Source: Neoconidiobolus thromboides FSU 785
Lineage: Eukaryota; Fungi; Entomophthoromycota
Direction of reading: 5' to 3'
Assembly: GCA_025603075.1 (NCBI GenBank)
Contig: MU626269.1
Location: forward strand, 124,001 to 188,000
Length of the DNA stretch: 64,000 bases
In this document: in pieces, positions 1-64,000 of the stretch
How the letters are laid out: each line of letters begins with the position of its first letter
Position numbering within the stretch: position 1 is the stretch's first letter
Position numbers and translations under genes: made by a program
The notes under the pieces: model-generated
Seen by the model: only the letters and a program-made list of their open reading frames with translations
What the model was told of the DNA's origin: nothing
Databases searched by the model: none

Positions 1-72
1 TTTCTATCTTTAAGCAGTATTTGAGTGGAAAAATTGTCAGTAAAATTCTTAAACACAAAAATATATCGCCAA
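1..72 (-). mobile_element. MITE-like repeat, partial copy (cut by window edge)
   Basis: Reverse complement of the family core TTTGTGTTTAAGAATTTTAC...CAAATA.. GCTTAAA. Confidence 0.85.
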
Positions 73-100
73 ATCATTATTTATAAATTAAGATTAAATT

Positions 101-204
101 TATGAAGATGTGTTTTTGTGTTTAAGGATTTTAATGACAATTTTTCCATTCAAATACTGCTTAAAGATAGAAAAAGTGATGAAGCTAAAAAAACATCCCT
201 TTAT
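101..204 (+). mobile_element. MITE-like repeat (~103 bp, TIR TATGGGGATGT...ACATCCCCATA)
   Basis: Matches the consensus of the other copies; degenerate TIRs. Confidence 0.85.
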
Positions 205-408
205 AAAAAGCATGTTTAATAAATTTAAAGTTATATGGTATATTATTTTAATTTAATAAAATATTTTTAATATTAAAAACAATATTAAAGCTAATTTGAA
301 TATTTAAAAAAGTATATATATTTTTTAAATATAAAAGTTTATAATGATTTTTTGTATAATAATTTTTATCAATACTTACTACACTGTATTTTGAAACCAT
401 TAAAATCT

Positions 409-411
<3 letters not shown>

Positions 412-439
<28 letters not shown>

Positions 440-445
440 TAAAAT
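412..445. repeat. (TAAAAA)n microsatellite
   Basis: Direct reading of tandem hexamers. Confidence 0.8.
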
Positions 446-1132
446 AGTGAAAATAATAAAAATATTATATTTAATTAGTCTTATCATCGCTTATAATAAT
501 AGAATTAAATATCTACAAAAACTTCAACTAAAGTCTTGAACTTTGGTATAATTTTTTATCTAAGCTTTGAAATATCTTATCAATTATAATAAAACTAAAA
601 AATTTATAATTAACATTGTACTGGTTTTTTTATATTATATAAGAAATCTTAAATTGCTAACATGTCAAATAGTCTCAAAATATTTTGAAAGCCTAAATTT
701 GCCTAAACTTTGGGAATTATAACTTCATCAATAGTGATGCTATAAATCCGATATTAGCATCGCTACATAGCCCTCAATGTAAGCTAATTTAAAAAAATGC
801 CTAATTTTATTATGTTTTAGTAAAAATAAAATGTTTCTCCGAAACCAGGGTCTCTTTTCCAGACAAATAGAGTATTTCAGAAATTGATTTCAATTTTGTT
901 AAAATTAATAGTTTATTATAATATTATCAGATTATTTTAAAATTCATTAGTTTAAAAAATTATTATTGCTATTATTTGAATTAACTTTCTTATTAATATT
1001 ATACCCTTAAAAATTAATATTGAAAATTGCAATGGTCATTTCAAATCATAGCTTAAATTAGAATATACAAAAATTAATTTTTATTAATGATATTAGAACT
1101 GTATAAAAAAAACATAACAAACAGTAGATCTG

Positions 1133-2131
1133 TTAACAATCGATACCAAACTGAGTATTCCAAGCTTGAACATGAGCTTCTCTTAATACAAAATCAAAGT
1201 TAATTTTAGTACACGTTGGATCTTCTAAATATTTATTATCACAATAAGTACTACTACCATCTTTTTCAATAAATAATTCATTGCCAAAATGTTGATAATT
1301 TAAAGTTCTAAAGATAAATAAAACGGATTTATCATTAAAATTGACTACTCTAGTAATTTCAAAATCTTGTTGATTAATCCATTTAGCAAATTCTTTATTT
1401 CCCATTCTCATTTGACCATAAGTAAATACTCGCATTTGATTCCATTCTACTCCTACTTCTTGTCGAACAACAACAGCAGTTAAACTGGCTATAGATCCAC
1501 CAATCGAATGGCCTGTTATTAGTAATTTATAATCACTATATTCTTCTAATAATTCAGTTAATGCTTTTCGATATTGAGTGTATAATCGAAATGCAATTGA
1601 ATGCATTAAGGCATGTACTGATATTGCATTCGTTCTTATATTGGTATTATTGTTTCCAGGTTGATTAACGTTTAATGGTAACAAAACACTTGGATAGATA
1701 AATAATTTGTTGCTTTGAGGTCTTTCTCCTGCAAAAGATAATACAATTTCTTTACGTTCCGATACAACGGCTAAATACCCTTTAACTCCAGATAATAAAT
1801 CTCGATAAACACCACGTACTATTACAGAAGATGTTGGTGGTGTGTCTTGAGTTCCCTCTAATGTAGCTTGACAATATGGTTTACAATTAAATCTCTTGAC
1901 CCCTTCATCTTCACAATAAGAAGCCCCAGCTAAATTGGTATAATATTTGGCATCTGCTATGGTACTCACTCGTATTTTCACATATCCTCGGTTTTCAAAT
2001 TCATCACTTAGATGAACAGGAATAATGGAGCCTAATCGTGCTCCACCAATATCATCCACCACTTCACCTAAGTAGCCACAATGGCAGAAATGGAAAGATG
2101 TTAGTAAAAGTAGTAATAGAGTGTTATACAT
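1133..2131 (-). CDS. Secreted class-3 lipase (alpha/beta hydrolase), intronless
   Basis: Hydrophobic N-terminal signal; AAYC-like ASYC; GHSIGG nucleophile elbow; TYGQMRMGN; RVVNFND (catalytic Asp); C-terminal His (AHVQAW). Confidence 0.9.
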   Translation of the reverse strand: MYNTLLLLLLTSFHFCHCGYLGEVVDDIGGARLGSIIPVHLSDEFENRGYVKIRVSTIADAKYYTNLAGASYCEDEGVKRFNCKPYCQATLEGTQDTPPTSSVIVRGVYRDLLSGVKGYLAVVSERKEIVLSFAGERPQSNKLFIYPSVLLPLNVNQPGNNNTNIRTNAISVHALMHSIAFRLYTQYRKALTELLEEYSDYKLLITGHSIGGSIASLTAVVVRQEVGVEWNQMRVFTYGQMRMGNKEFAKWINQQDFEITRVVNFNDKSVLFIFRTLNYQHFGNELFIEKDGSSTYCDNKYLEDPTCTKINFDFVLREAHVQAWNTQFGIDC

Positions 2132-2763
2132 AGGGAAGTTAATTCAACTTAATAAGTTTTAAAACTGGTGATATGGTAAAAATTGTTGGGCTTTTATACT
2201 ATTGATTTTTTGTACTTTATTTCTGTTGTGATGATGGGTTTATTATTATTATTATTATTATTCATTATGTTAGTCTAGTTGAACTGAATTGATAGTAATA
2301 ACGGATATTAATGGAATTTGAGCGTTCAAACTAACATTATATATTTTTTAAAATGGCTTAGATTACTTAATTTAGTAATTTTTAAAAAAAATTGTTGACG
2401 TTAATTTTTAACGGTGGGTTTATAATAGAATTTAGTATTGCCTTTTTTTACATCTAAAAAATTACAGTTAATTGTTGATTCATTTAATATTAAATAGTTA
2501 AAATTTGTTAATTTGAATAATGATCCAATTAAATACAATAATTTTATAATAATAGAAAGTTATCATTTTATTTATATTTCGTAATAATATTTTGATGACA
2601 AAAAAATAGTCCGTAACAAAACTTCCTTTAAACAATTACAATTATACTATTATCGCATTCCATATATCAACAAGCAGCTAATATACTAATTAACTTTATT
2701 ATTTTTCAAAACGGTAATAATTTAATAAAAAAAATTCCAATTATTATATTAATAAATATTCTA

Positions 2764-5700
2764 TTAATTTGTTATAGTATTAGTAGTTGTTGATTCATTA
2801 GTATCCATAGTTGGTATTTTCCCAAATCCAGGTAAGTTGAATAAATTCGATTTAGGTCGATCTCCCCTCTTTCTTCTTAATCCAGATCTTAATTCCCTTA
2901 TTGCTACATCAAAATCACCTTGACCAAAACCAATACTTTTGGTATCTTGATTAGAAATCTATTTTAAAATTAAATTAAATTAAATATGTTCCTGTTATAA
3001 TAATAATATAAAAAGAAGAATTTACTTTAGCTTGATGATTGACTAATTTATTAACTTTTTTAGCTCTCAATTTAATATTTTCATTGTGTGCTAACTATTA
3101 AAAAAAAAGGATTATTGTTAATATCTTTTAAATATCAAAATTCTATAAAATGATTAAAATCTTACTTCTAAAGCATCCAAAAAAGAAATTATTAAATTAA
3201 AGAAATCTTCTGGTTTAGTAGAAGATGAATCTTCACCAAAATAAGTTAATAATTCTTCTAAATTTGATTCTAATTTTTCTCCATTTTCTTTAATACTCTT
3301 AGAAATCGAAGAACCACTAGCAATAAATTTCTAATTAAATTTTAATTATTAATGAATTTTTAATGTTAATTATTATCAAATGATTAATTGTCTTACTTCC
3401 ATAACCTCAATAAACCTATCATTTTCAGGTTTTAATATTAATTTTTTATGTTGTTGAATTTCAGTTTCAATTCTTTTTACTCCTTGTGTTAAAGAATAAA
3501 TATTATTGGCTAAGGTAGCAACAGAAACTATAAAATAAAAACATCAATTGTTAGTTATAACAAATAATTTAATTGATTAATTAATTAGTTTACTTCTTGC
3601 TGCTGCTTCGATTGTTTTAAAGTCTTCTTTTAATTTTAATATATCTTTCCAATGATCTTCTAACATTTGACAAATATAATGTAAGAATGAAGTTATTGGT
3701 CGATTTGATGTGGTTGTATTCGCTTTAACATCTTTAAGCTAAATAATAATAACAATTATTATTGTGTTTTATTATAATTATATATATTAATAGTTAATTT
3801 GATTCTTACCAATCTTAAAGCTTCTAACTTAAAACCTTTGGCTTCTCCCCTTGGTGTATTGGCATTTAAATAATTACCAAGTGATAAAATAATCTAAATT
3901 TAATATGTTAAAGTTTTAATATTATTATTATTTAGTATTAGTTTACCTCTAATAAAATAGATAATCTTTTAGAAGTTTTAAGTTCAATGATTACTTGATT
4001 TAAAGTAGTTAATTCCTAAATAAAGTATAAAATTAATCATTAGTTTAATATCTTTATAAACACTAAAACTTTACTGGCTTAATATCTTGTAGATCAGAAT
4101 CAAATTTTCTTCGAAATATCATACAATTTAACCTTTCCGATAACCTTGGAATATCTAATATCTATTATGTTATAAAATTAAAGTTAATCTCCTTTACAAA
4201 CTATTCTTGTATAAATATAAAATTATTTACTTGTAACATATACTTCTCGGCAGTACCTAAAGTTTCTATTGTACCATTATAACTCTTGACAATTTTTATC
4301 TAAAAAATACATTCATTAAATCCATCATTTTTGAAAATAATAGTGTTAATTATTTTTTTGAATTACCTCATCTTGAGTAGGAGCAATATTTTCTAAAGAC
4401 CTTAAATTGTCAATAGATAGTCTTGTATCATTAATTTCTAATATAGCTAATCTAATAGCAGGAAAAGGCATTTTCATTCTAGCTAAAGCAATAGCTAAAA
4501 AACAATATAAATTTAATCCAATCAAATAACAAATCAATGTATTTTAAATAAAGGTTAATTTAATTTAAACTTACCAATATTGTTTGCTCTATTAAAATCT
4601 AACAATGTTATACTCTTTTTACCCTTCAATTTACGACCAATACTAGAGTATCCAGATCCTGGTTTTTTAGTTATTTTTTTGCAAAATAATAATTCAATTT
4701 CTTCAAAATCCATTTTTTTATAAATTTTATCTAGCTCCATATTTTCCCAAATTGTATCTCTTACTCTTCCATTACCAATTTTTTTCCAAAATAATGCCTA
4801 TTAATACATATTAATACATATTAATACATATTCTATGTTATATATTATTTGGTTTACTTTCATAGGTACTTTTGGTTTAATTGCTATATTTTTTTGACTT
4901 TGTGATGAAATACCCAATAAATTTTCTCCTGTTCCATTAGGCGGAGGTGGTGGAATACCTGTTGGCAATATTTTTGTATTATCTTCAGTTAATTTTTGTA
5001 ATATAGAAGACATTGGAGGTGGTGGTGGTGGTGGTAATAAAGTAGATTTTGTTACTTTATGATTACTAGTTAATGGTAAAGGTGGTGGTGGTGGTGGTGG
5101 TAAAGATCCAGTTGATTTGTTAAATATTGGTGGTGATAATAAAGGTGGCGGTGGTGGTATTTTATTATTATTTGGTGGTAAAGGTGGTGGTGGTGGTATA
5201 TTAAGTGGTATTATATTGCTATTAGTACTATTTAATTTAGATTGAGATGTATTAGTAAACTGTGGAAGTGGCGGTGGAGGCGGTGGTAATGGTATTGCTT
5301 TTGTTGGTATTAGATTATTATCATTTATATTACTTTCTTCTAAAATATTGTTGCTTTTCTTCCAATTTTGAATTTCAATTTCCTTTTCTTTTAATTTGTT
5401 ATTTTGTTCATCTACCTGCAATTCCAACCTTGAAATAGAAGCTTGCAATTCATTAGCCCTATTCTCCAAATCTTCCTTGACTGCCAATTTCTCCCTTGCC
5501 TCTTCCAATTCAGCTTGTAATATTTGAACATCAGTAACACTTAATAAATCGGTTATACCATTATTAATCTCCATTGAATTGTTTTTTGTATCATTGAAAT
5601 TATTGTTATTATTCTCTGGAACATACTCATTAATTTTTAATTGAAATTTAGCACATACTGCTTCAAGAGAGCGTTTTAAATAAGCAATTTCTTTTTGTTT

Positions 5701-8700
5701 AGAATCTAAATTTGAAGTTAATTCCTTATTCTGTTGTTTTTGTAAGTCCAGTTCATCTTTTATAGCTGATCTCGAAAATTCAGGTAATTTACTACTTTCC
5801 AAAAGGCTATTATTACCCTATTAAAATAATAAAAATAAGAATAAAAATAAGAATAAAAATTATTTTTAAAATAATAATAAATAATACTTACTTTAATATT
5901 AGCTAATCGATCAATTCTCTCATTTAATTTTGAAATTTCTTTTTCTTTTTGAATTAATTTTTGAACCAAGGTAGTAAAATTCTAATTAAATTTAAAAAAA
6001 AATTAATTTCTCATATTTTATCAAATAATAAATCAATAAATCAATTCACTTACATCTTTTGGACTTTTTGAAAAATCAATATCTTCGCTGCCTTTATTTT
6101 TTTGTTCAATAAAATAATTAATAATTGCAATCTCTTTTAATTCTTTTAATTCTAATTCACTATTTTCCAATTTTTCTTTAGTATCCTTTAACTCTTGTTC
6201 ATATTTCTTATATCCTTGCATCTCCAATTGAAATTCCTCTGATAATTCCAATACATCTCTAATATTCAATCCTACAAATTCTTTAGCTTCTTCAAAGAAT
6301 GGTAATAAAGATGAATTATAATCTTCAATATCTTTTAAGTTTAACATATGATGACAAAACATGTCAATTAAATTACAGATTTCATATCTTAATTCATCTT
6401 GATATTCATTATTTAATAAATTACTTAAATGACTAATAATTTCGTTAATAATTGTCCTTAATACAGATTCTCCAGATAATTGTTTTATATTGTTAGATAA
6501 TTTTAATAAGGGGTGGTTTTTGTCATCATCTAATGTTTGAATTAATATTTGTTCTTTTAATTCATTTTTATCCGCTTCTAATTCTTCTTCATAACATTCA
6601 ATTTGTTTAACTAAAGATTCCGGAGGATAAGATTCTCTTAATTCCTATTTAAAAAAATTTAAAAAAGGAATTAATACTTCTAATAAATAATAACTTACCT
6701 GAAATACCACCTTCAATCCTCTACGATGAAATTCTTCTCTTAATAACATTCTTTCATCTAAGGATTCTGGTGTATTAACCAAGGCATTAATAAATGATAA
6801 ACAAGTGGTTTTATATTCATAAGCTGCAATGGCTGATATACCCTCTAATGAAACATGAGCTTCTAAAGAATGTAAAAGATATTGAAACCTATAATCCTCA
6901 TGAAATTTCAATCGAAAATCGGCTAAAGAATCTAATATTTGCATATGGCCTTGTTTCGAAAGTACACAAATAGCTGCCAACACTTCCGTCGATATTTTAC
7001 GAATTTTATCATTTTGGGTATTAATTGAAAAGGTTAAATATTTAACAATTTCTGGATGTTTTAAAACTTCGTGAAACCCAGATTCCGTATTTAATAATAC
7101 TCTTAAACACCTTATACATTCTAAATGAATATCTTCATCTATATCTTGTATTTTAATACTATTACTTTGATCTACAATGGATATATTTTTTTCAATATAT
7201 TTCATCAATAATGTCTCAATCCCTAATAAGGCCGTACCATCTTCTAAAAAGGATCGTACCCAAGTGACTGCTGCTGTAGATAAATGAATTCTTAAAGATT
7301 GTAATAATTTAAATGTTTCATTGGAGGATAAATTTTTACTACTTAAAAATTTTAAATAATAATCTGTTGATCCTGGAACACAATTACTATTATTAGAAAA
7401 TAAGGAACCAAAGATAAAATTCGATATTCCACTTGTTGCTGGTGTTGTTGTTGTTGTTGTTGGACGCTCAGTTGTAAGTATGCTTTCTAAGCTAGCTTGT
7501 GCAGCACTCGATGAATTGTCATTATTATTACTGTTGATAGTATTAATACTAACAATACTATTTGGTCTTGTCATAGACATTGGCTGTGGTGGTGAAGTAG
7601 CTGAATTGGGTGATTTCATTTTACGTACCATTTCATTTTGTTCAATTAATTCTAATTTCTTACTAGCTGGGAATTCCATCATTTTTTCCCTTATTGCATC
7701 TTTAATGTTTAATTCATCCTAATAAAATTAAATAAAATAACTCTAATTTAAATTATGTTCTATTTCAATATAAAAACTTACTAAAACTTCTAAAAATGCT
7801 TTATCTAATTCATTTAGCTCATCTTCTAATTCCAATTGTTCTTGATTAACATCTTCTTGAATTTCAGATTGAATTTCGCTTTCTTCAGTAGTTGGTAACC
7901 TCTCTCTTTGCTTTAAGCCTCTAGTAATTGGATACGTGTTAGCCCAATCCATAGAGTTGTTATTATTATCCAGGTCGGTTTGTCTCCTTAATTTACCCAC
8001 ATCTCCACTAATCCAAGTAGTTATTGTTGATAAATCAATACCCGTTTCAGAATCTTTACCAGATAAGGACATATGTCGTACCATCCTCGATGGTGAAGCA
8101 ATTCTTCTTTTAATTAAATTTTCATGTCTTGTTGCTTCCGCTGTTTTCTTTTCTGAATTATTATTACCACCAAAAAAAGTATAAACTGACAATGGACGGG
8201 CTAAATTTTTGGTTAATTTAGAAGTCATAGAACCCATCTTCGTATACCAATTTTCCGGTAGTCCATAATGAAATTTATAATCTAATAGAATATTATTTTC
8301 AATATCCAAATTTAAATTGGTCATTAAATTATATATTGTATCTTCTAAATTAACTATTATTGTTTCTTTATTTTCTTCTGAGTTGATTTTGATTAAACTA
8401 ATTTCCCTTGCTAATTCCAGGTTTACTTCTCCACTTCTAGTACTTAAACTTTCGTCAACAATTTTAATTAAATTGTTAAATGACATATGTTCATCAATAT
8501 AAAATTCCATATCAATAATGTCTTGATTATCCGTTCCTTTTTGTATTTGTAATTTAATAGTTAATTTAGTATCCACTATTTTAAAGCAAGGTTTATGTAA
8601 ATATTGGGATAAATCATGAATATCTTGAACAGATTGAGAAGATAAACCTTCTGCTTTGACCGCTTGTAATTTCACTTTTTCTAAGATTGGAAATATTTTT

Positions 8701-8981
8701 TCTTGATTCTGTAAATATCTAGTGTTTCCATCAACAATTTCTTCTTCTAATAATAATTCATTAGAATCTTGTTTTGATAAAACCTCTAAACAACCAGTAT
8801 TATCTTCCATTGAAATTAAGATCACTTTCCAACTTGTAGTATCCATTTCTAAACTTTCATCTCCTCTAATTTCTTGTAAAACTAAATGAATCAAATCCAA
8901 GGCATTAGCTCCTTCTTCTAAAAATACTACTTTAACACTACTATCTACAAGTAATACTTGAACTATATCTTGTTTTCCCAT
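2764..8981 (-). CDS. Diaphanous-related formin (N-terminal extension, GBD/FH3, coiled coil, FH1, FH2, DAD), multi-exon; start codon uncertain
   Basis: ORF pieces join through GT-AG introns (e.g. 7781..7719, 6698..6645); GBD 'KKLELIEQN'; FH3 'CLSFINALVNTPESLDERMLLREEF'; polyproline FH1 at ~4940-5290; FH2 motifs; last exon DAD-like 'GDFDVAIRELRSGLRRKR'; stop TAA at 2764-2766. Confidence 0.9.
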
Positions 8982-9775
8982 ATAAAAATTGATTAATTGA
9001 TTAAAAATGGATATTGATATTTAATGAATTAATTAAGCCGATGAAATAAAAAATATAATTTATGCTTTTAAAAAGTTCATTTTTTGATGGCTGGGTAATT
9101 TTTTCGTAAGATGAAATCAACCAATTAAATTGAATGTTACTAGAATTTGTTGGTAAAGTGGCACTTGGCATTAAAATGGTATTGATAGTAGATTTTGTAA
9201 TGATATTTTTGGGAGGATAAGAGTGGGAGTGAATTATATTTCATTAATATCGATGTCTTTGTTGCATGGAGATTTAGTTATATGACTTTTTAATAAGTAT
9301 ATATTATAATATTATTTTTGATAAATAATATTATTTGTAATTTGATAAATTAAAAAACTTATAAAAAAGCTTTATTAGCATTAATAAGCACCTTTAAGGT
9401 ATTAAATCAATAGTTATTGTGATCGATTGATAGTATACTAATAATAAGCTTGATTAATAATCTTTTTATATGCTTGTTTTTTATTTAAATTACACCTGTT
9501 TAAATAAAGTGTCATTATAAACATCAAATATTAACAACTTCTTTCATAAAAATAATAATGTTATCATAATCATTATAGTTATATAACTAATCAAACTATT
9601 TATCAATATTTTTCATTAAAAAACTTACTACTTTAATACAATTACTAGTTATAAATAAATATTCATTGAAAAATATTAAAATAGCTCATAAATAAATTTT
9701 AATTTATTAAAATGAATTATGTTGAAAGTAAACAGATATTCGATTTTTTTCATTATTTATTACATTTTTATATTG

Positions 9776-9880
9776 TATGAGGGTATATTTTTGTATTTAA
9801 GAATTTTACTAACAAATTTTCCGCTTAAATAGTGCTTAAAAAATGGAAGAAATAATGAAGTCAAAAAAAACACTCCCATA
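9776..9880 (+). mobile_element. MITE-like repeat copy
   Basis: Matches family consensus; right end CACTCCCATA. Confidence 0.9.
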
Positions 9881-10749
9881 TAATATAATCACCCACTTTC
9901 ATAAGAGTTAACTTGCTTACAGATCTAATTTTAAACTATTATTCCTCTCAAGCTTTACTGATTAGCTCTCTTCATTAATCATCGTCCATAAACTCCACAT
10001 AAAACAAAAGGCTAAACATTCATCCCATTATAATATTATCCACTATAGTGGTAAGATGTTCTTAAATATTAATTTTTATAATAACTATTATTTGAATTAA
10101 TTTTATTTTTAGAAAGTTTTGTGATAACTCGAACACTAAGTTTATAGCTAAAAATAGTTTCTATAAAAAAAATGAAAGTCAATTAATCTTCACCCAGATT
10201 AATTATAAAAGAGAAAATAAAGGAAAGAGTTCTACTTCAAGTGATGAAATATTCGATTGATAACTGTCCTTCACAATTAAAATTTTAATTAGTTTAATTA
10301 AACATGAGTTAATTGAGATTAAATAGTTAAATTAAATGGCTTTATATTAATTTGAGTTTAAATTTATTACATAATCTAATCAAAGGATTACTTTGAATGT
10401 TTTTAAAAGTAGAAACTTGAACTGCTTGTTTTAAGTTTAAACTTAACTTTGAAAATAAAAAGCCGCTAGAACCAATCAAATAGCTAATTAAGTTAATTCA
10501 ATGGGAGTAGACCCAGTCAATTAAGTTCATTTACCAATGAGCTATTAATTTCAAATCATGACAATAGTTTCAATTCAACCCTTTAAAATAATATTTGGAA
10601 TTCTAAGAATAAGAATAAATTTAAAGAAAAATTAAGTTTAATTTTTTAACTTTTTAAATATATTAATCTACTCATTATTTAAATCTTCATTAAATCTTAA
10701 TTAATAATACTAATCACTAATCATTGTATAATAAAAGCAACAAATCAAA

Positions 10750-11912
10750 ATGGAAAATAAATTAGCCCCCGCCAAATTAAGTCGATTACCACCAAATGAA
10801 AAAAGCCATGCATTAAGTTCTTTATTTAAGTTACCGAATCCATTTAGTAAGAGTAGTAATAATTTATTAGCTAAAAAAGAGAAAGAAGAAAGTTTTAAAA
10901 TTATAAGAAATAGTCGTCACGATCGAAAAAAGAGTATGGAAGCTAATTATAAATTGAATCCTAATTCCGCTTATTCTCAACCACTTCAACATAGTCAGCA
11001 ATGTCATCAAAGTAAAGAAGTTGAAAATAAATTATTTAAACCAATGAAGTTATCCCCAAACAATGGCTTAAGTCCCTTAGATGCTATTAAATTAAGGGCT
11101 GAAATGGAATTACAAAAAGAAAAATATCATGCCAATAAAACCGTTTTAAATTCAGTTATTGATACTAATGAAACCGAGTACGGATTAGATTTAACTTGGG
11201 CTAAAGAATTAGAAAATATAACTCAAGAATTAAATCAATTTGAAGTTCAAATTGGTGTTGATAAAAGAAAATCCATAGCTCATTTTTGTTCAACAGCTAG
11301 TCCAACCCCACCTTTTTCTCAACCTAATATTAAATATAATAAAAATGCACATTTAAAACCAGAGCAAGCACAAATAAGACCTTCAATTAAATTACAACAT
11401 AGCAATAATAATAGTATAAGCAACATTTCATCATCACCCATAAATTTTCATCGATATTCTAATTATTTACCAAGAAGTAGTAACAATTTAATATTAAATG
11501 AAAACAATATGTCTCCACCCCCAAAGATCAAAAATGCACGCTCTAATCCTAATTTCAAAGAGAAAATCGAGTTTTCGATAGTTACTCCAATGAGCTCGAT
11601 TGAAGCTTCACCTGCTTCTAATTTACAAATGCCATCATTTACATCAAATACTACTATTACTAGTTCTAGTTCATCAAGTTCCAGTTTTAATTTAGTGGGT
11701 AAAATGGAAAGCGTAGAAAGTCTTAAAAGAGAATTAGCTTGGGAAAAAAGAAGTCGAATGACACTTGAAAATCAATTATTAAAAGAAAAAGAGGTAATTA
11801 CTTTTTATTTATTTTTTTGATCATGTTAATGAGTATTGATCTTTCTTTTTAGAAAAATCATATGTTGCAAGAAGAGGTTAGGTATTTAAAAAATTTGGTT
11901 AATAAGAAGTAA
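10750..11912 (+). CDS. Hypothetical Ser/Asn/Pro-rich protein with C-terminal coiled coil (2 exons)
   Basis: 356-codon ORF; GT-AG intron 11794-11852 gives an in-frame final exon KNHMLQEEVRYLKNLVNKK*. Confidence 0.7.
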
Positions 11913-12183
11913 ACCTCATATGAAAGTCTGTTTTTTATGTTCTGGTAATCTTAGATCTGAAATTATGTTATTCTATTGAACTAATCTCTTTCTATTTTAA
12001 TAATATTAATATTTTATTATTATTATTATTATTATTTAATCTTTTTATTTTTTTATTGATGTAATAAATAGTAATATTTTATAAAAAATTGTATATTTTC
12101 AACCAATTAAATTTAAATATGCAATTTTAGAAATTTCCTTGAAGTTGTTTTTTTACAATTTAAATCATCACTTTTTTATTGAA

Positions 12184-13371
12184 ATGAATGAAAACTTAAT
12201 TGAAGAAATTAAAGATAATCATTTAACAAGTGATTCGGAAGAAGAAATTATTAATAATGACGATGGTAAAGTTGAAGAAATTGTAGATCCCTTAGAAGAC
12301 TTTCCATTAGATATTGAGGTAATTTCTTTTTTTAATAATTTAAAATCAAAAATTTAAATTCTAATTTCATTAAATGATTAGGATATTGAGTTAGTTCATT
12401 TAAGAATATTAAGTATTCAAGCTTTAAATCTATCAAGATTTAAAAATTTAAAAGTAGTTTAATTAAATTTAATGAGATTAATAATAATAGTAATACTAAT
12501 CTCATTTAGAATATTTACCTCCGTCAAAATTTATTAACTGATATAGATGGATTACAAGACTTAGACTTATTAACTGAGCTTGACCTTTATGATAATCGTA
12601 TCAAAAAGATCAAAAATGTATCCCATTTAACCTCTCTGACAACATTAGATTTATCCTTTAACAAGATCAAACTCATTGAAAACATATCCACTTTGACTAA
12701 TTTAGAACATCTATATTTAGTAAGTAATAGAATAAGTAAGATTGAAAACTTGGACACTATGAATCAATTAATCAACTTAGAATTGGGTGATAATAAACTA
12801 AGAAAGATTGAAAATTTAGAAAAATTAAGTAAATTACAACAGTTATGGCTAGGCAAAAATAAAATAGTAAAGTTTGAAAATTTGGATATGTTAAAAAATT
12901 TAAAGATATTATCTATTCAATCAAATCGACTTACTTCGCTTCATGGTTTACAAGGTTTGACTAATTTAGAAGAATTGTATGTGTCTCATAATGCTATTGA
13001 AAAAATTGAAGGTTTAGATAATCTGGTAAGTTTTATATTTTAGATAATAATAGATTAAATATGAGATAAGATATTAACTTTGTGTCTTATATTAGCTTAA
13101 CCTACGTGTATTTGATATAGCCAACAATAAAATCAATAAGTTAGAAAACATAAATCATTTAGTTAATTTAGAAGAATTTTGGGCCAATGGAAATCAATTA
13201 GATTCTTTTAAAGATTTAGAAACTCAATTTTCAAATTTAGTCAATATTGAAACTGTGTATTTGGAAAACAACCCGTTACAAAAAGCAAGTCCTACTGCTT
13301 ATAGAAGAAAAGTTAAACTTGCTTTACCTTCCTCTTTAAAACAAATTGATGCTACTCTCTGTGCTTTGTAA
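12184..13371 (+). CDS. SDS22: Protein phosphatase 1 regulatory subunit Sds22 (LRR), 4 exons
   Basis: Tandem SDS22-type LRRs (LDLYDNRIKKI, LDLSFNKIKLI, LELGDNKLRKIENL, LWLGKNKI, LSIQSNRL); LRRcap 'YLENNPLQ...YRRKVKLAL...LKQIDAT'. Confidence 0.92.
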
Positions 13372-13753
13372 TGGGGTAAAACTTGTTATTACAAAGATTA
13401 ATCCGTCAGGAGAGATTACTTTTTATCAAAACTAAATGATAATACTGTAGATTTTATTTTGAGTTTTATTAATTTTATATTATGTTTATATTATAATATA
13501 TATAAAGTTGAACTTTTCTTTCTTATACTATAGTATTTGGATAATTTTTTGTATTTTATTAAGGATATTAAAACTTATATTAAACTTCAATAGCACGATT
13601 AAATTCAAACTAAAAAATGATAGAACACTTTAATTTTAATTTACTTATTAATTTATATCTATAAAATATTAAGATAAAATACTATTATTGATTATAATCA
13701 TGGTCGTATTAAAGCTAATTCTACTAAAATTTACTAATTAATAAAGCTTATTA

Positions 13754-13856
13754 TATGGAGATAATTTTTTTAGTTTTATTACTTTTTGCATCTTTTAAGC
13801 GTTATTTAAGCGGAAAATTTGAGTAAAATTCTTAAACACAAAAATACATCCCGCAT
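13754..13856 (-). mobile_element. MITE-like repeat copy
   Basis: Reverse-complement match to consensus. Confidence 0.85.
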
Positions 13857-14268
13857 GTTATAATAGCTTAGCTTTTTTTGAAATCATTTAAGAAAAGAAC
13901 ATTGATAAAAGTATTAATTATGTATTCTTTTGTTTGTGATTATTACAATGATAAAAACACATTTGTATTGTTTTATTTCTTATTTCTTATTTCTTATTTC
14001 TAAATAATAACGTATTTTTAAGAACTAAACTAAATTCTGCTCAAATTTTCCACTGCTTTTTCGGTCTATTTTTAAGATGGAAGAAGAATTGAAATTATCC
14101 ATTTTAAGCTTTGGATAGTAATTATATAAATTTATGCATAAAACTAGGTAAAAAAGGCAAATATCAATTATACTCAGATTGATTCTATTTAAAATTTGAG
14201 TTTTAATTATTTTTTTACTTCTAATTTATTCTCTAATAAAATTGAGACTTAACATTAAATTACAATAG

Positions 14269-15783
14269 GATGCGTCTTTCTATCCTATTCAAACAAACCA
14301 AGTATTAATTATCGCAAAGTTCTCAGGTGACTATAAATCTTAAAGCGAACATTGTAAGTTTAGGTTATGTATAAAACATTGTTGTCAGACATGCTATAAA
14401 CAAACAGGTGATAGAAATGCCTTAGTTTGCCATATGTGTTGTGAATCCCATCATCTTACCTATTTAAGCAAAATATTATAAGATATTTTTGAAATATAAT
14501 GATAATTCTCTTATTTATTTAAAAAAGTACATTAAATTGTTTAGGTCTAGTAAAAATTGTGATAAATTTTTTTAAAAGGTTTAATAATGATAATTATTAT
14601 ATCATTGAAAAAACAGGGATGTAGTTTTGTATTTAAGAATTTTACTAATAATTTTTCCACTCAAATAGTGCTTAAAAGATGGAAAAAATGCTGAAGCTAA
14701 AAAACATCCCCAAATGCTAAATGTATTTTATGGCTTTGCTTGGAGATTTAGAGCTCAAATGAATTATAACAATATTCATTGGCAAATTAGACTATTCAAA
14801 ATATAACTTTTTTTATTAACTTATTTTTTAGCCCTTCGATGTCAGGTATTCATGAAAATAATAGATGTCCAGGCTATTCAATCATATTAAGCGAAACTTA
14901 TGAGGGGGATGGATATAATGCAAAAAATTTTGTTTAGACTGGTACTAGTGGTCAAAATATTAAGGGGTTACAAACCGCTTCTTAACAATTTAACTCGGTA
15001 AATCTTATTTTAGCTGCTACAATTGATGGAAAACTTAGTATATATGAGTCAGTAGCCAAGGATTAGACTAAAAGCTCATCTATAAGAGTTATTGGGGAAT
15101 TCAATCTTTCAAAAAATCAAAAATATGCACTAAGAGTAGGCTATAGATACGATAATATTTTAGATTAGTCAAATATTGATTGAAAACAGTTTGTAGTGAT
15201 GAAAACGGTGCTAAAAATGTTATTGTGTGACTTTTTCAATTTAGATGCCATGATAATAAATCAGCACCATGGACAGAGGAATGGAAGAGACATAAAATCA
15301 AAAAAAAATCGAATAATTAAACAACTAAGTAATATTAACCCGAATCCTCCAATCAAACTAGATTATAGAATTTCATCTATGCTTAAAACGATATTAAGAA
15401 ACGATAAAAAGAATGGATTTATATGGGAATAAATTATAGCTACTCCTTATAAAACATATAGCGGTTTTTTAGATTCAATTTTATCTCATTTTGTGTGTTT
15501 AATATGTAAGAATGTTGTTAAATTTAGAGGGCCTTATACCTCTAAGTGTAAGCATAACCTCTGCTTAAAATGTGTTAAATCTAAAGTACATGAAAATTAG
15601 AACTATAACTGCTCACTGTGTGTAAAAAAAACCTATAAAGTACCTAATTCAAAAATCAAACTCACAAGAGATAGATATTTTAAAGTTAATAACGATCTTT
15701 CAATTATTCTTAATCAATCAGGATCAGCTTTAATTCAAAGAAGAAAATTATTCATATATAGTTTTTTAATAATAAATACATAG
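14269..15783 (+). pseudogene. UHRF1: Decayed UHRF1-like gene (prePHD-PHD, SRA/YDG, C3HC4 RING)
   Basis: Manual translation: EHCKFRLCIKHCCQTC..LVCHMCCESHHL (PHD); GFAWRFRAQ..IH/CPSMSGIH..YSIILSETYEGD..FV*TG..AKD*TK..IRVI..KYA..GYRYD..KY*..V*LFQF..APWT (SRA); NDKKNGFIWE*..FLDSI..CLIC..CKHNLCLKC..CSLC..VNNDLSIILNQ (RING and tail). Multiple in-frame stops, at least 2 frameshifts, one MITE insertion. Confidence 0.88.
14614..14713 (+). mobile_element. MITE-like repeat copy inside the UHRF1 relic
   Basis: Consensus match; lies between the PHD-coding and SRA-coding segments. Confidence 0.9.
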
Positions 15784-15797
15784 GTTTTATTTCAATA

Positions 15798-15901
15798 TAT
15801 GGGGATGTATTTTTGTGTTTAAGAATTTTACTAGCAAATTTTCCGCTTAAATAGTGCTTAAAAAATGGAAAAAGTAATGAAGTTAAAAAAACACTCCCAT
15901 A
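15798..15901 (+). mobile_element. MITE-like repeat copy
   Basis: TATGGGGATGT...ACACTCCCATA. Confidence 0.92.
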
Positions 15902-16107
15902 TAATTATTAACCTTAATTAATTTTATAACTAAAAAGCAAGTTATATGTTTAAACATTACAAATATTCAAATCAATAGAAAATACAGTAAAAAAATTATT
16001 TAAAAAATCAACCTAATATAAAAGTATTAACTATTGTTTTATTTTATATATATTAAATTCAATATTATTTAATATATATTATGTTACATATACTGACAAA
16101 ATATAAC

Positions 16108-16210
16108 AATGAGGATGTATTTTTGTATTTAAGAGTTTTATTGACAATCTTTCCGCTCAAATAGCGTTTAAAAGATGGGAAAAGTGATGAAGTCAAAAAA
16201 TATCCTCATA
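16108..16210 (+). mobile_element. MITE-like repeat copy
   Basis: Consensus match. Confidence 0.9.
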
Positions 16211-16750
16211 CAATGTAAAAAATTTTGAAATTTAAAATGGTTTTTTATATCTGCTTGTATACTAATTTTTATAAACTTTTTAAATACTAAATTAACTAAG
16301 CAGTTTTTTACATATACTAGATCATGATTTAGTATTTCAAACAAATAGTCAAAATAAACTCTATTTATTATATTATTATTCTTTGAATATAAAACACCAA
16401 ACTTTAGTATAGATATAGCTTGTTTATCATAATAGTTTAAATTTATTAAATCTGGCCCTATTTTTATTTTTATATTTTATCTAAAATTTAAAATTCAAAG
16501 TTATTATCTGATTTTATTCTTCAAGTTAATAATTTCATTAAGTATACTTTCTTAAATAACAATATGAAATTTATGTAATTTATATAGCTTTTTTTATTAG
16601 AAGTTTTTTTATATTTATTTTATTTTTTATTGCTACATTTATTTTATCTTCAAACAACCTTTTTTTAATTACGTATTAAGCACATATATTATATAAAGCT
16701 GTTTCTTTATTAAATATTAATGAAATAGTTGAATTATTGAATAGATATTA

Positions 16751-16853
16751 TATGTGGCTGTTTTTTTTGATTTCACTGTTTTTCCATTTTTTAAGCACTA
16801 TTTGGGTGGAAAATTTATTAGTAAAATCCTTAGACACAAAACACATCCCCATA
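16751..16853 (-). mobile_element. MITE-like repeat copy
   Basis: Reverse-complement match; head-to-head with 16953-17058. Confidence 0.9.
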
Positions 16854-16952
16854 TAATTATCTAAAAATGATTAATAATAATAAACATACTAATGTTATAA
16901 TTTGTCATTAAGAATATAAAAAAAGTTCAAAGTAGTCAAATTAAAGCTATTA

Positions 16953-17058
16953 TATGGGGATATGTTTTTGTGCCTAAGAATTTTACTAATAAATTTTCCA
17001 CCCAAATAGTGCTTAAAAAATGGAAAAACAATGAAATAAAAAAAAAACACTCCCTTAT
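16953..17058 (+). mobile_element. MITE-like repeat copy
   Basis: Consensus match. Confidence 0.9.
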
Positions 17059-17108
17059 AATGGTGTGTTTTTGACTTTATCACTTCTTCTATCTTTTAAT
17101 TAATGTTA

Positions 17109-17160
17109 GAGCGAGGAAATTATTAGTAAAATTCTCAAACACAAAAATACATCTTTATAT
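17109..17160 (-). mobile_element. MITE-like repeat, partial (left half)
   Basis: AAATTATTAGTAAAATTCTCAAACACAAAAATACATC. Confidence 0.75.
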
Positions 17161-17239
17161 TGATTTTTATTTATGTTAAATCTAAAGCCTTTATATTTAT
17201 TAAAAAAACATGTTAAAGCTATAGTTGATAATAATGCTA

Positions 17240-17342
17240 TTTGGGGATGTTTTTATGGCTTCGTCACTTTTTTCATCTTTTAAACGCTATTTGAGCGGAA
17301 AAATTATTAATAAAATTCTTGAACATAAAAATACATCCCTAT
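17240..17342 (-). mobile_element. MITE-like repeat copy
   Basis: Reverse-complement match. Confidence 0.9.
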
Positions 17343-17605
17343 TTACTGATTTTTATTTCTTAATTTCTTTGAAGCATTAATTTGATATATCAGTTAATCA
17401 ATTAAATTTATTATTGTCATTATTGAATTTTGATTTTTTTTGTTTTATTGTAGACAATTATTAAAATTAAGGTAATTACAATGTTTATATAGTGTGCTTT
17501 TTTTTATTGTATTGAAGTTTTCAAAAATTCTACTTTGAAGTTTAGTTATAAAAGCTTGCATTTTGTTTTTATTTTAATGAAAACTAAAATAAAATTAATA
17601 AAACA

Positions 17606-17705
17606 TATAGGGACATTTTTGATTTCATCACTTTTCCATTTTTGAGCGCTATTTGAGTGGAAAGATTGTTAATAAAATTCTTAAACAAAAAAATACATCC
17701 CCATA
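17606..17705 (-). mobile_element. MITE-like repeat copy
   Basis: Reverse-complement match. Confidence 0.9.
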
Positions 17706-18011
17706 TAATTAAAAAATCAATTATTTAAAAAAATGAGACAATTAAAATAAGTCTTTTAGATTAAATATTTTTATTTAGCTTTAAGCTTTTTTAAGTTTAA
17801 CTAATTCCAATCACACAGTAAGGACTTATAAATTTAAAAACTTAAAATGTGGATTGATTTTTAAGTAAATTCTGCAATCAATTTGAACATCCTTATATTA
17901 CTGTCATTTTCAAATAAAAAAGATAAAACTAAATTAGAATATTCATTTGACAAGTTATGATAAAAAGCTCAATAAAAACCTGATTTCAAAATCAAAACAA
18001 GTAAATAAATA

Positions 18012-18102
18012 TATAGGGATGTATTTTTCTAAGGATTTTACTAACAATCTTTCCACTTAAATAGCGCTTAAAAATGGAAAAGTGATGAAATCAAAAAAAA
18101 AA
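18012..18102 (+). mobile_element. MITE-like repeat copy, small internal deletion and eroded right TIR
   Basis: Consensus match. Confidence 0.85.
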
Positions 18103-19711
18103 TTCTTACCTTTTTAGAGATTTATAAAGGCACACTTTTACATACACAATATATTGTGGTTCATTGTTAAATATAAAAAATGAGTAACCCCTAGCCATGT
18201 TTTAATTATTGTGTTAATTATATAGATCAATCTTTAAATAATATTTTTCTACCACTTCAAGTATTAATTATATAATAAAACCTTATGAAGGAACTGTAAT
18301 TATTAATTTTAAAAGTTAAAAAATCGCCTTTCTAAAAATAATACCCACATAATGACTTAAAACAATGAACATATTAACAGTAAAATCGTTTTTACTATGA
18401 CAAATTATATAGTTACTAATTATTGTCTATTTGAAATTTTATATCACTGTTTTGTTTTTTTGCTTGATACTAGTATAAAACTATACTATCTATAACAATA
18501 TTAACTTTAAAATAAAGATAAAATTGAGGATCAAAAGTAGCTCATTAGTAAATTACATATCATTATTTTTTTTAAATTTGTCCGAAGATTTAAGTAATAG
18601 ATTTGATTAATAGTTAATAAAAAAGGTGCACACGTCATAGTAATACAAAATAGCTAATAATTAGTAATTAGAATAAAAAAACTAGTTTAATTTATAATTT
18701 TATTTTCATAATTAAACGTAGTAAATATTGTTTGAGTTTGTTCATGATATAATAGGTTAACTTTAGCAAATTTAACAGTATCCATGTTTTTGAGATGCCA
18801 TCTATATAATAATGATTTATTAGCATCAAAATAAGCTGATGTGAATAAAGTAATATTATTTCAGTAGTCAATTTGTTTGTAATTTGTTAATATTTTATTT
18901 TACTTTAAACTCTGGTGGATTCTAAGTGTTTGATATTAAAGAGCTAGTGTATTCTGCAAATATAATATTGTATACTATAAAAGTAACATTTTAATCAAAA
19001 TATAACAAGTAAGGGTTATATTTGAATCTAGATCCTTAATTAACTATAATTAGTTAAATATTAAATGGAACGATTTGTGCTAATTAATTGGTATAGTTAA
19101 AAATGAGATTTTAAATAGCATAGCTTAATAAATAGTAAATGACTTTATTAGAACTTATATAATTATTTAAATCTTAAAATTAAAGTTCAATATTTTAATA
19201 CAATGTTCTAAAAATAGGTTGTTAACAAATTTAGAAACATAAATTATAAACCGGATTATGTTACTTCTGCCTTGATGTTAATTTTTATACTATTAGAACG
19301 TTCATGTCATACCATTAAGAGATTGATTAAAATTGTATTGCCCACAAAATAATTCATATATATGCATGTAAGGATATATATTAAATCACTCAAAATATTT
19401 GTAGTTTATAGAGTAAATTTAAAATAGCTATTTATCATTAATATTTATATCACTTTCCCCTACCAAACAGTGTTTAACCCTATTTGACTTTATTAACTTG
19501 TTTAATAAAAATAAAAAGGGAATCCAAAAAGCTAATTAATTAGATTTAGCGAAAAAGTTATAAGTAATTTAAAAAAATTTTAAAAGTACAAATTTAAATT
19601 CTTTGATGTTCTTATGATTTGAAAACAGACATCAAAAAGTAATTGAGTAAAAGGTATTTAAAATGGAGAAAAGAAAGAAAGATGAAAATAAAAAGTTAGA
19701 CAATCATAAAA

Positions 19712-20594
19712 ATGAATAAAGACGAACAAATAGAGCAAACTAATACTGATGAAACCGAATGTAAAAAAATAGTCCCCTTTTTAATTAAATTAAGAAGGTA
19801 ACCTATAAACTATCTCTAGTTAAGAAACTTATTAACATTACTATTTTTAGTATACTTGATAGTGAGAATTTCAAGTCTATTATTAACTGGAATGAAGATG
19901 GTACTCAATTTGAAATTCATGACCCTGTTCAATTTGAGTCTAAAGTTTTGCCCGGCAATTATAAAAGTCAAAGAATTGAGACATTCTTTAGGCAATTAAA
20001 TGTAATTATTAACTCTTTATTTTTATTACATAAATATTAATGTCTATTTAGATTTATAATTTTAAAAGATTGAACTACAAACGATATCATGATGGCAGTT
20101 TATATAGGGTTTTGGCTTTTAAAAATGAATATTTCAAAAAAGACGAACCTAATTTAATGTATAAGATTAACCGCAAACAAAACACGAGAAAAAGTGATAA
20201 AAGCACTTCTCCTTTAGCTAACGAAGAACCAAATCCAGTGTACCCAAACACAGCTTGTACAAATATAGAACCATTTGATGACAACTGGACTTATGATGAT
20301 ATTGTTAACAATCCCAATGAATACATTCAGCCTGATTTTAATCCAGTTGATTGCTACATATACTCACAACCATATATTGATACAAATGTGATGATACCCT
20401 ATGGTCTAATATATACCCCAGAGACTATTTCTCCATTATTGGTTCCTACATATATACCAACTTTCGCTTCTGATCCTATTAGTCCCACATCAGTACCAAA
20501 CTATTACCATGCATTTACTTCAGAATCAATTAGCCCAGCTTCTGCGCCTCTACATTATGATTACTATGACTTTGATCAACAGTCTAACCCATAA
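19712..20594 (+). CDS. HSF-type DNA-binding-domain protein (3 exons)
   Basis: Introns 19798-19850 and 20002-20050 give VPFLIKLRSILDSENFKSIINWNEDGTQFEI..VLP..FFRQLNIYNFKR..FKNEYFKKDEPNLMYKINRK. Confidence 0.85.
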
Positions 20595-20978
20595 AATTAA
20601 CTTATTTTAGTATTAATAAACCTTGATAAAAATTATTTTTACGCTTTATAAGCTATAGAGGTATTTTATTGCCAATAATTTAACTAATAATTTAACTAAT
20701 AATTTAACTAAACTGTAAGTTTAGAAAAGAAAATGGTAGTCATAACCAAAAACGAGGGGGTCCTCTGGCTTAGTGTTATAGTATTTGATCTAATAGTTTT
20801 CATCATTTGACCTTCTTTGCCTTTTTATCTGTTATAGTTTTCTCTATTATTTTTTTACTTTCATAAATAAAAGTTTATGGTTTTTGAGACTCTTTAAAAT
20901 TTGAAAAAAGAACTAATTTAAACTTGTAAGATATTAATTTAGCAATATCTATTGAAGTAAAAATACATTTACACTTCA

Positions 20979-21061
20979 TCTCACCTCCCGGGATCGAACC
21001 AGGGACCGATGGATTGCTATTTATTTACAGTCCATCGCTCTTCCAACTGAGCTAAGGTGAG
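20979..21061 (-). tRNA. tRNA-Tyr(GTA) with ~10-nt canonical intron
   Basis: Cloverleaf: CTCACCT/AGGTGAG acceptor stem, AGCTCAGTTGGAAGAGC D arm, ATGGA-CTGTAA[intron]A-TCCAT, GGTTCGATCCC T arm. Confidence 0.95.
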
Positions 21062-21098
21062 AGCTTCTTATTGTAATCGAGTTTAATCTATCATATCC

Positions 21099-21198
21099 AT
21101 ATGTTTTTTTTTGGTTTCATCACTTTTTCCATTTTTAAACATTATTTGAGTGAAAAGATTATTAGTAAAATCCTTAAACAAAAAAATATATACTCATA
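21099..21198 (-). mobile_element. MITE-like repeat copy, ~37 bp upstream of tRNA-Tyr
   Basis: Reverse-complement match, eroded TIRs. Confidence 0.85.
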
Positions 21199-22844
21199 TA
21201 ATACTTGTTCTATTGTTCAATTAGACATACAAATCACAGAATAAAATACTTGAAAATAAGAATAGCGTTTTATAAAACAGAAACACTATAATAATAATAG
21301 GATTTATAACTACAAAGATATAAGTAATTATTTTATTCAGTATAATTATGATACTCAATTTTATCCAGGAGTTGTAATTATTGCTCAAAATTACTATCCG
21401 ATTTGTTTTGTTAAAATATGCAACAGAGCCCTGTTCTATTGTTCTAATTAACACCATACACCATACACCATACTGTTATTGTTACTATTAATAGTCCCTA
21501 TTTTTTAAGGGGTAATTTTGAATTAGATTGTAAATAAATTTATAAATCCTTTTCATAGTGAAACATTACCATAAATATAGCAAGGAACAGCCAGTTTCAT
21601 TTAATTTTAACAAATATATGATTTAATGACATTATATCAGCCAAATTCAAGTTATATAATTGTAGGAGGGTAGCAGTACAAATAAAAATGAATTCAGTTT
21701 TTAAGCAGGAATTATATATAATTTAGAAAGAAAAGAAAGAGCATATTATATAATAATATATATCCGACTTTATTTAAAAGGTATGTTTGATTTATTACCG
21801 AAATGAATTCAAGAACTTTAAACTGATGGTTTAAAATTTTCGAATGAAAAGTGATCCAAATTCAAGCTACATCAAATTATTATGACTAAGTTTATACCAG
21901 TATTTATTTACCTTGAAATACTAAATTTGTAAACTATTGTATAACCATTTAAATACATTATGAAAGAAACATCGTAGCTTGTGGTACATCTACCATCTTT
22001 ATTATTATTACTATGATTATTACTTATTACTTATTACTTAGATTATCTATTTTTTAATGTAGTAATATCCGTCAAAAAGATTCTATCATAATAAAAAATT
22101 TATATCATACCAATTAAGTAAAAGTAGGTTTTTATAAAATAAAATGCAAGCGCACATATTTAGATACTACAGAAAAGGTTATATTACTTAAATATTACTT
22201 TATAAAAATTATACCTAAACTCAAGGCAACATCTAAAAACTCAATATTTAGAAAGCGGAAAATAGAGGAATAATTAAAAGAACATTGACTCACTAGTATC
22301 ATTAAAGGATTTATATTAAAAACCATTGCACTAGTTAATGTATGAAATATTTAACTGAGATTTGATATATTTTTATCTCAATTTTTATAAATATTTTAGT
22401 TAAATAACAATTATGTGTTTTATAAATTTTATCAAACTCTACCAAAAAACAGTATGATTTATTGTTATTTAAAAAATGAGGCTATAGTGGAGTTTTTACA
22501 ACTCTTTACTGCTAATTAATTATAGAAACATCAATATATCAAATTTTATAAATAAGATAAAATAGTATTGTTATTTTCTGAGCTATGTGGTTTGCAGTAG
22601 AAAACAACATTAAAAAGGCAATTGGTATTTAATATCAAAATGTCTATTTAGTTTATAAGTTCACCTTTTATTCAAGCAGTTTAGTTAATAACCGCTACAA
22701 ATTAATACTAAATAACTACTAAGAATAATGTGTTTTTAGTATCTCTTTAATAGATTAAACCTAGAAGTATTAAAGGAACATATCAACTATAAATAAACAA
22801 GCCATCTTATTTATGAAAGTTATCTTTAGAACCCCTAGCTTAGA

Positions 22845-23332
22845 ATGAAATATTTAATATGCGTCGTCTTTTGTATTCATACCTTAAATGCTGCTGCAAC
22901 TCCGAATACTAGTTGTGAAGAGCTCACAAAAGATCTAGGAAAAGAGTACAAGTCCATTTGTGACTCATTTGGAGAAGCAGCAATTAAACCATACGTTGGA
23001 GAAATTCAAAAATGTGTTAGTGAATGTGATAATAGCTAATGTAAAAAAGAATGTGGTGCCAAAATCGTCGAAAAAAAGGTTAAAGAAGCTACTGGTGCTA
23101 CAGATAAAGCATTAGATGAAATGTTAAAGTGTGCAAAAGGATGCACAGAGGATGTAAAGAGGATGATTATAGTTGCAAAATTGAATGCGTTGTTAAACCT
23201 ATTTTAGATGATAAGGGTGATAAAAGTGATAAAGATGGCTCAAAAACAAATCATTCATCAAATGCCCATTTCGCTATATCTCCTCCAGCGGTTTTATTGC
23301 TTTTATTTTACTATTTCGCCTTTTTGAGCTAA
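22845..23332 (+). pseudogene. Small secreted Cys-rich, GPI-signal protein disrupted by a stop and an 11-bp duplication
   Basis: Signal peptide; TAA at 23037-23039 inside CVSECDNS*CKKEC; tandem GGATGCACAGA-GGATGTAAAGA shifts the frame; removing one unit restores CAKGCxEDDYSCKIEC and a hydrophobic C-terminus. Confidence 0.7.
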
Positions 23333-24230
23333 GTTTTATTAGTAAATAAATTAAATGGCTTGTGTTCACAAAATGCACCAAATTTTGGTAAATTATTTTA
23401 TTATTTATACCAATTATAAAATATTATGTTTTTAAAATATAAAATACAATACTATTAAACTTAAAATTAATTTTAAAAATTATATTTCACTTTTATTTTA
23501 TTTAGTTCTAAAAAATAAAAACAAGTAAAAATAATAAATTAACAGTATACTAATGTTTTCATACTATAGCTCTAAAAACTATAAAAGTCATAAATGATTA
23601 TAAAGTCTTATATTTAATTTATAAAAATAAATTAATTCAACGACCACATATGGTCTATGTATATACGAAAAAAGAAATTCTAAAAATTGTACAGAGTCCA
23701 AGCTTTTACTACAGAAAATTTTAAAACTTGAAACCTGAACAATTATATAAACTACCCATTGGAATAAAAAATTAAGTGTTAGGAAAATTGACACTCTTTG
23801 ATGAAAGGAAGAGATGTTTGATAGGTTAACTTAGTTTATAGAAAATGTTACAGCTTATTAGCAAATTAGTATAAACAAAAGTTATTACAATATATGTGAT
23901 TTGTATAATTTTTGGATAAATTTATATTTTAAATTAGTAAATTATATAATAATCAGTTTATACATCTTTTTAAGGCTACAAGCAATATAAAGTTTAGATT
24001 CCAGCTACAAGAGAGTATAAATTTTTTTCAAAACAAAAAATAATAACCTATTTTTTGAGCTATTGTTTTGTAAAATATAAGTTGTTTATTTTTACATAGA
24101 GTCATTTTATTTGTAGCTTTTCTAATATCTGACCTTTAAAGTAGCTTATCTAATTACCTAAAGTATATAAAATTGACTAAAATATAATTTTTAAGAGTAG
24201 ATGTTACTTAAAATTTAAGCATTATCTTTA

Positions 24231-24267
24231 TGGAAAAAGTAATAAAGCCAAAAAAAAGCATCCTCAT
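24231..24267 (+). mobile_element. MITE-like repeat, partial (right end)
   Basis: TGGAAAAAGTAATAAAGCCAAAAAAAAGCATCCTCAT. Confidence 0.7.
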
Positions 24268-24449
24268 CATTAAATTCAATATTCATAAAGGTTAATGATT
24301 TTTAGAAAATCAAGTTAAAAAGAGCAATTAAAAAAAAAGATTGGCCTAGTTATCTCAAAGTTTTTCAAAATCTTTATTAAATCAAATAAACTTATCATTG
24401 TTGAAAAATTGTGAATAAGTAATTAGTTAAGCCATAAAATTAAATAATA

Positions 24450-24552
24450 TATGGGGTGTTTTTTTGTGTTTAAGAATTTTACTAACAATCTTTCTACTCA
24501 AATAGCGCTTAAAAAATGAAAAAATAATGAAATCAAAAAAAACATCCCCATA
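24450..24552 (+). mobile_element. MITE-like repeat copy
   Basis: Consensus match. Confidence 0.92.
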
Positions 24553-24670
24553 TATTGTTAATATGTTTTAAAAAGTCTTATTTTATAATAGTATAGGAAT
24601 TGGTGATTATTGATAAAAACTCTATCTAATGCTAGCCATTTGATTTTTTAATTTGTTTAAATTTATAAAA

Positions 24671-24776
24671 TATAGGGATGTTTTTCTTGGTTTCATGAGT
24701 TTTTCCATTTTTTTAGGTGCTATTTGAGCAGAAAGGTTGTTGGTAAAATTCTTAAACAAAAAGATACATCCCCATA
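24671..24776 (-). mobile_element. MITE-like repeat copy
   Basis: Reverse-complement match. Confidence 0.9.
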
Positions 24777-25652
24777 TATTAATTTTCTAGCTATTTTAAA
24801 ATTTATATCATCCTAAAAATAATCTTATTTAAAATACTGACTAAACTGCTTCTTTAACAATTGTTATAATACAAATTATTTGTTTCTTGACTATTTGCAC
24901 AATATAAATTGTAATTTTTTAACTTAATTTAATACTGCCATATTTACTTAATTTGGTAATACAAGCATACTTTTTTTAACCCTTTGGGTACCGGACATCA
25001 TAAAAAAAATTCTCTTTGATTGGATCGGAATTTTCGATTCATCTTTTGATTAGTGAAGGATAATTTTTACTTGGCCAAGGCTAACTTGACGAGCATAGCT
25101 CGTCCACGGCAAAGTGATCAAGAAGCAAAATACGATTTGGATGTCTTTTTGCTTCAGCATTTTTATTTTTTTTATTTAAAAATTTATCACTCGAATCGAA
25201 CAAAAAATATTTCACTATAAATTTTGATTTTTTATACAATTGGCTTTACTTCTTAAACTAACTAATATAACAAAATGTTGCTATATTTCTATTCCAGCTG
25301 TGACATAATGTAAAATAGCCTTAAGTCAAGGAATGTTGAAAAAGCAATCATGTTTTAACAGAGTCAGTTAAAGCTTTCAATAAACTACTACAGTTCATAT
25401 TGTTGTTTTAGCAACACTAATCTAAAAAGAGGAACTCAATTGGTCAATTCGAACTCAAAAATAGCTGCAGCCAATAAAAGCTCAAGCTAAATCTACCAAC
25501 TAAATTGAAGAATTTTTCGAAACGATAGGGCCTTAAAAATTTGTTTAAAAAATTTTAAACCCTGTTAAAAAATAATTGCAAATGGGATAAGCGATTTCTT
25601 TCTCTCTAGTAAGAAAACCAACACTTTAAGGTTATCTTTATTATTTATCACC

Positions 25653-26360
25653 ATGTCTGAACAAGTAATAAATTTATTTAATACTATATAAATTGCAGGT
25701 TTCATTTTGTATATCGAACAGTTACTTTTTTCAACATGAATTCGTGTTTTTAGTAAATTAGAAATAACATACAATAAGAAAGTTTCAAAAGATATCGAAC
25801 CTCGCTATGAACCTAAATAAAAATAATGGATAAACAAAGATATTAACCCACCTCTTCACTAGGTTGAAAAAGCTTTCCAAAAGCAAGCCGGAGTCTTCCT
25901 TAATGGTAAAGGAGCCAAAAAGAGCAAAAACTTACGTTGGTATAAAGATGTAGGTCTTGGTTTCAAGACCCCAAAAGAAGCCATTGAAGGTACCTATGTT
26001 GATAAGAAATGCCCATTCACTGGTGATGTTTCTATCCGTGGACGTATCCTTACTGGAACCGTTATGTCTACCAAGATGAAGCGTACCATCATCATCCGTC
26101 GTGATTATCTTCATTATATTCCTAAATATAACCGTTATGAAAAACGTCATAAGAACTTGGCTGCCCATCTTTCACCATGTTTCATTGGTGTCCAAAATGG
26201 TGACCTTGTTACTGTTGGTCAATGCCGGTAAGCCAAGATTTTAAGAGTTTTTATTTTATATAATAATAATATTTTTAGTCCTCTTTCTAAGACTGTTAGA
26301 TTCAACGTTCTTAAAGTACAAAAAGCTATTTCTGGAAGCAAACAATTCACCAAATTTTAA
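25653..26360 (+). CDS. RPS11: 40S ribosomal protein S11 (uS17), 3 exons
   Basis: MSEQ|[53 protein letters not shown]|[10 protein letters not shown]; introns 25665-25862 and 26228-26278. Confidence 0.97.
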
Positions 26361-26495
26361 AGCTAGAGAGCATTAAAATTGAAAGAATAATAAAAGAAAA
26401 TAAGAGAATACAAAAGTTATTTAATTAAAACACATAAGCCATGATTTTAAATTGTATACTAAGAATTTAATAGATTAGAATGTTTATTTGTACTT

Positions 26496-27601
26496 TTATT
26501 TTTCTTCTTCCTTTAAGCGCGCTTGATCAGCTACTAATTGTATGTTATATTTTTTGTATTTGTTAAAATCGGTTAGTACACTTATCCCACAGATAGACTA
26601 GTAAACGAATTAGATAATTAAAAGAACAGATTAGTAAAATAAACATACCTTAAAGATTTCAACCACAATAGTTAGATCAGGGTTGTCGAGGTCTACCTTA
26701 TGCTCTGGACCAACAATAGCAGCTAATGATTGGATAACTTTGTCTTTTTCAATTTCTCCACAGTTTCTTTTTTTAAATACTATACCAAACTAAAAAGAAA
26801 TTAGATACAGCTTATAAGTTAATAAAAACTCAAAGTTTTACCTTTTTTGGGTCAATTTTACCAGTAGTTTCATCTGGAGTATGGAAAAAGGGCAAAAATA
26901 ACTTTTTAGCCAAGGACTCGATATCAGGTATGTTAGCATAACAGGTGTTCATAATGGGTAGAATGCGTGAAATATGTCTACCAAAAACAAAAATAAATAA
27001 ATATGAAAATGTTTTAAGAGCTTTGAGCATACTTTGTTTTAGTAATCCCAGTTTCAGCTACCTTTTCAAATAGCTTTTGAATAAAAGGGACAGGCTCCAC
27101 AGGTTGCTTTGTAAATAAAAAAGCCATACAATCTACCTGAGTTTTCAGGGAACCAAAATAGAACTTATTCTTTTTTTTGCTGGATAATCCTTCAATCTCT
27201 TTAGTTATCTCAGCTTCTATGTCTTTTTCTTCTTCTTCAGGGGTATCGGAAATGTCTAACTCTGGATACACTTCCTTTGCAAACTGAAGATAAAGTTACT
27301 GGGTTAGTTTATAACAATTATTTTTAAGTACCTCATTAAAAAGTGTTAAAGCTTCTGAGATGCAGCTCTTTTCTCTATTTCTATCACAGAATAGAATGAT
27401 ACCCGGTAACCCTGGGTTTACTTCAAACACCGTTTTAAGACCTGTTCTATCCTGAATTTAAAAGTGAATTATTAAATCATAGCTCTCTTTTACTTTCTCA
27501 CTTATTCAAAGGCTTACTTTCGACTTCATGTATACCATCGTACGGTGTTTTTTATTACTATTGATCTTAGTATCTCCTTTACTATCGTTGCGTTTGCCCA
27601 T
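26496..27601 (-). CDS. TAN1: THUMP-domain tRNA acetylation cofactor (Tan1/THUMPD1), multi-exon
   Basis: PGIILFCDRNREKSCISEALTLFNE; acidic 'DIEAEITKEI'; TKYAQ|RILPI; 'VDLDNPDLTIVVEIFK|SICGISVL..KYNI'. Confidence 0.85.
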
Positions 27602-28066
27602 CTTTGTGTATCAAGGAAATAAACTTAAAAAAATTCAAACGCTTTTGTAATTTACATTTGAATCTTTGTTTATATCCCACAAGTTTTTAACTAATTTACA
27701 AATTTCGCCCCTAAAAAAAAATAAAAAGTATATCATTGTCTTAATTAATAAGTAAGGATAATAATAAATGGTTTGATACCCATTTACAGCGGGCCTATGT
27801 ATTAGGTCAACCAATCTTTGTATACCTATAGGTTGTCCTATTACTTTCCTTTAGTAGAATAGAGTTGAAAGCAGTTGATGATGACTTGGGTTTTTTTGGA
27901 CCTCGCTTTAGAAGGGGTAATCTTAATAAAGTTACATTGTAAACTGGGGGAGATTTGGGATATTTTAAAATAAATACAAAAGTAAAGTATATCAACAAAA
28001 AAACAATGCTTGAATAAAGAAATGATAAAAATTGAATTTAACTTTATAAAACACAGATTTTATTTA

Positions 28067-30208
28067 CTATACATATTTTGATATAATCGGTTCCATAACA
28101 ACAAAACAATCCTTAACTAAAGCCCACCTCTTAGATCCAAATGATAATCTCTTTTTAAGGTTCAACACAAATTGTTTAATTTTTTTGATGACCCAGTCAG
28201 GCAATACTGACTCTTGATGTCTTCGTAATATCATTAGAAATACTAGTATCATTTGTAAATTGGAATACCAAAACCATGGTGTTAATATCATCTCTAATTT
28301 GCCATTAAAGCTGCTTATGATAGTGTCCATCATACGGGAACAATAAAAGCACTTTTCAATCTTATTTAGTTGATGATATTGCTGGAATAAAATTTGGTTA
28401 CTAAACAATATCTCAAGTTTGTTCTTATTAGTCTCATTCTTGCTATTAATTTCTATCATTTCATTACTGCCAATTTGAAATTTGTTGATGTCTATTAAGT
28501 AAGAAAAAAAGTATATATTCAATATGTTTAATAAATAATCGTTTTTTGTTGGTAAATAAATAACATGGTCTTTTGATGATGGACAATCAAATTCGGGTAA
28601 TTTTAAATACCATTTTAAAGCTGCCGTTTCAAGGATATCATATGATTTAACTTTGTTGACACTGTTATTAGCATCGCTATGATTGGTATTATTTTCTCCA
28701 TGATTAAATTCCGCCAATACGGTTTTAAAGAAAGACGAGTTTGGTATTTTGAATTTGATCTCTTCTTTTAATTTATATTTCTTGTTTAAATTATCCATTT
28801 TTGACATTAATTTCATTAGTTTACAAACCGATTGGAAATATTTTAAACTGTTTTCTCCCTTAATTTGTAACATTTCTGGTACTTCAATAATCTTATTTTT
28901 ATCTTCTATATTCACCATAATGATACTGTCATTGATATTGGGATAATCAATTAGCCCTTCTGCTCCAATCCAACTCAATCTATTTGTACAATGAGACATT
29001 AATACTTCATTAATACTTAATAGCCATAATGTCCGTGCTATTATCTGTCGATTTGTTTTGCTACGAAAGGGACATGACTTAGAAAAATAGCCTAACTGCA
29101 TGGACATCCGATGTGCAAGTCCTCCAAAGAACCACGCATTACACAAAATCGAATTGGACTCAGTACTATTGAGATGTAAACCTATTAAGGTACATGCTTG
29201 TATTACGTTTAAATTTGGCTTCAAATAGCACTTTTTAATATAAAATAAGATTTTGTTGGAAAAATACTCATCAAACTTGTTAGCTAAATTTCGATTGGGA
29301 TAAAAAGAGGAACCGCATAAACAAATCACATATAATAGAGTCAAAAAGGGGTAATTGTTGGGCTTACAATGATTTAATTGATAGTAAAATGATGTTGGTG
29401 ATATGATAGGATAAAAAGTGTTCAAGTAAATAAAATATAAATTAATTACTTCATTCTGGTATGTTTTATTAATCACTGTCTTTGATACTGGGAATGTTGA
29501 ATTAAATAACTTTTTAATTGGATTGTTATTATTTAAGATATTATTCAATATATTACTATTGGTATTACTCTTATTTGTTAGATTATTATAATAATTATTA
29601 TTGCTATCATCATTGCCATTTACTCCATTATTAGTGTTATTCAGCAACTTTAAATTAATTGAAACATAGCTTGTTGCTAACGATGGACCAGTGTAAAAAT
29701 AATCTCCCTCCTCATTAATACTGATTTGTGCTTTACTATTATTTATGATTGACAGTTTGAGCATCTGTTGAATTAAATTTAAGGCTGGATTTAATTGAGG
29801 TTTGTTCAATAAGCTGAATATGAAGTTGGTATCAATTTTATTATAATTTTCTTTGTCAACTTGCAATTTAGCTAATGTTGTCGTTAATTGCTCATTATTT
29901 ATACCTGTACCATAGATAATATTATTATTTACATTACTATTTCCATCATTCGCAGGTAATATCCTCACAGTAGGGAATAGTTGCTGTTGACTTCTATTAA
30001 CATTATTTAGATTATTGATAATCCTATTATAAGTGCATGGATAGTTTAAATTGACACAATTAGAACAACGGGGGTATTCTCTGCTACATTTAACCTTTCT
30101 TAACTGACATACGTCGCATACTTTAGCTTTAGGACCCCTTGGTCTTTTAGGTAAATTGGATTGATGGATATTGATACGTTCAATAGACACTTTGTTTCTT
30201 CTACCCAT
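28067..30208 (-). CDS. Zn(II)2Cys6 fungal transcription factor with middle homology region
   Basis: CDVCQLRKVKCSREYPRCSNCVNLNYPC; YF..LNTFYPII; AWFFGGLAHRMSMQLG. Confidence 0.92.
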   Translation of the reverse strand: MGRRNKVSIERINIHQSNLPKRPRGPKAKVCDVCQLRKVKCSREYPRCSNCVNLNYPCTYNRIINNLNNVNRSQQQLFPTVRILPANDGNSNVNNNIIYGTGINNEQLTTTLAKLQVDKENYNKIDTNFIFSLLNKPQLNPALNLIQQMLKLSIINNSKAQISINEEGDYFYTGPSLATSYVSINLKLLNNTNNGVNGNDDSNNNYYNNLTNKSNTNSNILNNILNNNNPIKKLFNSTFPVSKTVINKTYQNEVINLYFIYLNTFYPIISPTSFYYQLNHCKPNNYPFLTLLYVICLCGSSFYPNRNLANKFDEYFSNKILFYIKKCYLKPNLNVIQACTLIGLHLNSTESNSILCNAWFFGGLAHRMSMQLGYFSKSCPFRSKTNRQIIARTLWLLSINEVLMSHCTNRLSWIGAEGLIDYPNINDSIIMVNIEDKNKIIEVPEMLQIKGENSLKYFQSVCKLMKLMSKMDNLNKKYKLKEEIKFKIPNSSFFKTVLAEFNHGENNTNHSDANNSVNKVKSYDILETAALKWYLKLPEFDCPSSKDHVIYLPTKNDYLLNILNIYFFSYLIDINKFQIGSNEMIEINSKNETNKNKLEILFSNQILFQQYHQLNKIEKCFYCSRMMDTIISSFNGKLEMILTPWFWYSNLQMILVFLMILRRHQESVLPDWVIKKIKQFVLNLKKRLSFGSKRWALVKDCFVVMEPIISKYV

Positions 30209-33200
30209 CAGATTAAAATAATTATTGAATAAACTTAAAAGAAGTAAAGAAACAATTTATACTTTCATTATTAATGCATTTAACATTTTGGTACTTTAGC
30301 TTTGGCATAAGTTAAGTAATCATGGATTATTAGGAAATTACCCTCAATAAAACTATATTGATAAATTTAATTACAACAAATTATTGGTTAAAATAATATA
30401 AAGAAGAGGTTTCATATCTTTTTTTAGAATCATTGATTCTAATTTAAATTAATTTAAACCTTAACAATCTAGGTGTGCTACTATAAATATTGTATTTTTT
30501 TAACAAAAAATAATTAATAATAGTTAAATTCTTTTGTTATTTTAATTTTAAATTAATTTAGTTAGTGGTCGTTAATATTTTCAAAACTACCTAAATCTTG
30601 ATAATAGCTTATTATTCTAGTTTATATTCCTTCTATCTTATAATAAATATCCCTTAAAGCTCTATTTGGGATTTAATTGGTTAATAATAGCGATAAGTTT
30701 CTTCTTTTTTCTATTTTAAAAATAACAACAAAGATTAGGATTAGGGAGATGATGATATAAAATTTATAAATAATATCCTTATGTTTGTAAGTTGATAGGT
30801 AGGTTAGTAAAATAAAGAAGTAAAATAGCAAATGGGGTAACTGTTAATACATGATGTATTTCCTTACTCCAGAAACTTAAAGTTGAGCATAAATTCAAAT
30901 ACATTATTTACAAGCTCTCCAGCAATTATAAAGAGATACATAGGTTGAATTAAATTTTGTACAATTCCAAAAAATTGCATAATACTTAAAATTCACATAA
31001 AATAATCTATACTTTATTAAAGCTAAGCCACATATCTCACTTTTTTGCACAATTGTACTGTCTCAAAGATATCAATATCAATTTTAAATATCATGCAATT
31101 CTTTGAAATTATACGAAACTTAATTCAACTTGAGTGTAGTTGAAAGGCATCTTAAGGGTAAAGTTATGAGTGTTTTATGTGCGAGTTCCCAAAAAATCCC
31201 TGCTGGCTCACAGTAAGGTTTTTCTTATGGAACAAAAGCCAATGATAAAAAATTAGATTTAGTTCCATATTCGAATCTCGAATGATAATATAGCTAAATT
31301 AAAGAGGACATAGTCTTCTAACAAAAACGATTAAAAAAAGGTTTTAGTTGCATTACAGTTGATATTTCATGTATTTGTCATGTGAACTTTATCACTTTAG
31401 TATTTTCTACACAATTAACCATGGTGAATAAGAAGTCAAGAGCTAAGCTTGGCCCAAAGTTTGACTGGTCAAATTCAATAAGTATATATATTATTCTTGA
31501 ATTATACATAAGACTTGCATAACATTTTTGTTTAAATAAAGCAATTTATGAGAATATTATTGAATTATTGTTTTTGGTTATTTTTAAGCTTTTTTTAATG
31601 TCTGTAAAACATTTATATTCCAATTTATAGCTTTTATCAGTAGCACTACCAATTGGTTATTTTTATCTATGTATTTTAAGGGTTAGTTAATGTTACGACT
31701 ATATAAACTAGTGATATATATAAAGATCCCTATTATTGAAAAAGTGCGAAATTCATAACTTCAAATTAATGGAAATAAATATTAAATTGAACTCAATAAG
31801 TCAATTTGTATATATAATACTTTGCATAATATTGTTTTTAGAAAGGTAATACTTACATACATGTCGTCCATATGAATTTAATATGTTTAATTTAAAGGAT
31901 TTCATTTCAGAATCAAACTTTGTTTACCTACACAACTAATAGTTTTAATGACTAAAGCCAAAATAAAGTTATTAAAAGTATACAATATTTGAAAGGAGGT
32001 TGAATTTTATTAAGGTATAAAGGAGAATGAAAATAAAATACATATATAAAAAGATTTTTTTAAAGCTATTTTTATATAGTTCATATATTAAAACCCTCAC
32101 AACTTTAATAATAATTGAACCATATAATTGAAGAATTAGCTGCCGTAAATTTAAAACATGTTAGGTGAGGTAAATTTAGGGAAATAAATTATTATATAGA
32201 GACTATTTATTAGTTTAGCGTAAAACAATGGAACATTTTAAAGTTTAGTAACTTGAGATAATCTCATCTAAACTTTTAAATAATTATAAGTGTTAAATGG
32301 AAAGAGTGATTAATATAATCTTTAGAGAAACAATTCATTTGATTCACCATCAGATTTCGACAAGTTATTAGGTATTTTTAGAAAAGCCGTAATAGCCTGC
32401 TTTGTAACTTATTTCATTCGGTTTAAATATATTGTTTTTTATATAATAATTAATTAGGTTACAGCAAATTAATTTGACAATAAATCAAAATCTATTGAAT
32501 TTTATTAAATAATTTGACTCTTTTAGAGGCAAACCTGGTTATGTAATTTGATAAGCAATTTAAAATTTAAAGTGTTATTTCCATACCTAACTAACATGTC
32601 AATATAAAAAACTCTTCATTATCAATTACTATACTTTCAGAAAATTAGCCAATGTTATTTAATGAGCATATAACAACTTCTATTTTTGTAAAACTTCTAA
32701 AGCTTTGACTTTTTGACTTTTTGACTTTTTGACTATTAAAGTAGATTGACTAAATAGTTGGCTTTAAATCATCCAACAAAGAATTTTAATAGGATGTTAG
32801 TTTATGATATTAACATTAATGTATATATTAAAAAACCCAAGGTTCTAAATATTGATTCTACCAATTAATGTTTGGGTATAAATTAAATTCAAAACTATAT
32901 TATAGTACTTTCTCATAAAAGTATGAATTCTGGCTCAACTTTAAGTATAAACTTTAAGTATAAATAACAATAATCACGCCCTTTCTCTATATCATTATAG
33001 CCTAAATTAATACAACTATTCAAATTGGTCACTATTTTGATCCCAATATTCTAACTAAAATACTAATATACTATAAGTGAAATCATAAAGCCATCAATTG
33101 TTTAAATTTCAGCTGACTTCTATACTATAGCCCCTATGTAATTATTAGAATCAAATATCTTTTTTGACGTTGTTACTATTCACTTTTGATATTTCATAAT

Positions 33201-33589
33201 ATAAGTATTCATCAATTTAGTTAATCTATTTCAATTAATTATAAATGAACTGGGACAATAGATTACATTTAAATAGCAAATTAACAATTATCATGGACTT
33301 TAATTTGCTGCAACTAGTAACTCAAATAAAGTAAATTTTCAAGCCTTCCATAAAAGGAATTAATTTTATATCACAATACATTACGCCAATAAAATTTCAC
33401 TTAGCTTTAATAATTAAGCTAATTAATGATATATACTATAAATTTTTACAAAATTAATCAATTTCAAATCTTTAGTAACATCTTATGTCACGTGAAATAC
33501 ATTAATTGTATAAATATGAAGCCACTTACTTTAAGTTAAATATCAAAATAGAAATTTAATTTATTAAAACTTCAAATAATTCAAATAAA

Positions 33590-34517
33590 ATGTATTCTAC
33601 CATCCCAATCTTCAATGCTATTCACAAAAAGAAATCACCTTTTATTACTAAACTAGCTGAGTAAGTAGTTTGCTAAAAGATGCTAACTAAATACTAATAT
33701 ATTATCTAGAATCCTAAGTAAACCCGAATACTCGGATATTATAAGTTGGGATGTATCTGGCGATAATATACTTATCCATCACATTGTAAGATTTGAGCTG
33801 GAGGTACTCCCAATTTACTTTGATAGCTCACGTATGGATTCTTTTTCAAGGCAGCTTAACGTAAGTCAATCATTATACAGTTTGAGTAACTTGTTAAATA
33901 AATTTATATAGTTATATGGCTTTAAAAGAGTTTCAGATGGCAGAAAACAACGATCAGGGCCACTTGATAGAGGATGTATGTTTAATTGTCCATTTTTTAA
34001 GAGGGATAGACCGGATCTTTGTCACCTTATATCGAGAAAAAAAAAAGGTCAAACCAAAACAAAGTTCACCGAAACGATAACAAAGAAAAAGATGGAGCCT
34101 AATTCTAAATCTTCACCAAAATTAAAGCCAAAACCAATAATAATACCCAATAATGATCAATTTAATCAAAGTTTTTCATTTTCTACTACTGCAACTCAAT
34201 TTTATCATGATCCTTTACAAGTTTGCTATACTACTTCTCAATTGAGTAAACCATTTTATCCTTACTCTACTTTTCTAACTCCAGTCACTTATACCAATGA
34301 TTTTTATAGCGCTGCTTATGAAAATTGTTTTATTGGCGATGGAGCAATGACTACATACCCATTTATGATAGACTCACACTCAAGTATGAACCAAATAGAC
34401 AGTGCATGCTCATCTAATTTATCATCACCAGGATTATGTGCTTATTTTGATACTACATCACAACCTCAGTATTATCAAGAAGCTTTTGCTACTAGTCTTG
34501 GCCAACCTAATGTTTAA
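33590..34517 (+). CDS. HSF-type DNA-binding-domain protein, second paralog (3 exons)
   Basis: Introns 33661-33709 and 33861-33911 give SPFITKLAEILSKPEYSDIISWDVSGD..VLPIYF..SFSRQLNLYGFKRVSDGRK..FKRDRPDLCHLISRK. Confidence 0.88.
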
Positions 34518-35222
34518 AATTTGATTACCGTTTTTTAACAAAAGTATTATTATTTAATTTTTTTCAACTCTAATTTATCTCCAAAAGTTTAAGTGGATAT
34601 GTTCTTTCTTAGCTATTTTCTCTTATAAAATAAATATTTATATATAATATAGACTGGATTTAGTGCTCAGGGTATTAGGACTTTTCACTTTTGTTGGCTA
34701 TAGAGTTAGCTTAATGCTAGAACTTTTTAAGTATATTTGAAATAATTGAATTATTTAATCTATTAAATATTGGAAATAGAAATTCAAACGATTAAAATAC
34801 GAATCGAAAAATTCGAGTGATTATTACAAGCTTTCATATTTAGTCTATAAACTAAATGGAAATGAATTGTCTGGTTACTTAGCCCCTTTTTATTCTTGAA
34901 GTTCTTTAATACAATTACTATCTTACACTAATCTCCTAATTTACGAATATTTCACGTACATTGGTTTAAACTGCTTGAACTCAAAAGCGGTAATAAATAT
35001 ATATATAATTTCTTTTTCATCTATTTAATTTATTTTCAAACAAATAATTGCATATTTCCATATTGAAAAATGAGCAATAAATAAATAAATTTGTCAATCT
35101 ATTGTGATACCCAAACCCAAGAGAAAAAGGACATTATTCTTATTTGTAACATTGGCAATAGCTAAGAATAACTTAATTTATTAAATTTCATTAATAGAAC
35201 TAACAAGTCATAACTCCGAATA

Positions 35223-35324
35223 TATGGGGGTGTATTTTTGTGTTTAAGAATTTTACTAATAATTTTTCCACTCAAATAGCGCTTAAAAAATAGAAAAAGT
35301 GAAGCCAAAAAAAACATCCACATA
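35223..35324 (+). mobile_element. MITE-like repeat copy
   Basis: Consensus match. Confidence 0.92.
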
Positions 35325-35877
35325 TTTTAGATTTAATTCATCTTTTATGACCATGGATAGTAATAATAGTTTGAAATAGTAGAGCTATAAAAAATACAAT
35401 AATGTGTAAGTAGAAATAGTATCAAATAATATCATTGAATTTATAAAACTAAAGAAATGAATCGACATTTTAATACTTTAAATTAAATTTCAAACTTTTT
35501 ATCTATTTATTAACTATTAACTATAGACTTGATAAATTGTTTATACCATTTCAACTAGTGATTTCATTTCAGTATCTTTAAACTATAAACTACATGGCAT
35601 ATGGATAATAAAACAATAATAAACAAATTTGGCGCACAGATACAACACATTACTTTGAACTATGTAAACAATGGTAACTAAAGAAAATAATGAAAAAATA
35701 GCGGCTACTTAAGCTCTAAAACTTAAAGAGAAAGTATCGAGGAATTAATATAATAGTTTATGCTCTTAATTATTCACAACACCAGACTATACTGTAGTTA
35801 ATGAAACAATAGATTTACCAGAGCGGTTAGTACTAAAAATAGTAGTTATTTATTTCATAATGTTAAGGTAAATTGCA

Positions 35878-35980
35878 TATGGGAGTGTTTTTTTTGACTT
35901 CATTATTTTTTCCATTTTTAAGCGCTATTTAAGCGGAAAGTTTGTTAGTAAAACTTCAAACAAAAAAATACAGCCCCATA
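35878..35980 (-). mobile_element. MITE-like repeat copy
   Basis: Reverse-complement match. Confidence 0.9.
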
Positions 35981-37510
35981 TTGTTCCTAACTAAATTAAG
36001 ATTGAACTTGGATTAGATTTATTATAGAAAATAATCTATTTGCTTTTAAAATTGTATCATCTTATAGAATACATTGTATACCAAAATATGGAAAACAGAT
36101 AACGCTTTAAACACACTTTAAAACTATCTTTCAAAACCAAAGGTAGCAATAACAATTTAAATAATAAAGATACATGAATAAAATGAATTTAAAGGTTCTA
36201 AAAAATAATGAAATAAAAGAGGGATAGTAATTATTAATCTATAAACTTAAAAAAGTAGGCTAAAGGTTTATTATTATAAAATAACTCACGATTCAAAGCT
36301 TTTTGTCTGCTAACTTTCTTTATTAGCTATAAGCTTAATAAATTGGTTATATCATTTCAGTATAATCAAGCTAGGAGCTAACGTCATGTGGATAATAAAA
36401 CGGGGACCAAAAACCAAACTTAACAAATAGATGCATCTAATAAGCTTCAAAGCATATAGCATAATGGTATTTAAAGAAGATAATGAAGAAAGCAGCGGCT
36501 ATTTAAGTTCTAGACTTTGAAGAGAAAGTTTTGAAAAACTAACTAGTTAAGTAATATCCTAAAAAACTTTAACATTGGCTATATTAGGGGTGCTAAAGCA
36601 TTTAATTTAATAAAGCGCCATCATTATAAGTAGTAATATTTTATTAAATTCAATAGTATAGATTTATTATAAAAAATAACTTATTATTTTTGTGAGGTTA
36701 TATAAATTTATAGGACTTATTATATATCAGATGTTAGAGAGCGGATAATACTTACAAGAGACCCATAAAAAAGATGGGAAACAATTTATCAATAGGATAC
36801 TACAGTCATAAAATTATAAAATATTCATGTATGATGATATTTTTACCGAGAAATTCCAAGAACCCGAGTGAAAATACATCCTTTCAAAACTTAAAGTTCA
36901 GTATTAAAAACTATAATCAACATTGTAATTTAACTATAACATTATCATTTTGATGAATAATGTTTATTATTTTAATTGATAAAATTCCAATACTTTCCAC
37001 ATTCGTAATAACAAATAAAGAAGTATTATCAATTGATTTTTATTTATGATTATTATTTAAGCTTTATTTGATGCCATGTCGTGAATTAATTAAATCAATT
37101 CCCTAAAAATTTATGAATGATATTGAAACTTGCCCTCTTCGGACCTTAAGCTATGATTTGAATAACCCAGCTATATATGATATTTAGCAGACAAAGGCAG
37201 GATTCAGACTTAGATAAGTAGATCATTATATCATCTAATGATATTGCCTAATATAGCATATTTGGTTTTTGTTGCCTAATATTATATAAAATTTATTAAA
37301 ATAAAATAGTTAATAGCTGAAATATATAATAGTATTTTTTTAACTTTACAACATCGATTTTATGTTGACTTAAATTTTGGATTAATTTAAAAGTATTGAA
37401 CTTATTTATTAATGAATAAATAAAATAAAATCGAAACTTTAATATTATATCTAAATTCTTAATAATAATATATATTAAATTATTTAGGTAAGATACTAAG
37501 TGAAACAAAT

Positions 37511-37584
37511 GTTTCCGTGGTGTAGTTGGTTATCACATCTGTCTAACACACAGAAGGTCTCCAGTTCGAATCTGGACGGAAACA
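37511..37584 (+). tRNA. tRNA-Val(AAC)
   Basis: GTTTCCG/CGGAAAC acceptor stem; TCTGT-CTAACAC-ACAGA anticodon arm; GTTCGAATC; downstream T-run. Confidence 0.96.
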
Positions 37585-37884
37585 AATGATTTTTTTTCTT
37601 TGGTTGAATAATTAATATTGACTTGGTGTATTTTTAACAGTTATTAATACTAAAATTTTTAATCCCAATTTGAATTTGTGAGCTTGCATGAGTATACAAA
37701 TAAGTTGCCCACTTACTAGCAGTTAGAGTAAAAATACTGATGATTGGGCAAATAATTCACATACCCATACCAGCTTAAATCAGAATCATTCAGCATTAAA
37801 ATAATATGTATAGTTATAGAATTACATTTAGTTAATCTTTATTTTATTTATAGAACTTATTTTATTTAACAGAACTAATTATTA

Positions 37885-37989
37885 TATGGGGATGTATTTT
37901 TGTATTTAAGAATTTTACTAATAATTTTTCCATTCAAATAGTGCTCAAAAAATGGAAAAATAATGAAATCAAAAAAAAACAGCCTCATA
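37885..37989 (+). mobile_element. MITE-like repeat copy
   Basis: Consensus match. Confidence 0.92.
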
Positions 37990-38200
37990 TCTTAAATCTT
38001 AAATCATTCGTTGGTAAATAGTTTAATAATCTATATATTTAAACAATCTATATATTTAAACATAACCCTTGTAATAAATATTGACTTTATAACTAAGCTT
38101 TAAATGTTATCCCTGTTTATGTTATTATCGTGATGTACTTCTGGCTGTTCAATGAATTAACTAAAAGTCTATTACAGTATTTATTTACCAGATCAAAAGA

Positions 38201-38390
38201 TAATAAACTGGATAACATTAATAGTATTGATACAATAAATATCCCAAGGTTTATAACCAATCAAATGTTTAAATTCTGAGATCCACCAATTGTTCTTGTT
38301 TTTCAACTATATCTACATTTATCTAAAACCCACAAGGTTCAAATTTACTAAAAACTTTCCTCCCTAAAAAAAAGTAAAAACATAGTATTT
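38201..38390 (+). promoter_or_regulatory. Conserved upstream region of U6 copy 1 (candidate Pol III upstream promoter)
   Basis: Aligns with the reverse complement of 48811-48999; CCCACAAGG at -62..-54 in both copies. Confidence 0.5.
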
Positions 38391-38421
38391 GTCCCTAGGG
38401 GCAACCTTAGGGACACTTGAC

Positions 38422-38452
<31 letters not shown>

Positions 38453-38515
38453 GGCCCCTGCACAAGGATGACACGTAAATCTTGAGTGGACACCCTCTTC
38501 GGAGGACTTTTTTTT
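38391..38515 (+). ncRNA. U6: U6 spliceosomal snRNA, copy 1
   Basis: AAAATTGGAACGATACAGAGAAGATTAGCATGGCCCCTGCACAAGGATGACACG (ACAGAGA box, AGC triad, ISL); 5' stem-loop; terminal T8. Confidence 0.97.
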
Positions 38516-38767
38516 ACATTGAGTTTTAGGGATGATAAAAGTAAATGTGAGGAAAAAGTAATAGAATGTGAAGTGATAACAAGAGTTCAAATTCATTTTC
38601 AAAAAAAGGTAGCTAAAATAAGCATCTATTTTTTTATGAAGTTTTTTTGTTATCAAAAACGTATTAGAAATAGGGCTAGTAATTATTTTTTTTAATGAGA
38701 TAATATTTTGATAGTAATAAATTAAAAACAAACGCTTTAAAGCAAACTTTTTATTTCCAACTTATCT

Positions 38768-39862
38768 TCATTCTGTAACCCTCCTATTAGCCACTTGGGA
38801 AGGAAATGTAATATCCACGACTCTAAAAGGATCTGGTGCATTCCATTCACAATACGAAATACTGCCTTTTTTCTTTTTGGAATCTAAATCATTATAACAT
38901 GGTTTTTCTACTCCAATTCTAGCTTCATAGACTTTACGATGACTACGAATAGTACAAATAATTACAGTAACTATAATAGCTATAGTTATAATAAGACTTA
39001 ATATTATACTTAGTATTAAAATCAATTGATCATTTTTAGATGAGGGTGGAGAGGGCGTAATGGTTGGTATTGATATCGTAGTTATTTGCTTTTCATTAGT
39101 TATTAAATTTAAATTAGTTTTAATATTTAAATTTAATGTAGTTAAATTTTCATGTTTATTGAAATAACATAGACTTTCTTTAGGTTGATAATTGGACAAT
39201 GTTAAGTTTAACGTGGTAGCTTCAAAAGTGTTAATATTCCATAATGTAAAATTGGAGTTATTGATATATGTTAATAAATTATCCGAATCTAATATTAATA
39301 ATTGCTGGTCAATGTTATTATTTATAATCAATTTGCTATTTCCTTGTTTTATTATGGAATACCCTAAATGACTATCTAAACTCACCCCATCTATTACATT
39401 GATTTGTAAACTCTTTAAATCTAATTGTATTAAACTAGAGTTTGATTTTAACATACCATATATTGACATTTGCTCTTTATCATTAAATTTAGTATCTAAT
39501 ACCCAGTCGATCTCATTATCCAAAGTTTTAATATTAATATCATCTCCTTGTAATCTCAATATTAAATTATTACTTAATAATAATTTATTTTGATCATTAA
39601 CTACTTTAACTTTCCATAAAGAATCTTCAATAGATAATTGAGATAAAGAATATGTATTTAATTTATTTATTATATCTGAGTCCATTTCAATTTTGTATTC
39701 ATTAATCACTTGTTCTCTTTTATCATAGGAATATAAATAATTATCACCTTCTACTGGATTATTACAACCTAATATTATCTCTTTATTACGATCATTATGA
39801 TTGATTGATAATTGTAATGTTGGTAATATATACATAAATAATGCTAATAATCTAAATAACAT
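38768..39862 (-). CDS. Predicted type-I membrane protein (signal peptide, Asn/Ile-rich ectodomain, single TM, short tail), function unknown
   Basis: 364-codon ORF; hydrophobic N-terminus; TM 'LILILSIILSLIITIAIIVTVIICTI' followed by basic residues. Confidence 0.75.
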   Translation of the reverse strand: MLFRLLALFMYILPTLQLSINHNDRNKEIILGCNNPVEGDNYLYSYDKREQVINEYKIEMDSDIINKLNTYSLSQLSIEDSLWKVKVVNDQNKLLLSNNLILRLQGDDINIKTLDNEIDWVLDTKFNDKEQMSIYGMLKSNSSLIQLDLKSLQINVIDGVSLDSHLGYSIIKQGNSKLIINNNIDQQLLILDSDNLLTYINNSNFTLWNINTFEATTLNLTLSNYQPKESLCYFNKHENLTTLNLNIKTNLNLITNEKQITTISIPTITPSPPSSKNDQLILILSIILSLIITIAIIVTVIICTIRSHRKVYEARIGVEKPCYNDLDSKKKKGSISYCEWNAPDPFRVVDITFPSQVANRRVTE

Positions 39863-41896
39863 CTTAAATAATAATTTACAATAAGAATAATAAAGTCTAA
39901 AAATTGAATAAATTTTGTTTCTATTGTACTTGAATCTATTTTTTTATATAAATATTTTAACTACCCTTCATTCTGTAAAGGGGTAGTTACTAGTGGGGAA
40001 AGAAGAAATTTAATTTCATCCTGGAGTTAAAAATGGGGTAAAATGAATTTTAAATTTTTCTTTATTCTTTATCTATGTTAATAGAGTATTAAGGAATAAT
40101 AAGATTTAATGAATATATAATTGTTTTAATTTATTTAATTTTTAATAATGTTTTAATTTATTTTAATAGTTTATTTATTATTATTTATTTAATTTGATTT
40201 GATTTTATGTTTTAATGACTTTTTACTTTTAGTTTCCAACATTAAAATAATTTTCATTCAAATATCTAAATTTAGTTTGAAAATACCTAAAAACAAAAAG
40301 GAGTGAGAATAACTTTTCTTAAAAAATTTCATCCAACCCACCTTAAATCCGTATCATTAAAATAAGTAGCTACAACTGTTGCAATTGGTTTGTGATAAAA
40401 TTAACTGCTCATTTAGAAAACATTGACACTAAAATTTGATTATAACATAACGAATAGCTTTAATAAGTTAGATGCATAAATAGTTTAATTGCAAAAATTA
40501 TTACTAGAAATATCTTAAAAGAGTTGTAATAATGTATCCTTATTCAAACTCTCCTAATTAAAAAAAAGTATGAGGTATCCCTGTTTTTTTATTTAGTTTT
40601 AAGATATTATTTGATACTATTAATCATAGAATGAGTATGTTTTAACCCCTTCTATAGTTTTATTATTGTTGGGTTTATTAGAGTTTTTGATTTTATTCAA
40701 AGGAATTATTTTATTTTTTTGTATTTTATAAATACATGTCGAGGATAGCAATTATTTAATAAGGATTCGAATTTAATATAATACTTTGGAAGACAAGTTA
40801 GAACTAAACTACAGATTAGACAACAAGTGAGTTTCAACAATTCAGAGAGTTGATATTAAATAACTTAATAAGTTATTAGTAATTACTTCATCTTCTTTTT
40901 AGAAGAACAATTTATAGTCTGTGAAAAATCGAAGTCAAAACCCTGTCAGTTATGGGTAGATAACGACTTGAAGCATTTAAGCACATAACGGAATTAATCT
41001 ATTTTTTCAACAATATTTTTAGCTATTTCATTAAATATATTGTCAAGTTTATATTTAGTTTAAGAAATAAAACGAGATTTTAGCTTCAATAATTGTTGTA
41101 AACTTTTATACTTTTACTATATTCAATTGAATTAAAATAATAAATCTTCATTTTAAAGTTTTTATTTTTATTTGAATCGAACATTTTTCAGTTATGTTTA
41201 TTATATTAAAAAACAAATAAACTATACAATTACTAGCTTTTTTTACTGAGCTTATAGAATCGGATTTGGAATAAAAAGATCAATATTAACAATATTAAGA
41301 ATCATATTATTTTTGTTAAACTTCTTAAACTTCTCCCTTTCATTACTCAACTTTCCCAGAAGTATTAAAAAGGAATACTGGTTGATTGATTTATAACTCT
41401 TTTAATTTAAAATCAAACTTTTTCTATATTTTAGTTTTTTCACTAAAATATTTCTTTGTTTAGATTGAAATTACCAGATCACTTAACTTTAAAATTTACA
41501 AAACACTTACCTTTGTATAAAATTTCTAATACTGTTTTGTTTTTGTTTCAATTTTATAAAATTACATTTTGCTATTTATTTTACCTTTACTTCCTATTCT
41601 GCTAAAGTTGAAAATTCGATTAATTTTGAAATGTTATAGAAAATAAAAATTCAATGGGATGTTAAATGTAAGATACTAGACATATTCACTTACGTGATAC
41701 ATATTAGATATCATGAAAATATTAGAATGATTTTGTTTTAATAAATATAAAAGTTAAAGTATAAGAATAAAGATAAATAACTTAATTCATTAATTATTTA
41801 TTAATACAGCATAGAATATGGAGTTTGAATATTTAGCAATCTAAAAAAGAAAAAATAAGTAACCATAATCAAAAATGTTTTGATCATTAAATTTAA

Positions 41897-42101
41897 AAGA
41901 TCAGACATCCAAGGAAGGTAATTGAAGTCCGTCATTAGGATACTTTTTATACGATAAAAGATAACTCAACTAAAGTTTCAGGAACACTCTTATTTCTAAG
42001 AAGCTCAACTTGCCCTCTAGGAATTTTTCTTAAATCAAAAAGTAATAATTTTCCTTACGGTGGAAACTGCGAAGTTTGAAACGAATCAATCATCATTTCG
42101 A
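41897..42101 (-). ncRNA. U14: U14 (snR128) box C/D snoRNA, enlarged
   Basis: Box C ATGATGA (42096-42090); domain A TTCGCAGTTTCCACCG; domain B CCTTCCTTGGATGT; box D CTGA (41904-41901). Confidence 0.92.
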
Positions 42102-42269
42102 TATTGGAGTTACAAGTAAAAAAGATACTTACCATTTAGTTTAAATTAACGACACCCAAGTAGTTTTGTTACATATTTACAAGTAATTTATTAGTCATTA
42201 GACAATATTATCTATAAAAAAGTATGTTAATAAATGAACTTAAAACAATTAAGATGTATTTTATAATAA

Positions 42270-42384
42270 TTAATCAGTAGGTCAACTGGCTAAAGTTACA
42301 TCCCTCTCAGCAAAGAGGGAGCTTGGTTATCAACATGATCGATATGATAAATATTGAAGACAAATGGTTTTTTCATCACTTTGA
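42270..42384 (-). ncRNA. Candidate box C/D snoRNA upstream of U14
   Basis: Box C GTGATGA (42379-42373); box D CTGA (42277-42274); perfect 7-bp internal hairpin TCCCTCT/AGAGGGA; lies in a GT-AG intron with the same donor-to-box-C spacing as U14. Confidence 0.65.
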
Positions 42385-43095
42385 TAAAATTGAATTGAAA
42401 TTGAGAAAATTACTTACTTTTAATCAACTATGGGGGATAACGAAGACATTGGATTAACCCTTACAGAACACAATAAGGTGCTTTTGTAAAATGTTAAAAC
42501 TGTAAAGTTAAATTGAAAAATTAGACTTCTTTTATACTTTTTAGTAGGATTAAGTTCATTTGAATTACCCCTGTAAGCCAAATAGAAAGCTTTTAATTGG
42601 TGGAAAAAATTTTGCTCACTAAAAGATTTGGATTATTAAAGTTAAAAATTGAAATTTAATTGGTTGATGATTGGCTTTAAGAGAATCGATAAAAATGTCA
42701 ATGGGATTTTATTTAAGAATAAATAATAGATTGAAAAAATTCAAAATGAATTGAAGCTTTAAGAAATTTATCAAATCCAAATTTTTAAGAATTTGAATAT
42801 TAAAACGTAATGAATTCCACTTTTTATCAATTCTAATTTAAAAATTTAATGACTCTATCAAAAAGAACATCCAAAAAATCAAATTCACCAAATTTAGTAA
42901 TTTCAAGTTCTTATATACTTTAAATAAATGATAATAATAGGATCTATTAATTAATTGAATTAATTAATGATAAATACCATAAAATAGTTTAATACAAATA
43001 AATAGGAGAATTAATCACTTATTTAACAATAACTTTTAATTTCTATTTTTTCAAATACTTCCACATCACTCCTCACATCGTCAACTTAACATAAT

Positions 43096-44502
43096 ATGAG
43101 CTATAAATTAAGTTTATTATTTCTCTTTCTTAGTCACTTTTCATCAATAGTAAGTCAATTAGGCGATGAATTTAGTTTTGGCAGTTGTAATTTAGTTAAA
43201 GATCAAATTTATTATTTTGGTGGAAAACAGCAAAGTATAAAAGAGAATTCAACAGAAGATAACAATACAATCATTAAATTAATGTTAAAAAATCATATGA
43301 ATATTAATCAACCTAAAAGTATTCGAATTGAACAAAAGAAACAGGAACTCAAACTAGGTAGTAAAATAAAAAGTCAATCAATTGAAGATAAAATATATTT
43401 ATTTGGTGGAGAAAATGTAAAATTTGAAGAATGTTTCAAAGTATATGATATCAAGAAGGATAAATTAGAAACAATTCAACCCTTTGATAAGAGGGAATTA
43501 TTTTCAGATATTCAATTAAAAAAAGATACATGTATTACTTCATTTATAATGGAAGCTAATAAAGAGAATATTATATTAATTGGCGGTAAATATAAGGATA
43601 ATAAAAATAAAGAATATTTAATAAATAAAATAATTAATTATAATATTAAGTCAAAGAAATGGAGTTTATTTAAAACTAATTTTACAACAACAGAAGCAAC
43701 ATCAGTTTTATATCAAGATCAAATCTATTTATTAGGTAATAAAGGATTAGATAATAAATTAATGTTTGGCTTAGATAAATTAGTTAGCTATAATTTAAAA
43801 AATAATAAAATTAATATAGAACAAATTGAAGTTAATATAAAAGAAACGGATTTTACACCAGTTAATTCTATTTTAATTAAAGATCAATGTATATTATTTG
43901 ATAATAATAAATATTCTTCATCAATAGTTATATATGATTTTAAAAAGAAGAATTATATAATAAAACAAATATTAGGTTATAATTATAATAATAGTTGTTT
44001 AATTCAATATAAACAATATATTATTAATTTATTTGGTAATTTAAATAGAAATAATCCATTGAATTTACAATTCATAAATACTAATCAATATCAGTTTAGT
44101 AATCAATTAATATTAGAAGAGAATTCAATTTCAATAAAAGATAATAATACATTAATTAAGCGTAATTTTACAACTGAAGATATTAAAATAACTCGATATG
44201 ATATAGCAGATTCCTCATTAGAACCTGGTTTAATTATGACGATTTCCTTTGTTTCTATTTTTGCAAGTTTATTAGTTGCTTTTATTATAACAGTATTATT
44301 ATCAAATCCAGTAGATAAATCTAATTTTAGTTATAATCAATCTTTAAATTTTAGTAAACATAATTTATCAAATAATAATATTAATATAATTAAGAATGAA
44401 GAAAATAGTCAAGATATGAATGATTATTTAAATTGGTTAAATCAACCTAATAATAATAATAATACATTAAATATTCCTTTAGATACTTTAAATAAAAAAT
44501 AA
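43096..44502 (+). CDS. Kelch-repeat type-I membrane protein
   Basis: Signal peptide; repeats IYYFGG, IYLFGG, IILIGG, IYLLG; TM 'LIMTISFVSIFASLLVAFIITVLL'. Confidence 0.8.
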   Translation: MSYKLSLLFLFLSHFSSIVSQLGDEFSFGSCNLVKDQIYYFGGKQQSIKENSTEDNNTIIKLMLKNHMNINQPKSIRIEQKKQELKLGSKIKSQSIEDKIYLFGGENVKFEECFKVYDIKKDKLETIQPFDKRELFSDIQLKKDTCITSFIMEANKENIILIGGKYKDNKNKEYLINKIINYNIKSKKWSLFKTNFTTTEATSVLYQDQIYLLGNKGLDNKLMFGLDKLVSYNLKNNKINIEQIEVNIKETDFTPVNSILIKDQCILFDNNKYSSSIVIYDFKKKNYIIKQILGYNYNNSCLIQYKQYIINLFGNLNRNNPLNLQFINTNQYQFSNQLILEENSISIKDNNTLIKRNFTTEDIKITRYDIADSSLEPGLIMTISFVSIFASLLVAFIITVLLSNPVDKSNFSYNQSLNFSKHNLSNNNINIIKNEENSQDMNDYLNWLNQPNNNNNTLNIPLDTLNKK

Positions 44503-44717
44503 GTTAATTAAATAAAATATTATTATTTTATATTTATATATATTATATATATTATATTTATTCTTTTTTTATTTATTTTTATCTTTATTTTTAATAGTTT
44601 TATTTAGTAAATAATACGAATTTAATGATTAATTTTAATTCACTAAAAAATGACTACATCATTTAATAAACCCAAAGGTTGATTCTTTTTTTCATTCCTT
44701 CTTAAAAAGAAAAGAAA

Positions 44718-46915
44718 ATGTTATTAAAACGTCTACAATCTCATTCAACACTAGTAAAACGTAACTTTCAACCGAAATCTTACTTTCGATTCATCCATAA
44801 TATTCCACTTTCTAATCATATTAATCAATTTGAATCTATACTTTCATCAACACAAATAATTTATAATGATAAAGAAAGATTATCTACTTATAATTTAGAT
44901 TGGATGGGTAAATATATTGGAAATTCTTCTTTAGTATTATTACCTAAGACTACTCAACAAGTATCTGAAATATTAAAATATTGTTATGAAAATAAGTAAG
45001 TTATTATAATAAAATAATAAAATAATAAAATAATGAATTAATATTAATGATGATTTTTATAGTTTACCAGTAGTACCCCAAGGAGGTAATACTGGTTTGG
45101 TTGGTAAGTTATAACTTGGTTTTCATTTAATGTCTATTAGCTCTCTTATTTATTTATCCCTCTTTTACAGGAGGCAGTGTTCCTATTGGAGAAGAGATCA
45201 TCTTATCTTTAAGTAAAATGAATAAGATTTTAGATATTGATACAGTAAGTGGTAACATAACATGTGAAGCTGGATGTATATTGGAAACTTTAAATACAAC
45301 TTTAAATAAAAATGGATTAATGATGCCACTAGATTTAGGTGCTAAAGGAAGGTAAGTTTTAAAATAAAAGCTAGATTTTCTGATTTATTATCATTTAAAT
45401 GGATTAATTAATTTTTTAAAATGTTGTTTATTCTGATCAATATTATATTATATTAATGAATATATTATTTATTTTAGTTGTCAAATTGGGGGTAATTTAT
45501 CCACTAATGCAGGTGGATTAAGGTATCTTCGATATGGTTCTTTACATGGTAATATATTAGGCTTAGAAGTGGTAAATAGTTATTACTCTATACTTTATTA
45601 AATCAAATTAAATTAAATTAATATAGGTATTAGCTAATGGGACTATATTAAATAATTTATCTACATTAAGAAAAGATAATACAGGTAAATAAAATAATAT
45701 ACAATAATCATACTTAATAATAATATATTTGTTTTATAATTAAAATTATATAGGTTATGATCTTAAACAATTATTTATTGGTTCAGAAGGTACTCTTGGT
45801 GTTATAACAAAAGCTTGTCTAATTACTCCACCATTACCAAAGGTAATATTAAATTAATAATATATTAATGATAGTATAAAATAGAATAAAATTACATTAT
45901 AGGCCATCAATATAGCATTGTTGGGGATTCATGATTTTTCAAAAGTAATGGAATGTTATAAATTAACTCGAAGTTATTTAGGAGAAATATTATCAGGTAA
46001 ATACTATTATCTATATTCTATTATTCTATTATTCTATTATTCTATTATTCTATTATTCTATTATTCTATTATTTATTTTATTATTCTATTATTTTTATAT
46101 ATTAATTATTTAATATTTCAATTATTTAGCATTTGAATTTTTTGATCAAGATAGTTTAAGTTTAGTTAAAAAAAACTTTAATTTACCCTCTCCGTTAACA
46201 GATGATTTTCCATATTATATTTTAATTGAAACTCATGGCTCAAATAAAGAACATGATGATGAGGTAAATATTATATTAGTTATAATATTTATATTTATAT
46301 TTATTTTAGAAATTAAATAAATTATTAGAAGTATTAATGGAAAAAGAAATAGCATCAGATGGTACATTAGCACAAGATTATCAACAGGTAATTTTAATTT
46401 AAAATAATCATACATAATTGATAATTAATATAATCAAGATGAATAAATTATGGAAATATCGAGAAGATATCTCTGAATCTGTTGTTAAACATGGGCAACC
46501 TTATAAATATGATTTCTCTGTACCTTTACCCTATTTTTATGAAATTGTGTTAAAAGTAAGAGAATATCTCAAATCTAAAGGGTATTATTTAGGTTATAAT
46601 CATCCAGGATCTCCAGTAAATGGGGTAGTTGGATTTGGACATATCGGTGATTCGAATTTACATTTAAATATTACTGTGGATAGAAAGTATTTGAAAGAAA
46701 ATGAAAATTTAGATTTTAAAAAAGTATTAGAACCTTTTGTATTTGAACTAGTAAATAAATATAAAGGTTCAATTTCTGCTGAACATGGTATGGGTCAACA
46801 AAAAAATAAATTTATGAATTATTCTAAGAGTGAACAGAATATTGAAATAATGAAATCGATTAAAAAGTTGTTAGATCCGAAAAATATATTAAATCCAAAC
46901 AAAGTATTACCTTGA
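44718..46915 (+). CDS. DLD2: Mitochondrial D-2-hydroxyglutarate/D-lactate dehydrogenase (FAD-linked oxidase), multi-exon
   Basis: Mitochondrial-type N-terminus; [15 protein letters not shown]; [22 protein letters not shown]; [22 protein letters not shown]; [11 protein letters not shown]; GSISAEHG. Confidence 0.93.
46016..46070. repeat. (TTCTATTA)n tandem repeat in a DLD2 intron
   Basis: About 7 tandem octamers read directly. Confidence 0.8.
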
Positions 46916-46992
46916 GATTCAGAATTTTTTTTGCTAAAAATGAAATAAACAAATTTATCAAAGAACAGAATAAATCAATATGATTTTTATTT

Positions 46993-48198
46993 TTATAAAT
47001 TTTCCCAAAATTTTAATATTCCTTTAGAATACATTTGAAATAATGGAATACTATCATGTGTGGCATTTTTAACTTTAATAAATGCTAATTTTCTATCTTT
47101 TAATCTAAAATATTCTCCAACTGCTTCTTCTTTTTCAAATTTCCAATCTACTTTTTTAATATCTTTACTCTCATTAACTAACACTTCATCTTTCAATTGA
47201 ATTCCATGCTTTACTGGAATTAAATCATCTTTTTCTCCATGAAGAATTAATGTAGGTGACTTGATAGATTTAATAATCTTTTTCGTATCAAAAGGATGAT
47301 TGATTAAAGGGCTAACCTTGTTTTTTAACCATGGACTAAACATAACTGGATATAATAAAGGCACTACTCGAAATAATTTATATTCATACATAGCATCTGG
47401 AATGGAAGTATATGGAGCGGATAATACCAAAGATTTTGGTGATATACTCTTATCATTTAGATATTTAGTTAACTTACTAGCTACTCCAGTACCCAATGAA
47501 TGACCCATAATAGTAATTTGAGATTGTTTGACTCCTTTTTTAATGAGAAATTTCCATAGCGATAGACTATCCATAAAAAGACCCACTTCACTTGGTTTTC
47601 CTTCGGAATCGCCAAATCCACGATAGTCAAGGACAAGGACTTGGGTATGAAGGTTCAATGAGAGGTCAATATAGCTTGGATAACGTACTGAAGAAGCGCG
47701 GTTACCAGCATTACCATGAAGGAAGAGGATGATGGGTAAATTTTCGTCAAGTAAACTAGTTTCAAAGAATTTTTGTTGATTGATATCTTCATCATTAATA
47801 GTATTATTTAATTTTAGTAATAAATTAGTTTTAACTGATTTTGGTATGAAATGATAAACACCTTAATATTGTTAAAGAAAATGGAATTAAAAAATAAATT
47901 AAATAAACTAATTTGCTTTTAAATTTACCTAATTTATAACCTTCACTTTGTATATAAAAATTAAAAACTTCTAAATCTTTGTGAATGGTAAAATTTGTTG
48001 GGTCCGATAATAATGATTTGGCCGGAAAATTTAACCAGTTGAGGTAGACTAGACCACCTTGGAAAGGTTCAAAGATTAAGATAACTAATAAACCCTAAGA
48101 AACAGAATTCTAAAATATAATTATTATAACTTAGGAGTAATATTTACGACATAAAGTAATAATGCTATTAAAATATGTTTTAAGGTATTGAAAAACAT
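46993..48198 (-). CDS. ABHD12-like membrane-anchored alpha/beta hydrolase, multi-exon
   Basis: N-terminal TM; LVYLNWLNFP; LFLHGNAGNRA; DYRGFGDSEGKPSE; GHSLGTG; ILHGEKDDLIP; His in ATHDS. Confidence 0.88.
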
Positions 48199-48685
48199 AA
48201 TTGAGAGATAAATTAAATAGATTCTAATTGATATCTTTAATCCCTTTTTTTTGAAGTGAGGTAAATTTCATCATCTAGAATTTAATTTGTTCCATTCTTT
48301 TAAAAAAATTTAAAGCTTGATACTGGATGATACTATAGCTCCTTTAAGAAAATTGATGTTATGATTTGTCAAAATACAACAAATAAGCATAGAAAGATTA
48401 GTTCAAATAATGAATTCTAAAAATTACTATTAGAAAGTTGAAACAGCTATAGTTAAAATAAATTTAATATTGCAAATCCATTTTATAGAATTCACTTTGT
48501 TTTCAGTACTATTTTTAAATATTAAACAAATAATAGTAATAAAAATTTAATATCCATAATATGAAACCTTATTGATTTCATAACTTGCATTCTATTAAAC
48601 TTTTATTCTTTTCAAAAACTCTATCTAACAATCTCTTTATAATATCATAAGCTACATCTATTTCCAATTCCGAGAACTCAATATA

Positions 48686-48748
48686 AAAAAAAAGTCCTCC
48701 GAAGAGGGTGTCCACTCAAGATTTACGTGTCATCCTTGTGCAGGGGCC

Positions 48749-48779
<31 letters not shown>

Positions 48780-48810
48780 GTCAAGTGTCCCTAAGGTTGC
48801 CCCTAGGGAC
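48686..48810 (-). ncRNA. U6: U6 spliceosomal snRNA, copy 2
   Basis: Exact reverse complement of 38391-38507, followed by T9. Confidence 0.97.
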
Positions 48811-48999
48811 AAATACTATGTTTTTACTTTTTTTTAGAGAGGAAAGTTTTTAATAAATTTAAACCTTGTGGGTTTTAAATAAGTACAAATATAGTTGAAA
48901 AACAAGAACAATTGGTGAATCTCAGGATTTAAATATTTGATTGGTTATAAACCTTGGATATTTATTGTATCAATACTATTAATGCTATCTAGTTTATTT
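48811..48999 (-). promoter_or_regulatory. Conserved upstream region of U6 copy 2
   Basis: Inverted homolog of 38201-38390 with scattered substitutions. Confidence 0.5.
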
Positions 49000-50164
49000 A
49001 GCAAATCAAAAGGTAATACTTGAATATAAGAGAAAAGAATGTAGTAATATGATTATTAAATGTAACATAATGATTTTATTTATTTTGGTTCGGTTTTTAA
49101 GATTTATTTTCTGATGAAATTAAAGTACTAAAACCGATAATAAGTGTTTTTTATATTATAATACAGCATTTAAATATTGGTTAAATTAGTAAATTTAGAC
49201 TACAGCTACTTATTGAAAATAAATTAATAGCTTCATAATTGTAACTAATATTATGACATAATTTATTATTATTAAAGCTAAAATATAAGATAAAATTATT
49301 GATATAGGGATTTCAATTACTTGTTTCAATAATAGTTTTAACTATTTTTTGATATATTTAAATAAAGCGATTTAACTTATAACTAAAATAATAATGGCAT
49401 TTATAATGGTTTATTTTTTAATAAGTATGAAGTAAAATATCGAAGAAAGGACATTAAACCAGTAAGTCAAAAGTTATCTTTAAGCTAAGAAAGATTATAT
49501 GATGTAACTTAAATACTATACATAAATGATTGTCCAATATAGATTTCAAAAGTAAAAGAAAAAGTAGTTTCACTATTAGAAGAAAGCTTAATAAAGCCTA
49601 AAGTAGAAGATTAAATTCGAAATTGGCCTAATTGTATTACAAATTTACAGAAAATAGTTAGAGATATAAAACGTCTTCGCTTCTATTATATAAACATTTG
49701 AGTTATTTAACAAAAATTACCTAAATGAAAGCTTCTTTAAAATAGAGTGAGATGACGTTATCAAAGTGTATTTCTTTAACTTGAAACATTTTAAATATCG
49801 ATTAAGCTTATTAAAACACTTTTAGTGGGGAATTCTATGTTAAAGTTTCAAGATTTTACCAAATTTTATTAAAATTGCCCTAAGATGGGTTTAGCATTAA
49901 AAGATAAATAGTGCATTATGAATTATTACACTATATTGAGATAGTCAACCAAGGTTGACACGTAATGATTAAAATCTTTATTTTTCAATATTAAACCATT
50001 TTAATATTATTATAAACTGGTAAATATTTTCATGATCTAATTTTTGGTTAACTATTTTATTGAAGCTAGTGTAAATATGACATAAAGTCTACAATTTAAA
50101 ATAAGGAAAAAAGTATATAAGAACAAGAAATGTGAAATGAATTTGAAATAAAAAATAAATAAAA

Positions 50165-50761
50165 ATGGAATCTACTCACACTAAAGCCAACCTTGATACT
50201 AAAACTGAATTCAAAGAGCAACTAGATGGGTTCTATGAGCTTATAGATAAACAAAAATGCGTCATGCTTACCACTAAAAACCCAGATGGTAGTCTAATTT
50301 CTCGTCCAATGCATATCTCTTCTAGAGTAAATGGTGTTGACTTTTACTTGTTTGCTAACAAAGAATCCCAGAAGGTTGAGGATATTCAAAACTATCCAGA
50401 AGTAAACTTAAGTTTCTATAGAGACAGCGATTATTCTTGGGTAAGTGTATCTGGTAAAGCATCCTTAGTCACAGATGAGAGTAAAATTAAGGAATTATAC
50501 AGTCCAATGCTTAAAGCTTGGTTCGAGGACCTTGGAGATGGAATCCATACTGGCGGCCCAGAAGATCCACGTGTTATCTTATTACAAATTGAGACTAAAG
50601 ATATTATCTACCAGGTTCAAAAAAATGTTATCAGTCGTACAGGCCAAATGTTAAAAGGAATGGTCACTGGCGATAAAGCTGATATGGGCTCAATCCGACT
50701 TATTGGTGGTGAACAACTCGAAGCTGCTCGTAAGCTTGAGACTTCCCACCAAAATGCCTAA
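50165..50761 (+). CDS. bli-3: BLI-3 / general stress protein 26 family (PNPOx-like FMN-binding split barrel)
   Basis: CVMLTT..LISRPM; VNLSFY..SWVSVSGKA; YSPMLKAWFEDLGDGIHTGGPEDPR. Confidence 0.85.
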   Translation: MESTHTKANLDTKTEFKEQLDGFYELIDKQKCVMLTTKNPDGSLISRPMHISSRVNGVDFYLFANKESQKVEDIQNYPEVNLSFYRDSDYSWVSVSGKASLVTDESKIKELYSPMLKAWFEDLGDGIHTGGPEDPRVILLQIETKDIIYQVQKNVISRTGQMLKGMVTGDKADMGSIRLIGGEQLEAARKLETSHQNA

Positions 50762-51508
50762 TTATAAACCATATTGTAAATAAAACTATGTCTTAAGCTA
50801 AGTATTGCTATTTTTAAGCTTTATTAAAATTGAAATTAAAATTAAAACTATAAACGCATTTTTATAAGTATACAAATGTGATATAATATAAATTTTTTTA
50901 TTAACATCAATATATAATGGTAAAAACTTGTTATTTTTACTTTCTAATAAAACTCTTGCGTAATTAATAACTATTTTGATTCATTTATTAGTATTCAAGT
51001 ATACAATCCATAAAAGATGATACAATATTTAATAGCATATTTCACTTGATTAACAAATATGAATGTGATGTTACTTTTTATACTATAATATTCATTAACT
51101 TTATTATTGGTTTTTGCTTATTAATTCTAATAATCTAAGGAATCTATTGATTTAAAACTTATTAGAGCTTATAAAATTGTTAAACTCCAAATTGATAATT
51201 TCTTGGAAAATTTCTTCGGCTACTATCTATTTATTTAGCCCTTTTAAAACCTAATTCTTAAGCTTTAGCGAAGCTTGTACTTAAATCTGATTCTTAAATG
51301 AACAATTATTTAATAAACAATTGAGCTTTAACAGCCGCAAAAATGCACTTTGAGCTGAATAGTAAAAAGCTTAGCTTGATTGGTCCATCAAATTTTTCAA
51401 GGATTAGAAGTTAAACTCAAGTAGTAAGGTAACAGGGTCTTTTATTAGAAAGCAAGATTGTATTCATAATACCAAATTCTCAGAAAAAGATAGAAAAAGA
51501 GAGAGAGA

Positions 51509-54500
51509 ATGGATCCATTTCAAGAACTCAATAGCCAAGATGCGGATTTCAGCTATCTTGAATACAATTATAAAGACGATTATTCTCAAAATGAGAATAT
51601 AGATTTTACTTCGAACTTTAATGAGTTTGATGCTAGATTTAAGGAGTTATCCATTCAAGACAAGTCAAACAGTCAAGAAGATTATAATGTTAACTTAGAT
51701 GAAGATGAAGACGTCGTAAATTATGACCAGTTAGAAGAAAAAGAACTTCCAGACCATGCTTGCAAGTAAACTTACTTATATTATTTTTTGCTCTTTATTT
51801 ATTATATTAGATATTGTTTGATACATAATACTTCTTCAGTAGTAAAGTGCCTGACATGCCAAAAATGGTTTTGCAACTCTAGAGGAAATACGTCAGGTTC
51901 ACATATTGTTACTCACTTGGTTCGTTCTAAGCATAAAGAGGTTTCACTTCATTATGATTCACCACTTGGTGATACCGTATTGGAATGCTATCAGTGTGGA
52001 TGTAAAAATGTATTCCTTTTGGGTTTCATTCCAGCAAAATCAGATACCGTTGTTGTTTTGTTATGCAGGTAAGCCTTTTTTTAACAGCTCCTAGATTTTG
52101 TTTTATTTTTATAGACAACCTTGTGCTTCTATTCCTTCAACTAAGGATATGAATTGGGATACCTCATTATGGCAGCCTTTAATTGATGATCGTTCTTTTT
52201 TAAATTGGATTGTTAAAGTACCTTCAGAACCTGAGCAATTACGTGCTAGACAGATAACAACAAAGCAAATAATTAAATTGGAAGATATTTGGAAGGATAA
52301 TAATTCAGCTTCCCTTGAAGATTTAGAAAAACCAGGAATTGATGAAGAACCACAACAAGTTTTATTAAAGTAAACAAAAATTTTACTAATTTATTATTAA
52401 TATTTAATCATTTATTTAGATACGAAGACGCTTATCAATATCAAAACATTTTCGGACCTTTAGTTAAGATGGAAGCTGATTTTGATAAAAAACTTAAGGA
52501 ATCTCAAACTCAAGATAGTATTTCTATACGTTGGGATATTGGTTTAAATCAAAAGAAAGTAGCCTATTTCATTTTTTCAAGATTCGAACAAGGTGATTGT
52601 AGGATAGCTGTTGGCGATGAATTACGTATCAAATACAAAGGTGAACTTAGAGCTCCTTGGGAAGGCATCGGTCATGTGATTAAATTACCAAATAATGTTA
52701 GTGATGAAATCGGTTTGGAATTAAAGAAGACGGAAGGGGTTCCAATGGAATGTACATTAAACTTTTCAATTGAGTTTGTATGGAAGAGTACCAGTTTTGA
52801 TCGTATGCAAACAGCAATGAAGACATTTGCTTTAGATGAGACATCAGTAAGTAACTATATCTATCATAAGCTTTTAGGCCATGATCTTGAATCTCAAACT
52901 ATCCGTACACAAATTCCAAAGAAATTTCAAGCTAAAAATTTACCAGAGCTTAATCATTCACAAATTAATGCTGTTAAATGCGTCCTCCAAAAACCATTAA
53001 GTTTAATCCAAGGTCCTCCAGGTACTGGTAAAACAGTTACTTCAGCTACTATTGTTTACCATTTAGCAAAGTTAAGTAATGAGCAGATTTTAGTATGTGC
53101 ACCTAGTAACGTAGCGGTTGATCAACTTGCCGAAAAAATCCATAAAACTGGATTAAAAGTAGTGAGAGTTTGTGCAAAATCAAGAGAAGAATTATATTCC
53201 CCAATCAGTTTCCTTACTCTTCATGAGCAGGTTAATAACTGTGCTACACTCCCAGAGCTCCAAAAGCTTATTTTGCTTAAAGCTGAGCAAGGTGAACTTA
53301 GTTCTAGTGATGAAAGAAAATATCGTGCTTTAAGAAAATCAGTTGAGCAACAAATCCTTAGGAATTGTGATGTTATTTTAGCTACTTGTGTTGGTGCTGG
53401 TGATCCTCGTTTATCAAAGATGAGATTCCGTACTGTTTTAATTGATGAAGCAACCCAAGCTACTGAACCAGAATGCCTTATACCTTTAGTTTTAGGTTCA
53501 AAACAAGTGATCTTAGTAGGTGATCATCAGCAACTTGGGCCAGTAATTATGAGTAAAAAAGCAGCAAGGGCAGGTTTAAATCAATCTCTTTTTGAAAGAC
53601 TTATCACCTTAAATGTACGCCCTATCCGTCTTCAAGTCCAATATCGTATGCATCCTAATCTATCAGAGTTTCCAAGTAACATGTTTTATGAAGGTACGCT
53701 TCAAAATGGTATTACTGCACATGATCGACTCCGTCGTAACCTTGATTTCCCATGGCCAGATCCAGCTTGTCCGATGATGTTTTACTCTAATCTTGGATTA
53801 GAAGAAATATCTTCTTCAGGAACTTCATTTTTAAATCGAACTGAAGCAGCAAATTGTGAAAAATTAGTTACAAGGCTTTTAAAATGTGGTATTTTACCAG
53901 ATCAAATTGGTATTATTACTCCATATGAAGGACAACGTTCATATATTTCTAGTTATATGCAATTTAATGGAAGCTTGAGAAAGGAACTTTATAAAGAAAT
54001 TGAGCTTGAAAGTGTTGATGCTTTTCAAGGTCGTGAAAAAGACTATATTATTGTAAGTTGTGTCCGTTCCAATCAACATCAAGGCATCGGTTTCTTAAGT
54101 GATCCAAGACGTCTCAATGTTGCCATTACTAGAGCTAAATATGGGTTAATATTATTGGGTAATCCAAAGGTTTTAAGTAGACATCCACTCTGGCATCATC
54201 TGCTTACCCATTTTAAGGATAGACGTGTTTTAGTAGAAGGTCCATTAAATAATCTTAAGGTTAGTATGATGCAATTTTCTCGCCCACGTAGAATTTATAA
54301 TAAAGCTCGCAATGGTGTAGCTTCAAATGTACCTCAAGGAGCAGAGGCTGCTCGTCCTAATGTAACCCCACTTAATCATACTAATGGAAATGCAAGTCAA
54401 CTTTCCTCTTTAAGTTTGACTTCCCAAGATTATGCTTATTTCAAAGGATCGCGTAATGATATTGGTAATTTATGGGGAACGAGCACACAAGATTCGAGCT

Positions 54501-54733
54501 TTGCACATGGATTGTTTAATTCACAAACTAGTTCAATTGCACCAATCTCATTGAACCAATCAGATCGTTTACAACATATTGATGATCCAACACAATCATC
54601 CACCTTCCTTACACAAGAACTTGAATCACAATCGTTTTTAAATGATTACCGTAATCAAGGTATGTCATTGTTATCCCAAACCTCTCAGTTTACGATGGAT
54701 GAACTCAATTCTCAAGGATTTACTCAGTTTTAA
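51509..54733 (+). CDS. UPF1: UPF1/Nam7 nonsense-mediated decay RNA helicase (4 exons)
   Basis: CH domain ([34 protein letters not shown]); QGPPGTGKT; IDEATQ; GDHQQL; VDAFQGREK; SQ-rich tail. Confidence 0.98.
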
Positions 54734-56360
54734 TTTTTTTTACATGGATTAGGGTTGGTATGGAAAAAGTAGAAATTCATCTTAAAATTAGAAGGACAAT
54801 TTTGAAGTTTATTTAAGCTATTGGATAAACTTTAAGATGTAGCTAATTATAAAAGAGAAAATGCTATTATGAGAATCATTTATTATTATGTCGAAATTAA
54901 TAGTGAATTCTATTTCCGCTAACTTTTATAACTAAATCTAATAATTAGATTTGTAGCCAAAAAATAAATTTTTTAGTGTGATACTTTAAGTTTTCTATTT
55001 TCTAAATTACAGAATAATACTTCTAGTAATTCTATTTCGAACAATCCTATTTTTCTTTTAAAGAATATATTAGGTTAGTGAAATATTCATTGAAGTTTGA
55101 TTTTATATTTATGACTGAAGATTTCTATATTCGTATTTATCATAAATGATTTTATTTATCCTAATCATATTGAGTTAGTAAAATACTTATTGAATCAAGA
55201 TTTTATTTTCTAACTAAACAGCTTTATCTTCTAAATATTTGAATTTATACGATGTTTTCGATTGTTTCAAATAAGGGAGAATGAAAAAAAATTATTATTT
55301 CAAATTGAGTTAATGAATAATACAAGTTTTAAACATTATTCTAGTTACTTTAAAAAGGGATAGTATTTTGGATAAAAAAAAGGATAGTAATAGGCACCTT
55401 GTAATTACTTTAAAGCTTAGTCCTTTTTTTTAAAAAAGGATGAAGACGAATTATCATATTGTTGTCATTTTATAAAAGACGCGTGTTTTAAATAAATATA
55501 AATATTGTTTTAGAATATAGTGTACACAAAAGTTAGCTTAGTTAAACTGAATTAAATAAAATAATGAAGGGATGAAAAAAGGCAAAGTAAGCTTAAGAAA
55601 TTTAAAGAAAGTCTCCAAGCAAAAATAAAAAATGCAAAAAATGGCAAAACTAGATACAAAAAAGGGGTGAAAATTCAAATAAAATAAAATTAAATAAGAA
55701 ATTAAATACTCAATGTTCTAATTAATTAATTCATTCATTCACATTCAATAAAAATTGTTGTATTCATTAAAATTTAACTTTTTACATTATTTAATTTTAT
55801 TGTAGTTAAGCAAAGAAGTTAAAGCTTTCAAGTTTAAATAGAAAAACTTGTTAATTTGATGAAATAATTTCTTTACCCCACCTTCATAATCTTGGAGAAA
55901 AAAAAACTAAAATTTTAAGGTGGGTATTATTGTTACGGATGATTTAAATTTTAAATAAAAAACTTAAATTAAGGACTTTGATTGGCTATTAAAATAGTTG
56001 ACTTGTTATTGTTATTATTTAATATGCCACCCAACAAAGTCATGGTAAAATAACCTAATGATTTATAAAATGAGATATAACCGAATTTAACTCCATTAAA
56101 AAGGTTAGCTTTCATCTAGAACTTGAATGATTTTTAACTGGTTTATTTATGACTTACCTTGCCTAATATAGCATAAACGATTACCCCTTGTCACTAGCTT
56201 TAATTTTAATTCAATAGTTAATCCAACTTTATTTCTTTATCATTTTCAATTTTTAATTCTTCTTTCTTTTATTTATTTCTATCTATCACATTTTCCTCCA
56301 TCTCAATTACTCATTATCATAATTGTATAGTTTTATTTTATGTATATATTGTCTGTTTAA

Positions 56361-57701
56361 ATGAGCCATCAAGTTAAAAATAGTATTAATGAACTTATAC
56401 CACCTTATATTAATAGCAGTATACTTAAGAGTATCTTAAATAAACTCAATTTGAATAAAGAAATAAAGACTAATAATAACATCTTGTCCTTAATTAATCG
56501 GTTCCTTGATGAGTTCCTTTTATTAATAATCAATCACCAATTTTCTATTGAGATTAAGTTCGATCATGAATATATCAAATTATCGCTAGAAACAATATTT
56601 AAAGAAGATACTCTAATTGATAATGCTATTGAATACGCAGGTTATGGTATTAACTTGAACCATTATCAAGATAATCTATTTTCAAATCATACCAACTATT
56701 TTATCAATTTAAATAATAATGTAAAGAAATCCATCGATGAACGTAGAGTGTTGATAGCTGATAAACTTAATAACCATGGTTTAGGCCTAGAAAGTACTTC
56801 CAATACTAATTTATTTAATAAATTATTTAAAGGCTTTAACAAGTCAAAATTAGATGGAGATGTAAATAGTAGTAACAATGATAGTACTAGGAATTCGTCT
56901 TGTAGTAATAATAGTAATAAAGTGAGTACCATGAGTACCATGAGTACCAATAATGCAGGCATTTATAGCCCAAAGACACTTTATGAAGGATTGAGAAACA
57001 TGTGTTTAAACCATGGTGCATTACAAAGGAAGTCCCTTGATAGTAAATGGAAAGTTACTAAATTGAATCAACAATTGATCAATATATCTACTGCCATCTA
57101 TACCTCAAGAATATTAGAGCATATAACTCATTTTATCATTTTAAATAGTATTCAACAATTGAATTTAATGAAGCAAAGCCATGAACTGATGAAAATTCAA
57201 TTTGATTTAAATAAATCTTTAAGCTATGAAATCAATTATGAGTTAATAATTCATACCTTTTATCAAGAAGAATCTTTACTCAAATTGTTCAACAAGTTAA
57301 ATATGAAGCATAAGTTACAAAAACAGCATAATACCACGACTGCAACTCCAACTAATAACAACAGTAATACTAGCAATTTGAACTTAAAAAACAAAACCAT
57401 TATAAACAAACTGAATAATTTTACCACTTCTTCTCCCCTATTAAACTTTAACAACAGTAGTAGTTGCAACTTATCCGAATACAATACAACTAAGAGAGCA
57501 TCAAACCCACAAACTCAAGATAAAGAAAGGTACAGCATAGAACCCATAACTAGCGATATTAACTTGAACTTCAACTCATCCAATTCTACTCTGAAAAGCA
57601 TACCGTTTGAAACCGAGTTATTTGATGAAATCTTACGATCTGATGAAACTTTTAAACTTTCTTTAACCCCTTCAAAGCTAAAATTTAATTCTTTTTCTTA
57701 A
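56361..57701 (+). CDS. Hypothetical protein, possible histone-fold-like helices
   Basis: 446-codon ORF; helical segments LINRFLDEFLLLII and STAIYTSRILEHITHFII; C-terminal FDEILRSDETFKLSLTP. Confidence 0.65.
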   Translation: MSHQVKNSINELIPPYINSSILKSILNKLNLNKEIKTNNNILSLINRFLDEFLLLIINHQFSIEIKFDHEYIKLSLETIFKEDTLIDNAIEYAGYGINLNHYQDNLFSNHTNYFINLNNNVKKSIDERRVLIADKLNNHGLGLESTSNTNLFNKLFKGFNKSKLDGDVNSSNNDSTRNSSCSNNSNKVSTMSTMSTNNAGIYSPKTLYEGLRNMCLNHGALQRKSLDSKWKVTKLNQQLINISTAIYTSRILEHITHFIILNSIQQLNLMKQSHELMKIQFDLNKSLSYEINYELIIHTFYQEESLLKLFNKLNMKHKLQKQHNTTTATPTNNNSNTSNLNLKNKTIINKLNNFTTSSPLLNFNNSSSCNLSEYNTTKRASNPQTQDKERYSIEPITSDINLNFNSSNSTLKSIPFETELFDEILRSDETFKLSLTPSKLKFNSFS

Positions 57702-58183
57702 TTCCACATATAGACTCTCTTTTTTCATTTTTACTTCACATCTAGTTGGAGTGGGTGATTATTGTAGCATTTTCATTTTTTATATATACGATTCGATATC
57801 TAGCTTTTTATATATACTATTTTAATTAAATTTTTCTCTTTAAAAATTATTGGCGTTTTTTAATTTTATTAATTTGTGAGTTTCTTATTTTATTGTATTC
57901 ATTCAAGGAATATAAAAATAAATTAGAATCTATTATAGCTCAAATTAAATCTATCAACGTTAATAAATAGACTATTTATGATTATCAATTTTTCTTAATA
58001 TTTCAAATAAATATAAGATTGAAAAGCATCTCATGTTAAGAATTGCGATATCTATGACTTCATCATTTTTGAAAATAAACAAAACTGAACTTTGTTTTCT
58101 ATTTTTCTTATGTTTCCCGTATTTTCAAAAAACTTAATACAGTTTGGGTACTATAAAAAAATGAATAATATATTTGTTCAATA

Positions 58184-58284
58184 TATAGGAACGTTTTTGA
58201 CTTCATTATTTTTTCCATTTTTAAGCGCTATTTGAATGGAAAAATTATTAGTGAAATTCTTAAAAACAAAAATACATCCCCATA
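58184..58284 (-). mobile_element. MITE-like repeat copy
   Basis: Reverse-complement match. Confidence 0.9.
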
Positions 58285-59092
58285 TGGTCTTTGGGTTTAC
58301 ATAAAGATAATAAAACATTAATTGATGTATTACAATTAAATTAAATTAAATTAAACGATGTTGCTAGCTGGAGCGTTTCACTTTGTGATATGGCTTTTAT
58401 ATTTATAAAGGACTAACAAAAATAAGTTATTTGTACTTATATTTTTATTAATTTATGATAAGACATTTCTATAACAATTATTAACAAGCTTATAGCTAAT
58501 ATTGATATTTTAAAACATCGTAGTTATATCAATGATTACATGTTACAAATATTTTTCAATACATCTTATATAACATCTCCTAACTTCATAATACAAATAA
58601 ATATTTCTGCAATATAGTTTATTTTATAAAACATTTTAAACCAGCTAATAAAGAGGAGGTATAAAAGCATGCCTCACTTTTATAAATCAACATAGCTGAT
58701 ATTAAAGAAAATTAGCTTTCAACCACTGTAAGTGAAACAAGAACAGTTTTATTAAAGCAAAAAACTACAATGGTATTTATTATAGTAAAATTGACTTATT
58801 TAGAAATATTTAACTTTTTTTAGACTTTCATTTATGAAACTATAGCTTATATTTAAAATTTGTAATAAATTGATCCAAGCCAGGGGATATACAAAATATA
58901 AAATTGTCAAAAGTCATAAAAGTAAATAAACTTTATATTCATTGAACCATTAACTTTTTTCAACGGTATAGTTAAATATCAAATCGGGTTCTACTTATCG
59001 TTACCCTTAAAAAAGTTTAAATTATAATTATTGAACTAAATTTAAATTATTTTTTCCGAAAGTTTATATAAAATACGATTTTAAATTTAATA

Positions 59093-59197
59093 TATGGGGA
59101 TGCTTTTTTTGGCTTCATCACTTTTTCTATTTTTTAAGCGCTATTTGAGTGGAAAAATTATTAATAAAATTCTTAAACACAAAAATACATCCCCATA
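59093..59197 (-). mobile_element. MITE-like repeat copy (near-perfect TIRs)
   Basis: TATGGGGATG...CATCCCCATA. Confidence 0.93.
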
Positions 59198-59876
59198 TGG
59201 CCTTCTTAAAATGGGTTGTATATAAAATGTATTAAATGTTATAAAGTAATATGATAATAAAATAATTTATCTATAATTCCCTTATTTATTTATTTTATTT
59301 CCATGTTCCTTTTTTACTGTTCTATTAATTTTGGAAAAAGCTCGAAATTTAATATCCTGATATAAATAAACCTTGGAATATCAAATCAATACATCTTTTT
59401 ATTCTCTAATAGGTAGATTTCCACTCTTTTCTTTTCTTTTCAATATTTCAAGTTAGAGTTTAATATATTAATTTTTTTTACATCATATCTCTTGATTTTC
59501 ATTGTATATTAGTTTTGCTAACAAATTCATTATTTTTAATTGGGTCGATCAATTTACTAAAGTCATACATAATAATATCTCTTACTTATAATAGAATCTA
59601 CCATTTTTAATATCTCAAACATTTATTTAAAATTATATCAGCTTGTTTTATGAGTTTTGTAAAAACATGTAACTAAAGAATAGCAATATACTTACAATCA
59701 CCATTAATATAAATTAATTAATGTGGAATTGCGTCTTTCTAAATAAAGCAGCCTATCACTTGACACAATCGAAGTAAGATATCAGCTACTAAATATAGAA
59801 TGGTTTAAGTAAAAGTATAAATAAACAAAGATTATTACCATTTTGATCTCTTTGGCTTTTCCTCCTTTTATAAACA

Positions 59877-60776
59877 ATGGGTTATGTCTCAGGATTTAGT
59901 GTAGTAGTAATTGCATTGATTGCGTTATTAGCGATTTTAAATGGGATATTATTATTTTTAGCGATCAAAGTTAAGCCACGCACCAAAGACATCAACTTTA
60001 TCATAATCATATGTTGCTTACAATTTTTAATACCAATTATTGGGTTTAGCAATATGATTAGTTATATTGGTACAGATACTTATCTATTATCCAAACGGTT
60101 GGGTTGTCAAATTTCTGGATTTTTTACAGCTTTAGTGTTTTTTTATCAAGTAATTACAAATTTATGTTTAGCTGTCGAAAGATTGTCTCATATTACTAAA
60201 AAAGATTACTTGAATTATTTTTATTTCCCTACCTTTTTAGCCTCAATATCATTCTTATTGTTACTCTTAGTATCAGCATCTGAAAACTTATTAATAATAA
60301 GCGCATCTGGGATTATATGTATGCCTTCCCCGACACATGGTATTTTACCAGGAATGGCATTTTTCTTATTTTTGTTTTGTATGGTTTCAAGCTCTATTGT
60401 TATCTTTTATTGTTATTTGAAATTGGCAATTTATACCAATAATTTAAGTTCCTTTATTGAAATTGGGCCAGATTCTGCCTATAAAATTAAAAATGATATC
60501 AAGAGAGGCTGGTCTGTGAAATGGGTATCAATTCGTATCTTTTCTATACTGGCTGTTTATGGTACCTGTACCTTCAGTTCCATATTATGTTTAGTGATCG
60601 AAGCTTACTTTGAAATTAAGTTTGGATTTGGATCAGTAGCTCAATCTAATTTAAATATGGCAGCCATCCTACTATTTATCATTGGGACCATAGCCAGTTT
60701 ATTGTTACTACTGATAATACATTCTGGAATCTCTAAACAAGCTAAAAAAATTTTTAAAGACAAACAAAGCGGTTAA
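59877..60776 (+). CDS. Seven-transmembrane GPCR-like protein, intronless
   Basis: Seven hydrophobic segments; GCQ at start of TM3; LAVERL (DRY-like); ICMPS in ECL2. Confidence 0.8.
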   Translation: MGYVSGFSVVVIALIALLAILNGILLFLAIKVKPRTKDINFIIIICCLQFLIPIIGFSNMISYIGTDTYLLSKRLGCQISGFFTALVFFYQVITNLCLAVERLSHITKKDYLNYFYFPTFLASISFLLLLLVSASENLLIISASGIICMPSPTHGILPGMAFFLFLFCMVSSSIVIFYCYLKLAIYTNNLSSFIEIGPDSAYKIKNDIKRGWSVKWVSIRIFSILAVYGTCTFSSILCLVIEAYFEIKFGFGSVAQSNLNMAAILLFIIGTIASLLLLLIIHSGISKQAKKIFKDKQSG

Positions 60777-61358
60777 ACTAATTAATGTTATAAATAAAAT
60801 GTATTCTTTTCTTTTGTTAAATAAATTTGTAATAAAATATTTTAGCGATTGTTTATTAAATTTGGTAAAATGAATAAATTGAGAATTATACTAAATTAAA
60901 ATTTTAGTAAATTCTTGCTTATAGAAGTGATATAGATAAACCACAAATAAGATTTATAAAGTTAGTCTTCTTGAAAAACACTAACGCCGTAGCAAAAATC
61001 TACAAGCCCATATTTAATAGTTAAAATTGTATAAATTTGTAAAACAAACATAATAGTCTTAATCCTTTAATGAAAAAATTAACTATATAAATTTTAAGGA
61101 TCTTTATAATTCACTATAGTCAATCTAATATCAATTTTGTTATTTAAAAAGTTATTTTAATTGATACTGAATTCATTGTTGATGTTTCCATGACTACTCA
61201 AACGAGCATTATTATGGCTTTAATGAGGTTTTGCTTGATTTAGATAGCTTGGCCCATTTGATTTAGGTTGTATTATCGTAGGTAGCATTGTTATCATTTC
61301 ACTTTTGAAAGAGTTAAAAAAAGGTTGGCTAATATTCCAATCCCTTTTTTGATTTTAA

Positions 61359-61461
61359 TATGGGGTGTTTTTTTGGGTTCATTACTTTTTCCACCTTTTA
61401 AGCGCTATTTAAGTGGAAAAATTGTTAGTAAAATTCTTAAATACAAAAATACATCCCCATA
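61359..61461 (-). mobile_element. MITE-like repeat copy
   Basis: Reverse-complement match. Confidence 0.92.
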
Positions 61462-61750
61462 TCATCAAGTACCATAAACGCTTTCATAATAGGGGGCATT
61501 TTTTACCAATTATTCTTTTTTATACTTTTTAAATTAAAATTAACCAGCCAACTCAACTGTTTAAGTTTGAATGTAAACTAATAATAAATTCTATAGTTAA
61601 GTATTTGTTTTATTATAGAAAATATCATTTGATCTTTATTTTTTATTATAAAATGAGGAATTAGCTAGCACACATCTATGTTTAAATAATTGTACTGGTT
61701 AATTTCTAAATTAAAAAGTAGTAAAAATAGACAATTGATAAACTTCACCA

Positions 61751-61854
61751 TATGGGGATGTATTTTTTTGTTCAAGAATTTTACTAACAATCTTTTCACT
61801 CAAATAGCGCTTAAAAGATGGATAAAATAATGAAACCAAAAAATCATCCTCATA
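61751..61854 (+). mobile_element. MITE-like repeat copy, ~70 bp downstream of tRNA-Phe
   Basis: Consensus match. Confidence 0.92.
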
Positions 61855-61922
61855 TTTTGTTTAATTACACATTCTTGATGAAAGGTCTCCAAATTATTGA
61901 GAAAAATAAAATATTGTCTTTA

Positions 61923-61945
61923 TGCGCCCACCGCGGATTGAACGC

Positions 61946-61989
<44 letters not shown>

Positions 61990-61995
61990 AGCCGC
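61923..61995 (-). tRNA. tRNA-Phe(GAA), intronless
   Basis: GCGGCTATAGCTCAGTTGGGAGAGCGTCAGACTGAAGATCTGAAGGTCCCGCGTTCAATCCGCGGTGGGCGCA. Confidence 0.93.
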
Positions 61996-62368
61996 TAATA
62001 TGCTATTCATATTTAACTTTATTATATAAATATAAAAAATGTCAATCTCTAAATACTTTATAACTTAGTGAAATGAGATCCTAACGATTATAAAAAATAT
62101 ACATACAAAATTCTTTAATTTGTTTATGGTCGATGATTTAATTATTTGTATAGCTATAATATAAAAGTAGTTTATAGTTTTAGATTAATGCTCTTAGTAC
62201 CTCTCTTGTTTTATTTAAAATAAAAACCAAATATTCTCTTAAACTAGTGTTTATTTGTTAAAAAGTAGTAAAGTCAATTGTTAGGGATAAAGTACAAAGT
62301 TTTAAAGAGCCAATGTTTTGTTAGAGATGTTCAACTAAAGGACCAAATTTCTCTTTTATAAGGATTTA

Positions 62369-62471
62369 TATGGGGATGTTTTTGATTTCATTACTTTTCC
62401 ATTTTTTAAGTGCTATTTGAGTGGAAAGGTTTTTAGTAAAATCCTTAAAACAAAAAAGTACATCCCTTATA
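62369..62471 (-). mobile_element. MITE-like repeat copy
   Basis: Reverse-complement match. Confidence 0.9.
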
Positions 62472-62631
62472 TGTTTGCATTAAATTTTTCCAACTTAAAA
62501 GTTATTGAATTTTTTGAAAATGATTTTATTTGATAAAAATTTAAATAGAAAAAGGGCTTATTTAGAACTGAACACAAATTATAGTATTGACAGTAGATGA
62601 TCTAAATCAAAAAAATTGCTACCAGAGTTGT

Positions 62632-62668
62632 TGGAAAAAGTAATGAAGTCAAAAAAAACATCCCCATA
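62632..62668 (+). mobile_element. MITE-like repeat, partial (right end)
   Basis: TGGAAAAAGTAATGAAGTCAAAAAAAACATCCCCATA. Confidence 0.8.
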
Positions 62669-62810
62669 CCATATATTGGAAATAAATTAGGAACAGAAAT
62701 ATTTATTCCGTAGGATACTCAAATTAGCAATGTAGTTTTTTAGAACTTTAGCTCTAGATAACCATGGAGACTGAACATAAGGAGAAAAAACAAATAAAGT
62801 AAATAAAAAA

Positions 62811-62871
62811 ATAAAAATAAAAATAAAAATAAAAATAAAAATAAAAATAAAAATAAAAATAAAAATAAAAA
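62811..62871. repeat. (TAAAAA)n microsatellite
   Basis: About 10 tandem hexamers. Confidence 0.85.
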
Positions 62872-63020
62872 CTATGGATTAGTAAGTTATCTTTAAAATA
62901 ACTTGAATAATATTTTATAACTATTTCAAAGGAAATACTAAATATATAATAATAAAGCTAGTAAAAAATCTTACTTTTTGGTATAATTTATTAGCAAGCA
63001 AGATAAATACTATATTTTAA

Positions 63021-63932
63021 CTATTTACAACATAAAAACCTACTAACCTTATCAACAAAAATTTGCCTTTGCTTGGCTATTCCTGTATGTAAAAACAATA
63101 AGATTAGTGAGTTAGTAACACTTCCAGAAAGGAACAGGAAAATTGCAGTTGAGTTTAAAGTTTTTTGAATTGGGGTACCAAATCCATATTTAAACTCAAA
63201 GTAAGTTTCAACTGAAAATAATATAATAGATCCAAGGGTGCAAATAATGTAGACGGCTAAAATTGAAAATAGTCGTATGGTTGCCCATTTTAAATTTTGG
63301 CTGACTTGAGATATATTGCTTGAGTCTGTAATTGTTTCAATATTAATTTTTATAAACTTTTTTGCTTGATTGGTTATAAACGCTATTTTAACATAGCAAA
63401 CAAAAATAGCAATTGAGCTTATAAACATACTTATTAAAAAGTGAAAGTAAGTGATTGCTGTTGTCAATGAGTAGGTTGGAGACATTAGACAAATAGCATT
63501 AGAAGCACTTGCTATTAATAAATGTTGAGAAGCTGAAGTGACCAAAAGCGCAAAAAAAGATAAAGCCATAATGGCGATTGGTATATATAATTTTTTTAAA
63601 TAAGGTTGTTTAGTTATATGTGACAGTCTCTCAATAGCAAGGATCAAATTCAAAATCACTTCATAATAAAAAACAGTTACAGATAAAAAACCTAAGATTT
63701 GGCATCCTACAACTTGATTTAAAGCTTTGATCCCAGTTATATAAAAGTAGACGATGTTGGCCCAGCCTATTAACGGTGTTAGATATTCAATACAACAGAT
63801 TGTTACAATGAATATTATATCCCTTGTTCTTGGTCGGATTTGTAAAGCAAAAGCTAGTATAAAACTGTTTAAGATGACTAGCGTCCCTGCAATTGCAAAT
63901 ATACAAATAGTAGCTGCTGTGTAGCTTGCCAT
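63021..63932 (-). CDS. Seven-transmembrane GPCR-like protein, paralog of 59877-60776
   Basis: Shared blocks (K/R)PRT(K/R)DIxFIxxICC, GCQ, LAxERLSHITK, IRxFSILAVY, EAYFE/ETYFExKxGFG. Confidence 0.8.
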   Translation of the reverse strand: MASYTAATICIFAIAGTLVILNSFILAFALQIRPRTRDIIFIVTICCIEYLTPLIGWANIVYFYITGIKALNQVVGCQILGFLSVTVFYYEVILNLILAIERLSHITKQPYLKKLYIPIAIMALSFFALLVTSASQHLLIASASNAICLMSPTYSLTTAITYFHFLISMFISSIAIFVCYVKIAFITNQAKKFIKINIETITDSSNISQVSQNLKWATIRLFSILAVYIICTLGSIILFSVETYFEFKYGFGTPIQKTLNSTAIFLFLSGSVTNSLILLFLHTGIAKQRQIFVDKVSRFLCCK

Positions 63933-64000
63933 TTTTTTAAAGAAAAAATATCAATCAATCGTTTATTTCCTATGATTATATACATTTCATATGGTTTATG

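Follow-up and report, generated by a model that had tools for sequence, protein, structure and literature searches.

In animals, it is well established that UHRF1 recognizes hemimethylated CpG through its SRA domain, ubiquitinates histone H3 through its RING domain and recruits DNMT1. Plant VIM/ORTH proteins follow the domain order PHD-RING-SRA-RING, and the UHRF1-like protein of Cryptococcus neoformans has no RING. DNMT1 and UHRF1 have been lost together many times among eukaryotes, and such losses are usually seen as the absence of the genes rather than as fossils of them.

A supplementary table of Funabiki et al. (2023, eLife, PMC10538959) lists DNMT1 (KXN74494) and UHRF1 (KXN73339-41) for Conidiobolus coronatus, and a UHRF1 (ORX90637) for Basidiobolus meristosporus; since C. 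coronatus is listed with UHRF1, a fungal UHRF1 is not in itself new. According to a 2026 review (PMC13297926), C. neoformans possesses a stripped-down UHRF1 homologue that aids DNMT5. Lineage-specific loss of DNMT1 and UHRF1 appears in the account of braconid wasps and other Ecdysozoa in PMC10538959, and dim2 pseudogenes are described for Zymoseptoria tritici in PMC8016269. We found no literature linking Neoconidiobolus thromboides with DNA methylation.

Here we analyse a 64-kb stretch of DNA (the window; positions ~124,001-188,000 of contig MU626269.1, assembly GCA_025603075.1) from N. thromboides FSU 785, an insect-associated, entomophthoralean fungus of zygomycete grade (Zoopagomycota), and not an animal. 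On its forward strand, 14344-15783 is very probably a non-functional, putatively unprocessed relic of a gene of the UHRF1/VIM family. As in human and mouse UHRF1 (PDB 3bi7, 2zo0, 3fl2), the SRA precedes a C-terminal C3HC4 RING that has a helix in front of it; a PHD-like finger stands before the SRA here too, and animal UHRF1 is the best solved-structure match of three pieces of the relic. It differs from animal UHRF1 in that a UBL and a tandem Tudor were not found, only half of a PHD-like finger is present, the SRA-RING linker is ~50 residues shorter, and stops, frameshifts and a MITE interrupt the gene. Plant VIM/ORTH proteins combine a PHD, an SRA and a C-terminal RING, but the relic shows no trace of a RING between its PHD-like part and the SRA. 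The C. neoformans protein is a functional fungal SRA reader of hemimethylated CpG, whereas the relic is dead and has kept its RING. The UHRF1 homologues of Entomophthoromycotina belong to the same fungal group and gene family as the relic, but theirs are annotated protein-coding genes; those of C. coronatus and B. meristosporus are presumably its live counterparts. The losses in braconid wasps and other Ecdysozoa and the dim2 pseudogenes of Z. tritici resemble it in that a methylation gene is lost or fossil while relatives keep theirs; the relic differs in lying in a zygomycete-grade fungus and in carrying no RIP signature.

Genomic setting and layout of the relic

The window has a G+C content of ~25% and uses the standard genetic code, and its long clean ORFs include those of a Zn2Cys6 fungal transcription factor, UPF1, a formin and a lipase. 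The relic adjoins SDS22, which the NCBI annotation models at 12184-13371, and the public annotation of GCA_025603075.1 contains no gene models from SDS22 to the HSF gene at 19712. RNA contigs place the SDS22 poly(A) site near 13456, so that the gap to the relic is only 0.8 kb. SDS22 itself, at 12159-13456, is well expressed, and its introns (12317-12379, 12454-12509 and 13025-13094) are confirmed by RNA contigs. Rfam searches of 12000-19000 returned no RNA families, and an MCB/E2F-like element was sought upstream of the relic without success.

Two other ORFs of the window deserve a brief description. That at 10750-11820 (+) encodes a serine/asparagine-rich protein of 356 aa, 100% identical to an N. 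thromboides FSU 785 protein at NCBI and annotated with 367 aa as K502DRAFT_362634; among 5.8 billion proteins, no homologue besides its own record was found at E<=1e-5, and on this search it is a lineage-restricted gene. For the Zn2Cys6 ORF at 28067-30208 (-), which encodes 712 aa, the exact product is absent from the records of the assembly collection, and any public model at this place must differ from the plain ORF.

A translation check recovered all of the peptides reported in an earlier note on this DNA, each in its proposed frame and place, and the resulting layout is given in Table 1. The gene is disabled by 7-9 in-frame stops and two 1-nt frameshifts, to which an inserted MITE and a GC splice donor are added. 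The frameshifts (15157-15161 and 15289-15297) each fall in a homopolymer run and offset one another. The earlier note had also proposed a 50-nt intron with a GC donor. Its borders are exact, with GC at 14782-14783, AG at 14830-14831 and a joined codon tg|c that encodes Cys; splicing, by contrast, was not seen, since RNA contigs run through it.

Table 1. Parts of the relic and copies of the associated repeat, in window coordinates
Feature	Position	Strand	Remarks
PHD-like half zinc finger	14344..14478	+	CQTC-x11-CHMC-x4-H-x2-Y, then TAA 14479
MITE-like element, ~100 nt, very high copy	14605..14712	+	repeat family D1; between PHD-like part and SRA start
Putative SRA start, frame 2	14714..14781	+	..YGFAWRFRAQMNYNNIH; translation, without independent database support
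Intron-like segment, 50 nt	14782..14831	+	GC..AG, T-rich tract; joins frame 2 to frame 1
SRA core, frame 1	14832..15159	+	broken by TAG 14935, TAA 14983 and TAG 15064; Pfam and PDB matches
Frameshift 1, frame 1 to frame 3	15157..15161	+	1 nt lost in T-run; ..GYRYDNI / FRLVKY-TGA
SRA end, frame 3	15159..15296	+	..LVKY*, V*LFQFRCHDNKSAPWTEEWKRHKIKK; stops TGA 15177 and TGA 15228
Frameshift 2, frame 3 to frame 1	15289..15297	+	1 nt gained in A9 run
SRA-RING linker	15298..15432	+	..LRNDKKNGFIWE; ends in stop TAA 15430
Pre-RING helix, C3HC4 RING, C-terminal tail	15433..15780	+	TAG 15598 between ligands 6 and 7
Terminal stop	TAG 15781	+	end of C-terminal tail
MITE copies	14605-14712, 15793-15898, 16105-16209		and 21 more places in the window

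Homology of the RING, SRA and PHD-like parts

Homology was tested piecewise between the stops, the pieces being searched apart against Pfam profiles and against all PDB sequences (177,635). The piece at 15433-15597 matched several RING families in Pfam (best E ~3e-4) and, in the PDB, the RING of UHRF1 together with its preceding helix (E 0.002-0.02; residues 700-738 and 712-749 of full-length chains), and a feature search of a protein atlas scored it at 0.96 against C3HC4 clusters. Reading the sequence, we found eight of eight RING zinc ligands kept, and the earlier claim of a RING holds: it is a C3HC4 RING with all ligands and a UHRF1 RING match at E=0.002. When the RING piece was compared by phmmer with 1.84 billion representatives, the only proteins returned were three with multiple RINGs (P0001-P0003), none of them a UHRF1 relative, and a metagenome scan with the same piece gave no matches.

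For the SRA, the piece at 14830-14934 matched SAD_SRA (PF02182) in Pfam at E=0.029 over profile positions 28-59, scoring 14.6 bits where the gathering score is 30.7, and it matched only three sequences in the PDB, all of them the SRA of UHRF1 (residues 33-64). The top PDB match of the piece at 15067-15165 was likewise the UHRF1 SRA, at residues 120-146, aligned over SIRVIGEFNLSKNQKYALRVGYRYDNI. The PDB E-values of these SRA pieces, 1.4-1.6, are weak singly, and every database match to the relic falls individually under the family threshold. The two SRA matches are nonetheless colinear, lying 82 codons apart in the relic as compared with ~87 residues in crystallised UHRF1 constructs, and we estimate at ~1e-8 the chance that two independent short pieces, in order and ahead of a RING, would both have one of the ~6-20 UHRF1 SRA entries among 177,635 sequences as their top match. 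The identification of an SRA in the earlier note is thus borne out by the SAD_SRA match at E=0.029 and by two colinear pieces that match the UHRF1 SRA in the PDB. Four of the nine pieces of the relic gave no signal, namely GFAWRFRAQ, 14986-15063, LFQFRCHD..PWT and the tail at 15601-15780; PDB support is accordingly absent for LFQFRCHD..PWT, the SRA end in frame 3, on its own, and a protein atlas search with the 35-aa SRA piece returned noise only.

Further upstream, the piece that the earlier note had read as a PHD finger has the spacing C-x2-C-x11-C-x2-C-x4-H-x2-Y, with Tyr at the expected position of the next Cys. Its best matches were the zinc finger of KIN17 and the PHD of KDM5D (E=0.5, weak), and searches of Pfam and the PDB with 14344-14478 gave no match to the PHD of UHRF1. 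What stands of this claim is therefore the PHD-like spacing of a half finger, but not a UHRF1-specific match; the PHD is doubtful, the SRA and the RING are secure. The PHD-like part is separated from the SRA by ~45 codons of non-MITE DNA without a RING trace. UBL and tandem Tudor domains are absent upstream, both from translations of 13441-14340 and from the eight pieces of that stretch searched against Pfam. The description of the gene as having an animal architecture therefore proved overstated: a UBL and a tandem Tudor are missing, the PHD is half a finger and UHRF1 homologues were already listed for fungi. Because UHRF1 is already known in fungi, this subphylum included, such an architecture would not set the locus apart.

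Given that the DNA is AT-rich and was read in three frames, we considered whether short Cys-rich or SRA-like peptides could have arisen by chance. The weakness of the individual E-values (0.029 in Pfam, 1.4-1.6 in the PDB) speaks for this, as does the fact that several alignments of the earlier note have no support of their own. Against it, the matches of three independent pieces converge on one protein, colinearly and on a single strand, all eight RING ligands are kept, and nine neighbouring control pieces (eight from 13441-14340 and one from 14468-14572) were blank, matching no Pfam family at E<=1. We consider chance similarity very improbable, and a relic of a UHRF1-family gene remains our reading of the locus.

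Lesions, transcripts and age

To follow the lesions across isolates, we used assembled Logan contigs, not raw reads, from four DNA runs (X1-X4) with three organism labels; the relic is covered at single-copy depth in the four runs. Across the 14675-15800 contig, X1 and X2 show no differences, X3 shows 6 and X4 shows 15 bases that differ. The stops other than that at 14479 and the lengths of both homopolymer runs are identical in all four runs, and independently assembled contigs thus confirm these stops. At 14479, TAA reads CAA (T>C) in X2-X4, so the stop is private to the reference lineage; the nonsense change is polymorphic among isolates and probably arose as C>T in the reference lineage. 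X4 also has indels within the relic (4 nt deleted at 15323, 1 nt inserted at 14520), which indicates that decay is still ongoing. In the runs labelled organism D, the exons of SDS22 differ at ~1 position in ~1.2 kb, as against 9-10 differences in 0.6-0.7 kb of the relic.

In four RNA data sets, SDS22 reaches depths of 100-534 and its three introns (63, 56 and 70 nt) are spliced. RNA from the relic is confined to the SRA part, from 14772 to 15349-15459, at depths of 5-11, and neither the PHD part nor the latter half of the RING is covered. Relative to SDS22, relic RNA amounts to ~1.4% in the run of the source organism (X5) and up to ~11% in X6. Contigs of both runs (14773-15349 in X5, 14772-15459 in X6) retain the proposed intron; an intron-like GC..AG segment of 50 nt at a frame change would suit an unprocessed pseudogene, but it stays unspliced in the RNA contigs. 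The region 13863-14466 is silent, with no coverage in the RNA data, and the weak signal over the relic is therefore probably RNA and not DNA carry-over.

These data bear directly on whether the gene might still be alive, by way of readthrough, reassigned TGA or TAG, programmed frameshifts or the correction of assembly errors. By the alignment of the earlier note, three stops, TAG 15064, TGA 15177 and TGA 15228, would stand at conserved Trp positions of UHRF1, and both frameshifts fall in homopolymer runs and cancel each other, as such a gene might have it. Yet all three stop codons (TAA, TAG, TGA) are found in the relic; the neighbouring genes are long clean ORFs in the standard code; all lesions but the stop at 14479 are common to four independent Illumina-type assemblies; the RNA is scarce and unspliced; and the PHD is truncated and a MITE inserted. 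A living gene is extremely improbable on this evidence. A non-standard genetic code with TGA and TAG at Trp positions, considered separately, was ruled out, as the neighbours use the standard code.

The stops at 15430 and 15598 could be derived from CAA/CAG or GAA. Under AT-biased mutation, nonsense codons arise most often from Trp codons and from CAA, CAG and GAA. That most of the identifiable nonsense changes are C:G>T:A (e.g. TGG>TAG/TGA) would also fit a RIP-like killing of duplicated UHRF1 genes, as with dim2 in Z. tritici (PMC8016269). The relic, however, has a TpA/ApT index of 0.95 and a (CpA+TpG)/(ApC+GpT) index of 1.24; these are the values of live genes, and there is therefore no repeat-induced signature. 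Its GC is not depressed, and AT-biased mutation alone gives stops made by transitions. Classical RIP is not known to occur outside Dikarya. We regard a RIP-like origin of the lesions as very improbable, and read them rather as those of a UHRF1-family gene no longer under selection.

The G+C content of the relic, 27%, is still coding-like when set against the 19-21% of intergenic DNA. We simulated decay from 4,266 live codons of the window under an AT-biased model and reached the observed stop density, taken as 7-8 stops per 350-430 codons, at ~0.10-0.15 substitutions per site, a figure that comes from a crude age model. This estimate is ~10x the isolate divergence of 1.1-1.5%. The relic is fixed across the sampled isolates and predates their divergence, yet it is not ancient.

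Possible methylation footprints and possible loss of the maintenance module

The MITE-like element that interrupts the relic is ~100 nt long, with a consensus that begins ATATGGGGATGTATTTTTGTGTTTAAGAATTTTACTAAC; the 64-kb window contains 24 copies. Its depth summed over Logan contigs exceeds that of the flanks by a factor of thousands, RNA contigs include copies as well, with depths in the hundreds to thousands, and no Rfam or tRNA match to it was found. The ratio of observed to expected CpG is ~0.57 throughout the window, in genes and spacers alike, with GpC at 1.17 and TpG/CpA at ~1.0, which is not raised. Among the 24 MITE copies, two CpG dinucleotides show 32% transitions, compared with 16% at other C/G sites. 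This CpG pattern is suggestive rather than decisive: it may faintly reflect CG methylation in the past, or a context bias.

By analogy with animal UHRF1, the SRA of the once intact gene product would have recognized hemimethylated CpG, and its RING would have ubiquitinated histone H3 and recruited DNMT1. We suppose that selection ceased and that G>A and C>T nonsense changes and two 1-nt homopolymer indels followed, with further decay through insertion of the MITE, a GT>GC change of the splice donor and loss of half of the PHD finger. The relic would then yield no protein; a weak, unspliced transcript covers its SRA part only.

Such a relic may well belong to a broader decay that affects the DNMT1-UHRF1 maintenance module of N. 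thromboides. It is possible, and we put this forward tentatively and at less than even chances, that the species recently (~0.1-0.15 substitutions per site) lost the whole module, with UHRF1 paralogues and DNMT1 decaying in parallel while C. coronatus keeps them. Alternatively, the relic might be no more than a dead duplicate, with CG methylation maintained by DNMT1 and an intact UHRF1 paralogue encoded elsewhere; three UHRF1 accessions are given for C. coronatus, and the family may be multi-copy in the group. We think this rather unlikely, and return to loss of the module as our tentative view.

In itself, the locus is an ordinary, unannotated pseudogene of the UHRF1 family, a fresh instance of a known event that alters no concept. 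Its value hinges on the absence of an intact UHRF1 or DNMT1 in N. thromboides, and it is mainly useful as a possible sign of a lineage shedding its genes for CG-methylation maintenance. A UHRF1 relic that is still readable, and fixed in the sampled isolates, would point to loss at a fairly recent date in a fungus that diverged early and whose relative retains both UHRF1 and DNMT1. Comparison of N. thromboides with C. coronatus offers a test of when the loss took place and of how it affected transposon control and base composition. If loss of the module is true, the two species would form a rare fungal pair for dating the loss of methylation and for following its aftermath, such as a burst of MITEs and a genome of 25% GC.
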